This document shows, one piece after another, positions 1 through 8,364 of a stretch of 8,364 nucleotides of DNA. The translations under genes were made by a program, and so were the position numbers. Within the stretch, counting starts at the first letter, position 1. Every line of letters starts with the position of its first letter. Where the stretch lies: IMG/VR virus record IMGVR_UViG_2778261360_000001, positions 1-8,364 of that record, one strand, 5' to 3'. This DNA comes from a virus (taxonomy: Duplodnaviria > Heunggongvirae > Uroviricota > Caudoviricetes). Below the pieces are notes generated by a model. That model saw only the letters and a list, made by a program, of their open reading frames with translations, was not told where the DNA came from and made no database searches.

Positions 1-56
1 GAAGCAGAAAAAGCTTATTATGCTTCCATCGGAAACGATGATCTGGCAGCCTGAGT

Positions 57-1064
57 TCACAGATAAAATACTCTCCAGGAAACCCGGGGCGGTTCAGTTT
101 CCAGAAGCGCATCAGTTTCACGGATTGGTACACCACGGAATGAAGTCCACCACTCGCCTTCAGTCTCTTTTACGCTGATAGCCAGAGATGTTTTCTCCAG
201 AGATTGCAGATCAAGAGCCTGGCCTACAGTGCGGTTCATGTAGAACACCGGGCGACCCATGCCACGGTTTGGAATGCGATGCAGTGCTTTAACCATCAAC
301 TTCGCAATATTTGCGGCAGAGGAAGGTTCTGAAAGATTGCTGACATCGATGTTTGCAATGCGAACAACATAACGCCAGTCACGCAGAGCAAGTCCGTTGT
401 CCCATTTGTAATGGGTACGGTAGCCTTCGTACTTGCCGCCATTAACATCTTCCAGTGTCACCTGGCCTTTATCTTCCATCTGGATGCCAGCCTTCTGCCC
501 TTTCGGGAAGATGCCATGCACGGTGTTTTCGCCCCACACCACTAACCAGATTGAGGTGTTATCTGTACCCGTGCCACCAGCATCAATGATGTTCTGAGCA
601 TTACCCGCAGACAGGCTGGAATAGCGGGAGGACAGTCCCATAAACTGCTGAGGGTTAACGCTGGAATCACCATAAAACAACGTCTGCGCCATCTGCTGAT
701 TCATCGCTTCAATAAATGCGCGGTCTTCAGACAGGCGGAATTCGGCGGTATTACCGTTCAGATCAGCCAGTGACTTATCGACTTCAGCATAGGTTTCCAG
801 CATTCCAACGGAATCGGTGACCTGCACTGTGGTTGATTTGCTTGGCTGTACGCCATAGTTCAGCAAACGCCAGGTGGCTGAAGGTAAACCAGAACGAATG
901 GTGGTTCGGTGTCCGGTAGGAAGGTTCCCTTCGACAAAAGGCATATCCTGAAGGATCGGGTTAGTTTGACCGAGAAGCTCGATAATCTTATCGACTTTCC
1001 CGTTTGGATCGACGCGCTTACCCCAGTCAGCCAGCGTTAGCGCAGTTAAGCCTTTAACAGCCAT
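57..1064 (-). CDS. Major capsid (coat) protein, about 335 aa. The start is probably the second ATG at 1064; the longest ORF starts at 1070.
   Basis: Long intact minus-strand ORF directly downstream of the scaffold-like gene, in the canonical portal-scaffold-capsid order. The SD-like AGAGGAA at 1071-1077 gives about 7 nt spacing to the ATG at 1064 but only 0-2 nt to the ATG at 1070. Size (about 37 kDa) fits a coat protein. Family not confirmed by search. Confidence 0.7.
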   Translation of the reverse strand: MAVKGLTALTLADWGKRVDPNGKVDKIIELLGQTNPILQDMPFVEGNLPTGHRTTIRSGLPSATWRLLNYGVQPSKSTTVQVTDSVGMLETYAEVDKSLADLNGNTAEFRLSEDRAFIEAMNQQMAQTLFYGDSSVNPQQFMGLSSRYSSLSAGNAQNIIDAGGTGTDNTSIWLVVWGENTVHGIFPKGQKAGIQMEDKGQVTLEDVNGGKYEGYRTHYKWDNGLALRDWRYVVRIANIDVSNLSEPSSAANIAKLMVKALHRIPNRGMGRPVFYMNRTVGQALDLQSLEKTSLAISVKETEGEWWTSFRGVPIRETDALLETEPPRVSWRVFYL

Positions 1065-1078
1065 TGTCATTTCCTCTC

Positions 1079-1774
1079 TTATTTGCCATAGAGCACTTCG
1101 GCCGCACTACGCTGGCCTTCATTACCACCGGTGACCATGCCATCTTCAGACATCGCCTTTCCGATTTTCACGAACGTTTTGACCAGATCAGGGTGATTAC
1201 CCAGCCCGGTGGTGTTCAGATATTCTTTGAGCTCAGGTGTCCCGAACTGGTCAAGCGCACGCTGTGCGGCGCTAAGGTTAGAAATCAACTTGTCGCCACC
1301 GATTTCTTTGTCAGCTTTTACATCCGCAGCCCACTGCTCGGTTGTTTTCTGCCAGGCTTCTGCCTGGCGCTGCTGAACACCTGCCAGAATCTTCGGATAA
1401 GCATCAACCAGCTTTTGCGCTTGCTCGTTGGTCAGGTTAAGTTCTCGCGCCACCGGCTCGAATTCCTTCAACGCTTCTGTATCCAGCTCTACGCCTTCGG
1501 CAGCCTGAAACTCGTACTTCTCAGGCGCACCCTCTGGTTTATTGCCGTCCTTTTTTTCATCCTGCTTATCGTTTTCAGGCTTTTTGTCATCAGCAGGTTT
1601 ATCGCCATCAGCAACAGGTTGTGGCTTATCACCTTCCTGTTGTGATGGATCACCAACTGGAGCAGGGTTATCACCTGCAGGCGCTGACGGTTCTGACGCA
1701 GCCGGAGCTGCTCCACCATCGACTGGTTGCTCATTGCAAAGACGGCGATACAGCAAACGCTCAAATAAATTCAT
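1079..1774 (-). CDS. Putative scaffolding protein, about 231 aa from the ATG at 1774. The listed ORF begins at a GTG at 1780 that overlaps the upstream stop.
   Basis: Acidic, Lys/Glu/Pro-rich low-complexity N-terminal half and a helical-looking C-terminal half, sitting between portal and capsid. AGGAG lies 5 nt upstream of the ATG at 1774 (minus-strand sequence CAGGAGTGATCATG). Confidence 0.6.
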   Translation of the reverse strand: MNLFERLLYRRLCNEQPVDGGAAPAASEPSAPAGDNPAPVGDPSQQEGDKPQPVADGDKPADDKKPENDKQDEKKDGNKPEGAPEKYEFQAAEGVELDTEALKEFEPVARELNLTNEQAQKLVDAYPKILAGVQQRQAEAWQKTTEQWAADVKADKEIGGDKLISNLSAAQRALDQFGTPELKEYLNTTGLGNHPDLVKTFVKIGKAMSEDGMVTGGNEGQRSAAEVLYGK

Positions 1775-1776
1775 GA

Positions 1777-2073
1777 TCACTCCTGTTCACTGGCCTCTTT
1801 GGCCATCTTCAAATACTGTTCAGGGCAATGCGCCATAACGCGCTGAAACAGTTCCAGCGCCAGATTGCGTTGCCCCTCATTAAATGCCATTGCCATAGCG
1901 TCCATCGGTGAGATAGCGGAAAACACACGGCCTTTCTCCAGCTCCGACCAGACAACGCGACGCCCCTGTTCACTGCTCATGACAAAGCGAATGTCATCAA
2001 TTTCACGCTGCGCCATGTCACGTTGCTTACGGGCGTTTTCTTCTTTCAGTTGATCGTCTTCGTAATCTGTCAT
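1777..2073 (-). CDS. Hypothetical head-assembly-associated protein, 98 aa
   Basis: ATG start overlaps the portal stop (ATGA) and its TGA stop overlaps the scaffold start region, so it is translationally coupled within the operon. No recognisable motif. Confidence 0.55.
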   Translation of the reverse strand: MTDYEDDQLKEENARKQRDMAQREIDDIRFVMSSEQGRRVVWSELEKGRVFSAISPMDAMAMAFNEGQRNLALELFQRVMAHCPEQYLKMAKEASEQE

Positions 2074-3503
2074 TGTGATTGCCCACCCTGACCACTAACT
2101 GCATTCGCCATAGCTGACAAAACACTCGGATCCGAAGTTTTAGCTTCGCTTAGCGTCTTGGCACCCTGTGCCGCCGCCATCCCCATCGCCATCATTTGTT
2201 GCTGCTGTTGCTGCTGTGCCCGTTGCTGGCGAGCCTGCTCAACCTGTTCCTGCGGAACAATGACGGTTGGAGACACTCCGGACATATCAGCGAATGCATC
2301 GATCGCCTGATCAACGTTGAGTTTGTCGAGAGCTTCTGGTTTCGCTTGCGCAAGTTGACCAATGAAGTTAACCGTGGACGCCAGACTGGACAGGCCGATA
2401 GACTTCTGAGCCTGAGCCATGACGGAAATGTATTCGACCTTCAGGGGCATGCCTTCCATCGCGTCAGGCGGTGGCGGCAACATGTTTTTACGCACCATCA
2501 TCGAGAAAGCGCGGTCAATGAGAGGATTAAGACATTCGTCGTTCAGACGCTCCAGAACCGGCCCCAACATCAGAAGTTTTTCTTCTTTCATTTCGATCAC
2601 CGCTTCAACAGGCATCGAGCGGGTATTGATGTTCTGCAACATCATGAACAGATCGACAAAGTAGGCGCTGTTAATGATTTGCCGAGTGTCCTGAATGTCT
2701 GCTACCAGATCTGCTGTACTGGGGTTAACCAGATAAGCAGGCCTGAAGCCATCCTGACCAGTAATCTGATCGATATACGTGATGTCGCCAGGAAGAAGGG
2801 AGGTGCGCTGATTCTTGAGGGAAGTCGGAGCAACCATCGGCGGATTGGTGGCTTTATCAATCAACTGCGACTTGCGCTTCTGGAGAAGCTGCAATGCCTT
2901 AACAGGTCCAAGCGCCAGCATACCCGGGCATGATGATCCATAAACATCTTCGCCGTTAACTTCCCAGCGCGGAGCCATAATTGGAAACTCATCGAATCCT
3001 GACTCACGCAACAACTTGTCGTTATCGCCACCAACCTCGTAATAAACCGATTTGAATGGCTTGTTCTTGCTATCCAGCTTCGATGTATCGCGGTCAATGT
3101 TCGGGTAAACCGAATGCATCACTTCAATCCACTTCTCGTAGGTACCTCTTTCCCACATGCTTTTTACGGATTCGCTGACGTTATTTAGCCCGAACTCCTG
3201 AACAAGCTGACGAACAGTCATAGAGAACTTGCGAAAACAGGTGTCCACACTGCCACGAGGTGAGTTAGCCAGGTAGTAACTGCCTATCGGGAATGGCATT
3301 GTGCGAATGATGTCCTCGTCATCCTCCAGTACCGCCATTGCACCGGTGCTGTATGTGCCGAGGCTTCCGTATAACTGCGGCAGCGACTGATAGAGATTCG
3401 ACTTATTGAACATATCGTTCATGCGGTTCTGCACCGCCTCAAGCCACAACTTAACAGGGCCATAATCCATCATTTCAGGATCTGGCGTAGCCAGCGAAAC
3501 CAC
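2070..3503 (-). CDS. Portal protein, C-terminal segment (frame B) of a frameshifted portal gene. The ORF-finder start is an internal GTG with no SD.
   Basis: 477-codon ORF immediately downstream of terminase and upstream of scaffold and capsid. Its reading frame is open upstream of the nominal GTG and overlaps the end of ORF 3470-3748 in another frame. Contains a poly-Gln tract near the C-terminus. Confidence 0.7.
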   Translation of the reverse strand: MVSLATPDPEMMDYGPVKLWLEAVQNRMNDMFNKSNLYQSLPQLYGSLGTYSTGAMAVLEDDEDIIRTMPFPIGSYYLANSPRGSVDTCFRKFSMTVRQLVQEFGLNNVSESVKSMWERGTYEKWIEVMHSVYPNIDRDTSKLDSKNKPFKSVYYEVGGDNDKLLRESGFDEFPIMAPRWEVNGEDVYGSSCPGMLALGPVKALQLLQKRKSQLIDKATNPPMVAPTSLKNQRTSLLPGDITYIDQITGQDGFRPAYLVNPSTADLVADIQDTRQIINSAYFVDLFMMLQNINTRSMPVEAVIEMKEEKLLMLGPVLERLNDECLNPLIDRAFSMMVRKNMLPPPPDAMEGMPLKVEYISVMAQAQKSIGLSSLASTVNFIGQLAQAKPEALDKLNVDQAIDAFADMSGVSPTVIVPQEQVEQARQQRAQQQQQQQMMAMGMAAAQGAKTLSEAKTSDPSVLSAMANAVSGQGGQSQ

Positions 3504-3748
3504 GGACGCGCGGGGCTTGTGATGCCTGACATCATGCCGCTGGCGAGAGTGCGCGCCGCCATAGTCCCGGTCGAATCAATAATGCGTGTATTGCGTCGAT
3601 CGTTACGGTTGACCTCAGAAGTCAGAAAGCGGGAACCACGCGGGTTGATGTAATCACTCAACTCGCGCCAGTGCGGCTCGAACGACTGACGCTCGCTTTC
3701 AAGTTGTGCGAACTGTTTGTTCAATCGCTCTTTAGTTGTTTCCGCCAT
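3470..3748 (-). CDS. Portal protein, N-terminal segment (frame A); probable 5' part of the same portal gene, interrupted by a frameshift near 3501-3515
   Basis: ATG at 3748 is preceded by GGAG with 8-nt spacing (CGGAGTCATTGAAATG on the minus strand). The ORF ends inside the open upstream frame of the 477-codon ORF. The two pieces together would give a portal of about 560 aa. Confidence 0.6.
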   Translation of the reverse strand: MAETTKERLNKQFAQLESERQSFEPHWRELSDYINPRGSRFLTSEVNRNDRRNTRIIDSTGTMAARTLASGMMSGITSPARPWFRWLRQILK

Positions 3749-3762
3749 TTCAATGACTCCGG

Positions 3763-3969
3763 TTACTGACCAAGCAGCGTTTTACCGCTGGTATTAGCGG
3801 TTGATGTGTCGCCCTGAGAACCGGTAAGCAGCGTAGAACTACGACCAGCAGCAGCGCGACGGCGACGTGTTTCTTCGTCGCGGGCATCAACAACGGCGGC
3901 ATCCTGCTCCTGTGGTGCTGCCTGAACTTCTGGTGTTGCAGGCACTGATGGTGAGCTACCCATGCACAT
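3763..3969 (-). CDS. Small hypothetical protein, 68 aa, Ala/Pro/Gln/Arg-rich and low complexity
   Basis: Its ATG is preceded by exactly the same 12-nt initiation cassette (CGGAGTCATTGA, then 1 nt, then ATG) as the portal N-terminal ORF. Position corresponds to the small gene often found between terminase and portal. Confidence 0.4.
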   Translation of the reverse strand: MCMGSSPSVPATPEVQAAPQEQDAAVVDARDEETRRRRAAAGRSSTLLTGSQGDTSTANTSGKTLLGQ

Positions 3970-4037
3970 ATCAATGACTCCGTACGCAATTAAATTATTA
4001 CCAATTTAACCACATATGATTTATTTATCGTAGATAG

Positions 4038-4066
4038 TTGACATTTAACGCACGAATCATTACCTT
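4038..4066 (+). promoter_or_regulatory. Candidate sigma70-type promoter: TTGACA (4038-4043), 17-bp spacer, TACCTT (4061-4066)
   Basis: Perfect -35 hexamer with a 17-bp spacer and a weak -10 (T1, A2, T6 conserved), in an AT-rich intergenic stretch upstream of the plus-strand leader and tRNA. Confidence 0.3.
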
Positions 4067-4396
4067 TCAGGTAAGCAAAGAGTTCATTCCGGTTATTAAC
4101 CTGACTGGCTTGTCGTTAAATTGAACAGGTGGAGTGAGCTTTTATTTTGAGCAGTACGGCGTATGGCACATGCGCCGATAGCGGTCTGGATACGTTTAAG
4201 GGGCACCCTCCCTTGCTCGAGCAAACGAACCAGGTAGCCGGAATGTGCAAGTCGAGCGGTTTTATTCCGCGCACGGGGATTCACCATCCCGGCGATTCGG
4301 TGTGACGCCTCGGAAGAGACGAGGGTACAACGATGAGAGCATTTATGGAGCCGCGACAAAGTGTGGCGCCTTAACAGGCTAAGTGCTCTCAGCGTT

Positions 4397-4473
4397 GTGG
4401 CATTAGCTCAGTTGGACAGAGCAACCGCCTTCTAAGCGGTTGGTCGCAGGTTCGAATCCTGCATGCCACGCCA
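4397..4473 (+). tRNA. tRNA-Arg, anticodon TCT (reads AGA), 77 nt with encoded CCA
   Basis: Hand-folded cloverleaf: 7-bp acceptor stem (GTGGCAT/ATGCCAC, all Watson-Crick), D-arm GCTC/GAGC with A20, anticodon stem ACCGC/GCGGT, loop CTTCTAA (U33, anticodon TCT, A37), T-arm GCAGG-TTCGAAT-CCTGC, discriminator G, CCA. Resembles host argU but has different acceptor and anticodon stems. Confidence 0.9.
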
Positions 4474-4516
4474 GAATCACGCCTAAGGACCGTGATGCCA
4501 GAAGTTCCAGGGGCTT

Positions 4517-4558
4517 GGCGGTGATGGTTTCCCTTGAAGGACTATCACCGCCCTTTTT
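4517..4558 (+). terminator. Putative intrinsic terminator downstream of the tRNA
   Basis: 9-bp stem GGCGGTGAT (4517-4525) pairing with ATCACCGCC (4544-4552), then C and TTTTT (4554-4558). The loop is large (18 nt). Confidence 0.45.
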
Positions 4559-4636
4559 ACAGCAGGACGCCATTGCGATGACTTCATGCTGTAAACCCGT
4601 ACAGCCACGGAAGGCATAACTCATTGCTTCCAGTTC

Positions 4637-4660
4637 GCCCGGTTCGCCGGGCATTTTTTT
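4637..4660 (+). terminator. Intrinsic terminator or attenuator immediately upstream of the RBS of the 123-aa gene
   Basis: 6-bp GC stem GCCCGG (4637-4642) pairing with CCGGGC (4647-4652) around a TTCG tetraloop, followed by A and TTTTTTT (4654-4660). The T-run runs straight into AAGGTGAGATT-ATG. Confidence 0.6.
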
Positions 4661-4671
4661 AAGGTGAGATT

Positions 4672-5043
4672 ATGAACGACCAGCAAATCGAAAAAGAAAT
4701 CGTTGAGAAAGGCAAAACTGCTCCGCGCGTTACGCCAGACCATATCGGAAGCATTATTGCTCAGGAGGCATATTTCACAGCAGAGGATGGTGCCTTTGGC
4801 AAAGCCATAAAAGCGAAACATACTGGCGGAGAGGTAAACTACCAGCCGCACGAATCACTTTCTCTGCTGACGTTCTGCGTCCTGGTGCTGCGCAACGGCT
4901 TCACCGTCACCGGAGAGAGTTCCTGTGCAAGCCCGGAAAACTTTGATGCAGAAATTGGTCGGAAGATTGCCCGACAGAATGCTGTAAACAAAATCTGGAT
5001 GCTTGAAGGTTACTTGCTGAAGCAGAAGTTAAGCGAGCAATAA
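4672..5043 (+). CDS. Conserved phage protein of unknown function, 123 aa; tentatively resembles the phage Gp49 (N4 gp49 / Sf6 gp66) family
   Basis: Only convincing plus-strand ORF. AAGGTGA SD lies 4-5 nt before the ATG, and it is flanked by terminators on both sides. Family assignment is from memory of the motif and is not verified. Confidence 0.7.
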   Translation: MNDQQIEKEIVEKGKTAPRVTPDHIGSIIAQEAYFTAEDGAFGKAIKAKHTGGEVNYQPHESLSLLTFCVLVLRNGFTVTGESSCASPENFDAEIGRKIARQNAVNKIWMLEGYLLKQKLSEQ

Positions 5044-5046
5044 CAC

Positions 5047-5060
5047 CGTGACATGTCACA
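5047..5060. repeat. 14-bp sequence CGTGACATGTCACA with a 12-bp perfect palindrome core (GTGACATGTCAC), copy 1
   Basis: Identical 14-mer also at 7312-7325. Lies just after the stop of the 123-aa gene and in the 3' flank of terminase large. Confidence 0.8.
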
Positions 5061-5063
5061 AAC

Positions 5064-5090
5064 AGCCAGCCTATGAGCTGGCTTTGTTTT
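5064..5090. terminator. Bidirectional intrinsic terminator between the convergent 123-aa gene and terminase large subunit
   Basis: 7-bp stem AGCCAGC (5064-5070) pairing with GCTGGCT (5077-5083), 6-nt loop, TTGTTTT on the plus side; AAAACAAA precedes the hairpin on the minus-strand transcript and a GTTTGTG tract follows it. Confidence 0.6.
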
Positions 5091-5133
5091 ATCCTCACCA
5101 GAGGATATCAACGACATTATCCCCACCAGAGGA

Positions 5134-6609
5134 TTAAGCATAGGGATCGTAATCTGTGATGGCCTTGCCTTGCTGGTTCTGCTGCCCGGGAATTCGCAGA
5201 CGCTTCGACACAGGGAACGCAAACGTCAGCAGTAGCGCATCGCCTTTACCAGGAGAACGCCCAAGCCGCTCTTTGATATCTTCCTTCGGTTCGATAACGA
5301 TTTTACCGTCCACTCGAACTTTGTACTCTGCCGCCGACAGGTCGTCCGCTGTTTCCTGGTCATCCAGCATGCCGCCGAGCCTCAGCCATGTCTTGCATGC
5401 ATTGAACATCTCCCCACGCTTGTTAAGCATCTGCGGGTCAGTGGACGCACCGCCGAACGGAACAAGTTGCCATGTACGACCCCAGCCGTCACCGATTGAC
5501 TTCAGACCGGTACCGTAACCAAAGTCGATGAACACTGCGTCAGCCTGATACTGGTCTTCAAAGTCAGCGATACGCTTCGCCATAATCAGATCGTCGGTGG
5601 TCTTGTTACCAGTCCATAGCACCTTACTGTGCAGCCCCTGCCGCAGGTATATCACAGCGTCATCAACGCCGGAGTATGCCGGGTCAACGCCGATTATCAC
5701 CGGAGCATGTGCAACCTGCGCAGCGGTTACCACCCGTTTCATTGCCTCGTCAGTAAGGCCGGTAGGGATAAACTGCAATTCAGATGCATCCGGGAATATG
5801 CCGCGCACACGGATTTTAACGAAGTCGCTGTCTTCCCCGTAGTCATCAACCCATTTCTGCAACTGCTGTTTGTTAGTGCCTTCCACCGTCCGGCTGTCAA
5901 TCTGCGCAGTTTTCCAGCGGTGTTTATATTTGCGGAAACATTCGCGAAAACGCCCGGTGTTACGTGTAGGGTTTCCGAACGCCACCCAGATGATTTCGGT
6001 GTCTTCGTCCGTCAGCGCACCCTCTGCTACCTCCCACACCAGATCGGCAATGTTCGACGCTTCATCGAATACCACGATGATGCGTTTGCGCTCGTTGTGT
6101 AGTCCGGCGAATGCCTCAGTGTTGTGCTCAGACCAGGGGATTGCGTCAGCTCGCCACCGCTTGTCATGCCCAGGGTCATTGCTGTACATCGCGGTAGCAG
6201 TACAGGTAAACCAGTATTTCGTGATAGCAAGGTTCGACCACTTGATAATTTCCGGCCAGGTCTTCGTTCGTAGCTGGTTGTCGGTGTTGGCGGTCACCAC
6301 GACCTTACAATCCTCGCAAGTGGACATGCCCCAGTTGATCAGCATTGAGATGAATGCGGATTTACCAATACCGTGACCCGAAGCACGTGCCAGCATAAGC
6401 GGCTGATAGCGCGTCTCTGGATTCTGCAGGTGATCACGTATCTCTCGGAACGCATCAGCCTGCCACTTACGTGGACCGGTGGCATGTGCTAATTCAGTCC
6501 CCTCTTCCCCCCACGGGAACGCATAGAGGGCATAGCCAAGCGGATCGTGAGTGAACCCTGCAATATCCTCGATCAACTGCTCTTCAGGAGATAACGCTGT
6601 ATCTGTCAC
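5134..6609 (-). CDS. Terminase large subunit, 491 aa, GTG start overlapping the terminase small stop (GTGA)
   Basis: P-loop-like motif (ASGHGIGKS) in the N-terminal ATPase region, acidic-residue-rich C-terminal half consistent with a nuclease domain, size, and translational coupling to the upstream small-subunit gene. AGGA lies about 9 nt upstream of the GTG. Confidence 0.88.
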   Translation of the reverse strand: MTDTALSPEEQLIEDIAGFTHDPLGYALYAFPWGEEGTELAHATGPRKWQADAFREIRDHLQNPETRYQPLMLARASGHGIGKSAFISMLINWGMSTCEDCKVVVTANTDNQLRTKTWPEIIKWSNLAITKYWFTCTATAMYSNDPGHDKRWRADAIPWSEHNTEAFAGLHNERKRIIVVFDEASNIADLVWEVAEGALTDEDTEIIWVAFGNPTRNTGRFRECFRKYKHRWKTAQIDSRTVEGTNKQQLQKWVDDYGEDSDFVKIRVRGIFPDASELQFIPTGLTDEAMKRVVTAAQVAHAPVIIGVDPAYSGVDDAVIYLRQGLHSKVLWTGNKTTDDLIMAKRIADFEDQYQADAVFIDFGYGTGLKSIGDGWGRTWQLVPFGGASTDPQMLNKRGEMFNACKTWLRLGGMLDDQETADDLSAAEYKVRVDGKIVIEPKEDIKERLGRSPGKGDALLLTFAFPVSKRLRIPGQQNQQGKAITDYDPYA

Positions 6610-7202
6610 TGATTACCATCCTGACGTTCTTTGAGTCGCTTCCTGGCTGCTGCTATGCGATCAGCAATTGTCACATTCACATTAACATCCAGACGTTCTT
6701 TGAACGCGTTGACATCAACATGCTTACCAATCATCTCAAGGTTCTTCACCTTGTCAGGCCATTTAATTTTTTTGAGGATTGTCTCTATCGAATCCTCGTT
6801 CATGTTCATGATGGTCGATGACAGATCAAAGCCACTAAGCGTAGTGCGCCAGATTTTCGGCCACTCACGGATTGGTTTAAGGCTCCCATCGTCGTTGAGG
6901 ATGTCGATCACGTCCATCTGGTCGATCTCCACCAGGCGCATGAGAACGTAATCAGCACTGACGCGCATTCGTTTGTTGCGCTCCTCCATCAACTCGGCAA
7001 TCCGTTTTTGAATGCGTTCATCGCGCATCATGACACTGGCTTTAACTGCCGCTGTATTTGGGGAGAATCCTGCGTTAATCGCTGCCTGAGTCTGGTTTTC
7101 AGGCGTTTTGATGTATGACTGGCAATAAGCCTCCTGCATTGCTGTTAGTGGCTTAAATTGCGTTGATTTGCGTTTATAGGTTTTATGTTCAGCAGGCATC
7201 AT
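6606..7202 (-). CDS. Terminase small subunit, about 198 aa. Start is at the ATG-ATG pair at 7202/7199; the ORF-finder extension to 7280 uses a TTG and runs through a terminator hairpin.
   Basis: N-terminal region (KPLTAMQEAYCQSYIKTPENQTQAAINAGFSPNTAAVKA...) matches the helix-turn-helix N-terminus typical of phage small terminase subunits. Lies immediately upstream of, and overlaps, the terminase large gene. Confidence 0.8.
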   Translation of the reverse strand: MMPAEHKTYKRKSTQFKPLTAMQEAYCQSYIKTPENQTQAAINAGFSPNTAAVKASVMMRDERIQKRIAELMEERNKRMRVSADYVLMRLVEIDQMDVIDILNDDGSLKPIREWPKIWRTTLSGFDLSSTIMNMNEDSIETILKKIKWPDKVKNLEMIGKHVDVNAFKERLDVNVNVTIADRIAAARKRLKERQDGNQ

Positions 7203-7209
7203 AACCACC

Positions 7210-7238
7210 GTGGTAATAGTTACCGTTGTGGTAATAGT
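7210..7238. repeat. Two exact 11-bp direct repeats, GTGGTAATAGT at 7210-7220 and 7228-7238, each followed by (T)ACC, directly upstream of the terminase small start
   Basis: Read directly from the sequence; 18-bp periodicity. On the minus strand the unit is ACTATTACCAC, repeated twice. Confidence 0.8.
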
Positions 7239-7243
7239 ACCAT

Positions 7244-7271
7244 GCAAAATAAAGCCGCCATAGTTGGCGGC
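7244..7271 (-). terminator. Intrinsic terminator on the minus strand between the small upstream genes and terminase small
   Basis: 7-bp stem GCCGCCA/TGGCGGC with a 4-nt loop (7254-7271), followed on the minus-strand transcript by UUUAUUUUG (plus-strand 7244-7253 is GCAAAATAAA). Confidence 0.6.
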
Positions 7272-7311
7272 AGTATTCAAAACCCATCAAATTCATCATG
7301 CATAATCTACT

Positions 7312-7325
7312 CGTGACATGTCACA
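7312..7325. repeat. 14-bp sequence CGTGACATGTCACA (12-bp perfect palindrome core), copy 2; overlaps the stop codon of the RHH-like ORF
   Basis: Identical to 5047-5060. Confidence 0.8.
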
Positions 7326-7659
7326 CTATTAATTTCGTTTCATGCCAGCCTTTGGTCACCCAGCATTGCGAGTCACCATTACACGGGCATGAATTCACAG
7401 GAACTCTCTCGCCGCACTTACCGCAACGTTTTCTGCTGATCGATTTTATACGCCCGCGCACGCGTGCATCATCCTGGCGGATCAGCAGCGCGATGTACTC
7501 GGCCATTTCATAGGGATCGCGACCAGGGCGCCGGGCGGCGCAGTTCCGCGCCAGCATTTCCTGCTCCTGCTTATCCAGCACCAGTTCAATTTTGCGCTCA
7601 CCGGCGGCGGACTGCCGAGCGCGCTGCGCGGCTTTGCGTTCTGCGGGGGATTTAGCCAC
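7321..7659 (-). CDS. Putative small DNA-binding protein, about 112 aa: ribbon-helix-helix-like N-terminus and Cys-rich (zinc-ribbon-like) C-terminus. GTG start at 7659 or 7668.
   Basis: An RKIELVLD strand-like segment followed by a helix fits the RHH pattern; C-terminal CGKCG...CPC...C cluster. No ATG until codon 38 of the longest ORF. GGAG lies 8 nt upstream of the GTG at 7659. The start region overlaps the end of the 40-aa peptide ORF. Confidence 0.5.
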   Translation of the reverse strand: MAKSPAERKAAQRARQSAAGERKIELVLDKQEQEMLARNCAARRPGRDPYEMAEYIALLIRQDDARVRGRIKSISRKRCGKCGERVPVNSCPCNGDSQCWVTKGWHETKLIV

Positions 7660-7774
7660 GAATCGCACTCCACGCCAGATTGATTAATGACTCCCAGGCA
7701 ATATAAACCCGGATACCAGCAGCCAGGCCGAAACCAATCACCATGGCATAAAGCAGAGCGTTGCACTTGTTCAT
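7652..7774 (-). CDS. Small hydrophobic membrane peptide, 40 aa (MNKCNALLYAMVIGFGLAAGIRVYIAWESLINLAWSAIRG); not in the supplied ORF track
   Basis: ATG at 7774 overlaps the TAA stop of the DUF551-like gene (TAATG) and is preceded by a strong SD (AGGAGGTGAAGTA-ATG). One predicted transmembrane segment. Hand-translated from the sequence. Confidence 0.5.
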   Translation of the reverse strand: MNKCNALLYAMVIGFGLAAGIRVYIAWESLINLAWSAIRG

Positions 7775-8079
7775 TACTTCACCTCCTGTTTCGGCACTGC
7801 TGGCATTTCACGCCAGTGCGTAACTGAGTGCGGATCCGGATATTCGGTGCCATCATCCCAGCGATTGCCATTCCACATTGCAGACCACATCTCACCGTCT
7901 TCATACATGACCATTACCGGAATTAACTTATCTGGCATCTGCTCACTACAGCTTATCCAACCATCCTTAATGCAATTACCTTGACTCTGAAGCATAGCGG
8001 CACGACAGGCGTTCCAGCCTCTCACCTCTGCAATAGCGGCAACAGCATCGACCGCGTACATTTTAAGAGGGTTAGGCAT
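7774..8079 (-). CDS. DUF551-like phage protein, 101 aa
   Basis: C-terminal segment W-x(n)-P-x(n)-VTHWREMPAVP resembles the conserved C-terminal motif of the DUF551 family common in lambdoid early regions. Weak SD. Recognised by eye. Confidence 0.6.
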   Translation of the reverse strand: MPNPLKMYAVDAVAAIAEVRGWNACRAAMLQSQGNCIKDGWISCSEQMPDKLIPVMVMYEDGEMWSAMWNGNRWDDGTEYPDPHSVTHWREMPAVPKQEVK

Positions 8080-8148
8080 TGGTTTTTCTTCAGGTACTAC
8101 TGGAATGGGTGGGGCGGCGTAGACCTCAATAATTCCATTATCAATAGG

Positions 8149-8364
8149 TCATTCTCCATCCTTGAGGTAGTCACTTGTGCCGTCAACTTGCTGTTCTGCA
8201 ATGTGGAATGCACCTATTGGTTTTGCTTCCAGCGATGCCAGAGCAATTCGTGCCAGTTCTTCCGCTTCTTCTGCTGGCAGTACAACGTTGCTACCAGGTC
8301 CGTATGTTTCGCGCCACTGCTTGATTGTCAGCAGTCGCCCTTTGGTAATAGTGATCATGCCGCG
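8149..8364 (-). CDS. Hypothetical protein, 5'-partial at the window edge; the frame is still open at 8364
   Basis: ORF in the same frame as the DUF551-like gene, separated from it by a single TGA (8149-8151) and 23 sense codons. The ATG at 8358 may be internal. Confidence 0.4.
   Translation of the reverse strand, partial: RGMITITKGRLLTIKQWRETYGPGSNVVLPAEEAEELARIALASLEAKPIGAFHIAEQQVDGTSDYLKDGE

Follow-up and report, generated by a model that had tools for sequence, protein, structure and literature searches.

Cis-acting RNAs that change the behaviour of the transcribing polymerase are known from both phages and bacteria: the put RNAs of HK022 and HK639 and the EAR of Bacillus subtilis are processive antiterminator RNAs of this kind. 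put is about 70 nt long and has two stem-loops, suppresses terminators in cis in dependence on the zinc-binding domain of the RNA polymerase beta-prime subunit, a domain in which rpoC changes such as Y75N block put, and is present in HK022 as both putL and putR. The c4 and CI RNAs of P1 and P4 are processed by RNase P. Concerning anti-defence proteins, the PF13876 family has been identified as Acb4, a phage anti-CBASS cyclic-dinucleotide sponge, and 3'3'-cGAMP was bound by eight of eight family members tested (doi 10.1101/2024.12.30.630793, 2024 preprint). Here we describe a phage locus in which an Acb4-family gene lies behind a large structured RNA.

A plus-strand cassette between the terminase and portal genes

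The window, i.e. the whole stretch of 8,364 nt that was analysed, belongs to a prophage of Uetakevirus (phiV10/epsilon15-like) and carries a plus-strand cassette at 3990-5133 within a minus-strand terminase-portal block. All cassette components share one orientation, and their order is candidate promoter/operator, structured RNA, tRNA-Arg(UCU), two intrinsic terminators, a 123-aa gene and a terminator hairpin:

2070-3503 plus 3470-3748, minus strand: portal
3763-3969, minus strand: epsilon15-gp3-like ORF, 68 aa
4038-4066, plus strand: candidate sigma-70 promoter (-35 TTGACA at 4038-4043, 17-nt spacer, weak -10 TACCTT at 4061-4066)
4060-4074, no strand: operator-like palindrome TTACCTTTCAGGTAA, overlapping the -10 and recurring in phiV10
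4153-4397, plus strand: covariation-supported structured RNA of about 245 nt (six helices, one pseudoknot)
4397-4473, plus strand: tRNA-Arg, anticodon UCU, CCA encoded (ARAGORN; Rfam tRNA 73.3 bits, gathering score 29)
4517-4561, plus strand: intrinsic terminator T1 (hairpin 4517-4552), 14-bp stem plus CTTTTTACAG
4637-4660, plus strand: intrinsic terminator T2 (hairpin 4637-4652), GCCCGGTTCGCCGGGC plus A and seven T
4661-4668, plus strand: RBS AAGGTGAG, immediately after T2
4672-5043, plus strand: Acb4-family (PF13876, 'Gp49 family') gene, 123 aa, predicted cyclic-dinucleotide sponge (Pfam, PDB sequence, AF2/Foldseek)
5064-5092, plus strand: terminator hairpin (5064-5083) where the acb4-like and TerL genes converge
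5134-6609, minus strand: TerL
6606-7280, minus strand: TerS

Every element that the first-pass annotation had listed for this cassette is thus present at or near the place it gave, including the tRNA and the two plus-strand terminators, and the orientation opposite to the flanking genes stands as well. The same annotation had viewed the cassette as an insert wedged into the block. It is indeed reverse-oriented; however, a recent insertion is ruled out, as the cassette is found in all Uetakevirus relatives examined.

The promoter had been proposed on account of its perfect TTGACA. This -35 is present, but the best -10, at 4061-4066, matches the consensus at three of six positions, and with only TACCTT as a -10 the site stayed below the threshold of a consensus scan, which made no promoter call there. 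The layout TTGACA-N17-TACCTT is also kept in epsilon15 and SPN9TCW. The palindrome TTACCTTTCAGGTAA has 15 matches in phiV10 against 0.77 expected (up to two mismatches), mainly in the immunity region, around the repressor and cro-like genes (31953, 32015, 32727, 32775), and two matches in the window against 0.12 expected; moreover, the epsilon15 record has a 'repressor' site at the corresponding position. The presence in the promoter of a palindrome that recurs around the phiV10 immunity genes suggests that the cassette has its own regulated promoter, and a candidate operator in common with the immunity region is an argument for repression along with the early promoters. Counting against repression in the lysogen is the weak -10, and the palindrome has only a candidate binding protein, the PhiV10p40 repressor.

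The tRNA-Arg adjoins the structured RNA in all Uetakevirus-type copies that have a tRNA. AGA is used at 2.1 per 1000 codons in the window genes, which indicates no special demand for this codon, and an enrichment in AGA as the reason for the tRNA was not seen there. The region holds four terminator-like sites against 1.7 expected. T1 has TTCCCTTGA... in common with the P2a part of the RNA, and the deletion in epsilon15 spans between these two, while T2 is kept before differing cargo genes in the relatives and is annotated in epsilon15. T2 adjoins the RBS on its 5' side, and the stretch from the tRNA to the 123-aa gene yielded no promoter-like site, so that expression of the cargo needs read-through. 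Concerning the last hairpin, which had been called bidirectional, its T-run is good on the plus strand but weak on the minus strand; phiV10 annotates it on the terminase strand.

The cargo gene and its replacements in relatives

The 123-aa ORF had been noted as a gene of unknown function, but its family is known: a profile search matched PF13876 over profile positions 1-82 of 82 (E = 6e-34, 116.8 bits, cut-off 27). This is the family formerly named 'N4 Gp49 / Sf6 gene 66 family'. A phmmer search against the PDB retrieved 9e4w, the Acb4 of Bacillus phage SPO1 (E = 0.0024), with which the protein aligns via a core F-x-V-x-G-x-SS...ENF-x-x-EIGR. Its AF2 model (pLDDT 84.2) has a helix/strand/helix/helix/strand/strand/long-helix order, and the best 13 PDB matches in Foldseek are all 9e4w chains, with probabilities of 0.82-0.96 and TM-scores of only 0.33-0.47. 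The protein is nonetheless only about 22% identical to SPO1 Acb4 and about 27 residues longer. In SPO1 Acb4 the cyclic dinucleotide is contacted by K36, F48, E49, V56, Y57, F62, N63, I66, T70 and K81. Three of these, F48, F62 and I66, have identical counterparts here (F77, F91 and I95), whereas N63 is changed to D, K36, E49, Y57 and T70 are replaced, and K81 lies outside the aligned stretch. The 123-aa protein is therefore a predicted sponge of CBASS cyclic dinucleotides, against which stands the loss of several of these ligand-contact residues; with the guanine-reading K36 and E49 replaced, as well as Y57 and T70, its ligand preference may differ.

Alignment of the junction with relatives revealed that the cargo varies, contrary to the uniform junction that the first-pass annotation had named as grounds for refuting its view. 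Klebsiella phage ST512-KPC3phi13.3 has in the slot, behind the same leader and tRNA, a Tad2-like (PF11195) gene. A 115-aa protein of no recognised family follows the same leader in TL-2011b and in E. coli IAI39, whose leader is 100% identical to that of the window despite the different cargo. EC.W1-9 carries a 201-aa cargo behind the same leader, SPN9TCW a 168-aa cargo, and Tyrion three small genes behind the same leader. Apart from the Acb4-like and Tad2-like genes, four cargo types in the slot are without recognisable family, and the cargo proteins of 115, 168, 201 and (another) 123 aa gave no Pfam or PDB sequence match.

The occurrence of a Tad2-like gene in the same slot of a relative indicates that the slot behaves as an exchangeable anti-defence locus. 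An independently transcribed accessory cassette with a possible counter-defence function, as had been proposed at first, is supported on the one hand by the operator-bearing candidate promoter and the cargo varying behind a constant leader, and on the other by the Acb4 and Tad2-like genes. The fuller reading of 3990-5133, as an accessory counter-defence cassette that has its own operator-bearing promoter, runs opposite to the late genes on either side and is headed by a cis-acting leader RNA, seems to us about evenly poised between right and wrong.

A conserved pseudoknotted RNA in the leader

The leader had been described as structured, GC-rich and non-coding. It does fold beyond shuffles (z = -4.4 on the plus strand, -2.9 on the minus strand), but what that description missed is that it holds a widespread conserved RNA element, with the following parts, all on the plus strand:

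4153-4325: core, covered by the alignment, the covariation analysis and covariance model R1
4157-4177: helix P1
4181-4195 paired with 4225-4238: helix P2/P2a
4233-4251: nearly invariant 19-mer GGTAGCCGGAATGTGCAAG
about 4255-4270: variable helix P3
4276-4290: helix P4
4282-4285 paired with 4299-4302: pseudoknot
4308-4324: helix P5
4326-4397: 3' domain P6, in which TGAGAGCATTTA (4334-4345) pairs with TAAGTGCTCTCA (4380-4391) and CAACG (4328-4332) with CGTTG (4393-4397)

In an alignment of 36 sequences (A4), the paired cells amount to 91.7%, a share that drops to 28-46% on sliding the partners, and both partners change in 17 pairs. Covariation scores 0.262 versus 0.125 for shuffles, none of 500 of which reaches the observed value, and mutual-information peaks coincide with pairs of helices P1, P2, P2a, P4 and P5. 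Invariant G-U pairs identify the plus strand as that of the RNA, and covariance model R1 gives the window 142 bits. In cdtI, the pseudoknot pair C4282/G4302 is replaced by A/U. The P6 stem has many compensatory variants among the copies; its apical part varies, its final base (4397) doubles as base 1 of the tRNA, and the whole domain is missing in copies of the phage P1 type. A UGCUCUU in P6 was ruled out as a boxA since it covaries as helix. Copies range from 165 to 245 nt and combine a pseudoknot with five or six helices; core lengths are 147-179 nt.

A search of Rfam 15 (E <= 1) returned the tRNA as the sole match in the window and no family on the element, either there or in six further copies; C4, isrK and YrlA do not match it. 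PGAP leaves it unannotated. Full-text literature searches with the 19-mer or with the P1 loop gave nothing relevant, and searches of the accessible literature on put/HK639, epsilon15/phiV10 and the P1 ban operon turned up no account of the element. The leader is thus a conserved, covariation-supported pseudoknotted RNA that is new to Rfam 15 and to the literature searchable here.

About a third of the complete E. coli genomes (1840 of 5426) carry the element, which is also found in phage P1, P1-like plasmids and at least 119 viral contigs, as one copy per genome; a search with R1 gave no second (putR-like) copy in cdtI or phiV10. No copy was found in the CPS-53 prophage of E. coli K-12, so that K-12 transcriptome data are unusable for it. 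Almost always it lies just 3' of an early promoter under repressor control. In cdtI, cI is followed by a terminator, pL (TTGACA-16-CATAAT), about 43 nt, and the element; in mEp390, mEp460 and BUCT709 it is likewise in the early transcript, downstream of pL; and in phage P1 it is inside the C1-controlled ban operon, more than 2 kb from Pban. At 81 of 121 loci a same-strand ORF ends less than 400 nt 5' of the element, and many of these ORFs resemble CI-type repressors. A promoter-like site (at least 10/12) precedes the element in 18 of 101 contexts, versus two of 101 shuffles, and the distance from promoter to element is consistently 40-90 nt.

Counted over 130 loci, 45 have the element next to a tRNA, either adjoining the 5' end of tRNA-Arg in Uetakevirus copies or about 15 nt after tRNA-Ile in phage P1 copies; most copies have no adjacent tRNA. 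BUCT709-type copies are followed by an RprA-like sRNA and then a terminator, while most lambdoid copies have no terminator or processing site past the element, which continues into mRNA. The downstream genes are unrelated among contexts, with no link to any one of them, and no partner protein was found to co-occur with the element. Intrinsic terminators within 700 nt 3' were found in 51 of 108 contexts, with as many or more on the opposite strand, which rules them out as a universal feature. In epsilon15 the acb4-like gene and the terminators are kept but most of the element is lost.

Possible functions of the leader

The best explanation at present is that the leader acts in cis on the transcribing RNA polymerase, in the manner of HK022/HK639 put or Bacillus EAR, a tentative analogy that we hold to be on the unlikely side. 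During infection or induction a regulator binding TTACCTNNNAGGTAA would release the cassette promoter, the nascent leader would fold, and an RNase P cut at the tRNA 5' end would part leader from tRNA. The leader would let early transcription pass terminators like T1/T2 and untranslated RNA to reach the downstream cargo; passage through T1 and T2 would yield the Acb4-like protein, which would sequester CBASS cyclic dinucleotides so that the host effector would not be triggered. In favour of this reading are the place of the element at the head of early transcripts, the read-through that the cargo needs, the lack of N-like proteins among the early-left ORFs and the putL-like RNA that HK639 has at the equivalent position. 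Several observations count against a cis-acting antiterminator: the element is single-copy where HK022 has both putL and putR, it shows no homology to put, downstream terminators are restricted to about half of the contexts and are no commoner than on the opposite strand, epsilon15 retains gene and terminators without most of the element, processive read-through would not stop at the 5064 hairpin but continue antisense into TerL, and in phage P1 the element is distant from Pban.

The main rival, which we regard as unlikely in its turn, is a trans-acting stable non-coding RNA that would be co-transcribed with small RNAs, processed, and then directed at some component of the host or of its defences, perhaps as a decoy or an inhibitor. 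Its release by RNase P at the tRNA 5' end or, in phage P1, by 3'-trailer cleavage after tRNA-Ile would fit the tRNA-adjoining copies; since the element directly abuts the tRNA, RNase P would define its 3' end. The sRNA and terminator of the BUCT709 type, the position of T1, which would end a transcript of element plus tRNA, the nearly invariant 19-mer as a possible binding surface, the lack of a tie to a particular downstream gene and the persistence of the epsilon15 cargo without the element all agree with a trans-acting RNA. However, most lambdoid copies run on into mRNA, a consistent promoter distance would not be needed by such an RNA, and no partner protein co-occurs. A riboswitch-like sensor of a small molecule (a nucleotide signal or a read-out of host state) that gates read-through into early or anti-defence genes would account for the complex pseudoknotted fold with nearly invariant junction nucleotides, for a possible alternative pairing in P1 between GCACAU and AUGUGC of the 19-mer, and for the terminators preceding the sponge genes (Acb4, Tad2-like). 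We nevertheless find it improbable, as there is no adjoining expression platform (a tRNA or 100-300 nt precede the terminators, and many copies lack terminators), no consistent class of regulated downstream genes, and no Rfam riboswitch match.

Equally poor are the prospects of a lysogenic-conversion 'moron' expressed from the prophage, with a tRNA for the rare AGA and a leader that would be only a 5' structure for stabilising or processing. The orientation opposite to the late genes, the terminators on the flanks and the tRNA-Arg(UCU), a classic rare-codon tRNA, speak for it, but the candidate operator common to the immunity region points to repression alongside the early promoters, AGA is infrequent in the window genes, and a 19-mer kept across P1, lambdoid and Uetakevirus phages is more than simple stabilisation would require. 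As for a protein-coding leader or a non-functional scar, we give these almost no credence. ORFs do exist at 4096-4359 (minus strand, 87 aa) and 4147-4305 (plus strand, 52 aa), and hypothetical proteins are annotated at the element in some records; however, coding is ruled out by the lack of a Pfam match for these ORFs, by indels between copies in lengths that are not multiples of three, and by compensatory substitutions in the helices, and a scar is excluded by conservation across unrelated phages.

Taken more broadly, the leader may be the first of a new class of phage RNAs whose target, in the first minutes of infection, is the transcription machinery or host immunity, a conjecture that falls short of an even chance. 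It may be a large put-like RNA giving terminator-resistant early transcription in lambdoid phages without N, in P1 and in Uetakeviruses; alternatively, it may sense or block a defence signal and thereby gate exchangeable sponge genes (Acb4, Tad2-like).

Implications and comparison with known systems

A protein that had been left as 'unknown' is now a predicted immune-signal sponge, and the terminase-portal gap of Uetakeviruses emerges as an exchangeable anti-defence slot, useful for a hunt for inhibitors among the 115-, 168- and 201-aa cargos. The RNA part outweighs the protein part in importance, with the element heading early transcripts in P1, in lambdoid prophages of pathogenic E. coli and in Stx2c phages. 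If the leader controls early transcription or counters defence, this bears on the early programme of temperate phages without N protein, and, were the new class real, phage P1 and a third of E. coli genomes would have harboured a functional RNA that was overlooked. Its function can be addressed directly with the genetics available for P1 and lambdoid phages.

The protein part of the cassette resembles Acb4 of SPO1, and its gene is set apart by what precedes it, namely a leader RNA, a tRNA and terminators. The anti-Thoeris sponge Tad2 (PF11195) has its counterpart in the Tad2-like gene at the same position in the Klebsiella Uetakevirus relative, while the window has none. As in the tRNA cluster of T4 (species 1 and 2 RNAs) and with the c4 and CI RNAs of P1/P4, a structured RNA would be co-transcribed with a tRNA; the element shows no sequence or model similarity to such RNAs, and most of its copies stand apart from any tRNA.

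Homology to put is ruled out, both by architecture, as the element is far larger than the two stem-loops of put and contains a pseudoknot, and by the absence of any R1 match at E <= 0.1 in the early regions of HK639 and HK022. It also differs from the putL and putR of HK022 in being a single copy per genome. HK639, however, has a single copy as well, with one annotated putL-like antiterminator RNA at the position equivalent to that of the element, and the early-left ORFs of the element-bearing phages gave no N-like protein, so that in this respect these phages are like the put phages. As with put, the element lies just 3' of an early-left promoter beside a repressor gene and, as with put and EAR, terminators stand in the window between the RNA and its cargo.

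Gene layout of the window

The 8.4-kb window comes from a Uetakevirus (phiV10/epsilon15-like) prophage, of which it spans the end devoted to packaging and the head; identity to phiV10 is 96.5% over positions 3750-5300. Its sole plus-strand stretch is 3990-5133, where all the features listed by the first-pass annotation (TTGACA, tRNA-Arg, terminator hairpins and a 123-aa gene) are present. Four terminator-like sites were observed against 1.7 expected. Of the bidirectional terminator proposed at 5064-5083, the hairpin stands, but a good T-run is found on the plus strand only and not on the minus strand.

Genes and signals in the window
2070-3503 and 3470-3748, minus strand: portal gene (PF12236), split into two ORFs
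3763-3969, minus strand: 68-aa ORF resembling epsilon15 gp3
4038-4043, plus strand: -35 box TTGACA of a candidate promoter
4397-4473, plus strand: tRNA-Arg(UCU)
4517-4552, plus strand: terminator-like hairpin with T-run (T1)
4637-4652, plus strand: terminator-like hairpin with T-run (T2)
4672-5043, plus strand: 123-aa gene, convergent with TerL
5064-5083: hairpin between the 123-aa gene and TerL
5134-6609, minus strand: TerL
6606-7280, minus strand: TerS (PF03592)
Also on the minus strand: protease/scaffold and major capsid protein genes

The portal is a single 1680-nt ORF in phiV10, to which that of the window is 98.3% identical, and it is intact in the related IAI39 prophage; a single-base deletion near ~3495 (TTTCGCCTGG to TTTCGCTGG) splits it here, because the prophage is defective or because the sequence contains an error. 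The 68-aa ORF is conserved at this place, upstream of the portal, throughout the Uetakeviruses; it belongs to no Pfam family, is Arg-rich at its centre and carries GKTLLGQ at its C-terminus.

An exchangeable cargo slot

Every Uetakevirus relative examined carries a plus-strand cassette at the terminase-portal junction, so the cassette has long been part of the genus. The gene behind the leader varies among them, which favours the earlier reading of an accessory cassette over a segment that is the same in all relatives.

Cargo genes in relatives (L-numbers are the loci compared)
phiV10, epsilon15: Acb4-like
Klebsiella phage ST512-KPC3phi13.3: Tad2-like (PF11195, E = 4e-26)
TL-2011b and E. coli IAI39 prophage: 115 aa, no Pfam match (L133 2221-2568, L221 4931-5278)
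EC.W1-9: 201 aa, no Pfam match (L134 2182-2787)
SPN9TCW: 168 aa, no Pfam match (L135 2326-2832)
Tyrion: three small genes, one DUF551; the 123-aa gene has no Pfam match (L136 3204-3575)

A PDB sequence search with the 115-, 201- and 168-aa cargos gave no match. Since Acb4- and Tad2-like genes occupy the same slot, these three and the Tyrion 123-aa protein are candidate anti-defence proteins. Over 4140-4400 the IAI39 prophage has exactly the leader sequence of the window (100% identity) but another cargo, which places the exchange point between the tRNA and the cargo gene.

The cargo of the window, previously described only as a conserved phage protein, belongs firmly to the Acb4 family: it matches PF13876 (E = 6e-34), which includes SPO1 Acb4 (10.1101/2024.12.30.630793), its close relatives are named 'Gp49 family protein' in public sources, and it aligns to SPO1 anti-CBASS 4 (PDB 9e4w, E = 0.0024). 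The 13 best PDB matches of its AlphaFold2 model (pLDDT 84) are all Acb4 chains (probability up to 0.96, TM-score 0.33-0.47), followed by dsRBD folds, a likeness also remarked for Acb4 itself (10.1101/2024.12.30.630793). SPO1 Acb4 is described as a tetramer that soaks up 3'3'-cGAMP and related CBASS signals; of eight homologues assayed, every one bound 3'3'-cGAMP (10.1101/2024.12.30.630793). Among the ligand-contact residues of SPO1 Acb4, F48, F62 and I66 are kept, and K36, E49, Y57 and T70 are not. The 123-aa protein is thus a predicted immune-signal sponge whose ligand preference may differ from that of SPO1 Acb4.

Promoter and operator

The candidate promoter of the cassette combines a perfect -35 box with a -10 that is at best TACCTT, which is why a promoter scan did not list the site. 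A perfect palindrome, TTACCTTTCAGGTAA (4060-4074), overlaps the -10. Matches to its pattern TTACCTNNNAGGTAA (up to 2 mismatches) number 15 in the phiV10 genome, where 0.77 would be expected. Four of them, at 31953, 32015, 32727 and 32775, lie around the repressor and cro-like genes, and others are intergenic, after terminators. The authors of the epsilon15 record annotated a 'repressor' site at the equivalent place. Judging from the shared palindrome, the cassette promoter appears to answer to the regulator of the immunity region, and we infer that the cassette is off in the lysogen and expressed early. A weaker second palindrome, TTACCGTTGTGGTAA (2 mismatches), lies at 7220-7234, inside the start of TerS (87-101 in phiV10).

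A structured leader RNA

Between promoter and tRNA lies a structured element (4153-4397), whose fold was derived from 36 diverse copies.

Parts of the leader RNA (plus strand)
4157-4177: P1
4181-4195 paired with 4225-4238: P2/P2a
4233-4251: junction with the 19-mer GGUAGCCGGAAUGUGCAAG
P3: variable
4276-4290: P4
P4 loop CACC with GGUG 4299-4302: pseudoknot, C-G to A-U in the cdtI group
4308-4324: P5
4328-4397: P6, sixth helix; compensatory variants are numerous and the tip varies

In this fold 91.7% of alignment cells pair, against 28-46% with partners slid; double changes occur in 17 of the 35 pairs, and the covariation score of 0.262 (0.125 for shuffles) was reached by none of 500 shuffles. 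Invariant G-U pairs assign the RNA to the plus strand. The exact 19-mer is kept in 134 of 147 copies collected by a different motif, most others being one base off. A coding reading was excluded, because there is no family match, indel lengths are not divisible by three and substitutions compensate one another.

Copies that lack a tRNA still have the conserved 3' end CGUUGUGG (4393-4400); among Uetakevirus copies, the last four bases of the element, GUGG, are the first four of tRNA-Arg, so that the tRNA is fused to it in register. T-arm-like hairpins (GGTTCAATTCC, GTCCGTTCAATTCGGAC, GGTTCGATTCC) are inserted at the P6 tip in SPN9TCW, L014 and L104, where ARAGORN called no tRNA. By eye in alignments, the 5' flank (4107-4150, GGCTTGTCGTTAAATTGAACAGGTGGAGTGAGCTTTT...) resembles the P6 tip and 3' strand elsewhere (e.g. 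L077, GCTTTGTCGTTAAATTT..GGCGGAGTGCGCTCC) and may be all that is left of a second copy, tandem or recombined. The T1 hairpin likewise resembles the P2/P2a arm (GCGGT..GATGG(G/T)TTCCCTTGA...).

BLAST of 3990-4400 found the sequence, at ~80% identity, in unannotated stretches of unrelated phages: P1, P7, D6, SJ46, RCS47, the lambdoid cdtI, mEp460 and mEp390, Stx2c phages, Klebsiella phages and one Stenotrophomonas phage. The element, one copy per genome, is present in 1840 of 5426 complete E. coli genomes, where it is never annotated, in 590 plasmids (mostly P1-like), at least 119 IMG/VR contigs and 24 GTDB species representatives, all Enterobacterales except two doubtful MAGs. The exact 19-mer occurs on short contigs of MAGs labelled Oscillospiraceae and Bacillota (L147, L159), probably through binning contamination by enterobacterial phage DNA.

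In lambdoid phages the element lies directly downstream of a CI-type repressor gene on the same strand; the cdtI order is cI, terminator, strong promoter (TTGACA-16-CATAAT), ~43 nt, element, and mEp390, mEp460 and BUCT709 are arranged similarly. Within the C1-controlled ban operon of P1 it sits between tRNA-Ile (15 nt upstream) and ban (~100 nt downstream), and in Uetakeviruses the promoter that bears the operator precedes it. Upstream of the element, promoter-like sites are enriched, and a tRNA touches it at 45 of 130 loci.

In BUCT709-type copies an RprA-like sRNA and a terminator lie 3' of the element. In BUCT709 itself (L009 2131-2250, directly 3') the Rfam match to RprA is sub-threshold (50.2 bits, gathering 70, E ~1e-3); the stretch contains the RprA 3' seed AAUUGCUGUGUGUAGUCUU, ends in a strong terminator, has similar sequences in several IMG/VR copies, and looks like a phage-borne RprA mimic.

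Possible function and relation to known systems

The firm part of the explanation is an early, regulator-controlled unit that would deliver a tRNA together with the predicted sponge. As to the leader, we tentatively favour an action in cis on the transcribing polymerase, by analogy with put, the antiterminator RNAs of HK022/HK639, or with EAR of Bacillus. The element is almost always promoter-proximal in early operons, and the cargo gene of the window sits behind T1 and T2 without a promoter of its own; no N-type protein was found in the lambdoid phages carrying it, which is weak evidence in the same direction. However, downstream terminators are not universal across copies, and unchecked read-through would enter TerL. 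Moreover, the cargo gene persists in epsilon15, although this phage lacks the stretch from P2a to T1 (L006 2792-2881) and with it the tRNA and most of the element; two TTCCCTTGA... repeats seem to have recombined. These points weaken the cis reading, whose main rival, a processed, trans-acting stable RNA, we also regard as doubtful; a riboswitch-like sensor seems improbable.

Neither the cassette type nor the protein family is new, and the tRNA is ordinary. The leader RNA family has strong comparative support and a striking distribution, and is undescribed as far as Rfam 15 (no family matches the window or six other copies), PGAP annotation and the searchable literature, where its sequence was not found printed, show. 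The absence of homology to put speaks against action in cis on the polymerase, whereas the single put-like RNA that HK639 carries at the same position speaks for it.

Follow-up and report, generated by a model that had tools for sequence, protein, structure and literature searches.

The stretch from 4100 to 4396 of the DNA analysed here (8,364 nt, in the following called the window) contains an RNA element of about 175 nt (4156–4327, termed HEAD), which, as shown by the comparison of related copies, is a conserved, pseudoknotted structured RNA of the plus strand with five covarying helices. Together with its flanks, the stretch is best explained as the 5' portion of an early transcription unit which is self-contained, mostly non-coding and exchanged among phages as a cassette.

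The window belongs to a phiV10/epsilon15-like (Uetakevirus) prophage of E. coli. Phage phiV10 and the O157 typing phages 9 and 10 exhibit 99.7% identity over 691 bases around 4100–4396, and at least 80% of a 691-nt query reaching from the promoter to T2 is present in about 500 of 5426 complete E. coli genomes (~9%). In the annotated relatives the portal, capsid and terminase genes are all located on the minus strand, and the short plus-strand insert between the portal side and the terminase genes holds only a tRNA-Arg and a Gp49-family gene; 4100–4396 is the unannotated part of this insert 5' of the tRNA-Arg. The first-pass annotation had placed the stretch between a candidate promoter and a tRNA, and this placement is confirmed, with an AT-rich divergent promoter region (3990–4099, 29% GC) on one side and tRNA-Arg(tct) at 4397–4473 on the other. 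Its description as GC-rich is correct only in a mild sense (54.5% versus 51.4% for the whole window). The unit of about 590 nt is arranged in the order promoter, leader, HEAD, X, tRNA-Arg, T1, T2 and promoterless Gp49-family gene, and its parts other than HEAD are the following:

4038–4066, plus strand: candidate early promoter TTGACA-17 nt-TACCTT, proposed from its sequence
4100–4155, plus strand: leader, kept only among Uetakevirus-type units and aligning with epsilon15, Tyrion, PAT1 and the L026 type
4326–4399, plus strand: X module, a hairpin UACAACG-AUGAGAGCAUU...(insert)...AGUGCUCUCAG-CGUUGUG, whose 3'-terminal 3 nt coincide with tRNA nucleotides +1 to +3
4397–4473, plus strand: tRNA-Arg(UCU), occupying what we call the Y slot (ARAGORN; Rfam 73.3 bits)
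4517–4560, plus strand: T1, a terminator-like hairpin from the terminator scan, with a 14-bp stem and an 8-nt loop followed by CUUUUU
4637–4660, plus strand: T2, GCCCGG-UUCG-CCGGGC followed by AUUUUUUU, 11 nt 5' of the Gp49 ribosome-binding site
4672–5043, plus strand: Gp49-family gene without its own promoter (Pfam PF13876, E = 6e-34)

The promoter remains a candidate, as its -10 hexamer agrees with the consensus at only three of six positions and a strict sigma-70 consensus scan of 3900–4750 returned no promoter, 4038–4066 included. At the equivalent place in epsilon15 the depositors annotated a repressor site and an IHF site, and an RNaseIII/mRNA-processing feature is annotated there over part of the sequence equivalent to the leader. 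Scanning of 4474–4671 gave no promoter-like site ahead of the Gp49-family gene. A search for an intrinsic terminator or attenuator inside 4100–4396 yielded only a weak, U-poor match at the 5' edge (4089–4108). Apart from this match T1 and T2, scored by the scan at 4517–4552 and 4637–4652 and both 3' of the tRNA, are the only terminator-like sites of the unit, and they stand between the only candidate promoter and the promoterless Gp49-family gene.

For the analysis of the fold, 119 viral contigs fetched by a 5' motif were combined with annotated phages, resulting in 100 distinct copies of HEAD and 24 representatives after clustering at 94%; the fold tests were performed on an alignment of 26 non-redundant sequences. 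About 70 positions of HEAD are invariant. The invariant strands in these 26 sequences (UGGCACAUG, AGCGGUC, GGUAGCCGGAAUGUGCAAG, UCACCA, GGCG.U.CGGU.UG.C and GGAAG) are interrupted by two hairpin domains, Var1 (4190–4229) and Var2 (4252–4275), which are swapped outright between lineages. In the window, the elements of HEAD are:

4157–4177, plus strand: helix P1, CGGCGUAU-GGCAC-AUGCGCCG (4157–4164 with 4170–4177), 97% of cells paired in the 26 sequences
4185–4234, plus strand: helix P2, UCUGG/CCAGG (4185–4189 with 4230–4234), enclosing Var1 including a palindrome at 4213–4224
4233–4251, plus strand: invariant strand GGUAGCCGGAAUGUGCAAG, in which only A4242 varies, in one of the 26 HEADs
4252–4275, plus strand: variable hairpin Var2, differing in sequence and length in each lineage
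4276–4302, plus strand: helix P4 (4276–4279 with 4287–4290, loop UUCACCA) and the pseudoknot of CACC 4282–4285 with GGUG 4299–4302, both identified by covariation
4308–4324, plus strand: helix P5, CCUCG-GAAGAGA-CGAGG (4308–4312 with 4320–4324), with a conserved loop and covariation

Each of the five helices (P1, P2, P4, the pseudoknot and P5) is paired in 95–100% of the cells, and the overall pairing amounts to 92.7% of cells versus 33–45% when the partners are slid by 1–3 columns. Changes on both sides were found for 13 pairs in 79 cells, and the observed covariation score was reached by none of 500 shuffles. For example, the P1 pair G4161-C4173 is replaced by A-U in 5 sequences, the P2 pair 4187-4232 is U-A in 18 sequences and C-G in 8, and in P4 the pairs 4277-4289 (G-C in 12, C-G in 13) and 4279-4287 (A-U in 21, C-G in 5) vary in the same manner. 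The pseudoknot pair 4282-4302 is C-G in 22 sequences and A-U in 4, so that 100% of its cells are paired. Three of the five P5 pairs change on both sides, giving the versions CCUCG/CGAGG, CCUGG/CCAGG, GCCGG/CCGGC and CCCUG/CAGGG, with the pair 4308-4324 being C-G in 18 sequences and G-C in 8. Invariant G.U pairs (e.g. 4185-4234 and 4162-4172) would read C.A in the opposite strand, indicating that the plus strand is the folded one. The predicted folding energy of HEAD is no better than that of shuffled sequences (z = +0.4); consequently, the evidence for the structure is comparative and not thermodynamic. Furthermore, AUGUGC at 4243–4248 is complementary to GCACAU of the P1 loop, and as neither side ever varies, the two strands are a possible additional pseudoknot; GCCG with YGGC would be a further invariant pairing of this kind. 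A closing helix between both ends of HEAD was discarded because of its inconsistent support across the lineages.

The comparative alignment that the first-pass annotation had recommended is hence strongly positive, and conservation as well as covariation are present among the homologous regions. Both hairpins named there exist as well, with each position shifted by one base: CCTCG-GAAGAGA-CGAGG is located at 4308–4324 and is the conserved helix P5, and the AAGGG/CCCTT hairpin is located at 4198–4214 inside Var1, a domain whose place is taken by unrelated, shorter hairpins in other lineages.

The X module following HEAD forms a hairpin whose interrupted stem of about 20 bp is made up of 7 bp and about 12 bp and contains an internal loop, with a minimum free energy of -36.6 kcal/mol (z = -6.5 versus shuffles) and compensatory stem variants (AGAGCA/UGCUCU, AGGGCG/CGCCCU, AGGGUA/UACCCU and AGCGCA/UGCGCU). 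It represents a spacer module which adjoins tRNAs or tRNA-like modules in many phages. Its apical insert is freely variable; a T-arm-like sequence is common there in other phages and absent from the X of the window. The idea of a tRNA-array remnant is therefore only partly borne out, since X-type modules accompany tRNAs and carry T-arm-like inserts elsewhere, whereas 4100–4396 of the window holds nothing tRNA-like: the proposed tRNA scan with ARAGORN and the Rfam tRNA model (E<=10) was empty over this stretch.

Downstream of X, the Y slot is occupied by tRNA-Arg(UCU), by a tRNA-sized module Yb with a 7-bp terminal stem (GUGGUGA-AUGCGCAGGCUGAUGCGC...GCCGGAGAUCAGCACCGG-UCACCAC) or by a third type, Yc, and the junction CGUUGUGG is constant regardless of the occupant. 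A small hairpin is found between the Y slot and T1. T1 accompanies the unit in lambdoid and Uetakevirus contexts and exhibits compensatory stem changes, and in the Uetakeviruses it is followed by the canonical terminator T2 and a promoterless accessory gene. The commonest orders in 125 unique arrays are HEAD-X-T1, where no Y module was caught by the search patterns used, HEAD-X-Yb-T1 and HEAD-X-tRNA-Arg-T1-T2. In SopranoGao a single HEAD precedes a series of at least three X and Y modules in alternation, and the last Y scores as a tRNA (29.7 bits).

The core of the element (4156–4396) was found with 70–83% identity in phages which share nothing else with the window. Among lambdoid phages it is carried by mEp460, cdtI, 2H10, Ayreon and Stx2c- and Stx2a-converting phages, and outside this group by P1, P7, D6, SJ46, RCS47, Klebsiella phages and a Stenotrophomonas phage. 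Furthermore, HEAD is present in 590 plasmid records, which are mostly P1-like among the matches listed. Each phage carries a single copy, and no copy at pR was found. The genes neighbouring HEAD differ in every context and no partner protein co-occurs with it.

In mEp460 the repressor gene cI with its own terminator is followed by two OL-type operators (TTGC-N7-GCAA, a motif which occurs also between cI and cro), then by a promoter-like sequence and, about 45 nt past it, by the start of HEAD (operators at 2902–2940 and HEAD at 3001 of locus L002). This order suggests HEAD as the first transcribed element of pL. X, Yb, a T1-type terminator and then a leftward operon of about 5 kb follow. HEAD likewise lies downstream of the repressor gene in Stx2a_1447, mEp390 and the Stenotrophomonas phage BUCT708. 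A Q-like late regulator is present in mEp460; an N gene is not annotated there, the first pL gene is not N-like, and no N-like protein was found downstream of the unit. The mEp phages come from a collection of Nus-dependent isolates (PMC11893012).

In P1, HEAD starts 14 nt after a tRNA-Ile and directly precedes ban in the C1-repressed ban operon. Only the order tRNA-Ile-HEAD is found here, so that HEAD is retained although X and a downstream tRNA are missing, and in P1-like plasmids it persists with compensatory changes. No terminator is evident between HEAD and ban. In epsilon15, the core of HEAD is lost and the gene behind T2 is retained; the deletion is bounded by copies of UUCCCUUGAUGCU, one in the loop of Var1 and one in that of T1. 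Judged from these contexts, the mEp460-type lambdoid, P1 and epsilon15 units are all three repressor-controlled early units. In the virulent Klebsiella phages 6991 and UPM2146, X-Yb is located behind a different 5' element that the HEAD covariance model does not recognise and that is hence unrelated. HEAD is therefore not obligatory for X/Yb arrays.

With respect to the function of HEAD, our leading, still tentative proposal is that the RNA works in cis and enables RNA polymerase to traverse the structured array and the terminators. Promoterless genes or whole pL operons sit behind T1/T2 or a T1-type terminator, so something must carry the polymerase through, and a role in elongation or antitermination is favoured because HEAD is the only conserved complex element upstream of these terminators. 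HEAD would fold while being transcribed and, as its context suggests, would act in cis on the transcribing polymerase, rendering it resistant to pausing, Rho and intrinsic terminators. The modified polymerase would then complete the untranslated, hairpin-rich array and pass T1/T2 into the downstream genes, i.e. Gp49 in the window, the pL operon in lambdoid phages without an annotated N gene and ban in P1. Judged from the anatomy of the unit, RNase P would cut at tRNA +1 (4397), parting HEAD and X from the tRNA, and RNase III probably cuts in the ~20-bp X stem. Terminators with long stems resist processive antitermination (15 bp and 7 nt, compared to an average of 7–8 bp in E. coli; PMC10325885), and T1, with its 14-bp stem and 8-nt loop, resembles this resistant class.

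Several observations speak against antitermination. No boxA (CGCUCUUA or UGCUCUUUAACAA) was found within 3 mismatches in the unit of either the window or mEp460. Epsilon15 keeps the gene behind T2 despite the loss of the HEAD core, and P1 carries no evident terminator from HEAD to ban. In the Uetakeviruses, the window included, the terminase gene is convergent, and an antiterminator that persists would expose it to antisense transcription. The folding energy at the level of shuffles adds to these points, as do the X-Yb cassettes that stand behind a different 5' element in virulent Klebsiella phages.

Almost as likely as this role in cis is that HEAD is a stable structured RNA which acts in trans, being cut from its precursor by the tRNA-processing machinery and binding a conserved host or phage component in the manner of GOLLD, ROOL or the stable RNAs encoded in the tRNA cluster of T4. 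The entire unit of ~590 nt may even act as a single large RNA in which the tRNA is embedded. RNAs with a tertiary core or binding surface show the pattern seen in HEAD, namely invariant junction strands together with a pseudoknot and replaceable peripheral hairpins, and a tRNA or tRNA-sized module adjoins in almost all of the 125 unique arrays, be it the tRNA-Ile 14 nt upstream in P1 or X with tRNA-Arg, Yb or Yc downstream elsewhere. T1 could be the terminator of such an RNA, and GOLLD and ROOL provide a precedent near tRNA islands, with tRNAs sometimes lying within GOLLD. However, a trans-acting RNA leaves unexplained why promoterless genes lie directly behind T1/T2 and why HEAD takes the first-transcribed position in pL. 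It fits poorly with P1, where no terminator follows HEAD, and with the lack of a co-occurring partner protein among neighbour genes that differ everywhere.

That HEAD and X are only a tRNA-precursor leader or spacer, which folds, insulates and processes the tRNA (or tRNA-like RNA) and is functionless once removed, appears unlikely for HEAD. Physically, the stretch is indeed the leader of a tRNA precursor, since the helix at its 3' end extends over tRNA nucleotides +1 to +3. The earlier proposal of a tRNA precursor leader has thus been substantiated insofar as the stretch is a structured RNA that apparently belongs to one transcription unit with the tRNA, as no promoter was detected that would separate the two. 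The overlap of the X stem and the junction that stays constant whatever the Y slot holds are in line with such a role, as are the X modules flanking genuine tRNAs in P1, the resemblance of the X stem to a phage RNase III site and the RNaseIII site annotated in epsilon15. Ordinary tRNA leaders are, however, short and not conserved, and about 70 invariant positions and a pseudoknot are far beyond the needs of a spacer. Moreover, P1 keeps HEAD alone, and P1-like plasmids maintain it by compensatory changes. A pure leader or spacer role suits X, but neither the invariant core of HEAD nor its solitary persistence in P1.

It is very improbable that HEAD is a new self-cleaving ribozyme that trims the precursor at one end of HEAD. 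A ribozyme could have the size, the pseudoknot and the invariant core strands observed here, and small ribozymes are common in phage DNA beside tRNAs, but no Rfam ribozyme family matches at E<=10, no conserved cleavage-site motif was identified and the 5' border differs between the lineages.

A DNA-level site (an operator or other palindromic binding site, a recombination site or an origin) or a small protein is close to refuted, although a 12-bp palindrome is present and minus-strand ORFs are annotated over HEAD, because the palindrome is as frequent as chance predicts and lacks conservation, G.U pairs are retained only on the plus strand, no frame is open across the homologues and Pfam is empty. 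The perfect palindrome TTGCTCGAGCAA described before is indeed found at 4213–4224, but three perfect 12-bp palindromes were seen in the 8.4-kb window with 2.0 expected, and the relatives mostly have TTGCTCGGGCAA, others TGGCTGTGGCAA, TTGCTCTGGCAA or TAGCTCAGGCAA, so it does not persist; in most relatives a G at 4220 disrupts it. The persisting feature of this region is a GC/GC mini-stem with a tetraloop. An operator at 4213–4224 was consequently rejected, and the palindrome lends no support to the reading as a protein-binding region. A protein-coding reading was rejected for both strands, in agreement with the earlier statement that no credible ORF is present. Among the 24 representatives the number of stops per frame ranges from 0 to 9, most of them have stops in every frame, and the length differences of the variable parts across lineages are not multiples of three. 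In some records HEAD is covered by annotated minus-strand ORFs, e.g. mEp460_037; Pfam gave no match for this ORF or for the 87-aa minus-strand ORF of the window.

No known RNA family was encountered in 4100–4396. In the Rfam search suggested by the first-pass annotation, 4100–4396 remained without a match even at E<=10, and only the tRNA (4397–4470) passed the gathering threshold in the window; in 13 related loci Rfam 15 likewise gave no family for HEAD or for the modules X, Yb and Yc. Apart from tRNAs, the Rfam matches obtained were C4 and isrK, both elsewhere in mEp460. Mimicry of rRNA was looked for by blastn-short against a K-12 rrn operon, which gave no match to HEAD; its only hit was a 29-nt stretch like 16S helix 11 inside the Yb of two other loci. 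The element is undescribed in Rfam, in the annotation of the examined records (blank or doubtful opposite-strand ORFs) and in the literature consulted, which covers that on put-like elements and ncRNA mining in part.

Although P1, the Shiga-toxin phages and the O157 typing phages belong to the best-studied phages, they contain a covarying RNA of 175 nt that carries no RNA annotation, and where the HEAD region is annotated at all in classic phages, it is as a doubtful ORF on the opposite strand. With its occurrence in ~9% of the complete E. coli genomes and the 590 plasmid records for HEAD (those listed being mostly P1-like), the unit is common. If HEAD acts on RNA polymerase, it would be only the second type of an RNA-only antiterminator and would explain the expression of the early left operon in lambdoid phages without N, including toxin-converting ones. 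If it is a processed trans-acting RNA, the link between ornate phage RNAs and tRNAs would be extended to the genetically tractable enterobacteria. Whichever holds, a covariance model of the family is warranted and would end its annotation as 'hypothetical protein'.

Among the known systems, the hairpins cleaved by RNase III in T7 early RNA and in rRNA operons are comparable to X. The early RNase III sites of phage T7 have the shape of a roughly 20-bp interrupted stem, about two helical turns long, and X, with a stem of this kind and an internal loop, may in analogy separate functional RNAs. It differs from them in its variable, often T-arm-like apical insert and in its base, which overlaps the acceptor stem of the tRNA.

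A likeness to lambda nut is provided by P5, a 5-bp hairpin with the purine-rich loop GAAGAGA, which is reminiscent of boxB, and by the Nus dependence of the mEp phages. The boxB loop of nutL is GAAGA, and the loop of P5 accordingly has 7 nt rather than 5; unlike lambda nut and the boxA-boxB sites of rrn operons, the HEAD unit is devoid of boxA and of an annotated N protein. A lambda N/nut or rrn-type antitermination site was rejected, since boxA is absent and the boxB-like P5 alone is not diagnostic.

GOLLD and ROOL are ornate RNAs of phages and prophages in the vicinity of tRNA islands, and GOLLD sometimes encloses tRNAs. HEAD is likewise phage-borne, elaborately folded and adjoining or covalently linked with tRNAs. 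In contrast to both, it is much smaller (175 nt, or ~590 nt for the unit), has no Rfam match to either and is found in enterobacterial temperate phages, promoter-proximal in early operons.

The put RNA of HK022 (putL/putR) is, to our knowledge, the only RNA-only antiterminator known; it suppresses pausing and termination in cis by way of the beta' zinc-binding domain of RNA polymerase. Membership of HEAD in the put family was examined because its position and a string shared with HK022 putL pointed to put: like the put RNA of HK022 and the put-like RNAs of HK639, HK75, phiEt88 and others, HEAD lies just past pL and ahead of terminators in lambdoid phages without an N gene, and its 5' hairpin weakly resembles stem I of putL (CGGCG...CAUGCGUCG..AGCG). 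The order of early promoter, HEAD and terminators is found in mEp460 and equally in Stx2a_1447, mEp390, BUCT708 and the window. A covariance model built from 7 put sequences (R2) gave no match to HEAD when the window and 7 further loci were searched at E<=10 with the filters off. The HEAD model (R1) gave one full-length alignment in HK022, which falls exactly on putL with an insignificant score (1.8 bits, E = 3.5) and in which only the 5' hairpin aligns. HEAD was therefore rejected as a member of the put family, and the unsupported homology counts against the antitermination proposal. The two also differ in size and architecture, as put comprises ~70 nt and two stems, HEAD ~175 nt, five helices and a pseudoknot, and HEAD is present as one copy per phage with none at pR.

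The logic proposed for HEAD resembles that of HK022 put with no detectable homology. It is conceivable, if somewhat doubtful, that HEAD constitutes a second, structurally unrelated class of RNA-only processive antiterminators after put, which would serve early transcription through an array of tRNA, tRNA-like modules and long-stem terminators in lambdoid phages without N (including Shiga-toxin phages), P1 and phiV10/epsilon15-like phages, and that the HEAD-X-Y units form an unrecognised family of modular phage RNA operons extending even to virulent Klebsiella phages. HEAD is new as an RNA family, and its kind, a structured phage RNA tied to tRNAs and/or an RNA element of early transcription, has precedents in these systems.

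Further modules of the X type (the long interrupted hairpin which, in the window, follows the structured RNA HEAD and adjoins the tRNA) were found in the ban operon of P1 (L004, AF234173, ~540–1330), together with the 5′ motif of the tRNA-like module Yb. One X is located immediately 3′ of tRNA-Thr and carries as its insert a perfect T-arm-like GAGGGTTCGAATCCCTA. Because the X/Yb modules overlap the two annotated minus-strand ORFs plp and upl, both ORFs may be mis-annotated RNA modules. Cassettes of X plus Yb were also observed in virulent phages of unrelated families:

1110–1330, Klebsiella phage 6991 (L143): X-Yb cassette
1140–1310, Taipeivirus UPM2146 (L144): X-Yb cassette

The X/Yb junction is ~92% identical in these cassettes, which are preceded on the 5′ side by a strong promoter and a conserved 5′ element of another kind. 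In phage 6991 Yb is followed by a piece resembling a tRNA 3′ half (ACAGGTTCTAATCCTGT CGCGGGA A CCA), for which ARAGORN reported no tRNA. The variable middle of Yb contains in two further loci a stretch similar to 16S rRNA:

~400–430 nt from the extracted array start, L070 and L052: 16S-like stretch inside Yb

It comprises 29 nt with 90% identity to helix 11 (GGTGGGGTAATGGCTCACCATGGCGACGA versus rrsH nucleotides 254–282), the E value of 3e-4 referring to a single rrn operon as search target.

In epsilon15 (L005, 2485–2700) the leader is retained along with the 5′ hairpin and T2, a terminator-like hairpin located 3′ of tRNA-Arg in the window. The core of HEAD is missing, as are X and the tRNA, apparently because the stretch between two copies of TTCCCTTGATGCT was deleted. 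In the epsilon15 relatives PAT1 and SPN1S one copy lies in the loop of Var1, a variable hairpin domain of HEAD, and one in the loop of the terminator-like hairpin T1.

Within the window a perfect 12-bp palindrome, GTGACATGTCAC, occurs twice:

5048–5059: copy 1, directly 3′ of the Gp49-family gene
7313–7324: copy 2, upstream of the small terminase gene

Both copies may be sites of a shared regulator. The portal gene, which is one 1680-nt ORF in phiV10-type relatives, is present in the window (2070–3748) as the ORFs 2070..3503 and 3470..3748, split by the loss of 1 nt near 3494 (GCCAGGCG to GCCAGCG). Either the prophage is defective or the sequence contains an error at this point.

With a stem of 14 bp and a loop of 8 nt, T1 (window 4517–4552) far exceeds the E. 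coli average of 7–8 bp and thereby resembles the long-stem terminators for which resistance to processive antitermination was reported (PMC10325885). In the lambdoid phage mEp460 the minus strand (L002, 706–894) matches C4 antisense RNA with 83.6 bits and isrK with 67 bits, within the stretch whose annotation is that of an antirepressor gene (Rha). These matches look like an immI-like module for antisense control of the P1 type.

Follow-up and report, generated by a model that had tools for sequence, protein, structure and literature searches.

Why does a temperate phage keep one tRNA gene among its head genes, on the opposite strand, and why does this tRNA differ from that of the host? We asked this of an 8,364-nucleotide stretch of phage DNA (the window; IMG/VR record IMGVR_UViG_2778261360_000001), which is a head module of the phiV10/epsilon15 type (Uetakevirus), about 97% identical to phiV10 and its relatives. 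The gene for the tRNA belongs to a short plus-strand segment that separates the large terminase gene from the portal gene and is antisense to the operon of late head genes. Rare-codon tRNAs are already known from temperate coliphages, this one is annotated in several GenBank records, and taken alone it is ordinary for a temperate E. coli phage. One annotation has to be corrected, since the tRNA is missing from the RefSeq record of phiV10, where a spurious ORF is annotated across its position. The prophage is present in 495 of 5426 complete E. coli genomes. In the window's own prophage the portal gene is frameshifted, which makes selection on its lytic functions uncertain; despite this, the tRNA sequence in the window is the commonest variant of its lineage.

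ARAGORN detects a single tRNA in the window, a tRNA-Arg with anticodon TCT at 4397-4473 (+), and the same interval matches the Rfam tRNA model RF00005 over its full length with 73.3 bits (gathering score 29, E = 5e-15). The phage-borne tRNA-Arg(UCU) proposed by the sequence-only reading is thereby confirmed. The cloverleaf has an acceptor stem of 7 bp, all of them Watson-Crick, with discriminator G73 and an encoded CCA; the D loop, AGUUGGACA, contains A20, and the anticodon loop is CUUCUAA. Recognition of E. coli tRNA-Arg by ArgRS relies on A20, C35 and U36 as identity elements. All three are present together with the UCU anticodon, and the tRNA is predicted to be an ArgRS substrate. Aligned with chromosomal argU (tRNA-Arg4) of E. 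coli Sakai, 64 of 77 positions match and 13 differ, so the two are not identical. As the earlier reading had stated, the differences fall in the acceptor stem (pairs 2-71, 4-69 and 6-67) and the anticodon stem (pairs 29-41 and 30-40), while A20 and the anticodon are retained; two variable-loop bases and D-loop base 20a differ as well. All five stem pairs are changed on both sides and are hence compensatory. The D stem, the anticodon loop, the T arm and the discriminator-CCA end are the same in both tRNAs. Compensated stems combined with preserved identity elements and anticodon loop are what is expected of a tRNA under selection, and the best explanation is that this temperate podophage of the phiV10/epsilon15 type has here a functional elongator tRNA-Arg(UCU).

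Copies with at least 95% identity are restricted to about 505 of 5515 E. coli records, and the best match in all others is argU, at 85.9% over nucleotides 7-77; the gene is therefore not a copy of a host core tRNA. Among E. coli genomes it is found solely where the prophage is present. Judged from these comparisons, it appears to form a separate phage lineage that, unlike argU, is prophage-encoded, confined to prophage carriers and fused to a structured RNA. A parallel among temperate E. coli phages is the ileZ-argN-argO cluster of Stx phages such as phage 1717, which likewise contains rare-codon tRNAs including a tRNA-Arg(UCU). Alignment with that tRNA gives only 75% identity. The Stx-phage tRNA genes, moreover, stand three in a row between Q and stx and belong to the late transcript, whereas the tRNA of the window is single, antisense to the late genes, placed behind a repressor-type palindrome and joined to a structured RNA. 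An assignment to the argN/argO type was rejected on both identity and context.

The structured RNA occupies about 240 nt directly upstream (4156-4399, +); it had been overlooked in the sequence-only reading, as had the antisense position of the tRNA. Its core of about 170 nt (4156-4326, +), defined by alignment covariation and a covariance model (R1) that scores 176 bits at the window RNA, contains five helices and a pseudoknot on the plus strand. These are P1 (4157-4165/4169-4177), P2 (4186-4189/4230-4233), a GCC/GGC pairing (4237-4239/4291-4293), P4 with the loop UUCACCA (4276-4279/4287-4290) and P5 with the loop GAAGAGA (4308-4312/4320-4324); the pseudoknot pairs 4282-4285 with 4299-4302, and an invariant 19-mer, GGUAGCCGGAAUGUGCAAG, spans 4233-4251. 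The 3' domain (4326-4399, +) is a long hairpin, P6, supported by the minimum-free-energy fold and by RNAalifold. Its closing helix joins UACAACG (4326-4332) to CGUUGUG (4393-4399), the last three bases of which are nucleotides 1-3 of the tRNA, and across 13 variants RNAalifold recovers this helix as [U/C][A/G]CAAC with GUUGUG. Among 89 distinct sequences 96.6% of cells are paired, compared with 27-48% after sliding the partners against each other; in 12 pairs both sides have changed, and none of 500 shuffles performed as well. Repeating this on an independent set, whose 27 distinct rows stem for the most part from bacterial genomes, gave 95.4% paired cells, 13 pairs changed on both sides and again 0 of 500 shuffles. 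Frequent G-U pairs assign the RNA to the plus strand.

Several other interpretations of the region were tried and rejected. A protein-coding function of 4096-4396 does not fit, because the minus-strand ORF at 4096-4359 and its counterpart in a Stenotrophomonas phage translate to unrelated proteins, indels between homologues are not multiples of three, and a short plus-strand ATG...TGA stretch falls into different reading frames from copy to copy. A long-range GCACAU/AUGUGC pairing, initially suggested by RNAalifold, was displaced by the local helix P1, which covaries (G-C to A-U 24 times); the long-range pairing involves invariant bases only. The AGA in the P5 loop is reminiscent of a T-box specifier, but the same loop is found beside tRNA-Ile2 in phage P1 and in copies that have no tRNA. 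A boxA-like UGCUCUUU in the 3' strand of P6 in some variants is probably a coincidence, and in the only variant that deviates from the boxA consensus the partner strand co-varies. Identity with the Pas sRNAs or with lambda PreS/LPR1 was dismissed since those are smaller, of the Hfq type and located at other positions. Searches of Rfam 15 returned nothing beyond the tRNA at E up to 1 for the whole window and nothing at E up to 10 for 4090-4420. No annotation lies under the RNA among the E. coli matches listed out of 2124 matching records, and we found no description of it in the literature searched.

RNA and tRNA are physically linked. At all 80 testable IMG/VR loci that carry this tRNA lineage the RNA lies directly upstream, with the junction CGTT/GTGGCATT. 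The eight tRNA variants all keep GTGGCAT, and the opposite strand reads ATGCCAC, ATGCCGC or ATGCTGC. The 5' acceptor strand GUGG is thus invariant, with drift by way of G-U pairs on the 3' strand, and copies of the RNA that lack a tRNA still end in CGTTGTGG. Part of the divergence from argU is accordingly accounted for by an acceptor strand that the tRNA has in common with the closing helix of the RNA, a more concrete explanation than the nuclease resistance to which the earlier reading had tentatively linked the altered stems. The RNA is not confined to this setting. Roughly 80 of 127 loci have it without an adjacent tRNA, it is present in 1844 of 5426 complete E. coli genomes, and each phage has one copy. 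In phage P1 (AF234172, 71023-71191) it fills an unannotated spacer between trnI and ban, and at 17 P1-like loci its 5' side is flanked by a tRNA-Ile2(CAU). In the one Stx2c lambdoid phage examined (L003) it closely follows a PL-type promoter that is situated beside cI and overlapped by a palindrome. Among phages of Enterobacterales the family appears conserved from P1 to the lambdoid and epsilon15 types, and one member comes from a phage of Stenotrophomonas. The ban operon of P1 offers a close comparison, as the RNA there follows 15-17 nt after a tRNA that decodes another rare codon, AUA, on the same strand and in an early operon under control of the repressor C1. The arrangement differs in that the tRNA is 5' rather than 3' of the RNA and belongs to another isoacceptor, and most P1-type copies lack the 3' hairpin domain.

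Since the closing helix ends inside nucleotides 1-3 of the tRNA, a single RNase P cut at 4396/4397 would create the mature 5' end of the tRNA and the 3' end of the upstream RNA together. This raises the question whether the tRNA serves mainly as a processing handle, in the manner of tRNA punctuation, by which RNase P releases the RNA with a defined 3' end and decoding is secondary; in P1-type elements a tRNA-Ile2 located 16-18 nt upstream would set the 5' side likewise. The invariant junction, the overlap of the closing helix with the tRNA, a tRNA lineage that never occurs without the RNA and the P1-like loci with their abutting tRNA-Ile2 all fit such a role, and it has a precedent in the RNase P processing of the phage regulatory RNAs P1 C4 and P4 CI RNA. 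However, the many loci with the RNA and no neighboring tRNA indicate that the RNA needs none, and a pure handle would require neither the decoding of rare codons (AGA and AUA) by both linked tRNAs nor the complete set of Arg identity elements and fully compensated stems. We therefore regard it as unlikely that processing is the main purpose of the tRNA.

The idea that altered stems protect the tRNA from nucleases belongs to a wider proposal, in which the phage copy would be a spare for the host tRNA-Arg(UCU) once an anticodon nuclease, or another defense aimed at tRNAs, has destroyed the latter. Precedents exist, as phage tRNAs rescue infection from PARIS (PMC11464382) and from retron effectors (PMC11555353), and evasion of tRNA-cleaving defenses by phage tRNAs has been proposed in general, with changes in the anticodon loop as the documented route (PMC10264068). 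That route does not apply at this locus, where the loop CUUCUAA is the same as in argU, and the proposed resistance finds no support. A second phage lineage of tRNA-Arg(UCU), in an unrelated context at 33 loci, agrees fully with it in the anticodon stem and variable loop that set it apart from the host, which could reflect selection on this arm but is equally explained by common descent, while the fusion to the upstream RNA accounts for the difference in the acceptor. In the literature searched we found no E. coli defense that specifically targets tRNA-Arg(UCU). Colicin D attacks every tRNA-Arg isoacceptor, cutting in the loop region, which also speaks against this proposal. A role as a spare against defense systems is, in our assessment, quite improbable.

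The sequences flanking the RNA and the tRNA suggest how both might be expressed. A candidate sigma-70 promoter can be read at 4038-4074 (+), with TTGACA at 4038-4043, a spacer of 17 nt and TACCTT at 4061-4066; as a weak consensus match (4038-4066) it falls below the threshold of the promoter scan, which did not report it. It is overlapped by a 15-bp palindrome, TTACCTTTCAGGTAA, at 4060-4074 that matches sites in the immunity region of phiV10. Counted with at most one mismatch, TTACC-N5-GGTAA occurs 14 times in phiV10, the immunity region included, where 0.66 are expected, and three times in the window (0.06 expected). In the epsilon15 record, "repressor, lysogeny" sites are annotated at positions that correspond in gene order. 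We infer from this annotation that the protein binding the palindrome is the repressor, p40 in phiV10, and that the promoter at 4038-4074 would be under its control. A second, weaker promoter-like site at 4121-4148 (+; TTGAAC, 16-nt spacer, TATTTT; 8 of 12 consensus positions by eye, below the scan threshold) would place a transcription start near 4155, at the 5' boundary of the conserved RNA. Directly 3' of the CCA a hairpin (4476-4496, +; AUCACG, a 9-nt loop, CGUGAU) is kept in all tRNA-linked variants. The terminator scan placed two terminator-like sites behind the unit: an intrinsic-terminator-like hairpin of 14 pairs followed by a T run at 4517-4559 (+), 44 nt past the tRNA and conserved downstream of the tRNA at other loci, and a second site with a T run at 4637-4652 (+). 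After these two sites, on the same strand as the tRNA, comes an ORF of 123 codons (4672-5043, +) of the N4 Gp49/Sf6 gene 66 family (Pfam PF13876, E = 6e-34; annotated PhiV10p03), which is itself followed by a terminator-like site at 5064-5083. The opposite strand and the promoter-like site with its repressor-type palindrome place the tRNA outside the late transcript.

A unit of its own, antisense to the late operon and closed by a separate terminator, resembles a moron, and might belong to lysogenic conversion, the tRNA being expressed from the prophage for the benefit of the host or of other horizontally acquired AGA-rich genes rather than for lytic growth. The commonness of the prophage in E. 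coli and the persistence of the commonest tRNA variant beside a broken portal gene are consistent with this. The best promoter candidate, however, is overlapped by the repressor-type palindrome, and the RNA follows a palindrome-overlapped promoter beside cI in the lambdoid phage and sits in the C1-controlled ban operon in P1. The palindrome and these positions point to repressed, early-lytic expression, and we consider expression for the lysogen very doubtful. That the phage inserts into a host tRNA-Arg gene and thereby destroys it, with the phage tRNA compensating for the loss, as in the tRNA-dependent lysogeny of actinobacteriophages (PMC10865867), is extremely improbable, because a close relative of the window prophage, vB_EcoP_ZX5, integrates at the 3' end of guaA and not in a tRNA gene (PMC9782041), argU is kept as a separate locus (85.9%) among the listed records without the prophage tRNA, and the tRNA lies far from integrase and attP.

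Codon usage bears on what an early tRNA-Arg(UCU) would be good for. In phiV10, AGA and AGG account for 7.1 and 4.5 per 1000 codons, compared with 0.74 and 0.53 in 41 core genes of Sakai, which alone form our host baseline; genome-wide, E. coli uses AGA at about 2 per 1000. The elevation of AGA expected by the earlier reading thus holds for the phage as a whole and fails for the genes next to the tRNA: the adjoining phiV10 head genes for TerS, TerL, portal, protease and major capsid protein are entirely free of this codon. AGA occurs in the tail and injection genes, the tailspike, Rz, the replication genes and small early genes, with p43, Rz, p17, p19-p20 and the tailspike among the AGA-rich ones, and early, tail, injection, tailspike and lysis genes use AGA/AGG about 3 to 10 times as often as the host. 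Terminases, portal, protease and major capsid protein are the most highly expressed late genes, and the absence of AGA from them counts against an explanation by decoding. The homologous virion block has 30 AGA in 6028 codons in phiV10, which carries the tRNA, and 8 in 6137 in epsilon15, a comparison of one phage pair with different hosts. In the homologous TerL-portal interval of epsilon15 we found only a remnant of the RNA and no tRNA. Since epsilon15 is viable without it, the tRNA is dispensable for such phages.

Taken together, we favor, with moderate confidence, an early, repressor-controlled unit of RNA plus tRNA that supplies AGA decoding. The tRNA would form the 3' part of a composite non-coding transcription unit made of the promoter-like site with its palindrome (4038-4074), the RNA (4156-4399), the tRNA, the hairpin and the terminator (4517-4559), and its most likely job would be extra decoding of AGA, and of some AGG, once the repressor is lifted.

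What the RNA itself might do can be addressed only tentatively. It could represent an undescribed class of phage early-leader RNA that acts on a conserved host machine, to which rare-codon tRNAs (Arg-UCU, Ile2) have been welded so that the enzymes of tRNA processing release the RNA while delivering the tRNA; this is a possible but doubtful reading, and the RNA may then be a put-like processive antiterminator or anti-Rho element at RNA polymerase, or a processed trans-acting RNA. In position it resembles putL/putR of HK022 and the putL-like RNA of HK639, as the Stx2c copy starts about 45 nt from the predicted start of the PL-type promoter (PMC9378689). There is no N-like gene in the next few ORFs of that lambdoid phage. 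A put RNA, however, comprises about 70 nt and two stem-loops (PMC9378689), unlike the larger, pseudoknotted core described here, and homology was rejected because model R1 has no match in HK022 or in the annotated putL-like RNA of HK639, in the latter even with filters off. Behind the RNA of Stx2c and that of P1 the terminator scan predicted no plus-strand terminators, so that antitermination gained no support there. Another comparison is with GOLLD and ROOL, prophage RNAs of 500-800 nt, mostly from Firmicutes and represented in Rfam, which are often located beside tRNA genes. The RNA of the window is likewise phage-borne, highly structured and recurrently adjacent to tRNA genes, but it is enterobacterial, only 170-240 nt long and without a match in Rfam.

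The context at this locus therefore matters more than the tRNA. A strongly covarying, pseudoknotted RNA that roughly one in three complete E. coli genomes contains, as does the well-studied phage P1, and that is absent from Rfam takes the first position of transcripts that appear to be early and repressor-controlled, and is physically joined to rare-codon tRNAs. If its function is found, this could reveal a new way in which temperate phages control early transcription or take over the host, and it would provide a testable reason for the acceptor sequences and genomic positions of some phage tRNAs, a question that is decades old.

ARAGORN calls a single tRNA gene in the window, at 4397-4473 on the plus strand (tRNA-Arg, anticodon TCT); it also matches the Rfam tRNA model over its full length (73.3 bits, E = 5e-15, gathering score 29). 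The sequence can be read as an intact cloverleaf with seven Watson-Crick pairs in the acceptor stem (GUGGCAU/AUGCCAC), discriminator G73 and an encoded CCA, A20 in the D loop (AGUUGGACA), the anticodon loop CUUCUAA, a variable loop of five bases and a canonical T arm. Because these three lines of evidence agree, the coordinates and identity of the tRNA-Arg(UCU) proposed in the sequence-only reading are correct and a chance match is excluded. The same reading had described its acceptor and anticodon stems as unlike those of host argU, and this was confirmed: compared with argU of E. coli Sakai, 13 of 77 positions differ, comprising acceptor pairs 2-71, 4-69 and 6-67 and anticodon-stem pairs 29-41 and 30-40, all five altered on both sides, together with two variable-loop bases and D-loop base 20a. 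No difference falls in the D stem, the anticodon loop, the T arm or the discriminator-CCA. Judged from the sequence, paired stem changes next to otherwise identical arms look like the pattern of a tRNA under purifying selection. Nor is the gene a host chromosomal copy, since copies of at least 95% identity occur in about 505 records of the E. coli collection, and all other records offer nothing closer than argU, at 85.9%. Stx phage 1717 has a tRNA-Arg(UCU) that shares only 75% identity with it. In the phiV10 RefSeq record (NC_007804, 2672-2923) there is no tRNA feature, and a hypothetical protein, PhiV10p04, spans the tRNA on the opposite strand. The genome paper of the relative ZX5 reports one tRNA in that phage (PMC9782041). 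Taken alone, this tRNA is of a familiar, ordinary type and is already marked as a feature in several GenBank records (typing phages 9 and 10, phiv142-3).

The 240 nt before the tRNA (4156-4399, plus strand, overlapping the tRNA) are non-coding and conserved: identity is 82% with Stx2c-converting phages, and a Stenotrophomonas phage matches in blocks at 75%. Hairpins whose stems are altered on both sides are separated by invariant sequence. Our hand-built fold has four helices (P1, P2, P4 and P5), a GCC/GGC pairing that never varies, and a pseudoknot in which CACC of the P4 loop pairs with a downstream GGUG. Across 89 distinct sequences 96.6% of cells were paired, against 27-48% when the partners were slid; 12 pairs were altered on both sides and none of 500 shuffles did equally well. 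An independent set of 27 distinct rows, mostly from bacterial genomes and aligned with a covariance model that does not contain the pseudoknot, gave 95.4% against 26-50%, 13 such pairs and again 0 of 500 shuffles. One pseudoknot pair was C-G in 69 and A-U in 20 of the 89 sequences with no mismatch, and C-G in 22 and A-U in 4 rows of the independent set. G-U pairs are frequent (column pair 8-18 is U-G 88 times, pair 5-21 is G-U 51 times) and would become A-C mismatches on the other strand, which places the RNA on the plus strand, that of the tRNA. The 3' domain (4326-4399) is a long hairpin, P6, closed by a helix of [U/C][A/G]CAAC with GUUGUG (RNAalifold, 13 variants). At several of the compared loci (L025, L057, L071 and others) the 3' strand of P6, equivalent to 4383-4392 in the window, reads UGCUCUUU, identical to the opening eight bases of the rrn boxA. 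This likeness is probably a coincidence, as in L099, the one variant that departs from the boxA consensus (UGCGCUC), the partner strand, AAGCGCA, has changed to match.

The tRNA and this RNA are fused. At about 30 of 127 RNA loci a tRNA-Arg(UCU) lies 0-65 nt beyond the RNA on its 3' side, a spread measured from an approximate 3' boundary taken from the window, and in all of these the tRNA directly abuts the RNA end. Conversely, when IMG/VR was scanned with the anticodon arm of the window tRNA, the GTGGCAT-type tRNA was directly preceded by the RNA at each of the 80 loci that could be tested, the two being joined as CGTT|GTGGCATT. The scan also returned 33 loci without the RNA, which belong to another tRNA-Arg(UCU) lineage of phages (acceptor TTGCCTG...; e.g. 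loci L158, L159, L161 and L163-L166); its anticodon arm and variable loop are exactly those of the window tRNA, and it is located after terminators or other tRNAs. The closing helix of the RNA ends in GUUGUG, the last three bases of which are tRNA nucleotides 1-3, and the RNA end is CGTTGTGG even in copies that lack a tRNA. In the acceptor stem, all of the eight tRNA variants have GTGGCAT as the 5' strand, while the 3' strand varies (ATGCCAC, ATGCCGC, ATGCTGC) to give G-U pairs. In this small sample, the divergent acceptor stem may thus be explained, at least partly, by the sequence that it has in common with the upstream RNA. Directly 3' of the CCA, at 4476-4496 (plus strand), a hairpin of AUCACG, a 9-nt loop and CGUGAU is kept in all tRNA-linked variants.

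The RNA is widespread. BLAST places it between trnI and ban in P1, P7, D6 and relatives, in lambdoid phages (mEp460, cdtI, 2H10, Ayreon, Stx2c phages) and in epsilon15-type phages of Salmonella, Klebsiella and Enterobacter. Its invariant 19-mer GGTAGCCGGAATGTGCAAG, a stretch whose apparent invariance is inflated because the homologue sets were seeded on the exact 19-mer, occurs in more than 119 IMG/VR contigs and in genomes of Kosakonia, Citrobacter, Klebsiella, Enterobacter, Kluyvera, Phytobacter, Erwinia, Buttiauxella and others. The core is carried by 1844 of the 5426 complete E. coli genomes, with 554 of the places on plasmids. We found no annotation under the match among the E. coli rows listed from 2124 matching records, no Rfam 15 match even at E up to 10, and in the GenBank/RefSeq records examined nothing except hypothetical-protein ORFs in some; no prior description turned up in the openly readable literature that was searched. 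In epsilon15 (L008 2506-2591) the RNA is reduced to an 86-nt remnant (41.7 bits) that adjoins a feature labelled RNase III site by the depositors. In Phytobacter ursingii (L134 2210-2288, L154 1186-1264) an odd 79-nt 'tRNA-Ile(AAU)' is called about 420 nt downstream of the RNA on the same strand.

The surroundings point to repressor control. A gene for a CI-type repressor (HTH and S24 peptidase) precedes the RNA on the same strand at 62 of about 124 loci and ends about 150 nt before it. In one Stx2c phage the cI stop codon is followed by a terminator and then by a strong promoter (TTGACA, 16-nt spacer, CATAAT, 11/12) with an overlapping palindromic operator; the RNA comes next, about 45 nt past the predicted start and in the position of nutL in lambda and putL in HK022. 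In P1 (AF234172 71023-71191; L007 2501-2669) the unannotated RNA lies inside the C1-controlled ban operon, between trnI and ban, 15-17 nt after the CCA of tRNA-Ile2; at 17 of the 127 loci, all P1-type, tRNA-Ile2(CAU) stands 16-18 nt upstream on the same strand. The put RNA is about 70 nt long with two stem-loops (PMC9378689). Homology to put was rejected, as the model matched neither in HK022 nor at the annotated putL-like RNA of HK639. For the function of the RNA we consider two readings the most likely: it may act on RNA polymerase in a put-like way, or it may be processed and work in trans.

In the window, a promoter-like site below the threshold of the scan tool (TTGACA 4038-4043, 17-nt spacer, TACCTT 4061-4066, plus strand) has its -10 element overlapped by the perfect palindrome TTACCTTTCAGGTAA at 4060-4074. 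This palindrome, TTACC-N5-GGTAA, occurs at 14 sites in phiV10 against 0.66 expected, an excess of about 20-fold, and the sites gather at the immunity region and ahead of several transcription units. The window has three (4060-4074, 7202-7216, 7220-7234) against 0.06 expected, and in the epsilon15 record sites at matching gene-order positions are annotated "repressor, lysogeny". Downstream of the tRNA are a terminator-like hairpin of 14 pairs with a T run (4517-4559) and a second terminator-like site (4637-4652). We infer that the RNA-tRNA unit would be off in the lysogen and on early after induction or infection; the RNA lies in repressor-controlled early transcripts in all three contexts, which supports this timing.

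The window shares about 97% identity with phiV10, O157 typing phages 9 and 10, TL-2011b, ZX5 and other Uetakevirus, and 495 of the 5426 complete E. coli genomes contain at least 80% of it. Together with a 123-aa ORF (4672-5043, plus; Pfam Phage_gp49_66, E = 6e-34), the tRNA makes up a plus-strand island, antisense to the late genes, between the large terminase (6609-5134) and the portal (3748-2070). The small terminase (7280-6606), a small ORF (3969-3763), the protease (1780-1079) and the major capsid protein (1070-57) are on the minus strand, as are the two former genes. Compared with phiV10, the portal gene has lost one base at about 3494 (TTTCGCCTGG to TTTCG-CTGG), and the frameshift splits it into ORFs 2070-3503 and 3470-3748; either the prophage is defective or the sequence contains an error here.

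Support of late-gene translation had been suggested for the tRNA, with raised AGA usage in the structural genes as the expectation. AGA is indeed raised in the phage: the 53 annotated phiV10 genes (12,114 codons) have 7.1 AGA and 4.5 AGG per 1000, against 0.74 and 0.53 in 41 core genes of E. coli Sakai (14,964 codons). Genome-wide, AGA in E. coli is near 2 per 1000, so phiV10 lies above both host values. The codons are spread unevenly over the genes. The phiV10 virion block (6028 codons) has 30 AGA codons, or 5.0 per 1000, and tail, injection and tailspike proteins contain them, as do Rz, replication proteins and small early genes, but the count is zero in the terminases, portal, protease, major capsid protein and decoration-like protein. 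Epsilon15, in which no tRNA was found in the TerL-portal interval, has 4.4 AGA and 4.1 AGG per 1000 over all genes (12,330 codons), and 1.3 (8 codons) and 2.3 in the homologous virion block (6137 codons). The lower virion-block AGA fits co-adaptation with the tRNA, in a comparison of one phage pair whose hosts differ.

Other roles for the tRNA have to be weighed against codon supply. It might serve as a processing handle for the upstream RNA, as the obligate linkage of this tRNA to the RNA would suggest; however, many RNA copies do without a tRNA, and both linked tRNAs read rare codons. Replacement of a host tRNA attacked by a nuclease is hinted at only by the anticodon arm common to two phage lineages, whereas the anticodon loop is the same as in host argU, and a defence specific to tRNA-Arg(UCU) was not found in the literature searched. 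A tRNA for lysogenic conversion is disfavoured by the operator-like site, and tRNA-dependent lysogeny by the integration of the relative ZX5 at guaA (PMC9782041).

What appears to be new is the fusion of a tRNA to an unannotated, widespread, pseudoknotted RNA, this fusion as an explanation of the tRNA acceptor stem, and the placing of both in repressor-controlled early transcripts. The best-supported reading is an early, repressor-controlled, non-coding unit that supplies an AGA-decoding tRNA. Repressor control would yield an early RNA-tRNA precursor, which RNase P would cut at 4396/4397 into the structured RNA and the tRNA, and the released tRNA would add AGA (weakly AGG) decoding for phage genes that are rich in these codons.

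Follow-up and report, generated by a model that had tools for sequence, protein, structure and literature searches.

Tandem intrinsic terminators ahead of a putative Acb4-family sponge gene in a Uetakevirus accessory unit

Known terminator arrangements and the setting of the locus

Downstream of the stable RNA in E. coli rrnB, two intrinsic terminators, T1 and T2, stand in series about 100–170 nt apart. The phage locus described here, in which two terminators follow a tRNA gene, resembles rrnB T1-T2 in that tandem terminators would stop a stable-RNA unit before the next gene, a likeness of layout drawn without a sequence test. Unlike rrnB, the locus is located in a prophage, has a repressor operator, and carries a protein gene with a strong Shine–Dalgarno (SD) sequence directly after the second terminator. 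The T1 terminator of rpsU-dnaG-rpoD and the rplL-rpoB attenuator are similar in another respect: a terminator stands ahead of a promoterless gene, which is made from the read-through fraction. However, these terminators lie between protein genes of one pathway and set their stoichiometry, whereas in the phage locus the gene behind the terminators is a cassette that can be exchanged and has no relation to the RNAs before it. The PR'-6S RNA-tR' arrangement of phage lambda, with Q, is also comparable, as a short RNA ends at a strong terminator before genes that depend on read-through. N/nut and the HK022 put RNA share with the locus a conserved RNA structure upstream of terminators. The likeness to these lambda-type antitermination systems is a functional analogy only, as described later.

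In epsilon15 (GenBank AY150271.2), positions 2559-2582, the homologue of the second terminator of the locus, are already annotated as a rho-independent terminator, though there is one terminator there and two in the present DNA. The layout of the locus is mostly ordinary. The encoded protein is comparable with the viral sponges Acb4 (PF13876), Tad2 (PF11195), and Acb2/Tad1, in that its 123 residues match PF13876 and the same slot in relatives appears, by sequence matches, to hold the other two types.

The window, namely the whole stretch of 8,364 nt that was analyzed, is phiV10/epsilon15-like prophage DNA (Uetakevirus; epsilon15-like temperate podophages). Over 3900-5200 it shares 96% identity with Escherichia phage phiV10, and other Uetakeviruses are also close. 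The tRNA-Arg gene and the 123-aa ORF are on the + strand, opposite to the surrounding structural genes. They belong to an accessory unit that lies antisense between terL and gp3/portal and comprises a promoter candidate, a structured RNA, tRNA-Arg(UCU), terminator 1, an 80-nt conserved spacer, and terminator 2. The surrounding genes and the upstream part of the unit are as follows.

7280-6606, − strand: terS
6609-5134, − strand: terL
3969-3763, − strand: gp3-like gene
Portal, scaffold, and major capsid genes: − strand, as terS, terL, and gp3
4038-4074, + strand: candidate early promoter and repressor operator (−35 TTGACA 4038-4043, 17-nt spacer, −10 TACCTT 4061-4066)
4075-4396, + strand: conserved structured leader RNA of about 320 nt (core motifs 4165-4176, 4233-4251, and 4298-4324)
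4397-4473, + strand: tRNA-Arg, anticodon UCU, CCA encoded (ARAGORN; Rfam tRNA, 73.3 bits)
4476-4496, + strand: conserved trailer hairpin ATCACG-CCTAAGGAC-CGTGAT

In the distant relative Ab31, which is without the whole insert, terL is followed by a small ORF, equated with gp3 by position alone, and then by the portal/head-tail adaptor gene. Because terL and this ORF are adjacent in Ab31, the whole + strand stretch is considered to be an inserted accessory unit. Such insertion between genes that are adjacent in a relative is also found in phage morons (Juhala/Hendrix), and the unit shares with them an orientation independent of the surrounding operon. Morons have a promoter and a terminator of their own; the unit has terminators, and its candidate promoter is a conserved consensus match with an operator. 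Unlike morons, the unit is compound, consisting of non-coding RNAs and a cassette slot, and its promoter appears to be repressor-controlled, not lysogen-expressed. Of 5426 complete E. coli genomes, 501 contain, at ≥80% coverage, a 701-base stretch spanning the tRNA region (window 4000-4700); the RefSeq annotation at the stretch comprises only 'tRNA-Arg' and 'Gp49 family protein'.

A perfect palindromic operator, TTACCTTTCAGGTAA (4060-4074), overlaps the candidate −10. The combination TTGAC(A/C/T)-N16-TTACCnnnnnGGTAA is retained in all lineages inspected, while the sequence of the spacer is variable. The same motif is found clustered at further sites, namely in the immunity region and ahead of terS, gp3, and the tail fibre gene, and the homologous epsilon15 sites are annotated 'repressor, lysogeny' in GenBank. 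Judging from these sequence features, 4038-4074 would be a repressor-controlled sigma-70 promoter firing rightwards, the direction being read from the conserved −35 only.

The structured leader RNA folds better on the + strand (−122 kcal/mol, z −2.85) than on the − strand (−98.7 kcal/mol, z −1.98) and includes a T-arm-like hairpin at 4275-4291. Its three core motifs occur in order in 95 of 105 distinct leaders whether the tRNA is present or absent, and RNAalifold gives 32 pairs, three of which are compensatory. The leader RNA matches no Rfam family. A search of the window against Rfam at E up to 1 returned the tRNA only, and nothing relevant was found in eight relatives. The trailer hairpin, whose fold is weak, is also found in relatives without a detectable tRNA.

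Structures and conservation of the terminators and the spacer

The region from the end of the tRNA trailer to the end of the accessory unit contains the following features.

4517-4558, + strand: terminator 1 (stem-loop 4517-4552, followed by C and T5 at 4554-4558)
4556-4595, strand not assigned: 40-nt imperfect palindrome TTTACAGCA..GCCATTGCGATGAC..TGCTGTAAA
4604-4631, + strand: conserved motif GCCAnGGAnGGCA (4604-4616) and lineage-dependent hairpin GGAAGGCA...UGCUUCC (4609-4631)
4637-4660, + strand: terminator 2 (GCCCGG-UUCG-CCGGGC 4637-4652, A4653, T7 4654-4660)
4661-4674, + strand: translation start region AAGGTGAGATTATG (SD AAGGTGA 4661-4667, ATG 4672-4674)
4672-5043, + strand: 123-aa cassette gene of the Acb4 / N4 Gp49 / Sf6 gp66 family (PF13876, by Pfam)
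5064-5093, + strand: terminator 3 (AGCCAGC-CTATGA-GCTGGCT 5064-5083, followed by TTGTTTTATC), downstream of the cassette at the right border of the slot

The original prediction had proposed two successive terminators between the tRNA and the 123-aa gene. The two hairpins, their T-runs, and the SD all lie where it had placed them, and T7 directly abuts the SD at 4661-4667. The hairpin of terminator 1 (GGCGGTGATGGTTT/CCCTTGAA/GGACTATCACCGCC) has 14 pairs including three G·U pairs and a loop of 8 nt, with a fold energy of −22.8 kcal/mol (z −3.6). The stem of terminator 2 consists of six G-C pairs with a UUCG loop, with a fold energy of −12.7 kcal/mol (z −3.1). In both, a G+C-rich stem-loop is directly followed by a U-run, the arrangement of an intrinsic terminator. 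No T-run is found on the − strand beside either hairpin, so both terminators are unidirectional.

A generic terminator scan of the window gave 11 sites against 8.3 expected, indicating that the class overall is not enriched. In this consensus scan, terminators 1 and 2 are both among the three top-listed sites. A site of the grade of terminator 2 (at least six G-C-only pairs plus at least seven T in eight, either strand) occurred in only 1 of 300 dinucleotide shuffles of the window, and a site of the grade of terminator 1 in 13 of 300. Terminator 3 (−13.5 kcal/mol, z −3.4) is also detected in the consensus scan. It is annotated as a terminator in the phiV10 record, on the terL strand, and phage phiv142-3, which lacks a cassette, still carries it.

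Phages of E. coli, Salmonella, Klebsiella, and Enterobacter share the block that extends from the tRNA trailer up to and including the T-run of terminator 2. Scanning viral contigs with the palindrome as the search pattern gave 119 further metagenomic loci. Fifty distinct related loci, representing four host genera, were aligned. In this alignment, 99.7% of cells are paired in terminator 2, and two of its pairs are changed on both sides, from G-C to A-U and from G-C to C-G (GCCCGG/CCGGGC to GCCCAC/GTGGGC). In terminator 1, pairing of the outer 8 bp is kept in 93.7% of cells, again with two compensatory pairs, and the T-run shows no variation. Pairing is thus maintained through changes, though only a small number of independent events underlie the compensatory changes (14 sequences, in essence a single lineage and recombinants). 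The epsilon15 homologue of terminator 2 has the compensatory GCCCAC/GTGGGC stem and abuts the same SD. In this phage, the tRNA and the 5' half of terminator 1 are deleted, leaving a single terminator. Taken together, rarity in shuffles, conserved pairing with compensatory changes, and the invariant T-run uphold the assignment of both hairpins as terminators. By these sequence features they are genuine + strand intrinsic terminators and would efficiently end transcription.

Several natural variants should be noted. The loop is inverted in one locus (L055), the 5' arm is lost in another (L127), and the 3' half of the spacer (4605-4636) is deleted in a third (L043). The whole of terminator 2 is missing in locus L071, where the leader continues straight into a gene, and in the GenBank phage ST11-OXA245phi3.2. 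Locus L047 has a deletion in the structured RNA, and this variant and epsilon15, deletions notwithstanding, retain the promoter, the spacer, terminator 2, the SD, and the gene. A lambdoid Klebsiella phage also has the block of terminator 1, palindrome, spacer, and (decayed) terminator 2, again antisense to the surrounding operon.

The left arm of the palindrome overlaps the T-run of terminator 1. The palindrome is near-invariant in 13 GenBank phages, from which the invariance of 4569-4597 was judged; in the 119 metagenomic loci this invariance arises by construction, since the palindrome served as the search pattern. Pair 4566/4585 switches from G-C to A-T. Pairs 4570/4581 and 4564/4587 are C·A or A·C on the + strand, corresponding to G·U on the − strand, and the fold energy is −17.1 kcal/mol on the − strand versus −12.8 kcal/mol on the + strand. 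No further copies of the palindrome were found elsewhere in phiV10 or epsilon15. In BUCT711 and locus L075, the left border of the palindrome module is kept even though a different hairpin precedes it. The helix at 4609-4631 is paired in 80.7% of cells in the 50-locus alignment with no compensatory changes, and the remainder of the spacer differs by lineage. A LexA-box-like sequence, CTGT-N8-ACAG at 4589-4604, is limited to the E. coli lineage and is therefore probably due to chance.

Transcription of the 123-aa gene and the cassette slot

A separate weak promoter in 4559-4636 had been suggested in the original prediction. A scan of 12 lineages found none there, nor any sigma-70 promoter in 4559-4671 as a whole, the best candidate scoring at most 7.5 of 12 and overlapping the start codon. 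On inspection by eye, a −35 at TTTACA (4556-4561) is followed 17 nt later by no better −10 than TGACTT, TTGCGA as a −35 has no −10, and sigma-54-like spacing is absent on both strands.

We also looked for signs of attenuation. In constrained or truncated folds of 10 lineages, holding the 3' arm of terminator 2 unpaired costs 7.3–12.6 kcal/mol. The structures predicted by RNAalifold for 14 leaders cut before the 3' arm are limited to the palindrome and a 3-bp hairpin and leave the 5' arm unpaired. The suggested search of the leader for an alternative antiterminator pairing with the 5' half of terminator 2 thus yielded nothing conserved in these folds. A possible leader peptide from ATG 4578 to TAA 4619 (MTSCCKPVQPRKA, 13 codons) was rejected. 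It lacks an SD, and its stop codon is not kept: in the Salmonella and Klebsiella lineages, the open frame extends into the cassette. A mini-ORF from TTG 4624 to TAA 4660-4662 crosses terminator 2 behind GGAAGG (4609-4614), and its frame is kept in six of eight lineages. It deserves no more than a remark, as it is present in some lineages only, these share ancestry, and coupling through its 12 codons is kinetically implausible. Two of the three frames stop in TTTTTTTAAGGTGA regardless. An attenuator working through RNA alone, as one form of the conditional expression originally proposed, is not supported, because there is neither an alternative pairing nor a convincingly conserved leader ORF; an Rfam aptamer is likewise absent.

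In contrast to lambda-type antitermination, neither boxA/boxB nor a two-stem element resembling put was found at the locus, there is no alternative pairing, and no Q- or N-like gene is annotated, the phiV10 and epsilon15 records containing no antiterminator gene annotation. Conserved structured RNAs do lie upstream of the terminators, with no match to a known Rfam family. The original interpretation stands in part. As no promoter was found between the terminators and the 123-aa gene, the gene would have to be transcribed by polymerases passing the terminators, whereas a classical attenuator, one form of the suggested conditional expression, is not supported.

The 123-aa protein matches PF13876 along the entire profile (positions 1-82 of 82; E 6e-34; 116.8 bits, the cut-off being 27), and weakly matches the SPO1 Acb4 structure 9E4W (E 0.0024 over 43 residues). 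PF13876 is the Acb4 family of cyclic-oligonucleotide sponges (PMC11722364, PMC12265669), and stoichiometric action is established for this sponge class (PMC12265669). The protein is, by its sequence, a putative Acb4-family nucleotide-signal sponge. These two papers on sponges do not describe this locus or its regulation, and no report of anti-defence loci or of transcript maps in Uetakeviruses came up in a literature search that left aside the epsilon15 genome paper (Kropinski 2007).

Junctions were counted in the 122 loci with enough downstream sequence. The SD directly follows the T-run of terminator 2 in 94 of them (AAGGTG... or AGAGAGG...), with differing genes behind, and the same SD...ATG after the T-run precedes unrelated genes in other phages. 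The slot holds Acb4/PF13876 genes in about 47 loci including the window, Tad2-like PF11195 genes in seven, an Acb2/Tad1 hairpin domain (PF24729) in one, a 201-aa protein in 19, a 296-aa membrane/coiled-coil protein in 17, and several others; in phiv142-3 it holds an 8-codon stub. Homology of the Acb4 gene to sequences in other phage groups sets in about 3 nt ahead of the start codon. This start and the variation of the genes behind indicate that the T-run and the SD form the border of an exchangeable cassette slot. The remaining 28 loci have different junction sequences. In those inspected (EC.W1-9 and L050-type), GTGACT-17-TAAGAT or TAATAT is accompanied by a TTACC..GGTAA operator, resembling a dedicated promoter under repressor control. 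The presence of a promoter-like sequence and an operator at these junctions suggests that terminator 2 also separates independent units.

A possible role of the tandem terminators and its rivals

With slightly better than even confidence, we favor the explanation that terminators 1 and 2 insulate terL as the tandem terminators of a stable-RNA-type unit and that the sponge gene is made by read-through. They would be the tandem 3' end of a small accessory early transcription unit. Transcription would start at the repressor-controlled promoter at 4038-4074 and run through the structured RNA and the tRNA, and terminators 1, 2, and 3 in series would stop it from running antisense into the terminase genes. 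Several terminators in series would make sense as insulation because the unit points at the end of terL, and the phage operon on the opposite strand would be left unblocked because the terminators are unidirectional. Insulation of the convergent terL, which the original prediction did not consider, is the simplest role for two terminators. Expression of the promoterless sponge gene would rely entirely on polymerases that initiate at the upstream promoter and pass both terminators, as the gene has no promoter of its own and a strong SD lies directly after the T-run. Such a linkage of promoter and gene fits epsilon15 and L047, both of which keep the promoter, the spacer, terminator 2, the SD, and the gene. 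The T-run of terminator 2 would double as the left border of the slot where small genes are exchanged. Two points sit less easily with this explanation. A plain tandem-terminator model leaves the near-invariance of 4556-4616 unexplained, and a position behind two good terminators is odd for a sponge, because sponges act stoichiometrically (PMC12265669).

These points bear on the main rival, regulated read-through, in which the structured RNA and/or the palindrome would act in cis as an antitermination element (put/EAR-like) or as a factor-binding site (N/nut-like). Only polymerases from the early promoter would then pass terminators 1 and 2, and the sponge would be timed correctly. The order of promoter, conserved structured RNA, terminators, and promoterless gene agrees with this reading, as does a spacer conserved beyond the needs of a terminator. 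Moreover, in epsilon15 and L047 terminator 2 is the only terminator of a leader close to the promoter, where a regulated attenuator would classically be placed, and a sponge needs substantial early expression (PMC12265669). This leader position and the stoichiometric action of sponges keep regulated read-through as the main rival. However, the terminator arms have no conserved alternative pairing, no Rfam family is matched, and phiV10 and epsilon15 are without an annotated antiterminator gene. A processive device would also pass terminator 3 into antisense terL, and natural deletions hit both the spacer (L043) and the structured RNA (L047). We regard regulated read-through in general as unlikely. 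Its more specific form, that the structured RNA, perhaps with the palindrome, is a new cis antitermination element and that terminators 1 and 2 are a timing gate for sponge cassettes, is more doubtful still.

The spacer and terminator 2 (about 4556-4660, about 105 nt) might instead be a small RNA or an RNA derived from the tRNA trailer, like the 3'ETS of leuZ, so that terminator 2 would end the RNA and not control the gene. A GC hairpin followed by seven U is typical of the ends of Hfq-binding sRNAs. T-runs bound the module on both sides, with the left border kept after the different hairpin in BUCT711 and L075, and the lambdoid Klebsiella phage has the whole block from terminator 1 through the palindrome and spacer to terminator 2. 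On the other hand, Hfq-type sRNAs have their own promoter or processing site besides a U-run terminator; U7 is present here, but no promoter was detected in 12 lineages and no Rfam match was obtained. Beyond the palindrome only a 3-bp hairpin is conserved, and 4605-4636 (L043) or the 5' arm (L127) is deleted in nature, which makes a small RNA hard to credit. A role on the − strand deserves about as little credence. The hairpins would act in the crossing phage operon transcript, in RNase III processing, as a stability element, or in protection from Rho, and their terminator-like look on the + strand would be secondary. The palindrome does fold better on the − strand, where its invariant C·A and A·C mismatches become G·U, the surrounding operon is on the − strand in both phage types, and the same strand has an RNase III site annotated close by in the record of epsilon15. 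The T-runs, however, are strand-specific and invariant, the UUCG loop and the T7 tract belong to the + strand, and the structured leader folds better on the + strand. A − strand role would cover the palindrome at most and neither terminator 1 nor terminator 2. That both hairpins are functionless inverted repeats arisen by chance, an idea already disfavored, agrees with the terminator-like class not being enriched in the window, but their grades are rare in shuffles and the pairing is conserved across genera with compensatory changes, so the probability of chance is close to nil.

The more unusual items of the locus are the upstream structured RNA and the slot that takes up anti-defence genes. 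The T-run of terminator 2 sets a precise boundary for the cassette, behind which at least three putative anti-defence sponge families have been swapped, in most cases with no promoter. Should the gene depend on read-through, the locus would be a simple natural system for studying how a phage doses and times sponge proteins, and control elements would be sought first among the conserved RNAs ahead of the terminators. If the timing-gate reading is true, the gate would serve interchangeable Acb4, Tad2, and Acb2/Tad1-like sponges in Uetakeviruses.

Structured RNA upstream of the tRNA

The stretch from the candidate repressor-operated promoter to the tRNA-Arg(UCU) gene holds the following elements.

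4038-4074: a −35 element (TTGACA, identical to the consensus) and the perfect palindromic operator TTACCTTTCAGGTAA, at constant spacing
4075-4396, plus strand: a conserved structured RNA, core at about 4165-4324
4383-4396: a conserved sequence immediately 5′ of the tRNA, reading GTGCTCTCAGCGTT in the window

The structured RNA is kept in 95 of the 105 distinct relatives, including those that lack the tRNA. The motifs GGCACATGCGCC, GGTAGCCGGAATGTGCAAG, and CGGTGTGACGCCTCGGAAGAGACGAGG occur in it in fixed order, together with a hairpin resembling a T-arm (GGGGA-UUCACCA-UCCCG). The plus strand folds far better than the minus strand, and three compensatory pairs are found. No Rfam family corresponds to this RNA.

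The counterpart of 4383-4396 in relatives reads CAGTGCTCTTTCCGTTGTGG (e.g. 1393-1415 in the related phage locus L011), and is similar to the rrn boxA sequence, UGCUCUUUA. In the tRNA-less relatives, a sequence of this type stands 5′ of other RNA-like sequence. A fragment resembling 16S rRNA, CUUAUCAGCUAGAUGGUGGGGUAAUGGCUCACCAUGGCGACGAC, should also be noted; it is present in some relatives in the noncoding stretch from the promoter to the first terminator (1953-1999 in locus L037 and the leader of locus L100).

The terminator block, the cassette region, and a 12-bp palindrome

The block consisting of the first terminator, the 40-nt imperfect palindrome, the spacer, and the second terminator is also found in the lambdoid Klebsiella phage ST11-VIM1phi8.2 (2470-2620 of its locus), where it adjoins the nin region. 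The block there is antisense to the flanking operon, as in the window, a different gene lies downstream, and the stem of the second terminator has decayed. The cassette region of Enterobacter phage Tyrion contains, at 2066-2130 of the locus and between two cargo genes, a match to int-alpA RNA (RF02996) that exceeds the gathering score at 44 bits.

A perfect 12-bp palindrome, GTGACATGTCAC, is present in two copies in the window, on either side of terS-terL; in relatives it is found where the structural operon ends as well. Every copy adjoins an intrinsic terminator. In TL-2011b, the similar sequence GTGATACGTCAC follows the T-run of the second terminator. The copies of GTGACATGTCAC lie at the following positions.

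Window: 5048-5059 and 7313-7324
phiV10: 2262-2273 and 19493-19504
epsilon15: 2142, 19517, and 39612

Reading frames and repressor operators

The minus-strand portal gene is broken into two ORFs, 3748-3470 and 3503-2070. The split, at about 3494, is caused by the loss of one nucleotide that phiV10 has (CCAGGCG there, CCAGCG in the window), and is either a prophage frameshift or a sequencing error. The 83-aa ORF at 4403-4654 (minus strand), antisense to the tRNA and both terminators, is annotated as a hypothetical protein (PhiV10p04) in phiV10, TL-2011b, and EC.W1-9, but very probably does not represent a true gene.

The long terS ORF, 7280-6606, is a mechanical ORF call; translation probably begins instead at the ATG near 7190 (MPAEH...), as it does in epsilon15. 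The 5′ part of the ORF contains the following features.

7271-7254, minus strand: a terminator
7202-7234, minus strand: two sites resembling repressor operators

Further members of the operator family of TTACCTTTCAGGTAA lie within the immunity region and in front of terS, gp3, and the tail fiber gene. The repressor therefore seems to control many promoters directly.

Follow-up and report, generated by a model that had tools for sequence, protein, structure and literature searches.

The Pfam family PF13876 comprises the Acb4 proteins, sponges for the cyclic-dinucleotide alarm signals of CBASS, a bacterial immune system (Chang et al., bioRxiv 10.1101/2024.12.30.630793). Acb4 of Bacillus phage SPO1 assembles into a tetrameric pinwheel with four 3'3'-cGAMP molecules bound at the protomer interfaces, and it rescues Acb-less T4 from a CBASS operon (10.1101/2024.12.30.630793). 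Its affinity for 3'3'-cGAMP is about 157 nM, and it also binds cUA-type signals. All eight further homologs that were purified bind 3'3'-cGAMP; those from phages of Gram-negative hosts bind 3'3'-c-di-AMP too, and no Acb4 protein of the study binds c-di-GMP (10.1101/2024.12.30.630793). AF3 tetramers were confident for all eight homologs modeled in the same study (10.1101/2024.12.30.630793).

N4 Acb4 is both necessary and sufficient for triggering the sponge-sensing system Panoptes in vivo (PMC12657230), as would be expected of a protein that sequesters cyclic nucleotides. An Acb4-Sequestin fusion from the Pseudomonas phage Ab09 has a Panoptes effect like that of N4 Acb4, and both proteins interfere with Panoptes 2'3'-c-di-AMP signaling. 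Acb2, Tad1, Tad2 and Sequestin share the sponge strategy, in which small homo-oligomers sequester immune nucleotide signals in interface pockets, but their folds are unrelated.

An Acb4 gene in an E. coli prophage

The window, by which we mean the whole stretch of 8,364 nucleotides analyzed here, is a degraded phiV10/epsilon15-like (Uetakevirus-type) E. coli prophage. Identity is about 97% to O157 typing phages 9 and 10, TL-2011b and phiV10, and 99.7% to the E. coli chromosome CP061272.1. One plus-strand ORF, preceded by its own Shine-Dalgarno sequence, encodes a protein of 123 aa (Table 1). A first-pass annotation, made from the letters of the window, had noted this Shine-Dalgarno and described the ORF as the only plus-strand gene, antisense to the structural operon. 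The neighboring credible protein genes do all lie on the minus strand, and the ORF is the sole credible protein gene on the plus strand, which also carries a tRNA-Arg gene.

The ORF is a genuine gene. Its product matches PF13876 from end to end of the profile (E=6e-34; score 116.8 bits, curated cut-off 27 bits) and PHROG 322 (E=4e-62), and 459 public contigs carry the identical protein, which RefSeq names 'Gp49 family protein'; because of these three results, a chance ORF is excluded. NCBIfam and PADLOC searches with the 123-aa protein gave no match.

We conclude that the protein almost certainly belongs to the Acb4 (anti-CBASS 4) family. An HMM search had been suggested at first pass together with the guess of a Gp49-type family, and the guess was correct: the Pfam description of PF13876 (Phage_gp49_66) is 'N4 Gp49 / Sf6 gene 66'. 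The accompanying remark that no function has been assigned to it no longer holds. PF13876 has been known as the Acb4 sponge family since late 2024, and Table S3 of Chang et al. lists the exact 123-aa sequence (UniProt A0A3R1ALT5, from E. coli) together with the orthologs of N4, Sf6, epsilon15, phiV10 and O157 typing phages 9 and 10. The gene, acb4, is an already catalogued anti-defense gene.

Apart from the RefSeq name, most public records call the protein 'hypothetical' and none calls it Acb4; annotation of the family therefore lags or mislabels. Homologs in phage Huey (CDS0066; locus L019, 1501-1881) and phage P7869 (XRA42097; locus L020, 1314-1676) bear the label 'anti-CRISPR protein'. We rejected this label, the family and structure matches being solely to PF13876 / Acb4. 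It appears to stem from an annotation pipeline category.

Table 1. Features of the window and of the cargo slot in related loci
Feature	Position	Strand	Remarks
Major head protein (capsid)	57..1070	-	
Protease/scaffold	1079..1780	-	
Bbp19-like protein	1777..2073	-	
Portal	2070..3748	-	split into two ORFs
gp3-like	3763..3969	-	
tRNA-Arg (anticodon UCU)	4397-4473	+	ARAGORN; Rfam tRNA 73.3 bits; 198 nt upstream of acb4
Terminator-like hairpin, 14-bp stem, then CTTTTT	4517..4562 (hairpin 4517-4552)	+	3' of the tRNA; in TL-2011b too
Conserved GC hairpin GCCCGG-TTCG-CCGGGC, then A and seven T	4637..4660 (stem-loop 4637-4652)	+	terminator-like; abuts the Shine-Dalgarno; left slot boundary
Shine-Dalgarno AAGGTGAG	4661-4668	+	direct sequence reading; ends 3 nt 5' of the acb4 ATG
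Cargo slot	4661-5063	+ strand cargo	related loci: L001 7570-8040; L006 4766-6236; L007 5052-5762; L011 6532-7272
acb4 CDS (anti-CBASS 4 family, PF13876)	4672..5043	+	ATG start, 123 aa and stop codon
PF13876-matched codons 20-120	4729..5031	+	profile positions 1-82 of 82; b1-b3 strands and long C-terminal helix
Hypervariable insert, codons 38-62	4783..4857	+	between strands b1 and b2
Terminator-like hairpin AGCCAGC-CTATGA-GCTGGCT, then TTGTTTT	5064..5093 (hairpin 5064-5083)	+	20 nt past the stop codon; right slot boundary
Large terminase	5134..6609	-	
Small terminase	6606..7280	-	
Regulator	7321..7668	-	

Fold and ligand pocket

PDB sequence searches returned one meaningful match, 9e4w, the structure of SPO1 Acb4: phmmer with the single sequence found it at E=0.0024, and a profile of 80 family members hit it alone (E=6e-7). 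We then compared structures, as the first-pass annotation had proposed. A single-chain AlphaFold2 model built on the 80-sequence alignment (mean pLDDT 95.1, pTM 0.84) adopts the Acb4 fold; in a Foldseek search of the PDB, the top 13 matches were all 9e4w chains with probability 1.0, and the next match had E>0.1. Like 9e4w, the predicted protomer combines three antiparallel beta-strands with N-terminal helices and a long C-terminal helical region. Acb2, Tad1, Tad2 and Sequestin are absent from the structural matches. A reading as a dsRBD protein was rejected, the searches having yielded neither a dsRBD profile match nor a dsRBD as best structural match.

The window protein is an Acb4 domain on its own. 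Fusion to Tad2 or Sequestin is common in the family, and many representatives, at 170-320 aa, have Acb4 at one of their ends (proteins P0185-P0187 and P0188-P0337). Three carry PF21825 (Sequestin) together with PF13876, in agreement with the published sponge-sponge fusions.

Relative to the founding member SPO1 Acb4, to which it is about 22-25% identical, the window protein is longer (123 aa vs 96 aa), differs in its N-terminal 22 residues and has a 25-residue hypervariable insert between b1 and b2. In the ungapped HMMER alignment, SPO1 residue n corresponds to window residue n+29, which let us follow the ligand contacts listed by Chang et al. (10.1101/2024.12.30.630793). The aromatic/hydrophobic core is kept (F48, F62 and I66 are F77, F91 and I95), as is R68 (R97), which lies in the EIGR motif. 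N63, a backbone contact in SPO1, aligns with D92. Changed positions include both residues that read the Watson-Crick edge of guanine in SPO1 (K36 to L65, E49 to T78), three phosphate contacts (Y57 to A86, T70 to I99, K81 to M110) and V56 (C85). With several SPO1 contacts unconserved, base and linkage specificity is not transferable from SPO1.

The core residues that are invariant in the family are all present. The window protein keeps the ENFDxEIGR motif, satisfies the core pattern NGF ... ENF(D)xEIG ... WxLEGYxL, and has each of the eight residues that are invariant in 80 Gram-negative and Gram-positive members (F77, N90, G96, W109, E112, G113, Y114 and L116). N4 Acb4, the 'N4 Gp49' namesake from an E. 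coli phage, is 44% identical to it over residues 19-123 and likewise lacks equivalents of K36 and E49. Because N4 Acb4 is nonetheless active, these two residues define the specificity of SPO1 Acb4 and not the family. The pocket differences probably reflect clade-specific ligand tuning rather than loss of function, and the c-di-AMP binding that homologs from Gram-negative hosts reportedly gained would fit this.

Placement varies among these relatives. In the lytic phage N4, the gene lies in the anti-signaling hot spot known from N4-like phages. Compared with the window protein, N4 Acb4 has the shorter insert, and it ends in a Cys-rich tail that the window protein does not have. The closer homologs are phiV10 p03 (89% identical) and Sf6 gp66, the product of gene 66 (72% identical). 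In phiV10 and epsilon15 (ABK13674), the gene occupies the same place as in the window, on the opposite strand between the large terminase and gp3/portal genes, preceded by the same hairpin, T-run and Shine-Dalgarno. In Sf6, however, the homolog is part of the late operon and shares its strand with the lysis and packaging genes. Antisense placement is therefore no family trait; accessory position is.

A hypervariable insert and a mosaic allele

The acb4 coding sequence is uneven in its conservation. Across 107 close homologs, all at least 68% identical overall, mean pairwise identity was 0.22 over codons 38-62 and 0.86 over codons 63-123. The insert varies in length as well as sequence among these homologs, and in the 80-sequence alignment Gram-positive members lack it. 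It forms part of the b1-b2 connection and immediately precedes the position that corresponds to SPO1 K36; judging from alignment and topology only, it would adjoin the predicted ligand pocket.

The allele is also a mosaic. Its 5' 66 nt (codons 1-22) are of Sf6/lambdoid type, with 88% DNA identity to Sf6 and 67% to phiV10, while codons 23-123 are phiV10-like (95-97% DNA identity). The same mosaic allele, at ~96% identity, is found in the Stx2a-converting phage Stx2_112991 (locus L005, 3998-4371), which belongs to a different genus (Oslovirus). Only over the ORF (4669-5042) is that phage homologous to the window, which indicates that a gene-sized piece was exchanged horizontally between phages with unrelated backbones. 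Both the insert variability and the intragenic mosaicism may go beyond the published description of the family.

An exchangeable cargo slot

The phage backbone has a slot for exchangeable cargo between its large terminase gene and the gp3/portal genes, and acb4 occupies it. Identity of the window to TL-2011b is 94-99% over 93..4660 and 5064..7658, but the match is interrupted at 4661..5063, where that phage encodes an unrelated 115-aa MSGDV-repeat protein, gp23 (PHROG 3163). Three other plus-strand ORFs fill the slot of Enterobacter phage Tyrion (gp54, gp53 and a DUF551 protein), and two small ORFs that of Klebsiella phage ST11-OXA245phi3.2. Epsilon15, E15 and phiV10 carry Acb4 there, and some E. 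coli prophages (loci L011 and L015) have an additional 246-aa ORF (PHROG 4780) after acb4. Related phages thus hold unrelated cargo at the same position, as expected of the accessory slot postulated at first pass. TL-2011b gp23, Tyrion gp54 and gp53, the two Klebsiella phage ORFs and the 246-aa ORF gave no informative Pfam, PHROG or PADLOC match. The other slot occupants are candidates, by position only, for accessory or anti-defense genes.

A natural question is whether the upstream tRNA-Arg belongs to the cargo, since co-occurrence of acb4 homologs with tRNA genes had been put forward as a check on the accessory context. The distribution among relatives identifies the tRNA as a feature of the backbone and not a partner of acb4. 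No tRNA lies within 3 kb in 38 of 60 close viral loci. A tRNA-Arg(UCU) is found about 200 bp upstream in 16, an Sf6-type Asn/Thr tRNA pair 2.5 kb upstream in five, and a tRNA-Met in one. TL-2011b has the tRNA-Arg and no acb4, epsilon15 has acb4 and no tRNA, and the tRNA is also missing from E15, Tyrion and the Klebsiella phage. We therefore rejected the idea that acb4 and the tRNA travel together. Rfam searches of the whole window at permissive thresholds found the tRNA alone.

Hairpins at the slot boundaries

Terminator-like hairpins bound the slot on both sides, and a third follows the tRNA (Table 1). The last of these is a stronger hairpin with a T-run. The left-boundary hairpin is kept in TL-2011b, Tyrion and phiV10, and in epsilon15 and E15 its stem is preserved through compensatory double substitutions (GCCCAC/GTGGGC). 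The AAGGTGA Shine-Dalgarno after the T-run is kept both in Acb4-carrying relatives and in Tyrion with its non-Acb4 cargo; TL-2011b diverges past the T-run, and its gp23 begins about 100 nt downstream. The right-boundary hairpin at 5064 is annotated as a terminator in phiV10, on the opposite strand.

Two conserved hairpins lie directly 5' of the cargo within 4609-4668, GGAAGGCA...TTGCTTCC followed by GCCCGG-TTCG-CCGGGC and T7. A terminator-like element immediately 5' of a Shine-Dalgarno is unusual. It could serve as an attenuator, an antitermination target or an mRNA-stabilizing 5' hairpin.

These elements modify the earlier picture of a separately regulated gene with its own terminators. One terminator-like hairpin (5064-5083 with its T-run) does lie downstream of acb4. 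The other two (4517-4552 and 4637-4652) are upstream, and because they fall between the tRNA and the Shine-Dalgarno they are not acb4 terminators. Separate regulation is plausible but was not borne out: built-in and relaxed scans found no sigma-70-like promoter between the tRNA and the acb4 ATG. The built-in scan reported one promoter-like site, within the ORF. The relaxed scan gave weak candidates only, TTGAAC-16-TATTTT at 4121, and by eye we noted a TTGACA at 4039 with a poor -10. With two terminator-like hairpins ahead of the gene and no recognizable promoter, acb4 may be expressed by read-through, antitermination or an unrecognized promoter.

Condition of the prophage

Two lesions indicate that the prophage is defective. 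Bases 1-92 of the window match not phage but a multicopy element of the IS3 family, present at 24,276 places in 4,032 E. coli genomes, and the phage relatives all align only from base 93 onward. With this IS end in place of its last codons, the major capsid gene reads as an ORF of 337 aa instead of 328 aa. In the portal gene, one G is missing after 3493 (3493/3494) relative to intact relatives, and the resulting frameshift splits a 559-aa gene into minus-strand ORFs 2070..3503 and 3470..3748. The portal gene is likewise uncalled in CP061272.1 (locus L012), the closest public genome. In this degraded host prophage, acb4 may no longer serve a viable phage.

Proposed function and alternatives

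By analogy with characterized Acb4 proteins, the 123-aa protein is probably a sponge for CBASS cyclic dinucleotides that prevents CBASS effectors from being activated. This reading draws on PF13876 membership, the 9e4w fold, the conserved core motif, the accessory slot and the 44% identity to N4 Acb4. Homology and fold thus favor one half of the first-pass suggestion, an anti-defense factor; for the other half, lysogenic conversion, no evidence was found. The protein would assemble into a homotetramer, as expected from SPO1 Acb4 and the tested homologs, and pockets at its protomer interfaces would bind and sequester cyclic dinucleotides from host CBASS CD-NTases. Its predicted ligands are 3'3'-cGAMP and probably 3'3'-c-di-AMP, as in other homologs from Gram-negative hosts, and the housekeeping signal c-di-GMP would be spared. 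With its signal sequestered, the CBASS effector would stay inactive during infection or induction, and the phage could replicate.

The main rival keeps the Acb4-fold sponge but shifts its ligand preference away from cGAMP, toward c-di-AMP isomers, cUA or larger cyclic oligonucleotides, so that its main target would be a signaling system other than cGAMP-type CBASS. Replacement of both SPO1 guanine readers by L65 and T78 points this way, as do the c-di-AMP binding gained by homologs from Gram-negative-host phages, the disturbance of Panoptes 2'3'-c-di-AMP signaling by N4 Acb4 and the Ab09 fusion, and the hypervariable insert, which would abut the pocket. We nevertheless consider such a shift quite unlikely: every one of the eight purified homologs, those from Gram-negative-host phages included, still binds 3'3'-cGAMP, and the window protein conserves both the hydrophobic core of the pocket and the ENFDxEIGR motif. 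A different objection concerns the gene rather than the ligand. acb4 could be an inert passenger here, an intact ORF in a decaying prophage that is silent behind two terminators and has no present function. The ORF is intact, however, and the identical allele recurs on 459 contigs, mostly from prophages with intact portal genes. The hairpin and Shine-Dalgarno arrangement is moreover kept across viable phages (phiV10, epsilon15), which makes it a normal expression context. We therefore give little credence to this idea, even though an IS3-family end takes the place of the prophage beyond 92 and cuts the capsid gene short at its 3' end, the portal gene has its 1-nt deletion, and no promoter consensus was found upstream of acb4; it would in any case bear on current use and not on the activity of the protein. 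A lysogenic-conversion factor, or a dsRBD-type nucleic-acid binder acting on host or phage RNA, has essentially no support and is scarcely credible.

Returning to the cGAMP-type sponge that we favor, a joint reading of insert, mosaicism and slot can be offered as speculation that is considerably more likely wrong than right. The insert at codons 38-62 would be a diversifying module that retunes the set of cyclic nucleotides sequestered by enterobacterial Acb4 alleles or evades Panoptes/Panoptoo/PanDA guards, segment recombination would shuffle it between phage lineages, and the slot would be an anti-defense plug-in site, with the PHROG 3163, 4846 and 4780 occupants as anti-defense candidates.

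Distribution and further observations

The family is large. At E<=0.001 it forms 4,968 clusters at 50% identity, many of them fusions, and a 90%-identity collection holds at least 8,000 family candidates. Among 5,426 complete E. coli genomes, 223 contain at least 80% of the tRNA-acb4 cassette, and many of these 223 are O26- and O157-type strains. A prophage-borne Acb4 could alter the CBASS protection of strains that carry the cassette, and could alter whether guard systems such as Panoptes fire. In practical terms, the outcome is a corrected annotation, Acb4 in place of a protein of unknown function. Modest leads on sponge specificity and on further anti-defense genes come from the hypervariable insert and the exchangeable, hairpin-bounded slot.

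Other parts of the region merit brief description. An 83-aa minus-strand ORF (4403..4654) runs antisense to the tRNA-Arg, overlapping the whole tRNA and both hairpins. The phiV10 (p04) and TL-2011b (gp24) annotations list it as a hypothetical protein, and several assemblies call it too, but it is most likely spurious. Upstream of the tRNA, the non-coding plus-strand segment 4075-4396 had no Rfam match, and its predicted fold is more stable than those of shuffled controls (z = -2.85, with 0 of 100 shuffles as good). A tRNA-carrying segment of ~330 bp (4192-4522) is missing from epsilon15. The adjoining segment 4109-4191 is 81% conserved there, and nearby the epsilon15 record annotates an RNase III site, repressor sites and IHF sites.

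Follow-up and report, generated by a model that had tools for sequence, protein, structure and literature searches.

Gene content and relatives of the window

The window, by which we mean the whole 8,364-nucleotide stretch of viral DNA that was analysed, was assigned by DNA searches to the epsilon15/phiV10-like temperate podoviruses of the genus Uetakevirus and is read as a prophage. The locus described here lies between the gene for a small Cys-rich protein and the small-terminase gene terS, and the genes around it are the following.

8079-7774, minus strand: gene for a DUF551 protein
7659-7321, minus strand: gene for a 112-aa Cys-rich protein (112-115 aa, with the start at 7668 or 7659), homolog of epsilon15 gp49 and member of PHROG 536, labelled 'transcriptional regulator'
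6606..7199, minus strand: terS, small terminase (Pfam Terminase_2, 1.8e-29; PHROG 51), with a further in-frame ATG at 7202-7200
7209-7205, minus strand: Shine-Dalgarno GGTGG of terS, unchanged in 45/45 natural variants
6609-5134, minus strand: terL, large terminase
3503-2070, minus strand: T7-like portal
1070-57, minus strand: major capsid protein of the epsilon15 gp7 type

The terS product also matches the structure of G1P from Bacillus phage SF6 (PDB 3ZQP, 1.1e-6). Translation of terS probably starts at the ATG at 7199-7197 rather than at 7202-7200, since the 594-nt terS coding sequence annotated in the close relatives TL-2011b and ZX5 corresponds to this second ATG and since its spacing from the GGTGG Shine-Dalgarno, 5 nt in the window and equally 5 nt in epsilon15, is the better one. 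The junction upstream of terS is 98-99.5% identical to those of phiV10, TL-2011b, ZX5 and PAS61, is 80-86% identical to those of epsilon15, SPN1S, PAT1 and Tyrion, and was found in 503 of 5,426 complete E. coli genomes (~9%). ZX5, 99% identical across the terS junction, was taken as the closest complete relative.

The intrinsic terminator ahead of terS

The preliminary description of this DNA had placed a strong intrinsic terminator on the minus strand ahead of terS, and the feature was recovered independently by the terminator scan, by RNA folding and by comparison with the epsilon15 annotation.

7271-7244, minus strand: intrinsic terminator, comprising a stem-loop, GCCGCCA-ACTA-TGGCGGC (7271-7254), and after it a T-rich tail, TTTATTTTGC (7253-7244)

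The terminator scan reported a hairpin of 7 pairs, 6 of them G-C, followed by TTTATTTT. The predicted RNA fold has an energy of -16.2 kcal/mol, compared with -6.0 +/- 1.95 for shuffled sequences (z = -5.2), and 0/200 shuffles were as stable, so that the element combines the GC-rich hairpin, U-tract and stable fold by which intrinsic terminators are recognised. The terminator is kept in epsilon15, in PAT1, in the Klebsiella phage and in most of the IMG/VR relatives, and the epsilon15 record marks the hairpin just upstream of the homologous operator as a rho-independent terminator. In the arrangement that we propose, it would stop transcription of the early, nin-like unit arriving through the gene for the 112-aa regulator, which is the last gene of that unit.

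Direct repeats and predicted palindromic operators upstream of terS

Between the terminator and terS, the preliminary description had reported two exact 11-bp direct repeats with 18-bp phasing, which it read as a candidate terminase-binding or cos/pac-associated region or, alternatively, as operator or promoter elements. Both copies are present, and they overlap a candidate promoter element and two palindromes, here called O1 and O2; a further palindrome of the same kind lies elsewhere in the window.

7242-7234, minus strand: candidate extended -10 element TGgTACTAT (TG at 7242-7241, hexamer TACTAT at 7239-7234), abutting O1
7238-7228, minus strand: direct repeat copy 1, ACTATTACCAC, formed from the final 4 bases of the -10 hexamer, the left half-site of O1 and 2 bases of its spacer
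7235-7219, palindrome: predicted operator O1, ATTACC-ACAAC-GGTAAC on the minus strand, 1 mismatch, holding most of direct repeat 1
7220-7210, minus strand: direct repeat copy 2, ACTATTACCAC, formed from the final 2 bases of O1 (AC), a gap of 1 bp, the left half-site of O2 and 2 bases of its spacer
7217-7201, palindrome: predicted operator O2, ATTACC-ACGGT-GGTTAT on the minus strand, 1 mismatch, holding most of direct repeat 2
4059-4075, palindrome: predicted third operator, CTTACC-TGAAA-GGTAAT on the minus strand, 1 mismatch

The two copies of ACTATTACCAC are exact and lie 18 nt apart from start to start, with 7 nt from the end of copy 2 to the first ATG (7202-7200) and 10 nt to the second (7199-7197). 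An exact 11-mer repeated within 30 nt was also found in 14/300 shuffled windows (~5%), and the bare repeat therefore stands only weakly beyond chance. The unit that the junctions of PAT1, BUCT554 and the Klebsiella phage have in common is an inverted repeat, ATTACC-N5-GGTAAT, and not the direct repeat. With up to 2 mismatches allowed, this motif has 3 matches in the window, each with a single mismatch, compared with 0.14 expected, and 0/200 shuffles reach 3. Two of the matches are O1 and O2, the latter overlapping the Shine-Dalgarno and the first ATG of terS, and the third is positioned ~90 bp upstream of the homolog of epsilon15 gp3, the first gene of the portal/head operon. The direct repeats are thus best described as the left halves of two palindromic predicted operators together with a few flanking bases. 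The 11-mer also has a third near-copy, at 8352-8342, which lies within coding sequence, has no partner half-site and was dismissed as a chance match.

The annotation of epsilon15 (NC_004775.2 / AY150271.2) points in the same direction. O1 aligns with the epsilon15 feature protein_bind 12..27, labelled 'repressor; lysogeny' and situated just before terS, and the window site at 4059-4075 is the homolog of protein_bind 2931..2947, labelled 'repressor'. Besides 12..27, six epsilon15 sites of the same consensus are annotated as repressor-binding in all, a GenBank label that may itself be a prediction. The epsilon15 counterpart of O2 has 2 mismatches and is unannotated. O1 and O2 are, on this basis, predicted repressor operators of the epsilon15 (Uetakevirus) type, a feature already known from the epsilon15 annotation, to which the present analysis adds the small refinements of a tandem second operator, O2, over the ribosome-binding site and of a conserved extended -10 element.

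Natural variation of the terS junction

To define which parts of the junction are held constant we compared the 125 bp that precede terS in 80 IMG/VR relatives and in phage records, which together yielded 45 unique sequences. The left half-site of O1 and the GGTAA of its right half are invariant in the 45 variants, and the O1 spacer varies at 4/5 positions. In O2 the bases of ATTAC are kept in 44-45/45 variants per position, and the second site as a whole has 1-2 mismatches in 44/45; it follows O1 by 18 bp in 42/45 variants and by 20 bp in the other 3/45. The N5 spacers and the outer bases that make the two 11-mers identical in the window vary among the 45 variants, and repeat copy 2 reads ACAATTACCAC, ...CCAT, ...CCAA or ...CCAG, so identity of the 11-mers is not a conserved property. 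The expectation that the repeats would be conserved in relatives is accordingly borne out for the half-sites ATTACC and GGTAA(T/C), which are kept across the 45 variants, and not for the 11-mers as such.

The candidate -10 element is constrained in the same manner: the TG, TA and AT of TGnTAnnAT are invariant in the 45 variants and the bases between them vary. The promoter and operator module is also kept in relatives that have no terminator at this place (BUCT554, L068 and L088-L090). In the BUCT554-like relatives a small gene takes the place of the terminator ahead of the module, and the DNA upstream of the module is consequently unrelated. Relatives that retain the operator element at terS come from four host genera, Escherichia, Salmonella, Enterobacter and Klebsiella.

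Genome-wide distribution of the operator motif

In epsilon15, SPC32H, ZX5 and BUCT554, whose genomes are complete, the motif has 15-18 matches per genome with up to 2 mismatches, compared with 1.1-1.6 in shuffled sequences (~1.4 expected). Sites with no more than 1 mismatch lie exclusively between genes (11/11 in epsilon15 and 10/10 in ZX5), and because intergenic DNA makes up only 6.6% of the epsilon15 genome and 8.6% of that of ZX5, the probability of such a placement by chance is ~1e-13 and ~2e-11, respectively. In the complete relatives, the leftward early promoter region and the interval between rep and the cro-like gene hold three sites each, with further sites ahead of terS, the gp3/portal operon, the lysis genes and the nin-like genes, and in the divergent region between the antirepressor and tail-spike genes. 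The clusters thus stand on both flanks of rep in ZX5, epsilon15, SPC32H and BUCT554; the immunity region is not contained in the 8.4-kb window. This distribution is that expected of the operator of an immunity repressor and not that of a unique packaging signal.

These data also bear on the simplest account of the 11-nt repeat, namely that it is a functionless chance duplication or the product of recent slippage. The frequency of ~5% at which shuffled windows hold an exact 11-mer repeat within 30 nt would be compatible with such an origin. However, the site-specific pattern of conservation over four host genera and the more than 10-fold genome-wide enrichment of the operator motif leave it with virtually no likelihood, and we regard chance duplication of the 11-mer as effectively refuted by the conservation data.

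Pairs of sites 62 bp apart were seen to recur at several loci.

Relation of the repeats to DNA packaging

The position of the repeats is one that is known from packaging sites, since lambda cosB and SPP1 pacL sit immediately upstream of the small-terminase gene. In this reading, the repeats would be recognition sites for the small terminase, equivalent to the R sites of cosB or to SPP1 pacL, and would mark the start of packaging. Like those of lambda cosB (R1-R3, I1) and SPP1 pacL, the repeats described here are short and directly precede terS, and TerS belongs to the Terminase_2 / SF6 G1P family, the Pfam family of the pac-site-recognising SPP1/SF6 G1P, in agreement with a packaging system of the SPP1 pac type. 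The phiV10 and epsilon15 records, moreover, open within ~120 bp of the repeats.

Several observations nonetheless make this reading very improbable. The motif at terS is present in 10-11 intergenic copies per relative genome, among them copies on either flank of the repressor gene and at the start of operons that have no part in packaging, and the conserved unit is a 17-bp palindrome of the sort typical of dimeric helix-turn-helix repressors. The analogy with lambda cosB fails on a defining feature, because TerS is not of the Nu1 type and matches Terminase_2 and 3ZQP instead. Repeats specific to a cos site would be accompanied by a cosN nicking site and fixed cohesive ends; here, the motif occurs genome-wide and neither a cleavage site nor a fixed end is evident. 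Among close relatives the deposited records begin at many different points (terS lies at 6.3, 11.5, 12.3, 12.9, 19.5, 26.4 and 33.7 kb), so nothing points to a fixed end at the repeats, and the record starts of epsilon15 and phiV10 look like a convention of opening the sequence at terS, given that the other relatives start elsewhere. IMG/VR contigs likewise end at scattered distances upstream of terS, from 49 to ~2,100 nt. For G1P-type TerS, moreover, multiple sequence-independent helix-turn-helix contacts with DNA are reported (PMC4737164), and binding so described is largely without sequence specificity, which likewise argues against the repeats as TerS recognition sites.

The earlier proposal of a terminase-binding, cosB-like cos/pac region is in consequence not supported by a motif that is multi-copy, palindromic and part of an operator family, by the family of TerS or by the scattered record starts. 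It is possible that a pac site lies somewhere in or near terS, with nothing to tie it to the repeats. TerL has no PDB sequence match at E < 0.01 and no Pfam or NCBIfam match, so that the packaging type cannot be inferred from it, and neither a packaging mode nor virion ends for Uetakevirus were found in the literature searched; a full-text literature search for the operator sequences returned nothing relevant. That O1 and O2 double as an entry site for TerS, with repressor occupancy competing with the initiation of packaging, is still less likely than the second layer of control considered at the end of the comparison with other phages. The locus probably serves ordinary prophage gene control rather than DNA packaging, since the repeats are half-sites of predicted operators set on a small candidate promoter and the epsilon15 homolog of O1 is annotated as repressor-binding. 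Repeats adjoining terS are thus not automatically cos or pac elements, and correcting this tempting misreading is of little import beyond annotation.

Predicted promoter and model of regulation

The preliminary description had also suggested a possible extended -10 element, TGGTACTAT, after the terminator. As a candidate the element holds up well: at 7242-7234 a TG lies one base upstream of a TAnnnT hexamer and is conserved with it among relatives, and the TG, TA and AT that are unchanged in the 45 variants form the invariant TGnTAnnAT signature of an extended -10 promoter, from which an active promoter is predicted. The last two bases of the element are also the first two of O1. No recognisable -35 element is present at the candidate promoter, for which reason the two-hexamer scan does not list it, and transcription from it may therefore be weak or depend on an activator, for which the 112-aa protein encoded just upstream is a candidate. 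Transcription is predicted to start at ~7227. In this arrangement, the extended -10 promoter would restart transcription at ~7227 into terS-terL, with O1 spanning ~-8 to +9 and O2 ~+11 to +27.

The palindromes, the epsilon15 annotation and the conservation of the -10 element together favour the alternative that the preliminary description had offered, operator or promoter elements that restart transcription. We consider it quite probable, as judged from sequence comparison, that the locus forms the junction of the early-right and packaging operons, where a terminator is followed by a restart promoter that is repressed by Rep through O1 and O2. In lysogens, the prophage repressor, of the SPC32H Rep family, would occupy O1 and O2, block RNA polymerase and silence the terminase genes, and an antirepressor that inactivates Rep would vacate O1/O2 and relieve the repression. 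If binding by Rep at this place is true, the junction would constitute a compact repressible promoter module in which, unlike in lambda, the immunity repressor acts directly on late packaging genes.

Rep as the predicted operator-binding protein

Rep is the protein that we predict to be bound at O1 and O2. A Rep homolog is encoded in 99/101 related loci of at least 18 kb; the window itself contains no rep, and its own phage, to judge by these relatives, presumably carries one. The Rep of ZX5 matches the structure of SPC32H Rep (5D50) over its full length (4e-42). The phiV10/ZX5-type Rep and the epsilon15 repressor (gp38) are 42% identical overall and 53% identical in the N-terminal domain, in which the stretch NLVNRW is identical in both Rep types. 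NLVNRW is a candidate recognition helix, and its identity in the two types fits the half-site that they share. According to the part of PMC9638917 that describes Kim et al. 2016, Rep binds palindromic DNA as a tetramer, and a tetramer as described there would provide two pairs of DNA-binding domains, which suits paired operators. In the phage collection, Rep homologs are confined to this phage group and Rep and TerS always co-occur, with no natural module swap (the same TerS with another immunity, or Rep with another terminase), so that a motif that goes with Rep is not separable from one that goes with TerS.

As a separate matter of geometry, the 18-bp centre-to-centre spacing sets O1 and O2 on different faces of the helix, which counts against simple bridging of the two by one tetramer.

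It is unlikely that O1 and O2 are read by another phage regulator and not by Rep, whether by the Cro-like 76-aa protein or by the 112-aa Cys-rich protein acting as a late activator. Sharing operators with the repressor is normal for Cro-type proteins, and the helix-turn-helix of the Cro-like protein (GTTSHYIQTHL) is conserved among relatives. The end of an early operon ahead of the late genes is the classical position of a late regulator, and the 112-aa gene occupies just this position, directly ahead of the late genes, in the window as well as in a distant Vibrio phage; a weak promoter without a -35 may, in addition, need an activator. However, the arrangement of three sites on each side of rep, at early promoters, is the signature of an immunity repressor and Cro rather than of a late activator, and the operators at terS overlap the -10 element and extend downstream from it, in a repressing and not an activating position. 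The 112-aa protein also has no detectable DNA-binding family or fold match: no sequence match was found in Pfam (even at E = 10), NCBIfam or the PDB, and its AlphaFold model (mean pLDDT 70) gave no Foldseek match in the PDB with E < 2. The protein may possibly combine a ribbon-helix-helix with a zinc ribbon.

RNA structure of the terS leader

Were the repeats instead to act in RNA, the leader could form hairpins (UUACC...GGUAA and CCAC...GUGG) that mask the ribosome-binding site of terS. The palindromes can indeed form short hairpins, and O2 overlaps the Shine-Dalgarno and start codon. Yet the leader folds no better than shuffled sequences (z = -0.67 and -1.41), and the Rfam search of the leader gave no family at threshold, its sole match being rseX, which scored 27.8 bits where the gathering score is 50 (E = 0.33). 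The same palindrome, furthermore, is present in untranscribed promoter regions and, at the gp3 operon, upstream of the -10 element, and the half-sites, being without variation, offer no compensatory changes that would speak for pairing. Such a role for the repeats is scarcely credible, and an RNA-structure reading of the leader was rejected on the non-significant z-scores and on the Rfam result.

Comparison with operators of other temperate phages

The closest counterparts of O1 and O2 are the epsilon15 operators, which have the same position between terminator and terS and the same 17-bp hyphenated palindrome, in flanking DNA that is ~80-83% identical; the rest of the operator family is also common to both, namely the sites that flank rep and those ahead of late operons. 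In the window, by comparison with epsilon15, the right half of O1 is GGTAAC and O2 matches the consensus better, with 1 mismatch against 2 in epsilon15, and it is this better match that makes the two 11-nt direct repeats exact. Between the phiV10/ZX5 lineage and epsilon15 the repressors are only ~42% identical. SPC32H offers a related lysis-lysogeny switch, Rep/Ant, in which Rep (5D50) is homologous to the phiV10/ZX5-type repressor and terS is preceded by the same operator in the same place (position 11-27). The antirepressor differs, being a Bro-type protein in the phiV10/ZX5 lineage. Some relatives have a small LexA-controlled gene, possibly an antirepressor gene, between the regulator gene and terS, which this window does not have.

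The OR and OL operators of lambda and P22 are likewise 17-bp, dyad-symmetric tandem sites placed over a promoter and read by a helix-turn-helix repressor, with three on each side of the repressor gene. The lambda repressor acts only at early promoters and reaches the late genes indirectly, through Q, whereas here operators of the same family stand directly on the late packaging, head, tail-spike and lysis units. A scattering of one motif over many intergenic sites, including sites within or ahead of late units, is known from the C1 operators of P1 and from the gp71 stoperators of mycobacteriophage L5, and the motif described here is scattered over many intergenic sites as well. L5 stoperators block elongation and are asymmetric sites that depend on orientation, in contrast to the sites described here, which are symmetric and which, at terS, overlap the predicted promoter start. 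That one repressor directly gates every transcription unit through about a dozen operators, the terminase promoter included, with a second, so far undescribed layer of control in addition, is an unlikely further reading.

A further element was observed near the terminators. An exact 12-bp palindrome, GTGACATGTCAC, is found 1-41 nt upstream of the intrinsic terminator at three operon ends per genome, and one copy overlaps the stop codon of the 112-aa gene, 41 nt before the terminator at 7271-7244. It is absent from the loci of distant 112-aa homologs in Vibrio and Yersinia phages and is thus not a general partner of the 112-aa protein. If it is true that GTGACATGTCAC is a protein-binding or RNA site that modulates terminators, it would supply this second layer, and the terminator ahead of terS would control entry into the late genes as a regulated gate. 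The gate could operate through read-through that depends on a factor, or GTGACATGTCAC could act as a roadblock that strengthens termination, with O1 and O2 forming a repressor roadblock behind it.

The regulator gene and the palindrome that follows it

The final gene ahead of the late genes encodes a 112-aa conserved protein, a homolog of epsilon15 gp49 that is assigned to PHROG 536, "transcriptional regulator". C79, C82 and C91 are invariant in this protein and C93 and C99 are nearly so. All 738 homologs are labeled hypothetical, no match was found in Pfam, NCBIfam or the PDB, and the AlphaFold model (pLDDT 70) returned no fold match. In Vibrio phages, distant homologs precede the lysis/terminase genes; in P2-like Yersinia phages they follow gpA.

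Positions of these features in the window:
7321–7659 (−), 112-aa conserved protein, epsilon15 gp49 homolog
7313–7324 and 5048–5059, exact copies of the palindrome GTGACATGTCAC
7324–7295, promoter-like site GTGACA-18-CATGAT, at the start of the rseX match
7247–7332 (−), sub-threshold rseX match

The 12-bp exact palindrome GTGACATGTCAC is present in two copies in the window and in about three copies per related genome (epsilon15: 2142, 19517 and 39612; ZX5: 19535, 21800 and 39430), with a chance expectation of ~0.005 copies per 40 kb. Every copy lies directly 3′ of an ORF stop and is followed 1–41 nt downstream by an intrinsic terminator, the three sites being the ends of the 112-aa regulator gene, of a reverse ORF after the large terminase gene terL, and of the structural operon. 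The palindrome was not found at the stop of the distant regulator homologs of the Vibrio and Yersinia phages.

The stretch from this palindrome to the terminator was matched over the full model length by the Rfam model of rseX, an Hfq-binding sRNA, at 27.8 bits versus a gathering score of 50 (E = 0.33). Since the sequence of the spacer is not conserved in epsilon15, the match is probably due to chance.

The region preceding terS

In many relatives a small gene sits between GTGACATGTCAC and the promoter module of terS, the small terminase gene, as observed in BUCT554 (1090–1490), Klebsiella phage ST512-KPC3phi13.3 (1170–1500) and many IMG/VR loci. Its upstream promoter overlaps a perfect LexA box, TACTGTTTAAAT(G/A)TACAGTA, and the insertion looks like an SOS-controlled antirepressor-type cassette. 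The window lacks this cassette and retains a short remnant (…AGATTATGCATGAT…).

The terS frame is open upstream across the operators and the terminator, up to a TTG at 7280 (6606–7280, −), and an extended TerS is annotated in the PAT1 record (1498–2169). Conservation of the Shine-Dalgarno sequence and ATG, and not of the sequence upstream, indicates that the extension is an annotation artefact; translation most probably begins at the second ATG (7199).

Operator spacing and other repeats

ATTACC-N5-GGTAAT operators recur in the whole genomes of relatives (epsilon15, ZX5 and BUCT554) as pairs exactly 62 bp apart, start to start, which suggests looping by a tetrameric repressor.

Examples of operator pairs with 62-bp spacing:
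epsilon15, 32554/32616 and 35906/35968
ZX5, 13047/13109 and 16108/16170
BUCT554, 11579/11641 and 14643/14705

In the terS pair, and in one pair located between the cro-like gene and the repressor gene rep (33340/33357 in epsilon15), the operators are instead adjacent, at a distance of 17–20 bp.

A second 11-nt exact direct repeat, ATCCTCTGGTG (minus strand, 5096–5134, spacing 28 nt), begins at the terL stop codon, and its second copy forms part of a hairpin, ATCCTC-TGGT-GAGGAT, positioned just ahead of the convergent terminator and the 12-bp palindrome. Separately, a short tandem repeat with a period of 9 nt (TGTTGCTGC…) is located at 2197–2217, within the 3′ portion of the portal gene.

Follow-up and report, generated by a model that had tools for sequence, protein, structure and literature searches.

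The DNA analysed here, a stretch of 8364 nt that is called the window in the following, is judged from its sequence to come from an E. coli prophage of the Uetakevirus group (epsilon15/phiV10 type). The nearest matches to the window include the phages EC.W1-9 and phiv142-3 and many E. coli chromosomes. On the minus strand, an Ea22-like/DUF551 gene is followed by a gene for a 40-aa peptide, a homologue of phiV10 p55, a terminator-like hairpin, terS and terL, beyond which a divergent gene of the N4-gp49/Sf6-gp66 family and a tRNA-Arg gene precede the portal and head genes. This order, with hairpin, terS and terL downstream, identifies the peptide gene as the penultimate gene of an early accessory operon. 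The following features are relevant.

8358..7774, minus strand: Ea22-like/DUF551 gene, a single reading frame that a TGA at 8151..8149 splits in two (single-frame translation)
7787..7779, minus strand: Shine-Dalgarno sequence AGGAGGTGA of the peptide gene, 7 nt before its ATG and inside the QEVK codons at the end of the upstream gene
7776..7774, minus strand: TAA that ends the upstream gene; its last base is also the first base of the peptide ATG (TAATG)
7774..7652, minus strand: coding sequence of the 40-aa peptide MNKCNALLYAMVIGFGLAAGIRVYIAWESLINLAWSAIRG, from ATG 7774..7772 to stop TAA 7654..7652 (ORF list and sequence)
7756..7694, minus strand: predicted transmembrane helix LLYAMVIGFGLAAGIRVYIAW, codons 7-27 (Wimley-White octanol scale and AlphaFold2)
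7735..7715, minus strand: GFGLAAG core, codons 14-20 (alignments including the distant members P0167-P0172)
7693..7652, minus strand: amphipathic C-terminal tail ESLINLAWSAIRG, codons 28-40, which also carries the weak Shine-Dalgarno sequence and the start of the next gene
7659..7321, minus strand: 112-aa gene starting with GTG 7659, homologue of phiV10 p55 and epsilon15 gp49 (PHROG 536)
7254..7271, minus strand: terminator-like GC hairpin with T-run, 50 nt past the p55 stop (pattern match in a consensus scan)

The hairpin is likely the end of the early operon that holds the peptide gene, and an annotated terminator is also present after p55 in phiV10.

Ribosome-binding site and junctions with the neighbouring genes

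A previous sequence-only reading had proposed a 40-aa frame at 7652-7774 with a strong Shine-Dalgarno sequence, a stop-start overlap with the upstream gene and an overlap with the start of the downstream gene, and these structural claims could be confirmed. The frame is present on the minus strand, and the motif AGGAGGT in front of it occurs only once in the window, both strands considered. Its pairing with the 16S tail is predicted at -11.6 kcal/mol, while all other gene starts tested reach -8.4 kcal/mol or weaker. A Shine-Dalgarno strength of at least -8 kcal/mol is kept in 67 of 70 related loci. The one-base overlap of upstream stop and start codon is found in 62 of 72 contexts scored (the 70 loci, the window and phage SJ46), and eight further contexts show an overlap of 4 or 8 nt, which gives 70/72 in total. 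The proteins encoded upstream fall into 45 different clusters over the 72 contexts; they are mostly of the DUF551 type and end with ...PLPEPPQEVK, hence the Shine-Dalgarno sequence is itself encoded by the conserved C-terminus of the preceding gene.

Translational coupling to the upstream gene, which had been claimed as well, fits this architecture and represents the normal situation in the family; in the window it is doubtful. The 101-aa frame listed as DUF551-like gene (8079..7774) is the C-terminal part of a longer gene with a Pfam DUF551 match (E 2.6e-16), and a 69-aa ORF (8358..8149) represents the same frame before the TGA. The nearest relative, whose p55, terS and terL are 100% identical, has TGG at this codon. 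Due to the TGG-to-TGA change, ribosomes on the upstream gene would stop 375 nt before the peptide start, and the internal ATG 8079 is almost devoid of a Shine-Dalgarno sequence (-1.0 kcal/mol); it is this combination that makes coupling doubtful here. The peptide in the window would rely on its own Shine-Dalgarno sequence, and polarity could lower its expression. The TGA at 8151..8149 may also be a sequencing error.

At the other end, the peptide gene overlaps the p55 homologue by 8 nt when GTG 7659 is taken as start (GTGGCTAA), and by 17 nt in case of GTG 7668. We prefer GTG 7659 because more than 100 homologues have a length of 112 aa and RefSeq uses the same start. A weak Shine-Dalgarno sequence for the downstream gene (GGAG) lies inside peptide codons 35-36, with an estimated -5.9 kcal/mol for GTG 7659. 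A promoter consensus scan detected no promoter-like site directly upstream of the peptide gene or antisense to it, and no flanking promoter or terminator patterns of its own. Hence, we see no support for expression from the repressed prophage. Such expression would be required for a classical role in exclusion or lysogenic conversion.

A conserved small gene of enterobacterial temperate phages

The coding capacity of the frame was evaluated with 70 related loci, 4 from species-representative genomes and 66 from IMG/VR viral contigs, which together with the window and SJ46 comprise 28 distinct nucleotide sequences. The peptide frame is open in all 70 loci, and its length is fixed at 40 aa, or at 45 aa in one subfamily. 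The other five frames contain stops in 18 to 28 of the 28 distinct sequences, counted frame by frame, with 27-28 for the three antisense frames. In the 40-aa class, 210 pairs give a Nei-Gojobori dN/dS ratio of 0.17, the ratio is 0.135 in the 45-aa class, and the numbers of variable sites at codon positions 1/2/3 are 24/15/35. Frame conservation and dN/dS across related prophages had been suggested by the sequence-only reading as checks on the gene, and both turned out in its favour.

The two halves of the gene show pS values of 0.48 and 0.37 and dN/dS ratios of 0.18 and 0.15, respectively. Such plentiful synonymous change in both halves indicates that it is the protein that is constrained, rather than an RNA or DNA element. 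An RNA-level constraint on the 3' half was considered separately and rejected, since synonymous changes are nearly as frequent there as in the 5' half. These values also bear on the assumption that the peptide has no function at all and that the ORF persists only because it bridges translation into p55 or serves as its leader, or because it forms a DNA junction of mosaic modules. Such an assumption could account for the overlaps with both neighbours, for the recurrence of breakpoints near codon 20/21 and for the prophages that retain the 3' half alone. However, the selection at the amino acid level affects both halves, homologues stand alone or lack p55, and the length is constantly 40 or 45 aa. 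From these sequence data the assumption of a functionless peptide appears largely refuted, and we consider it extremely improbable. In one locus, the junction at codon 20/21 is accounted for by a 6-nt microhomology (CTGGTA) with terL.

The most informative distant homologue is found in SJ46, a P1-like Salmonella phage. Its gp090 (YP_009293547.1) also has 40 aa and shares 53% identity over 36 residues (tblastn), with 57% identity of the DNA. The SJ46-type homologue, which is also present in the E. coli phage vB_EcoM-813R1, stands alone with spacers on both sides and unrelated neighbours. Taken together, the 40-codon frame is very probably a genuine gene for a membrane peptide, whose membrane helix is predicted.

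The sequence-only reading had called the gene unlisted, which is true only of the ORF track used in that reading. The peptide is already catalogued as a hypothetical protein and belongs to PHROG 5525, whose function label is "unknown". The match to the corresponding HMM covers the full length, residues 1-40 on profile positions 1-40 of 40 (E 7e-30, 103.5 bits). The gene is annotated in RefSeq (WP_282915948.1) and in GenBank phage records such as that of EC.W1-9 (WYA78225.1), and the peptide is 100% identical to Orf32 of phiv142-3 (QGF19637.1). The exact 40-aa sequence is public as "MULTISPECIES: hypothetical protein [Enterobacteriaceae]" and occurs on at least 1000 contigs. Among 5426 complete E. 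coli genomes, 195 carry the gene (megablast; approximately 3.6%, or 1 in 28), in 160 cases in full length. The hosts comprise Escherichia, Salmonella, Klebsiella, Citrobacter, Enterobacter, Pseudescherichia and Pantoea, and PHROG 5525 with its proteins of 40-45 aa is confined to temperate phages and prophages of Enterobacterales. Within these, the family is found in Uetakevirus, lambdoid (nin-region), integrase-proximal and P1-like contexts. As an accessory gene it is optional, and its place is the final or penultimate one among overlapping early genes of the ea/nin type.

The family is also narrow, with 45 protein clusters at 90% identity. An exhaustive profile search among 1.84 billion representative proteins resulted in 19 matches. 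Besides family members, these were variants with truncations or frameshifts, chimeras from recombination and two long proteins that matched over multiple short stretches; an informative distant relative was not among them. Scans of the peptide and two divergent relatives against Pfam, NCBIfam and PADLOC gave sub-threshold matches only, and none with PADLOC for the peptide. The matches to DUF2109 (Pfam; 14.8 bits, cut-off 23.1), YnhF/CydH (NCBIfam; 12-14 bits, cut-off 30) and GspN were all dismissed as hydrophobic noise. Rfam returned no match within 7300-8364, and a fold search with the peptide model gave no match among viral structures. In a literature search we found no paper with the peptide sequence or the PHROG identifier, and the papers on phiV10/epsilon15 and on vB_EcoP_ZX5 contain nothing on the peptide gene. 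The prophage-associated small proteins SMP3 and SMP7 from the CFT073 Ribo-seq preprint are different genes.

Protein anatomy and the linkage to p55

The single hydrophobic helix noted before was recovered by two approaches. The most hydrophobic stretch of 21 residues covers positions 7-27 (-6.7 kcal/mol on the octanol scale, mean Kyte-Doolittle value 1.7), and AlphaFold2 with an alignment of 20 sequences returned one helix spanning residues 3-39 at a pLDDT of 91.7. The peptide is thus predicted as a single-pass membrane protein with one bilayer-spanning helix. Tyr9 at one end of the helix and Tyr24/Trp27 at the other are spaced like interfacial belts, and a polar residue (R/H/Q) is conserved at position 22. 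When the window type, the 45-aa type, the SJ46 type and the distant member P0170 are compared, the invariant or near-invariant positions are M1, K3, L7, Y/F9, G14, F15, G16, A/G19, G20, R/H/Q22, Y/F24 and W27. G14, G16 and G20 are invariant in all members seen, F15 is found in nearly all, and A19 is kept in all but P0170, which has G. The motif GFGxxAG is therefore shared by nearly all members and provides two small-residue faces, G16xxxG20 and G14xxxA18. Across the subfamilies, the hydrophobic segment is better conserved than the variable tail. The tail is amphipathic, the last 12 residues having a helical hydrophobic moment of 0.57, and Trp35 is retained even where the downstream gene is missing. 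Basic residues are slightly commoner after the helix than before it, which weakly favours an N-out/C-in orientation. The topology is ambiguous in that K3 lies on one side and R22, R39 and E28 on the other. Cys4 lies too near to the N-terminal end to belong to a lipobox, and relatives have S, V or I in its place.

The same anatomy could be read as a cleavable Sec signal comprising residues 1-20, in which case the product would be a secreted amphipathic peptide of 20-25 residues (IRVYIAWESLINLAWSAIRG) in the periplasm or outside of the cell. The n-h-c layout is consistent with such processing, with MNK followed by a hydrophobic core of 12 residues and then by glycines at positions -6 and -4. All subfamilies retain small residues at -3 (A/V/T/S18) and at -1 (G20), which form an AxG-type pattern before Ile21, and the C-terminal half is strongly amphipathic. 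However, no part of the protein is better conserved than the supposed signal, whereas signal peptides usually show the opposite. The supposed signal is also followed by Arg or His at +2, and these residues disfavour Sec export in E. coli. Moreover, the AlphaFold2 helix is unbroken, and the spacing of Tyr9 and Tyr24/Trp27 is that of a membrane-spanning helix. We therefore regard a secreted product as very improbable.

The downstream gene deserves attention in its own right. The sequence-only reading had described it as RHH-like, which we could not confirm; the p55 homologue is without a sequence match in Pfam, NCBIfam or PDB, and PHROG 536 ("transcriptional regulator") provides its sole label. 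The AlphaFold2 model has a pLDDT of 69.5 with helices at residues 5-18, 30-43 and 52-75, and its best Foldseek match is not significant (E = 3).

In 56 of the 70 loci, p55 follows the peptide gene with the exact 8-nt overlap. The same overlap is seen with the 45-aa subfamily and in integrase-proximal elements, where the p55 proteins are 61-69% identical; no terminase gene follows in the latter. This recurrence, including a subfamily with a different surrounding phage, together with the weak Shine-Dalgarno sequence of p55 inside the peptide codons, might point to a two-gene module, in which the peptide tethers, sequesters or is counteracted by the p55 protein, or sets p55 translation. The distribution of the two genes argues against it. 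The peptide occurs without p55 in at least five contexts (including the lambdoid nin-region and an integrase-proximal one) and in SJ46, where it stays intact and under purifying selection (dN/dS 0.22 among the copies without p55). Conversely, p55 is found far more often without the peptide than with it, with 786 protein clusters compared to 45 and at least 636 compared to 195 of 5426 E. coli genomes. The peptide gene is absent from phiV10 itself, and p55 of phiV10 overlaps an unrelated ASCH gene by an equal 8 nt. Furthermore, several copies without p55 retain a remnant of approximately 36 nt from the p55 5' end, hence the linkage looks like shared ancestry combined with physical overlap. These sequence comparisons argue against an obligate pair, and a functional two-gene module appears improbable. 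A more elaborate version, which we rate as quite improbable, assumes a functional pair that diverged jointly in several phage lineages and in which the peptide would be a membrane-anchored switch over a small zinc-binding DNA-binding protein, or alternatively a processed peptide signal acting with a regulator. Read as a switch, the peptide would control the p55 protein at the end of the early operon or report the membrane state to it.

Possible function and comparison with known small membrane proteins

The best explanation as a whole is an early-operon membrane peptide that acts via its helix surface, to which we assign a probability of roughly 40%. The peptide would be made whenever the early operon is transcribed, i.e. 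after induction or infection. It would insert into the inner membrane, probably with the N-terminus outside and the C-terminus inside, and would act via the small-residue (GFGxxAG) packing faces of the helix. As a guess, it may dock on an integral protein or complex of the inner membrane, either of the host or of the DNA-entry apparatus of an incoming phage, and modulate this target. Precedents for such a mode of action are D3 Iap, HK97 gp15, AcrZ, MgtS and MgrB (PMC3594210, PMC4815439 and PMC12648545). Among the conceivable mechanisms, modulation of a larger membrane protein is the most likely one in our analysis, though it stays a tentative guess with odds clearly below even. A specific helix is favoured over a generic one by the invariant K3, L7, G14, G16, G20 and W27 together with the polar residue 22. 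A Gly-rich helix fits self-association into a pore equally well as the binding of another protein.

Generic membrane damage is less likely than modulation. It would assume a kil-, type I toxin- or pinholin-like peptide that self-associates via the Gly face, forms a leak lined by the polar residue 22 and so depolarises or permeabilises the inner membrane during lytic growth. Type I toxins resemble the peptide in size and by their single helix, since they usually have less than 60 aa and one transmembrane helix (PMC12648545). The GxxxG-type faces, the conserved R/H/Q within the helix and the very strong Shine-Dalgarno sequence are also in line with a toxin. On the other hand, the gene lacks a promoter of its own as well as an antisense RNA and an Rfam match, and its Shine-Dalgarno sequence is not sequestered. 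It is co-translated in an operon among ordinary accessory genes, embedded between two overlapping genes instead of forming a stand-alone unit with an antisense RNA, and it persists in many apparently intact prophages. The peptide is not Leu/Ile-rich with a charged stripe, a composition that is characteristic of TisB, DinQ and ZorO. The gene is also placed outside the lysis cassette. It is flanked by the Ea22/DUF551 gene and p55 where the early operon ends, with terS and terL further downstream, and in other phages it adjoins nin or integrase modules. Altogether, a membrane-damaging peptide is unlikely, and its position also makes the holin-like role unlikely that had been considered in the sequence-only reading. 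The four functions listed there (holin-like, toxin, exclusion factor, modulator) represent a generic menu. A moron character is not apparent either, since the gene overlaps both neighbours and its base composition (GC 0.496) is near that of the adjacent upstream gene (0.50) and of the window (0.514).

Regarding its significance, the peptide gene is mainly of value for annotation, as a real ORF that gene lists should retain although it falls short of common length cut-offs. Biologically, its product joins the conserved small membrane proteins among the accessory proteins of enterobacterial temperate phages, and within this large class it is unexceptional. If the target were indeed a host membrane complex or phage entry, the peptide would provide a compact tool and a new case of phage-host membrane interference. 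As far as the sequence can tell, targeting of a host complex or a block of phage entry is a reasonable guess at best.

The comparison with characterised systems may help to place the peptide. TisB, HokB and DinQ are small single-helix peptides of the inner membrane, some of them prophage-borne (PMC12648545), and are similar to the window peptide in size and helix; however, they are equipped with a dedicated promoter, an antitoxin in the form of an antisense RNA and translational locking, features that were not seen at the window gene. Gp15 of phage HK97 is a moron-encoded superinfection-exclusion protein of the YebO family that acts on phage genome entry (PMC3594210). It forms a transcription unit of its own that is active in the repressed prophage, and YebO homologues exist on chromosomes, whereas the window gene is without a promoter-like site, and no non-phage relatives of the peptide were detected in the family cluster and the exhaustive profile searches. 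Iap of the Pseudomonas phage D3, the alpha-polymerase inhibitor peptide, acts in the inner membrane on the host Wzy/Wzz according to PMC3594210 and PMC4815439 (citing Taylor et al. 2013). Iap and the window peptide are both very small, hydrophobic and encoded by temperate phages, with no detected sequence similarity between them. Iap is expressed in lysogens as part of a serotype-conversion moron that also holds wzy-beta and oac, in contrast to the window gene in its early accessory operon without such partners. Finally, AcrZ, MgtS, MgrB and PmrR are small regulators that bind larger membrane proteins (PMC12648545). They are chromosomal and stress-regulated and have no sequence relationship to PHROG 5525, but they fall into the same size class (49 aa for AcrZ and 31 aa for MgtS, according to the CFT073 Ribo-seq preprint) and share with the window peptide the single transmembrane helix.

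Genes flanking the peptide gene

The 40-aa membrane peptide gene lies between two other minus-strand genes:

7774-8358, minus strand: Ea22-like/DUF551 gene, split by one in-frame TGA at 8149-8151
7321-7659, minus strand: p55, the homologue of phiV10 p55 and epsilon15 gp49, whose protein is very widely distributed among prophages

Upstream of the peptide gene, what is listed as two ORFs of 69 and 101 aa is a single Ea22-like/DUF551 protein of approximately 194 aa cut in two; the TGA therefore arose by nonsense mutation or reflects an error in sequencing. In the closest relative (L024, IMG/VR UViG_2675903650_000004), the codon at this position is TGG (Trp), whereas the window has TGA.

Downstream, the early operon always ends with p55. 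The p55 family comprises 786 clusters, and among complete E. coli genomes at least 12% carry it; no relatives were found in Pfam, NCBIfam or PDB. The N-terminus is basic, the motif C79xxC82...C91PC93 is invariant and C99 nearly so; the cysteine motif suggests zinc binding.

Recurrent breakpoints within the peptide gene

We also observed recurrent breakpoints in the middle of the peptide gene, at approximately 7713-7725 of the window, which corresponds to codons 17-21. Examples among the related loci and proteins are:

L076, 4001-4100
L077, 3001-3061
proteins P0040-P0045

The segment ...(AG)IRVYI[AT]WESLINLAWSAIRG is joined to at least five unrelated N-termini, and approximately 35 E. coli genomes have kept only nt 60-123 or only nt 1-61 of the gene, some copies reduced to nt 60-123 retaining the first 36 nt of p55 as well. 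One junction represents a deletion reaching the 3' end of terL, at a 6-nt microhomology (CTGGTA); the remaining junctions cluster mid-gene, too.

From the p55 stop codon to the portal gene

Several further features were found between the end of p55 and the portal gene:

7313-7324: perfect 12-bp palindrome GTGACATGTCAC, overlapping the p55 stop codon
7254-7271, minus strand: terminator-like GC hairpin with T-run, within the 224-aa terS ORF as listed
6606-7280: terS ORF as listed, 224 aa, start TTG at 7280
4672-5043, plus strand: N4-gp49/Sf6-gp66-family gene, adjoining the tRNA gene
4397-4473, plus strand: phage-borne tRNA-Arg between terL and the portal gene, anticodon TCT (reads AGA)

The sole minus-strand promoter-like match of the region (7324..7295) begins within the palindrome, which could be an operator, or a site located between the early operon and the late one. 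The long terS start of some records is probably over-extended, because TerS is annotated at 197 aa in the related phage EC.W1-9. The N4-gp49/Sf6-gp66-family gene is divergent from the minus-strand genes around it.

Homologues on other backbones

In the protein cluster of the homologue typified by that of the P1-like Salmonella phage SJ46 (P0190), a 40-aa homologue bears the name 'membrane protein insertase Oxa1/YidC/SpoIIIJ' in one public source, evidently an automatic mis-annotation, which could propagate. Furthermore, a 45-aa variant of the peptide occurs together with p55 in IMG/VR contigs:

L070-L075, 2800-5900: 45-aa variant and p55, at the operon end

This operon also encodes two further proteins, one ASCH-like and the other small and DNA methyltransferase-like. 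Directly after it come an AlpA/Xis-like gene and an integrase in convergent orientation. It is a mobile-element backbone other than Uetakevirus, with relatives in Pantoea.
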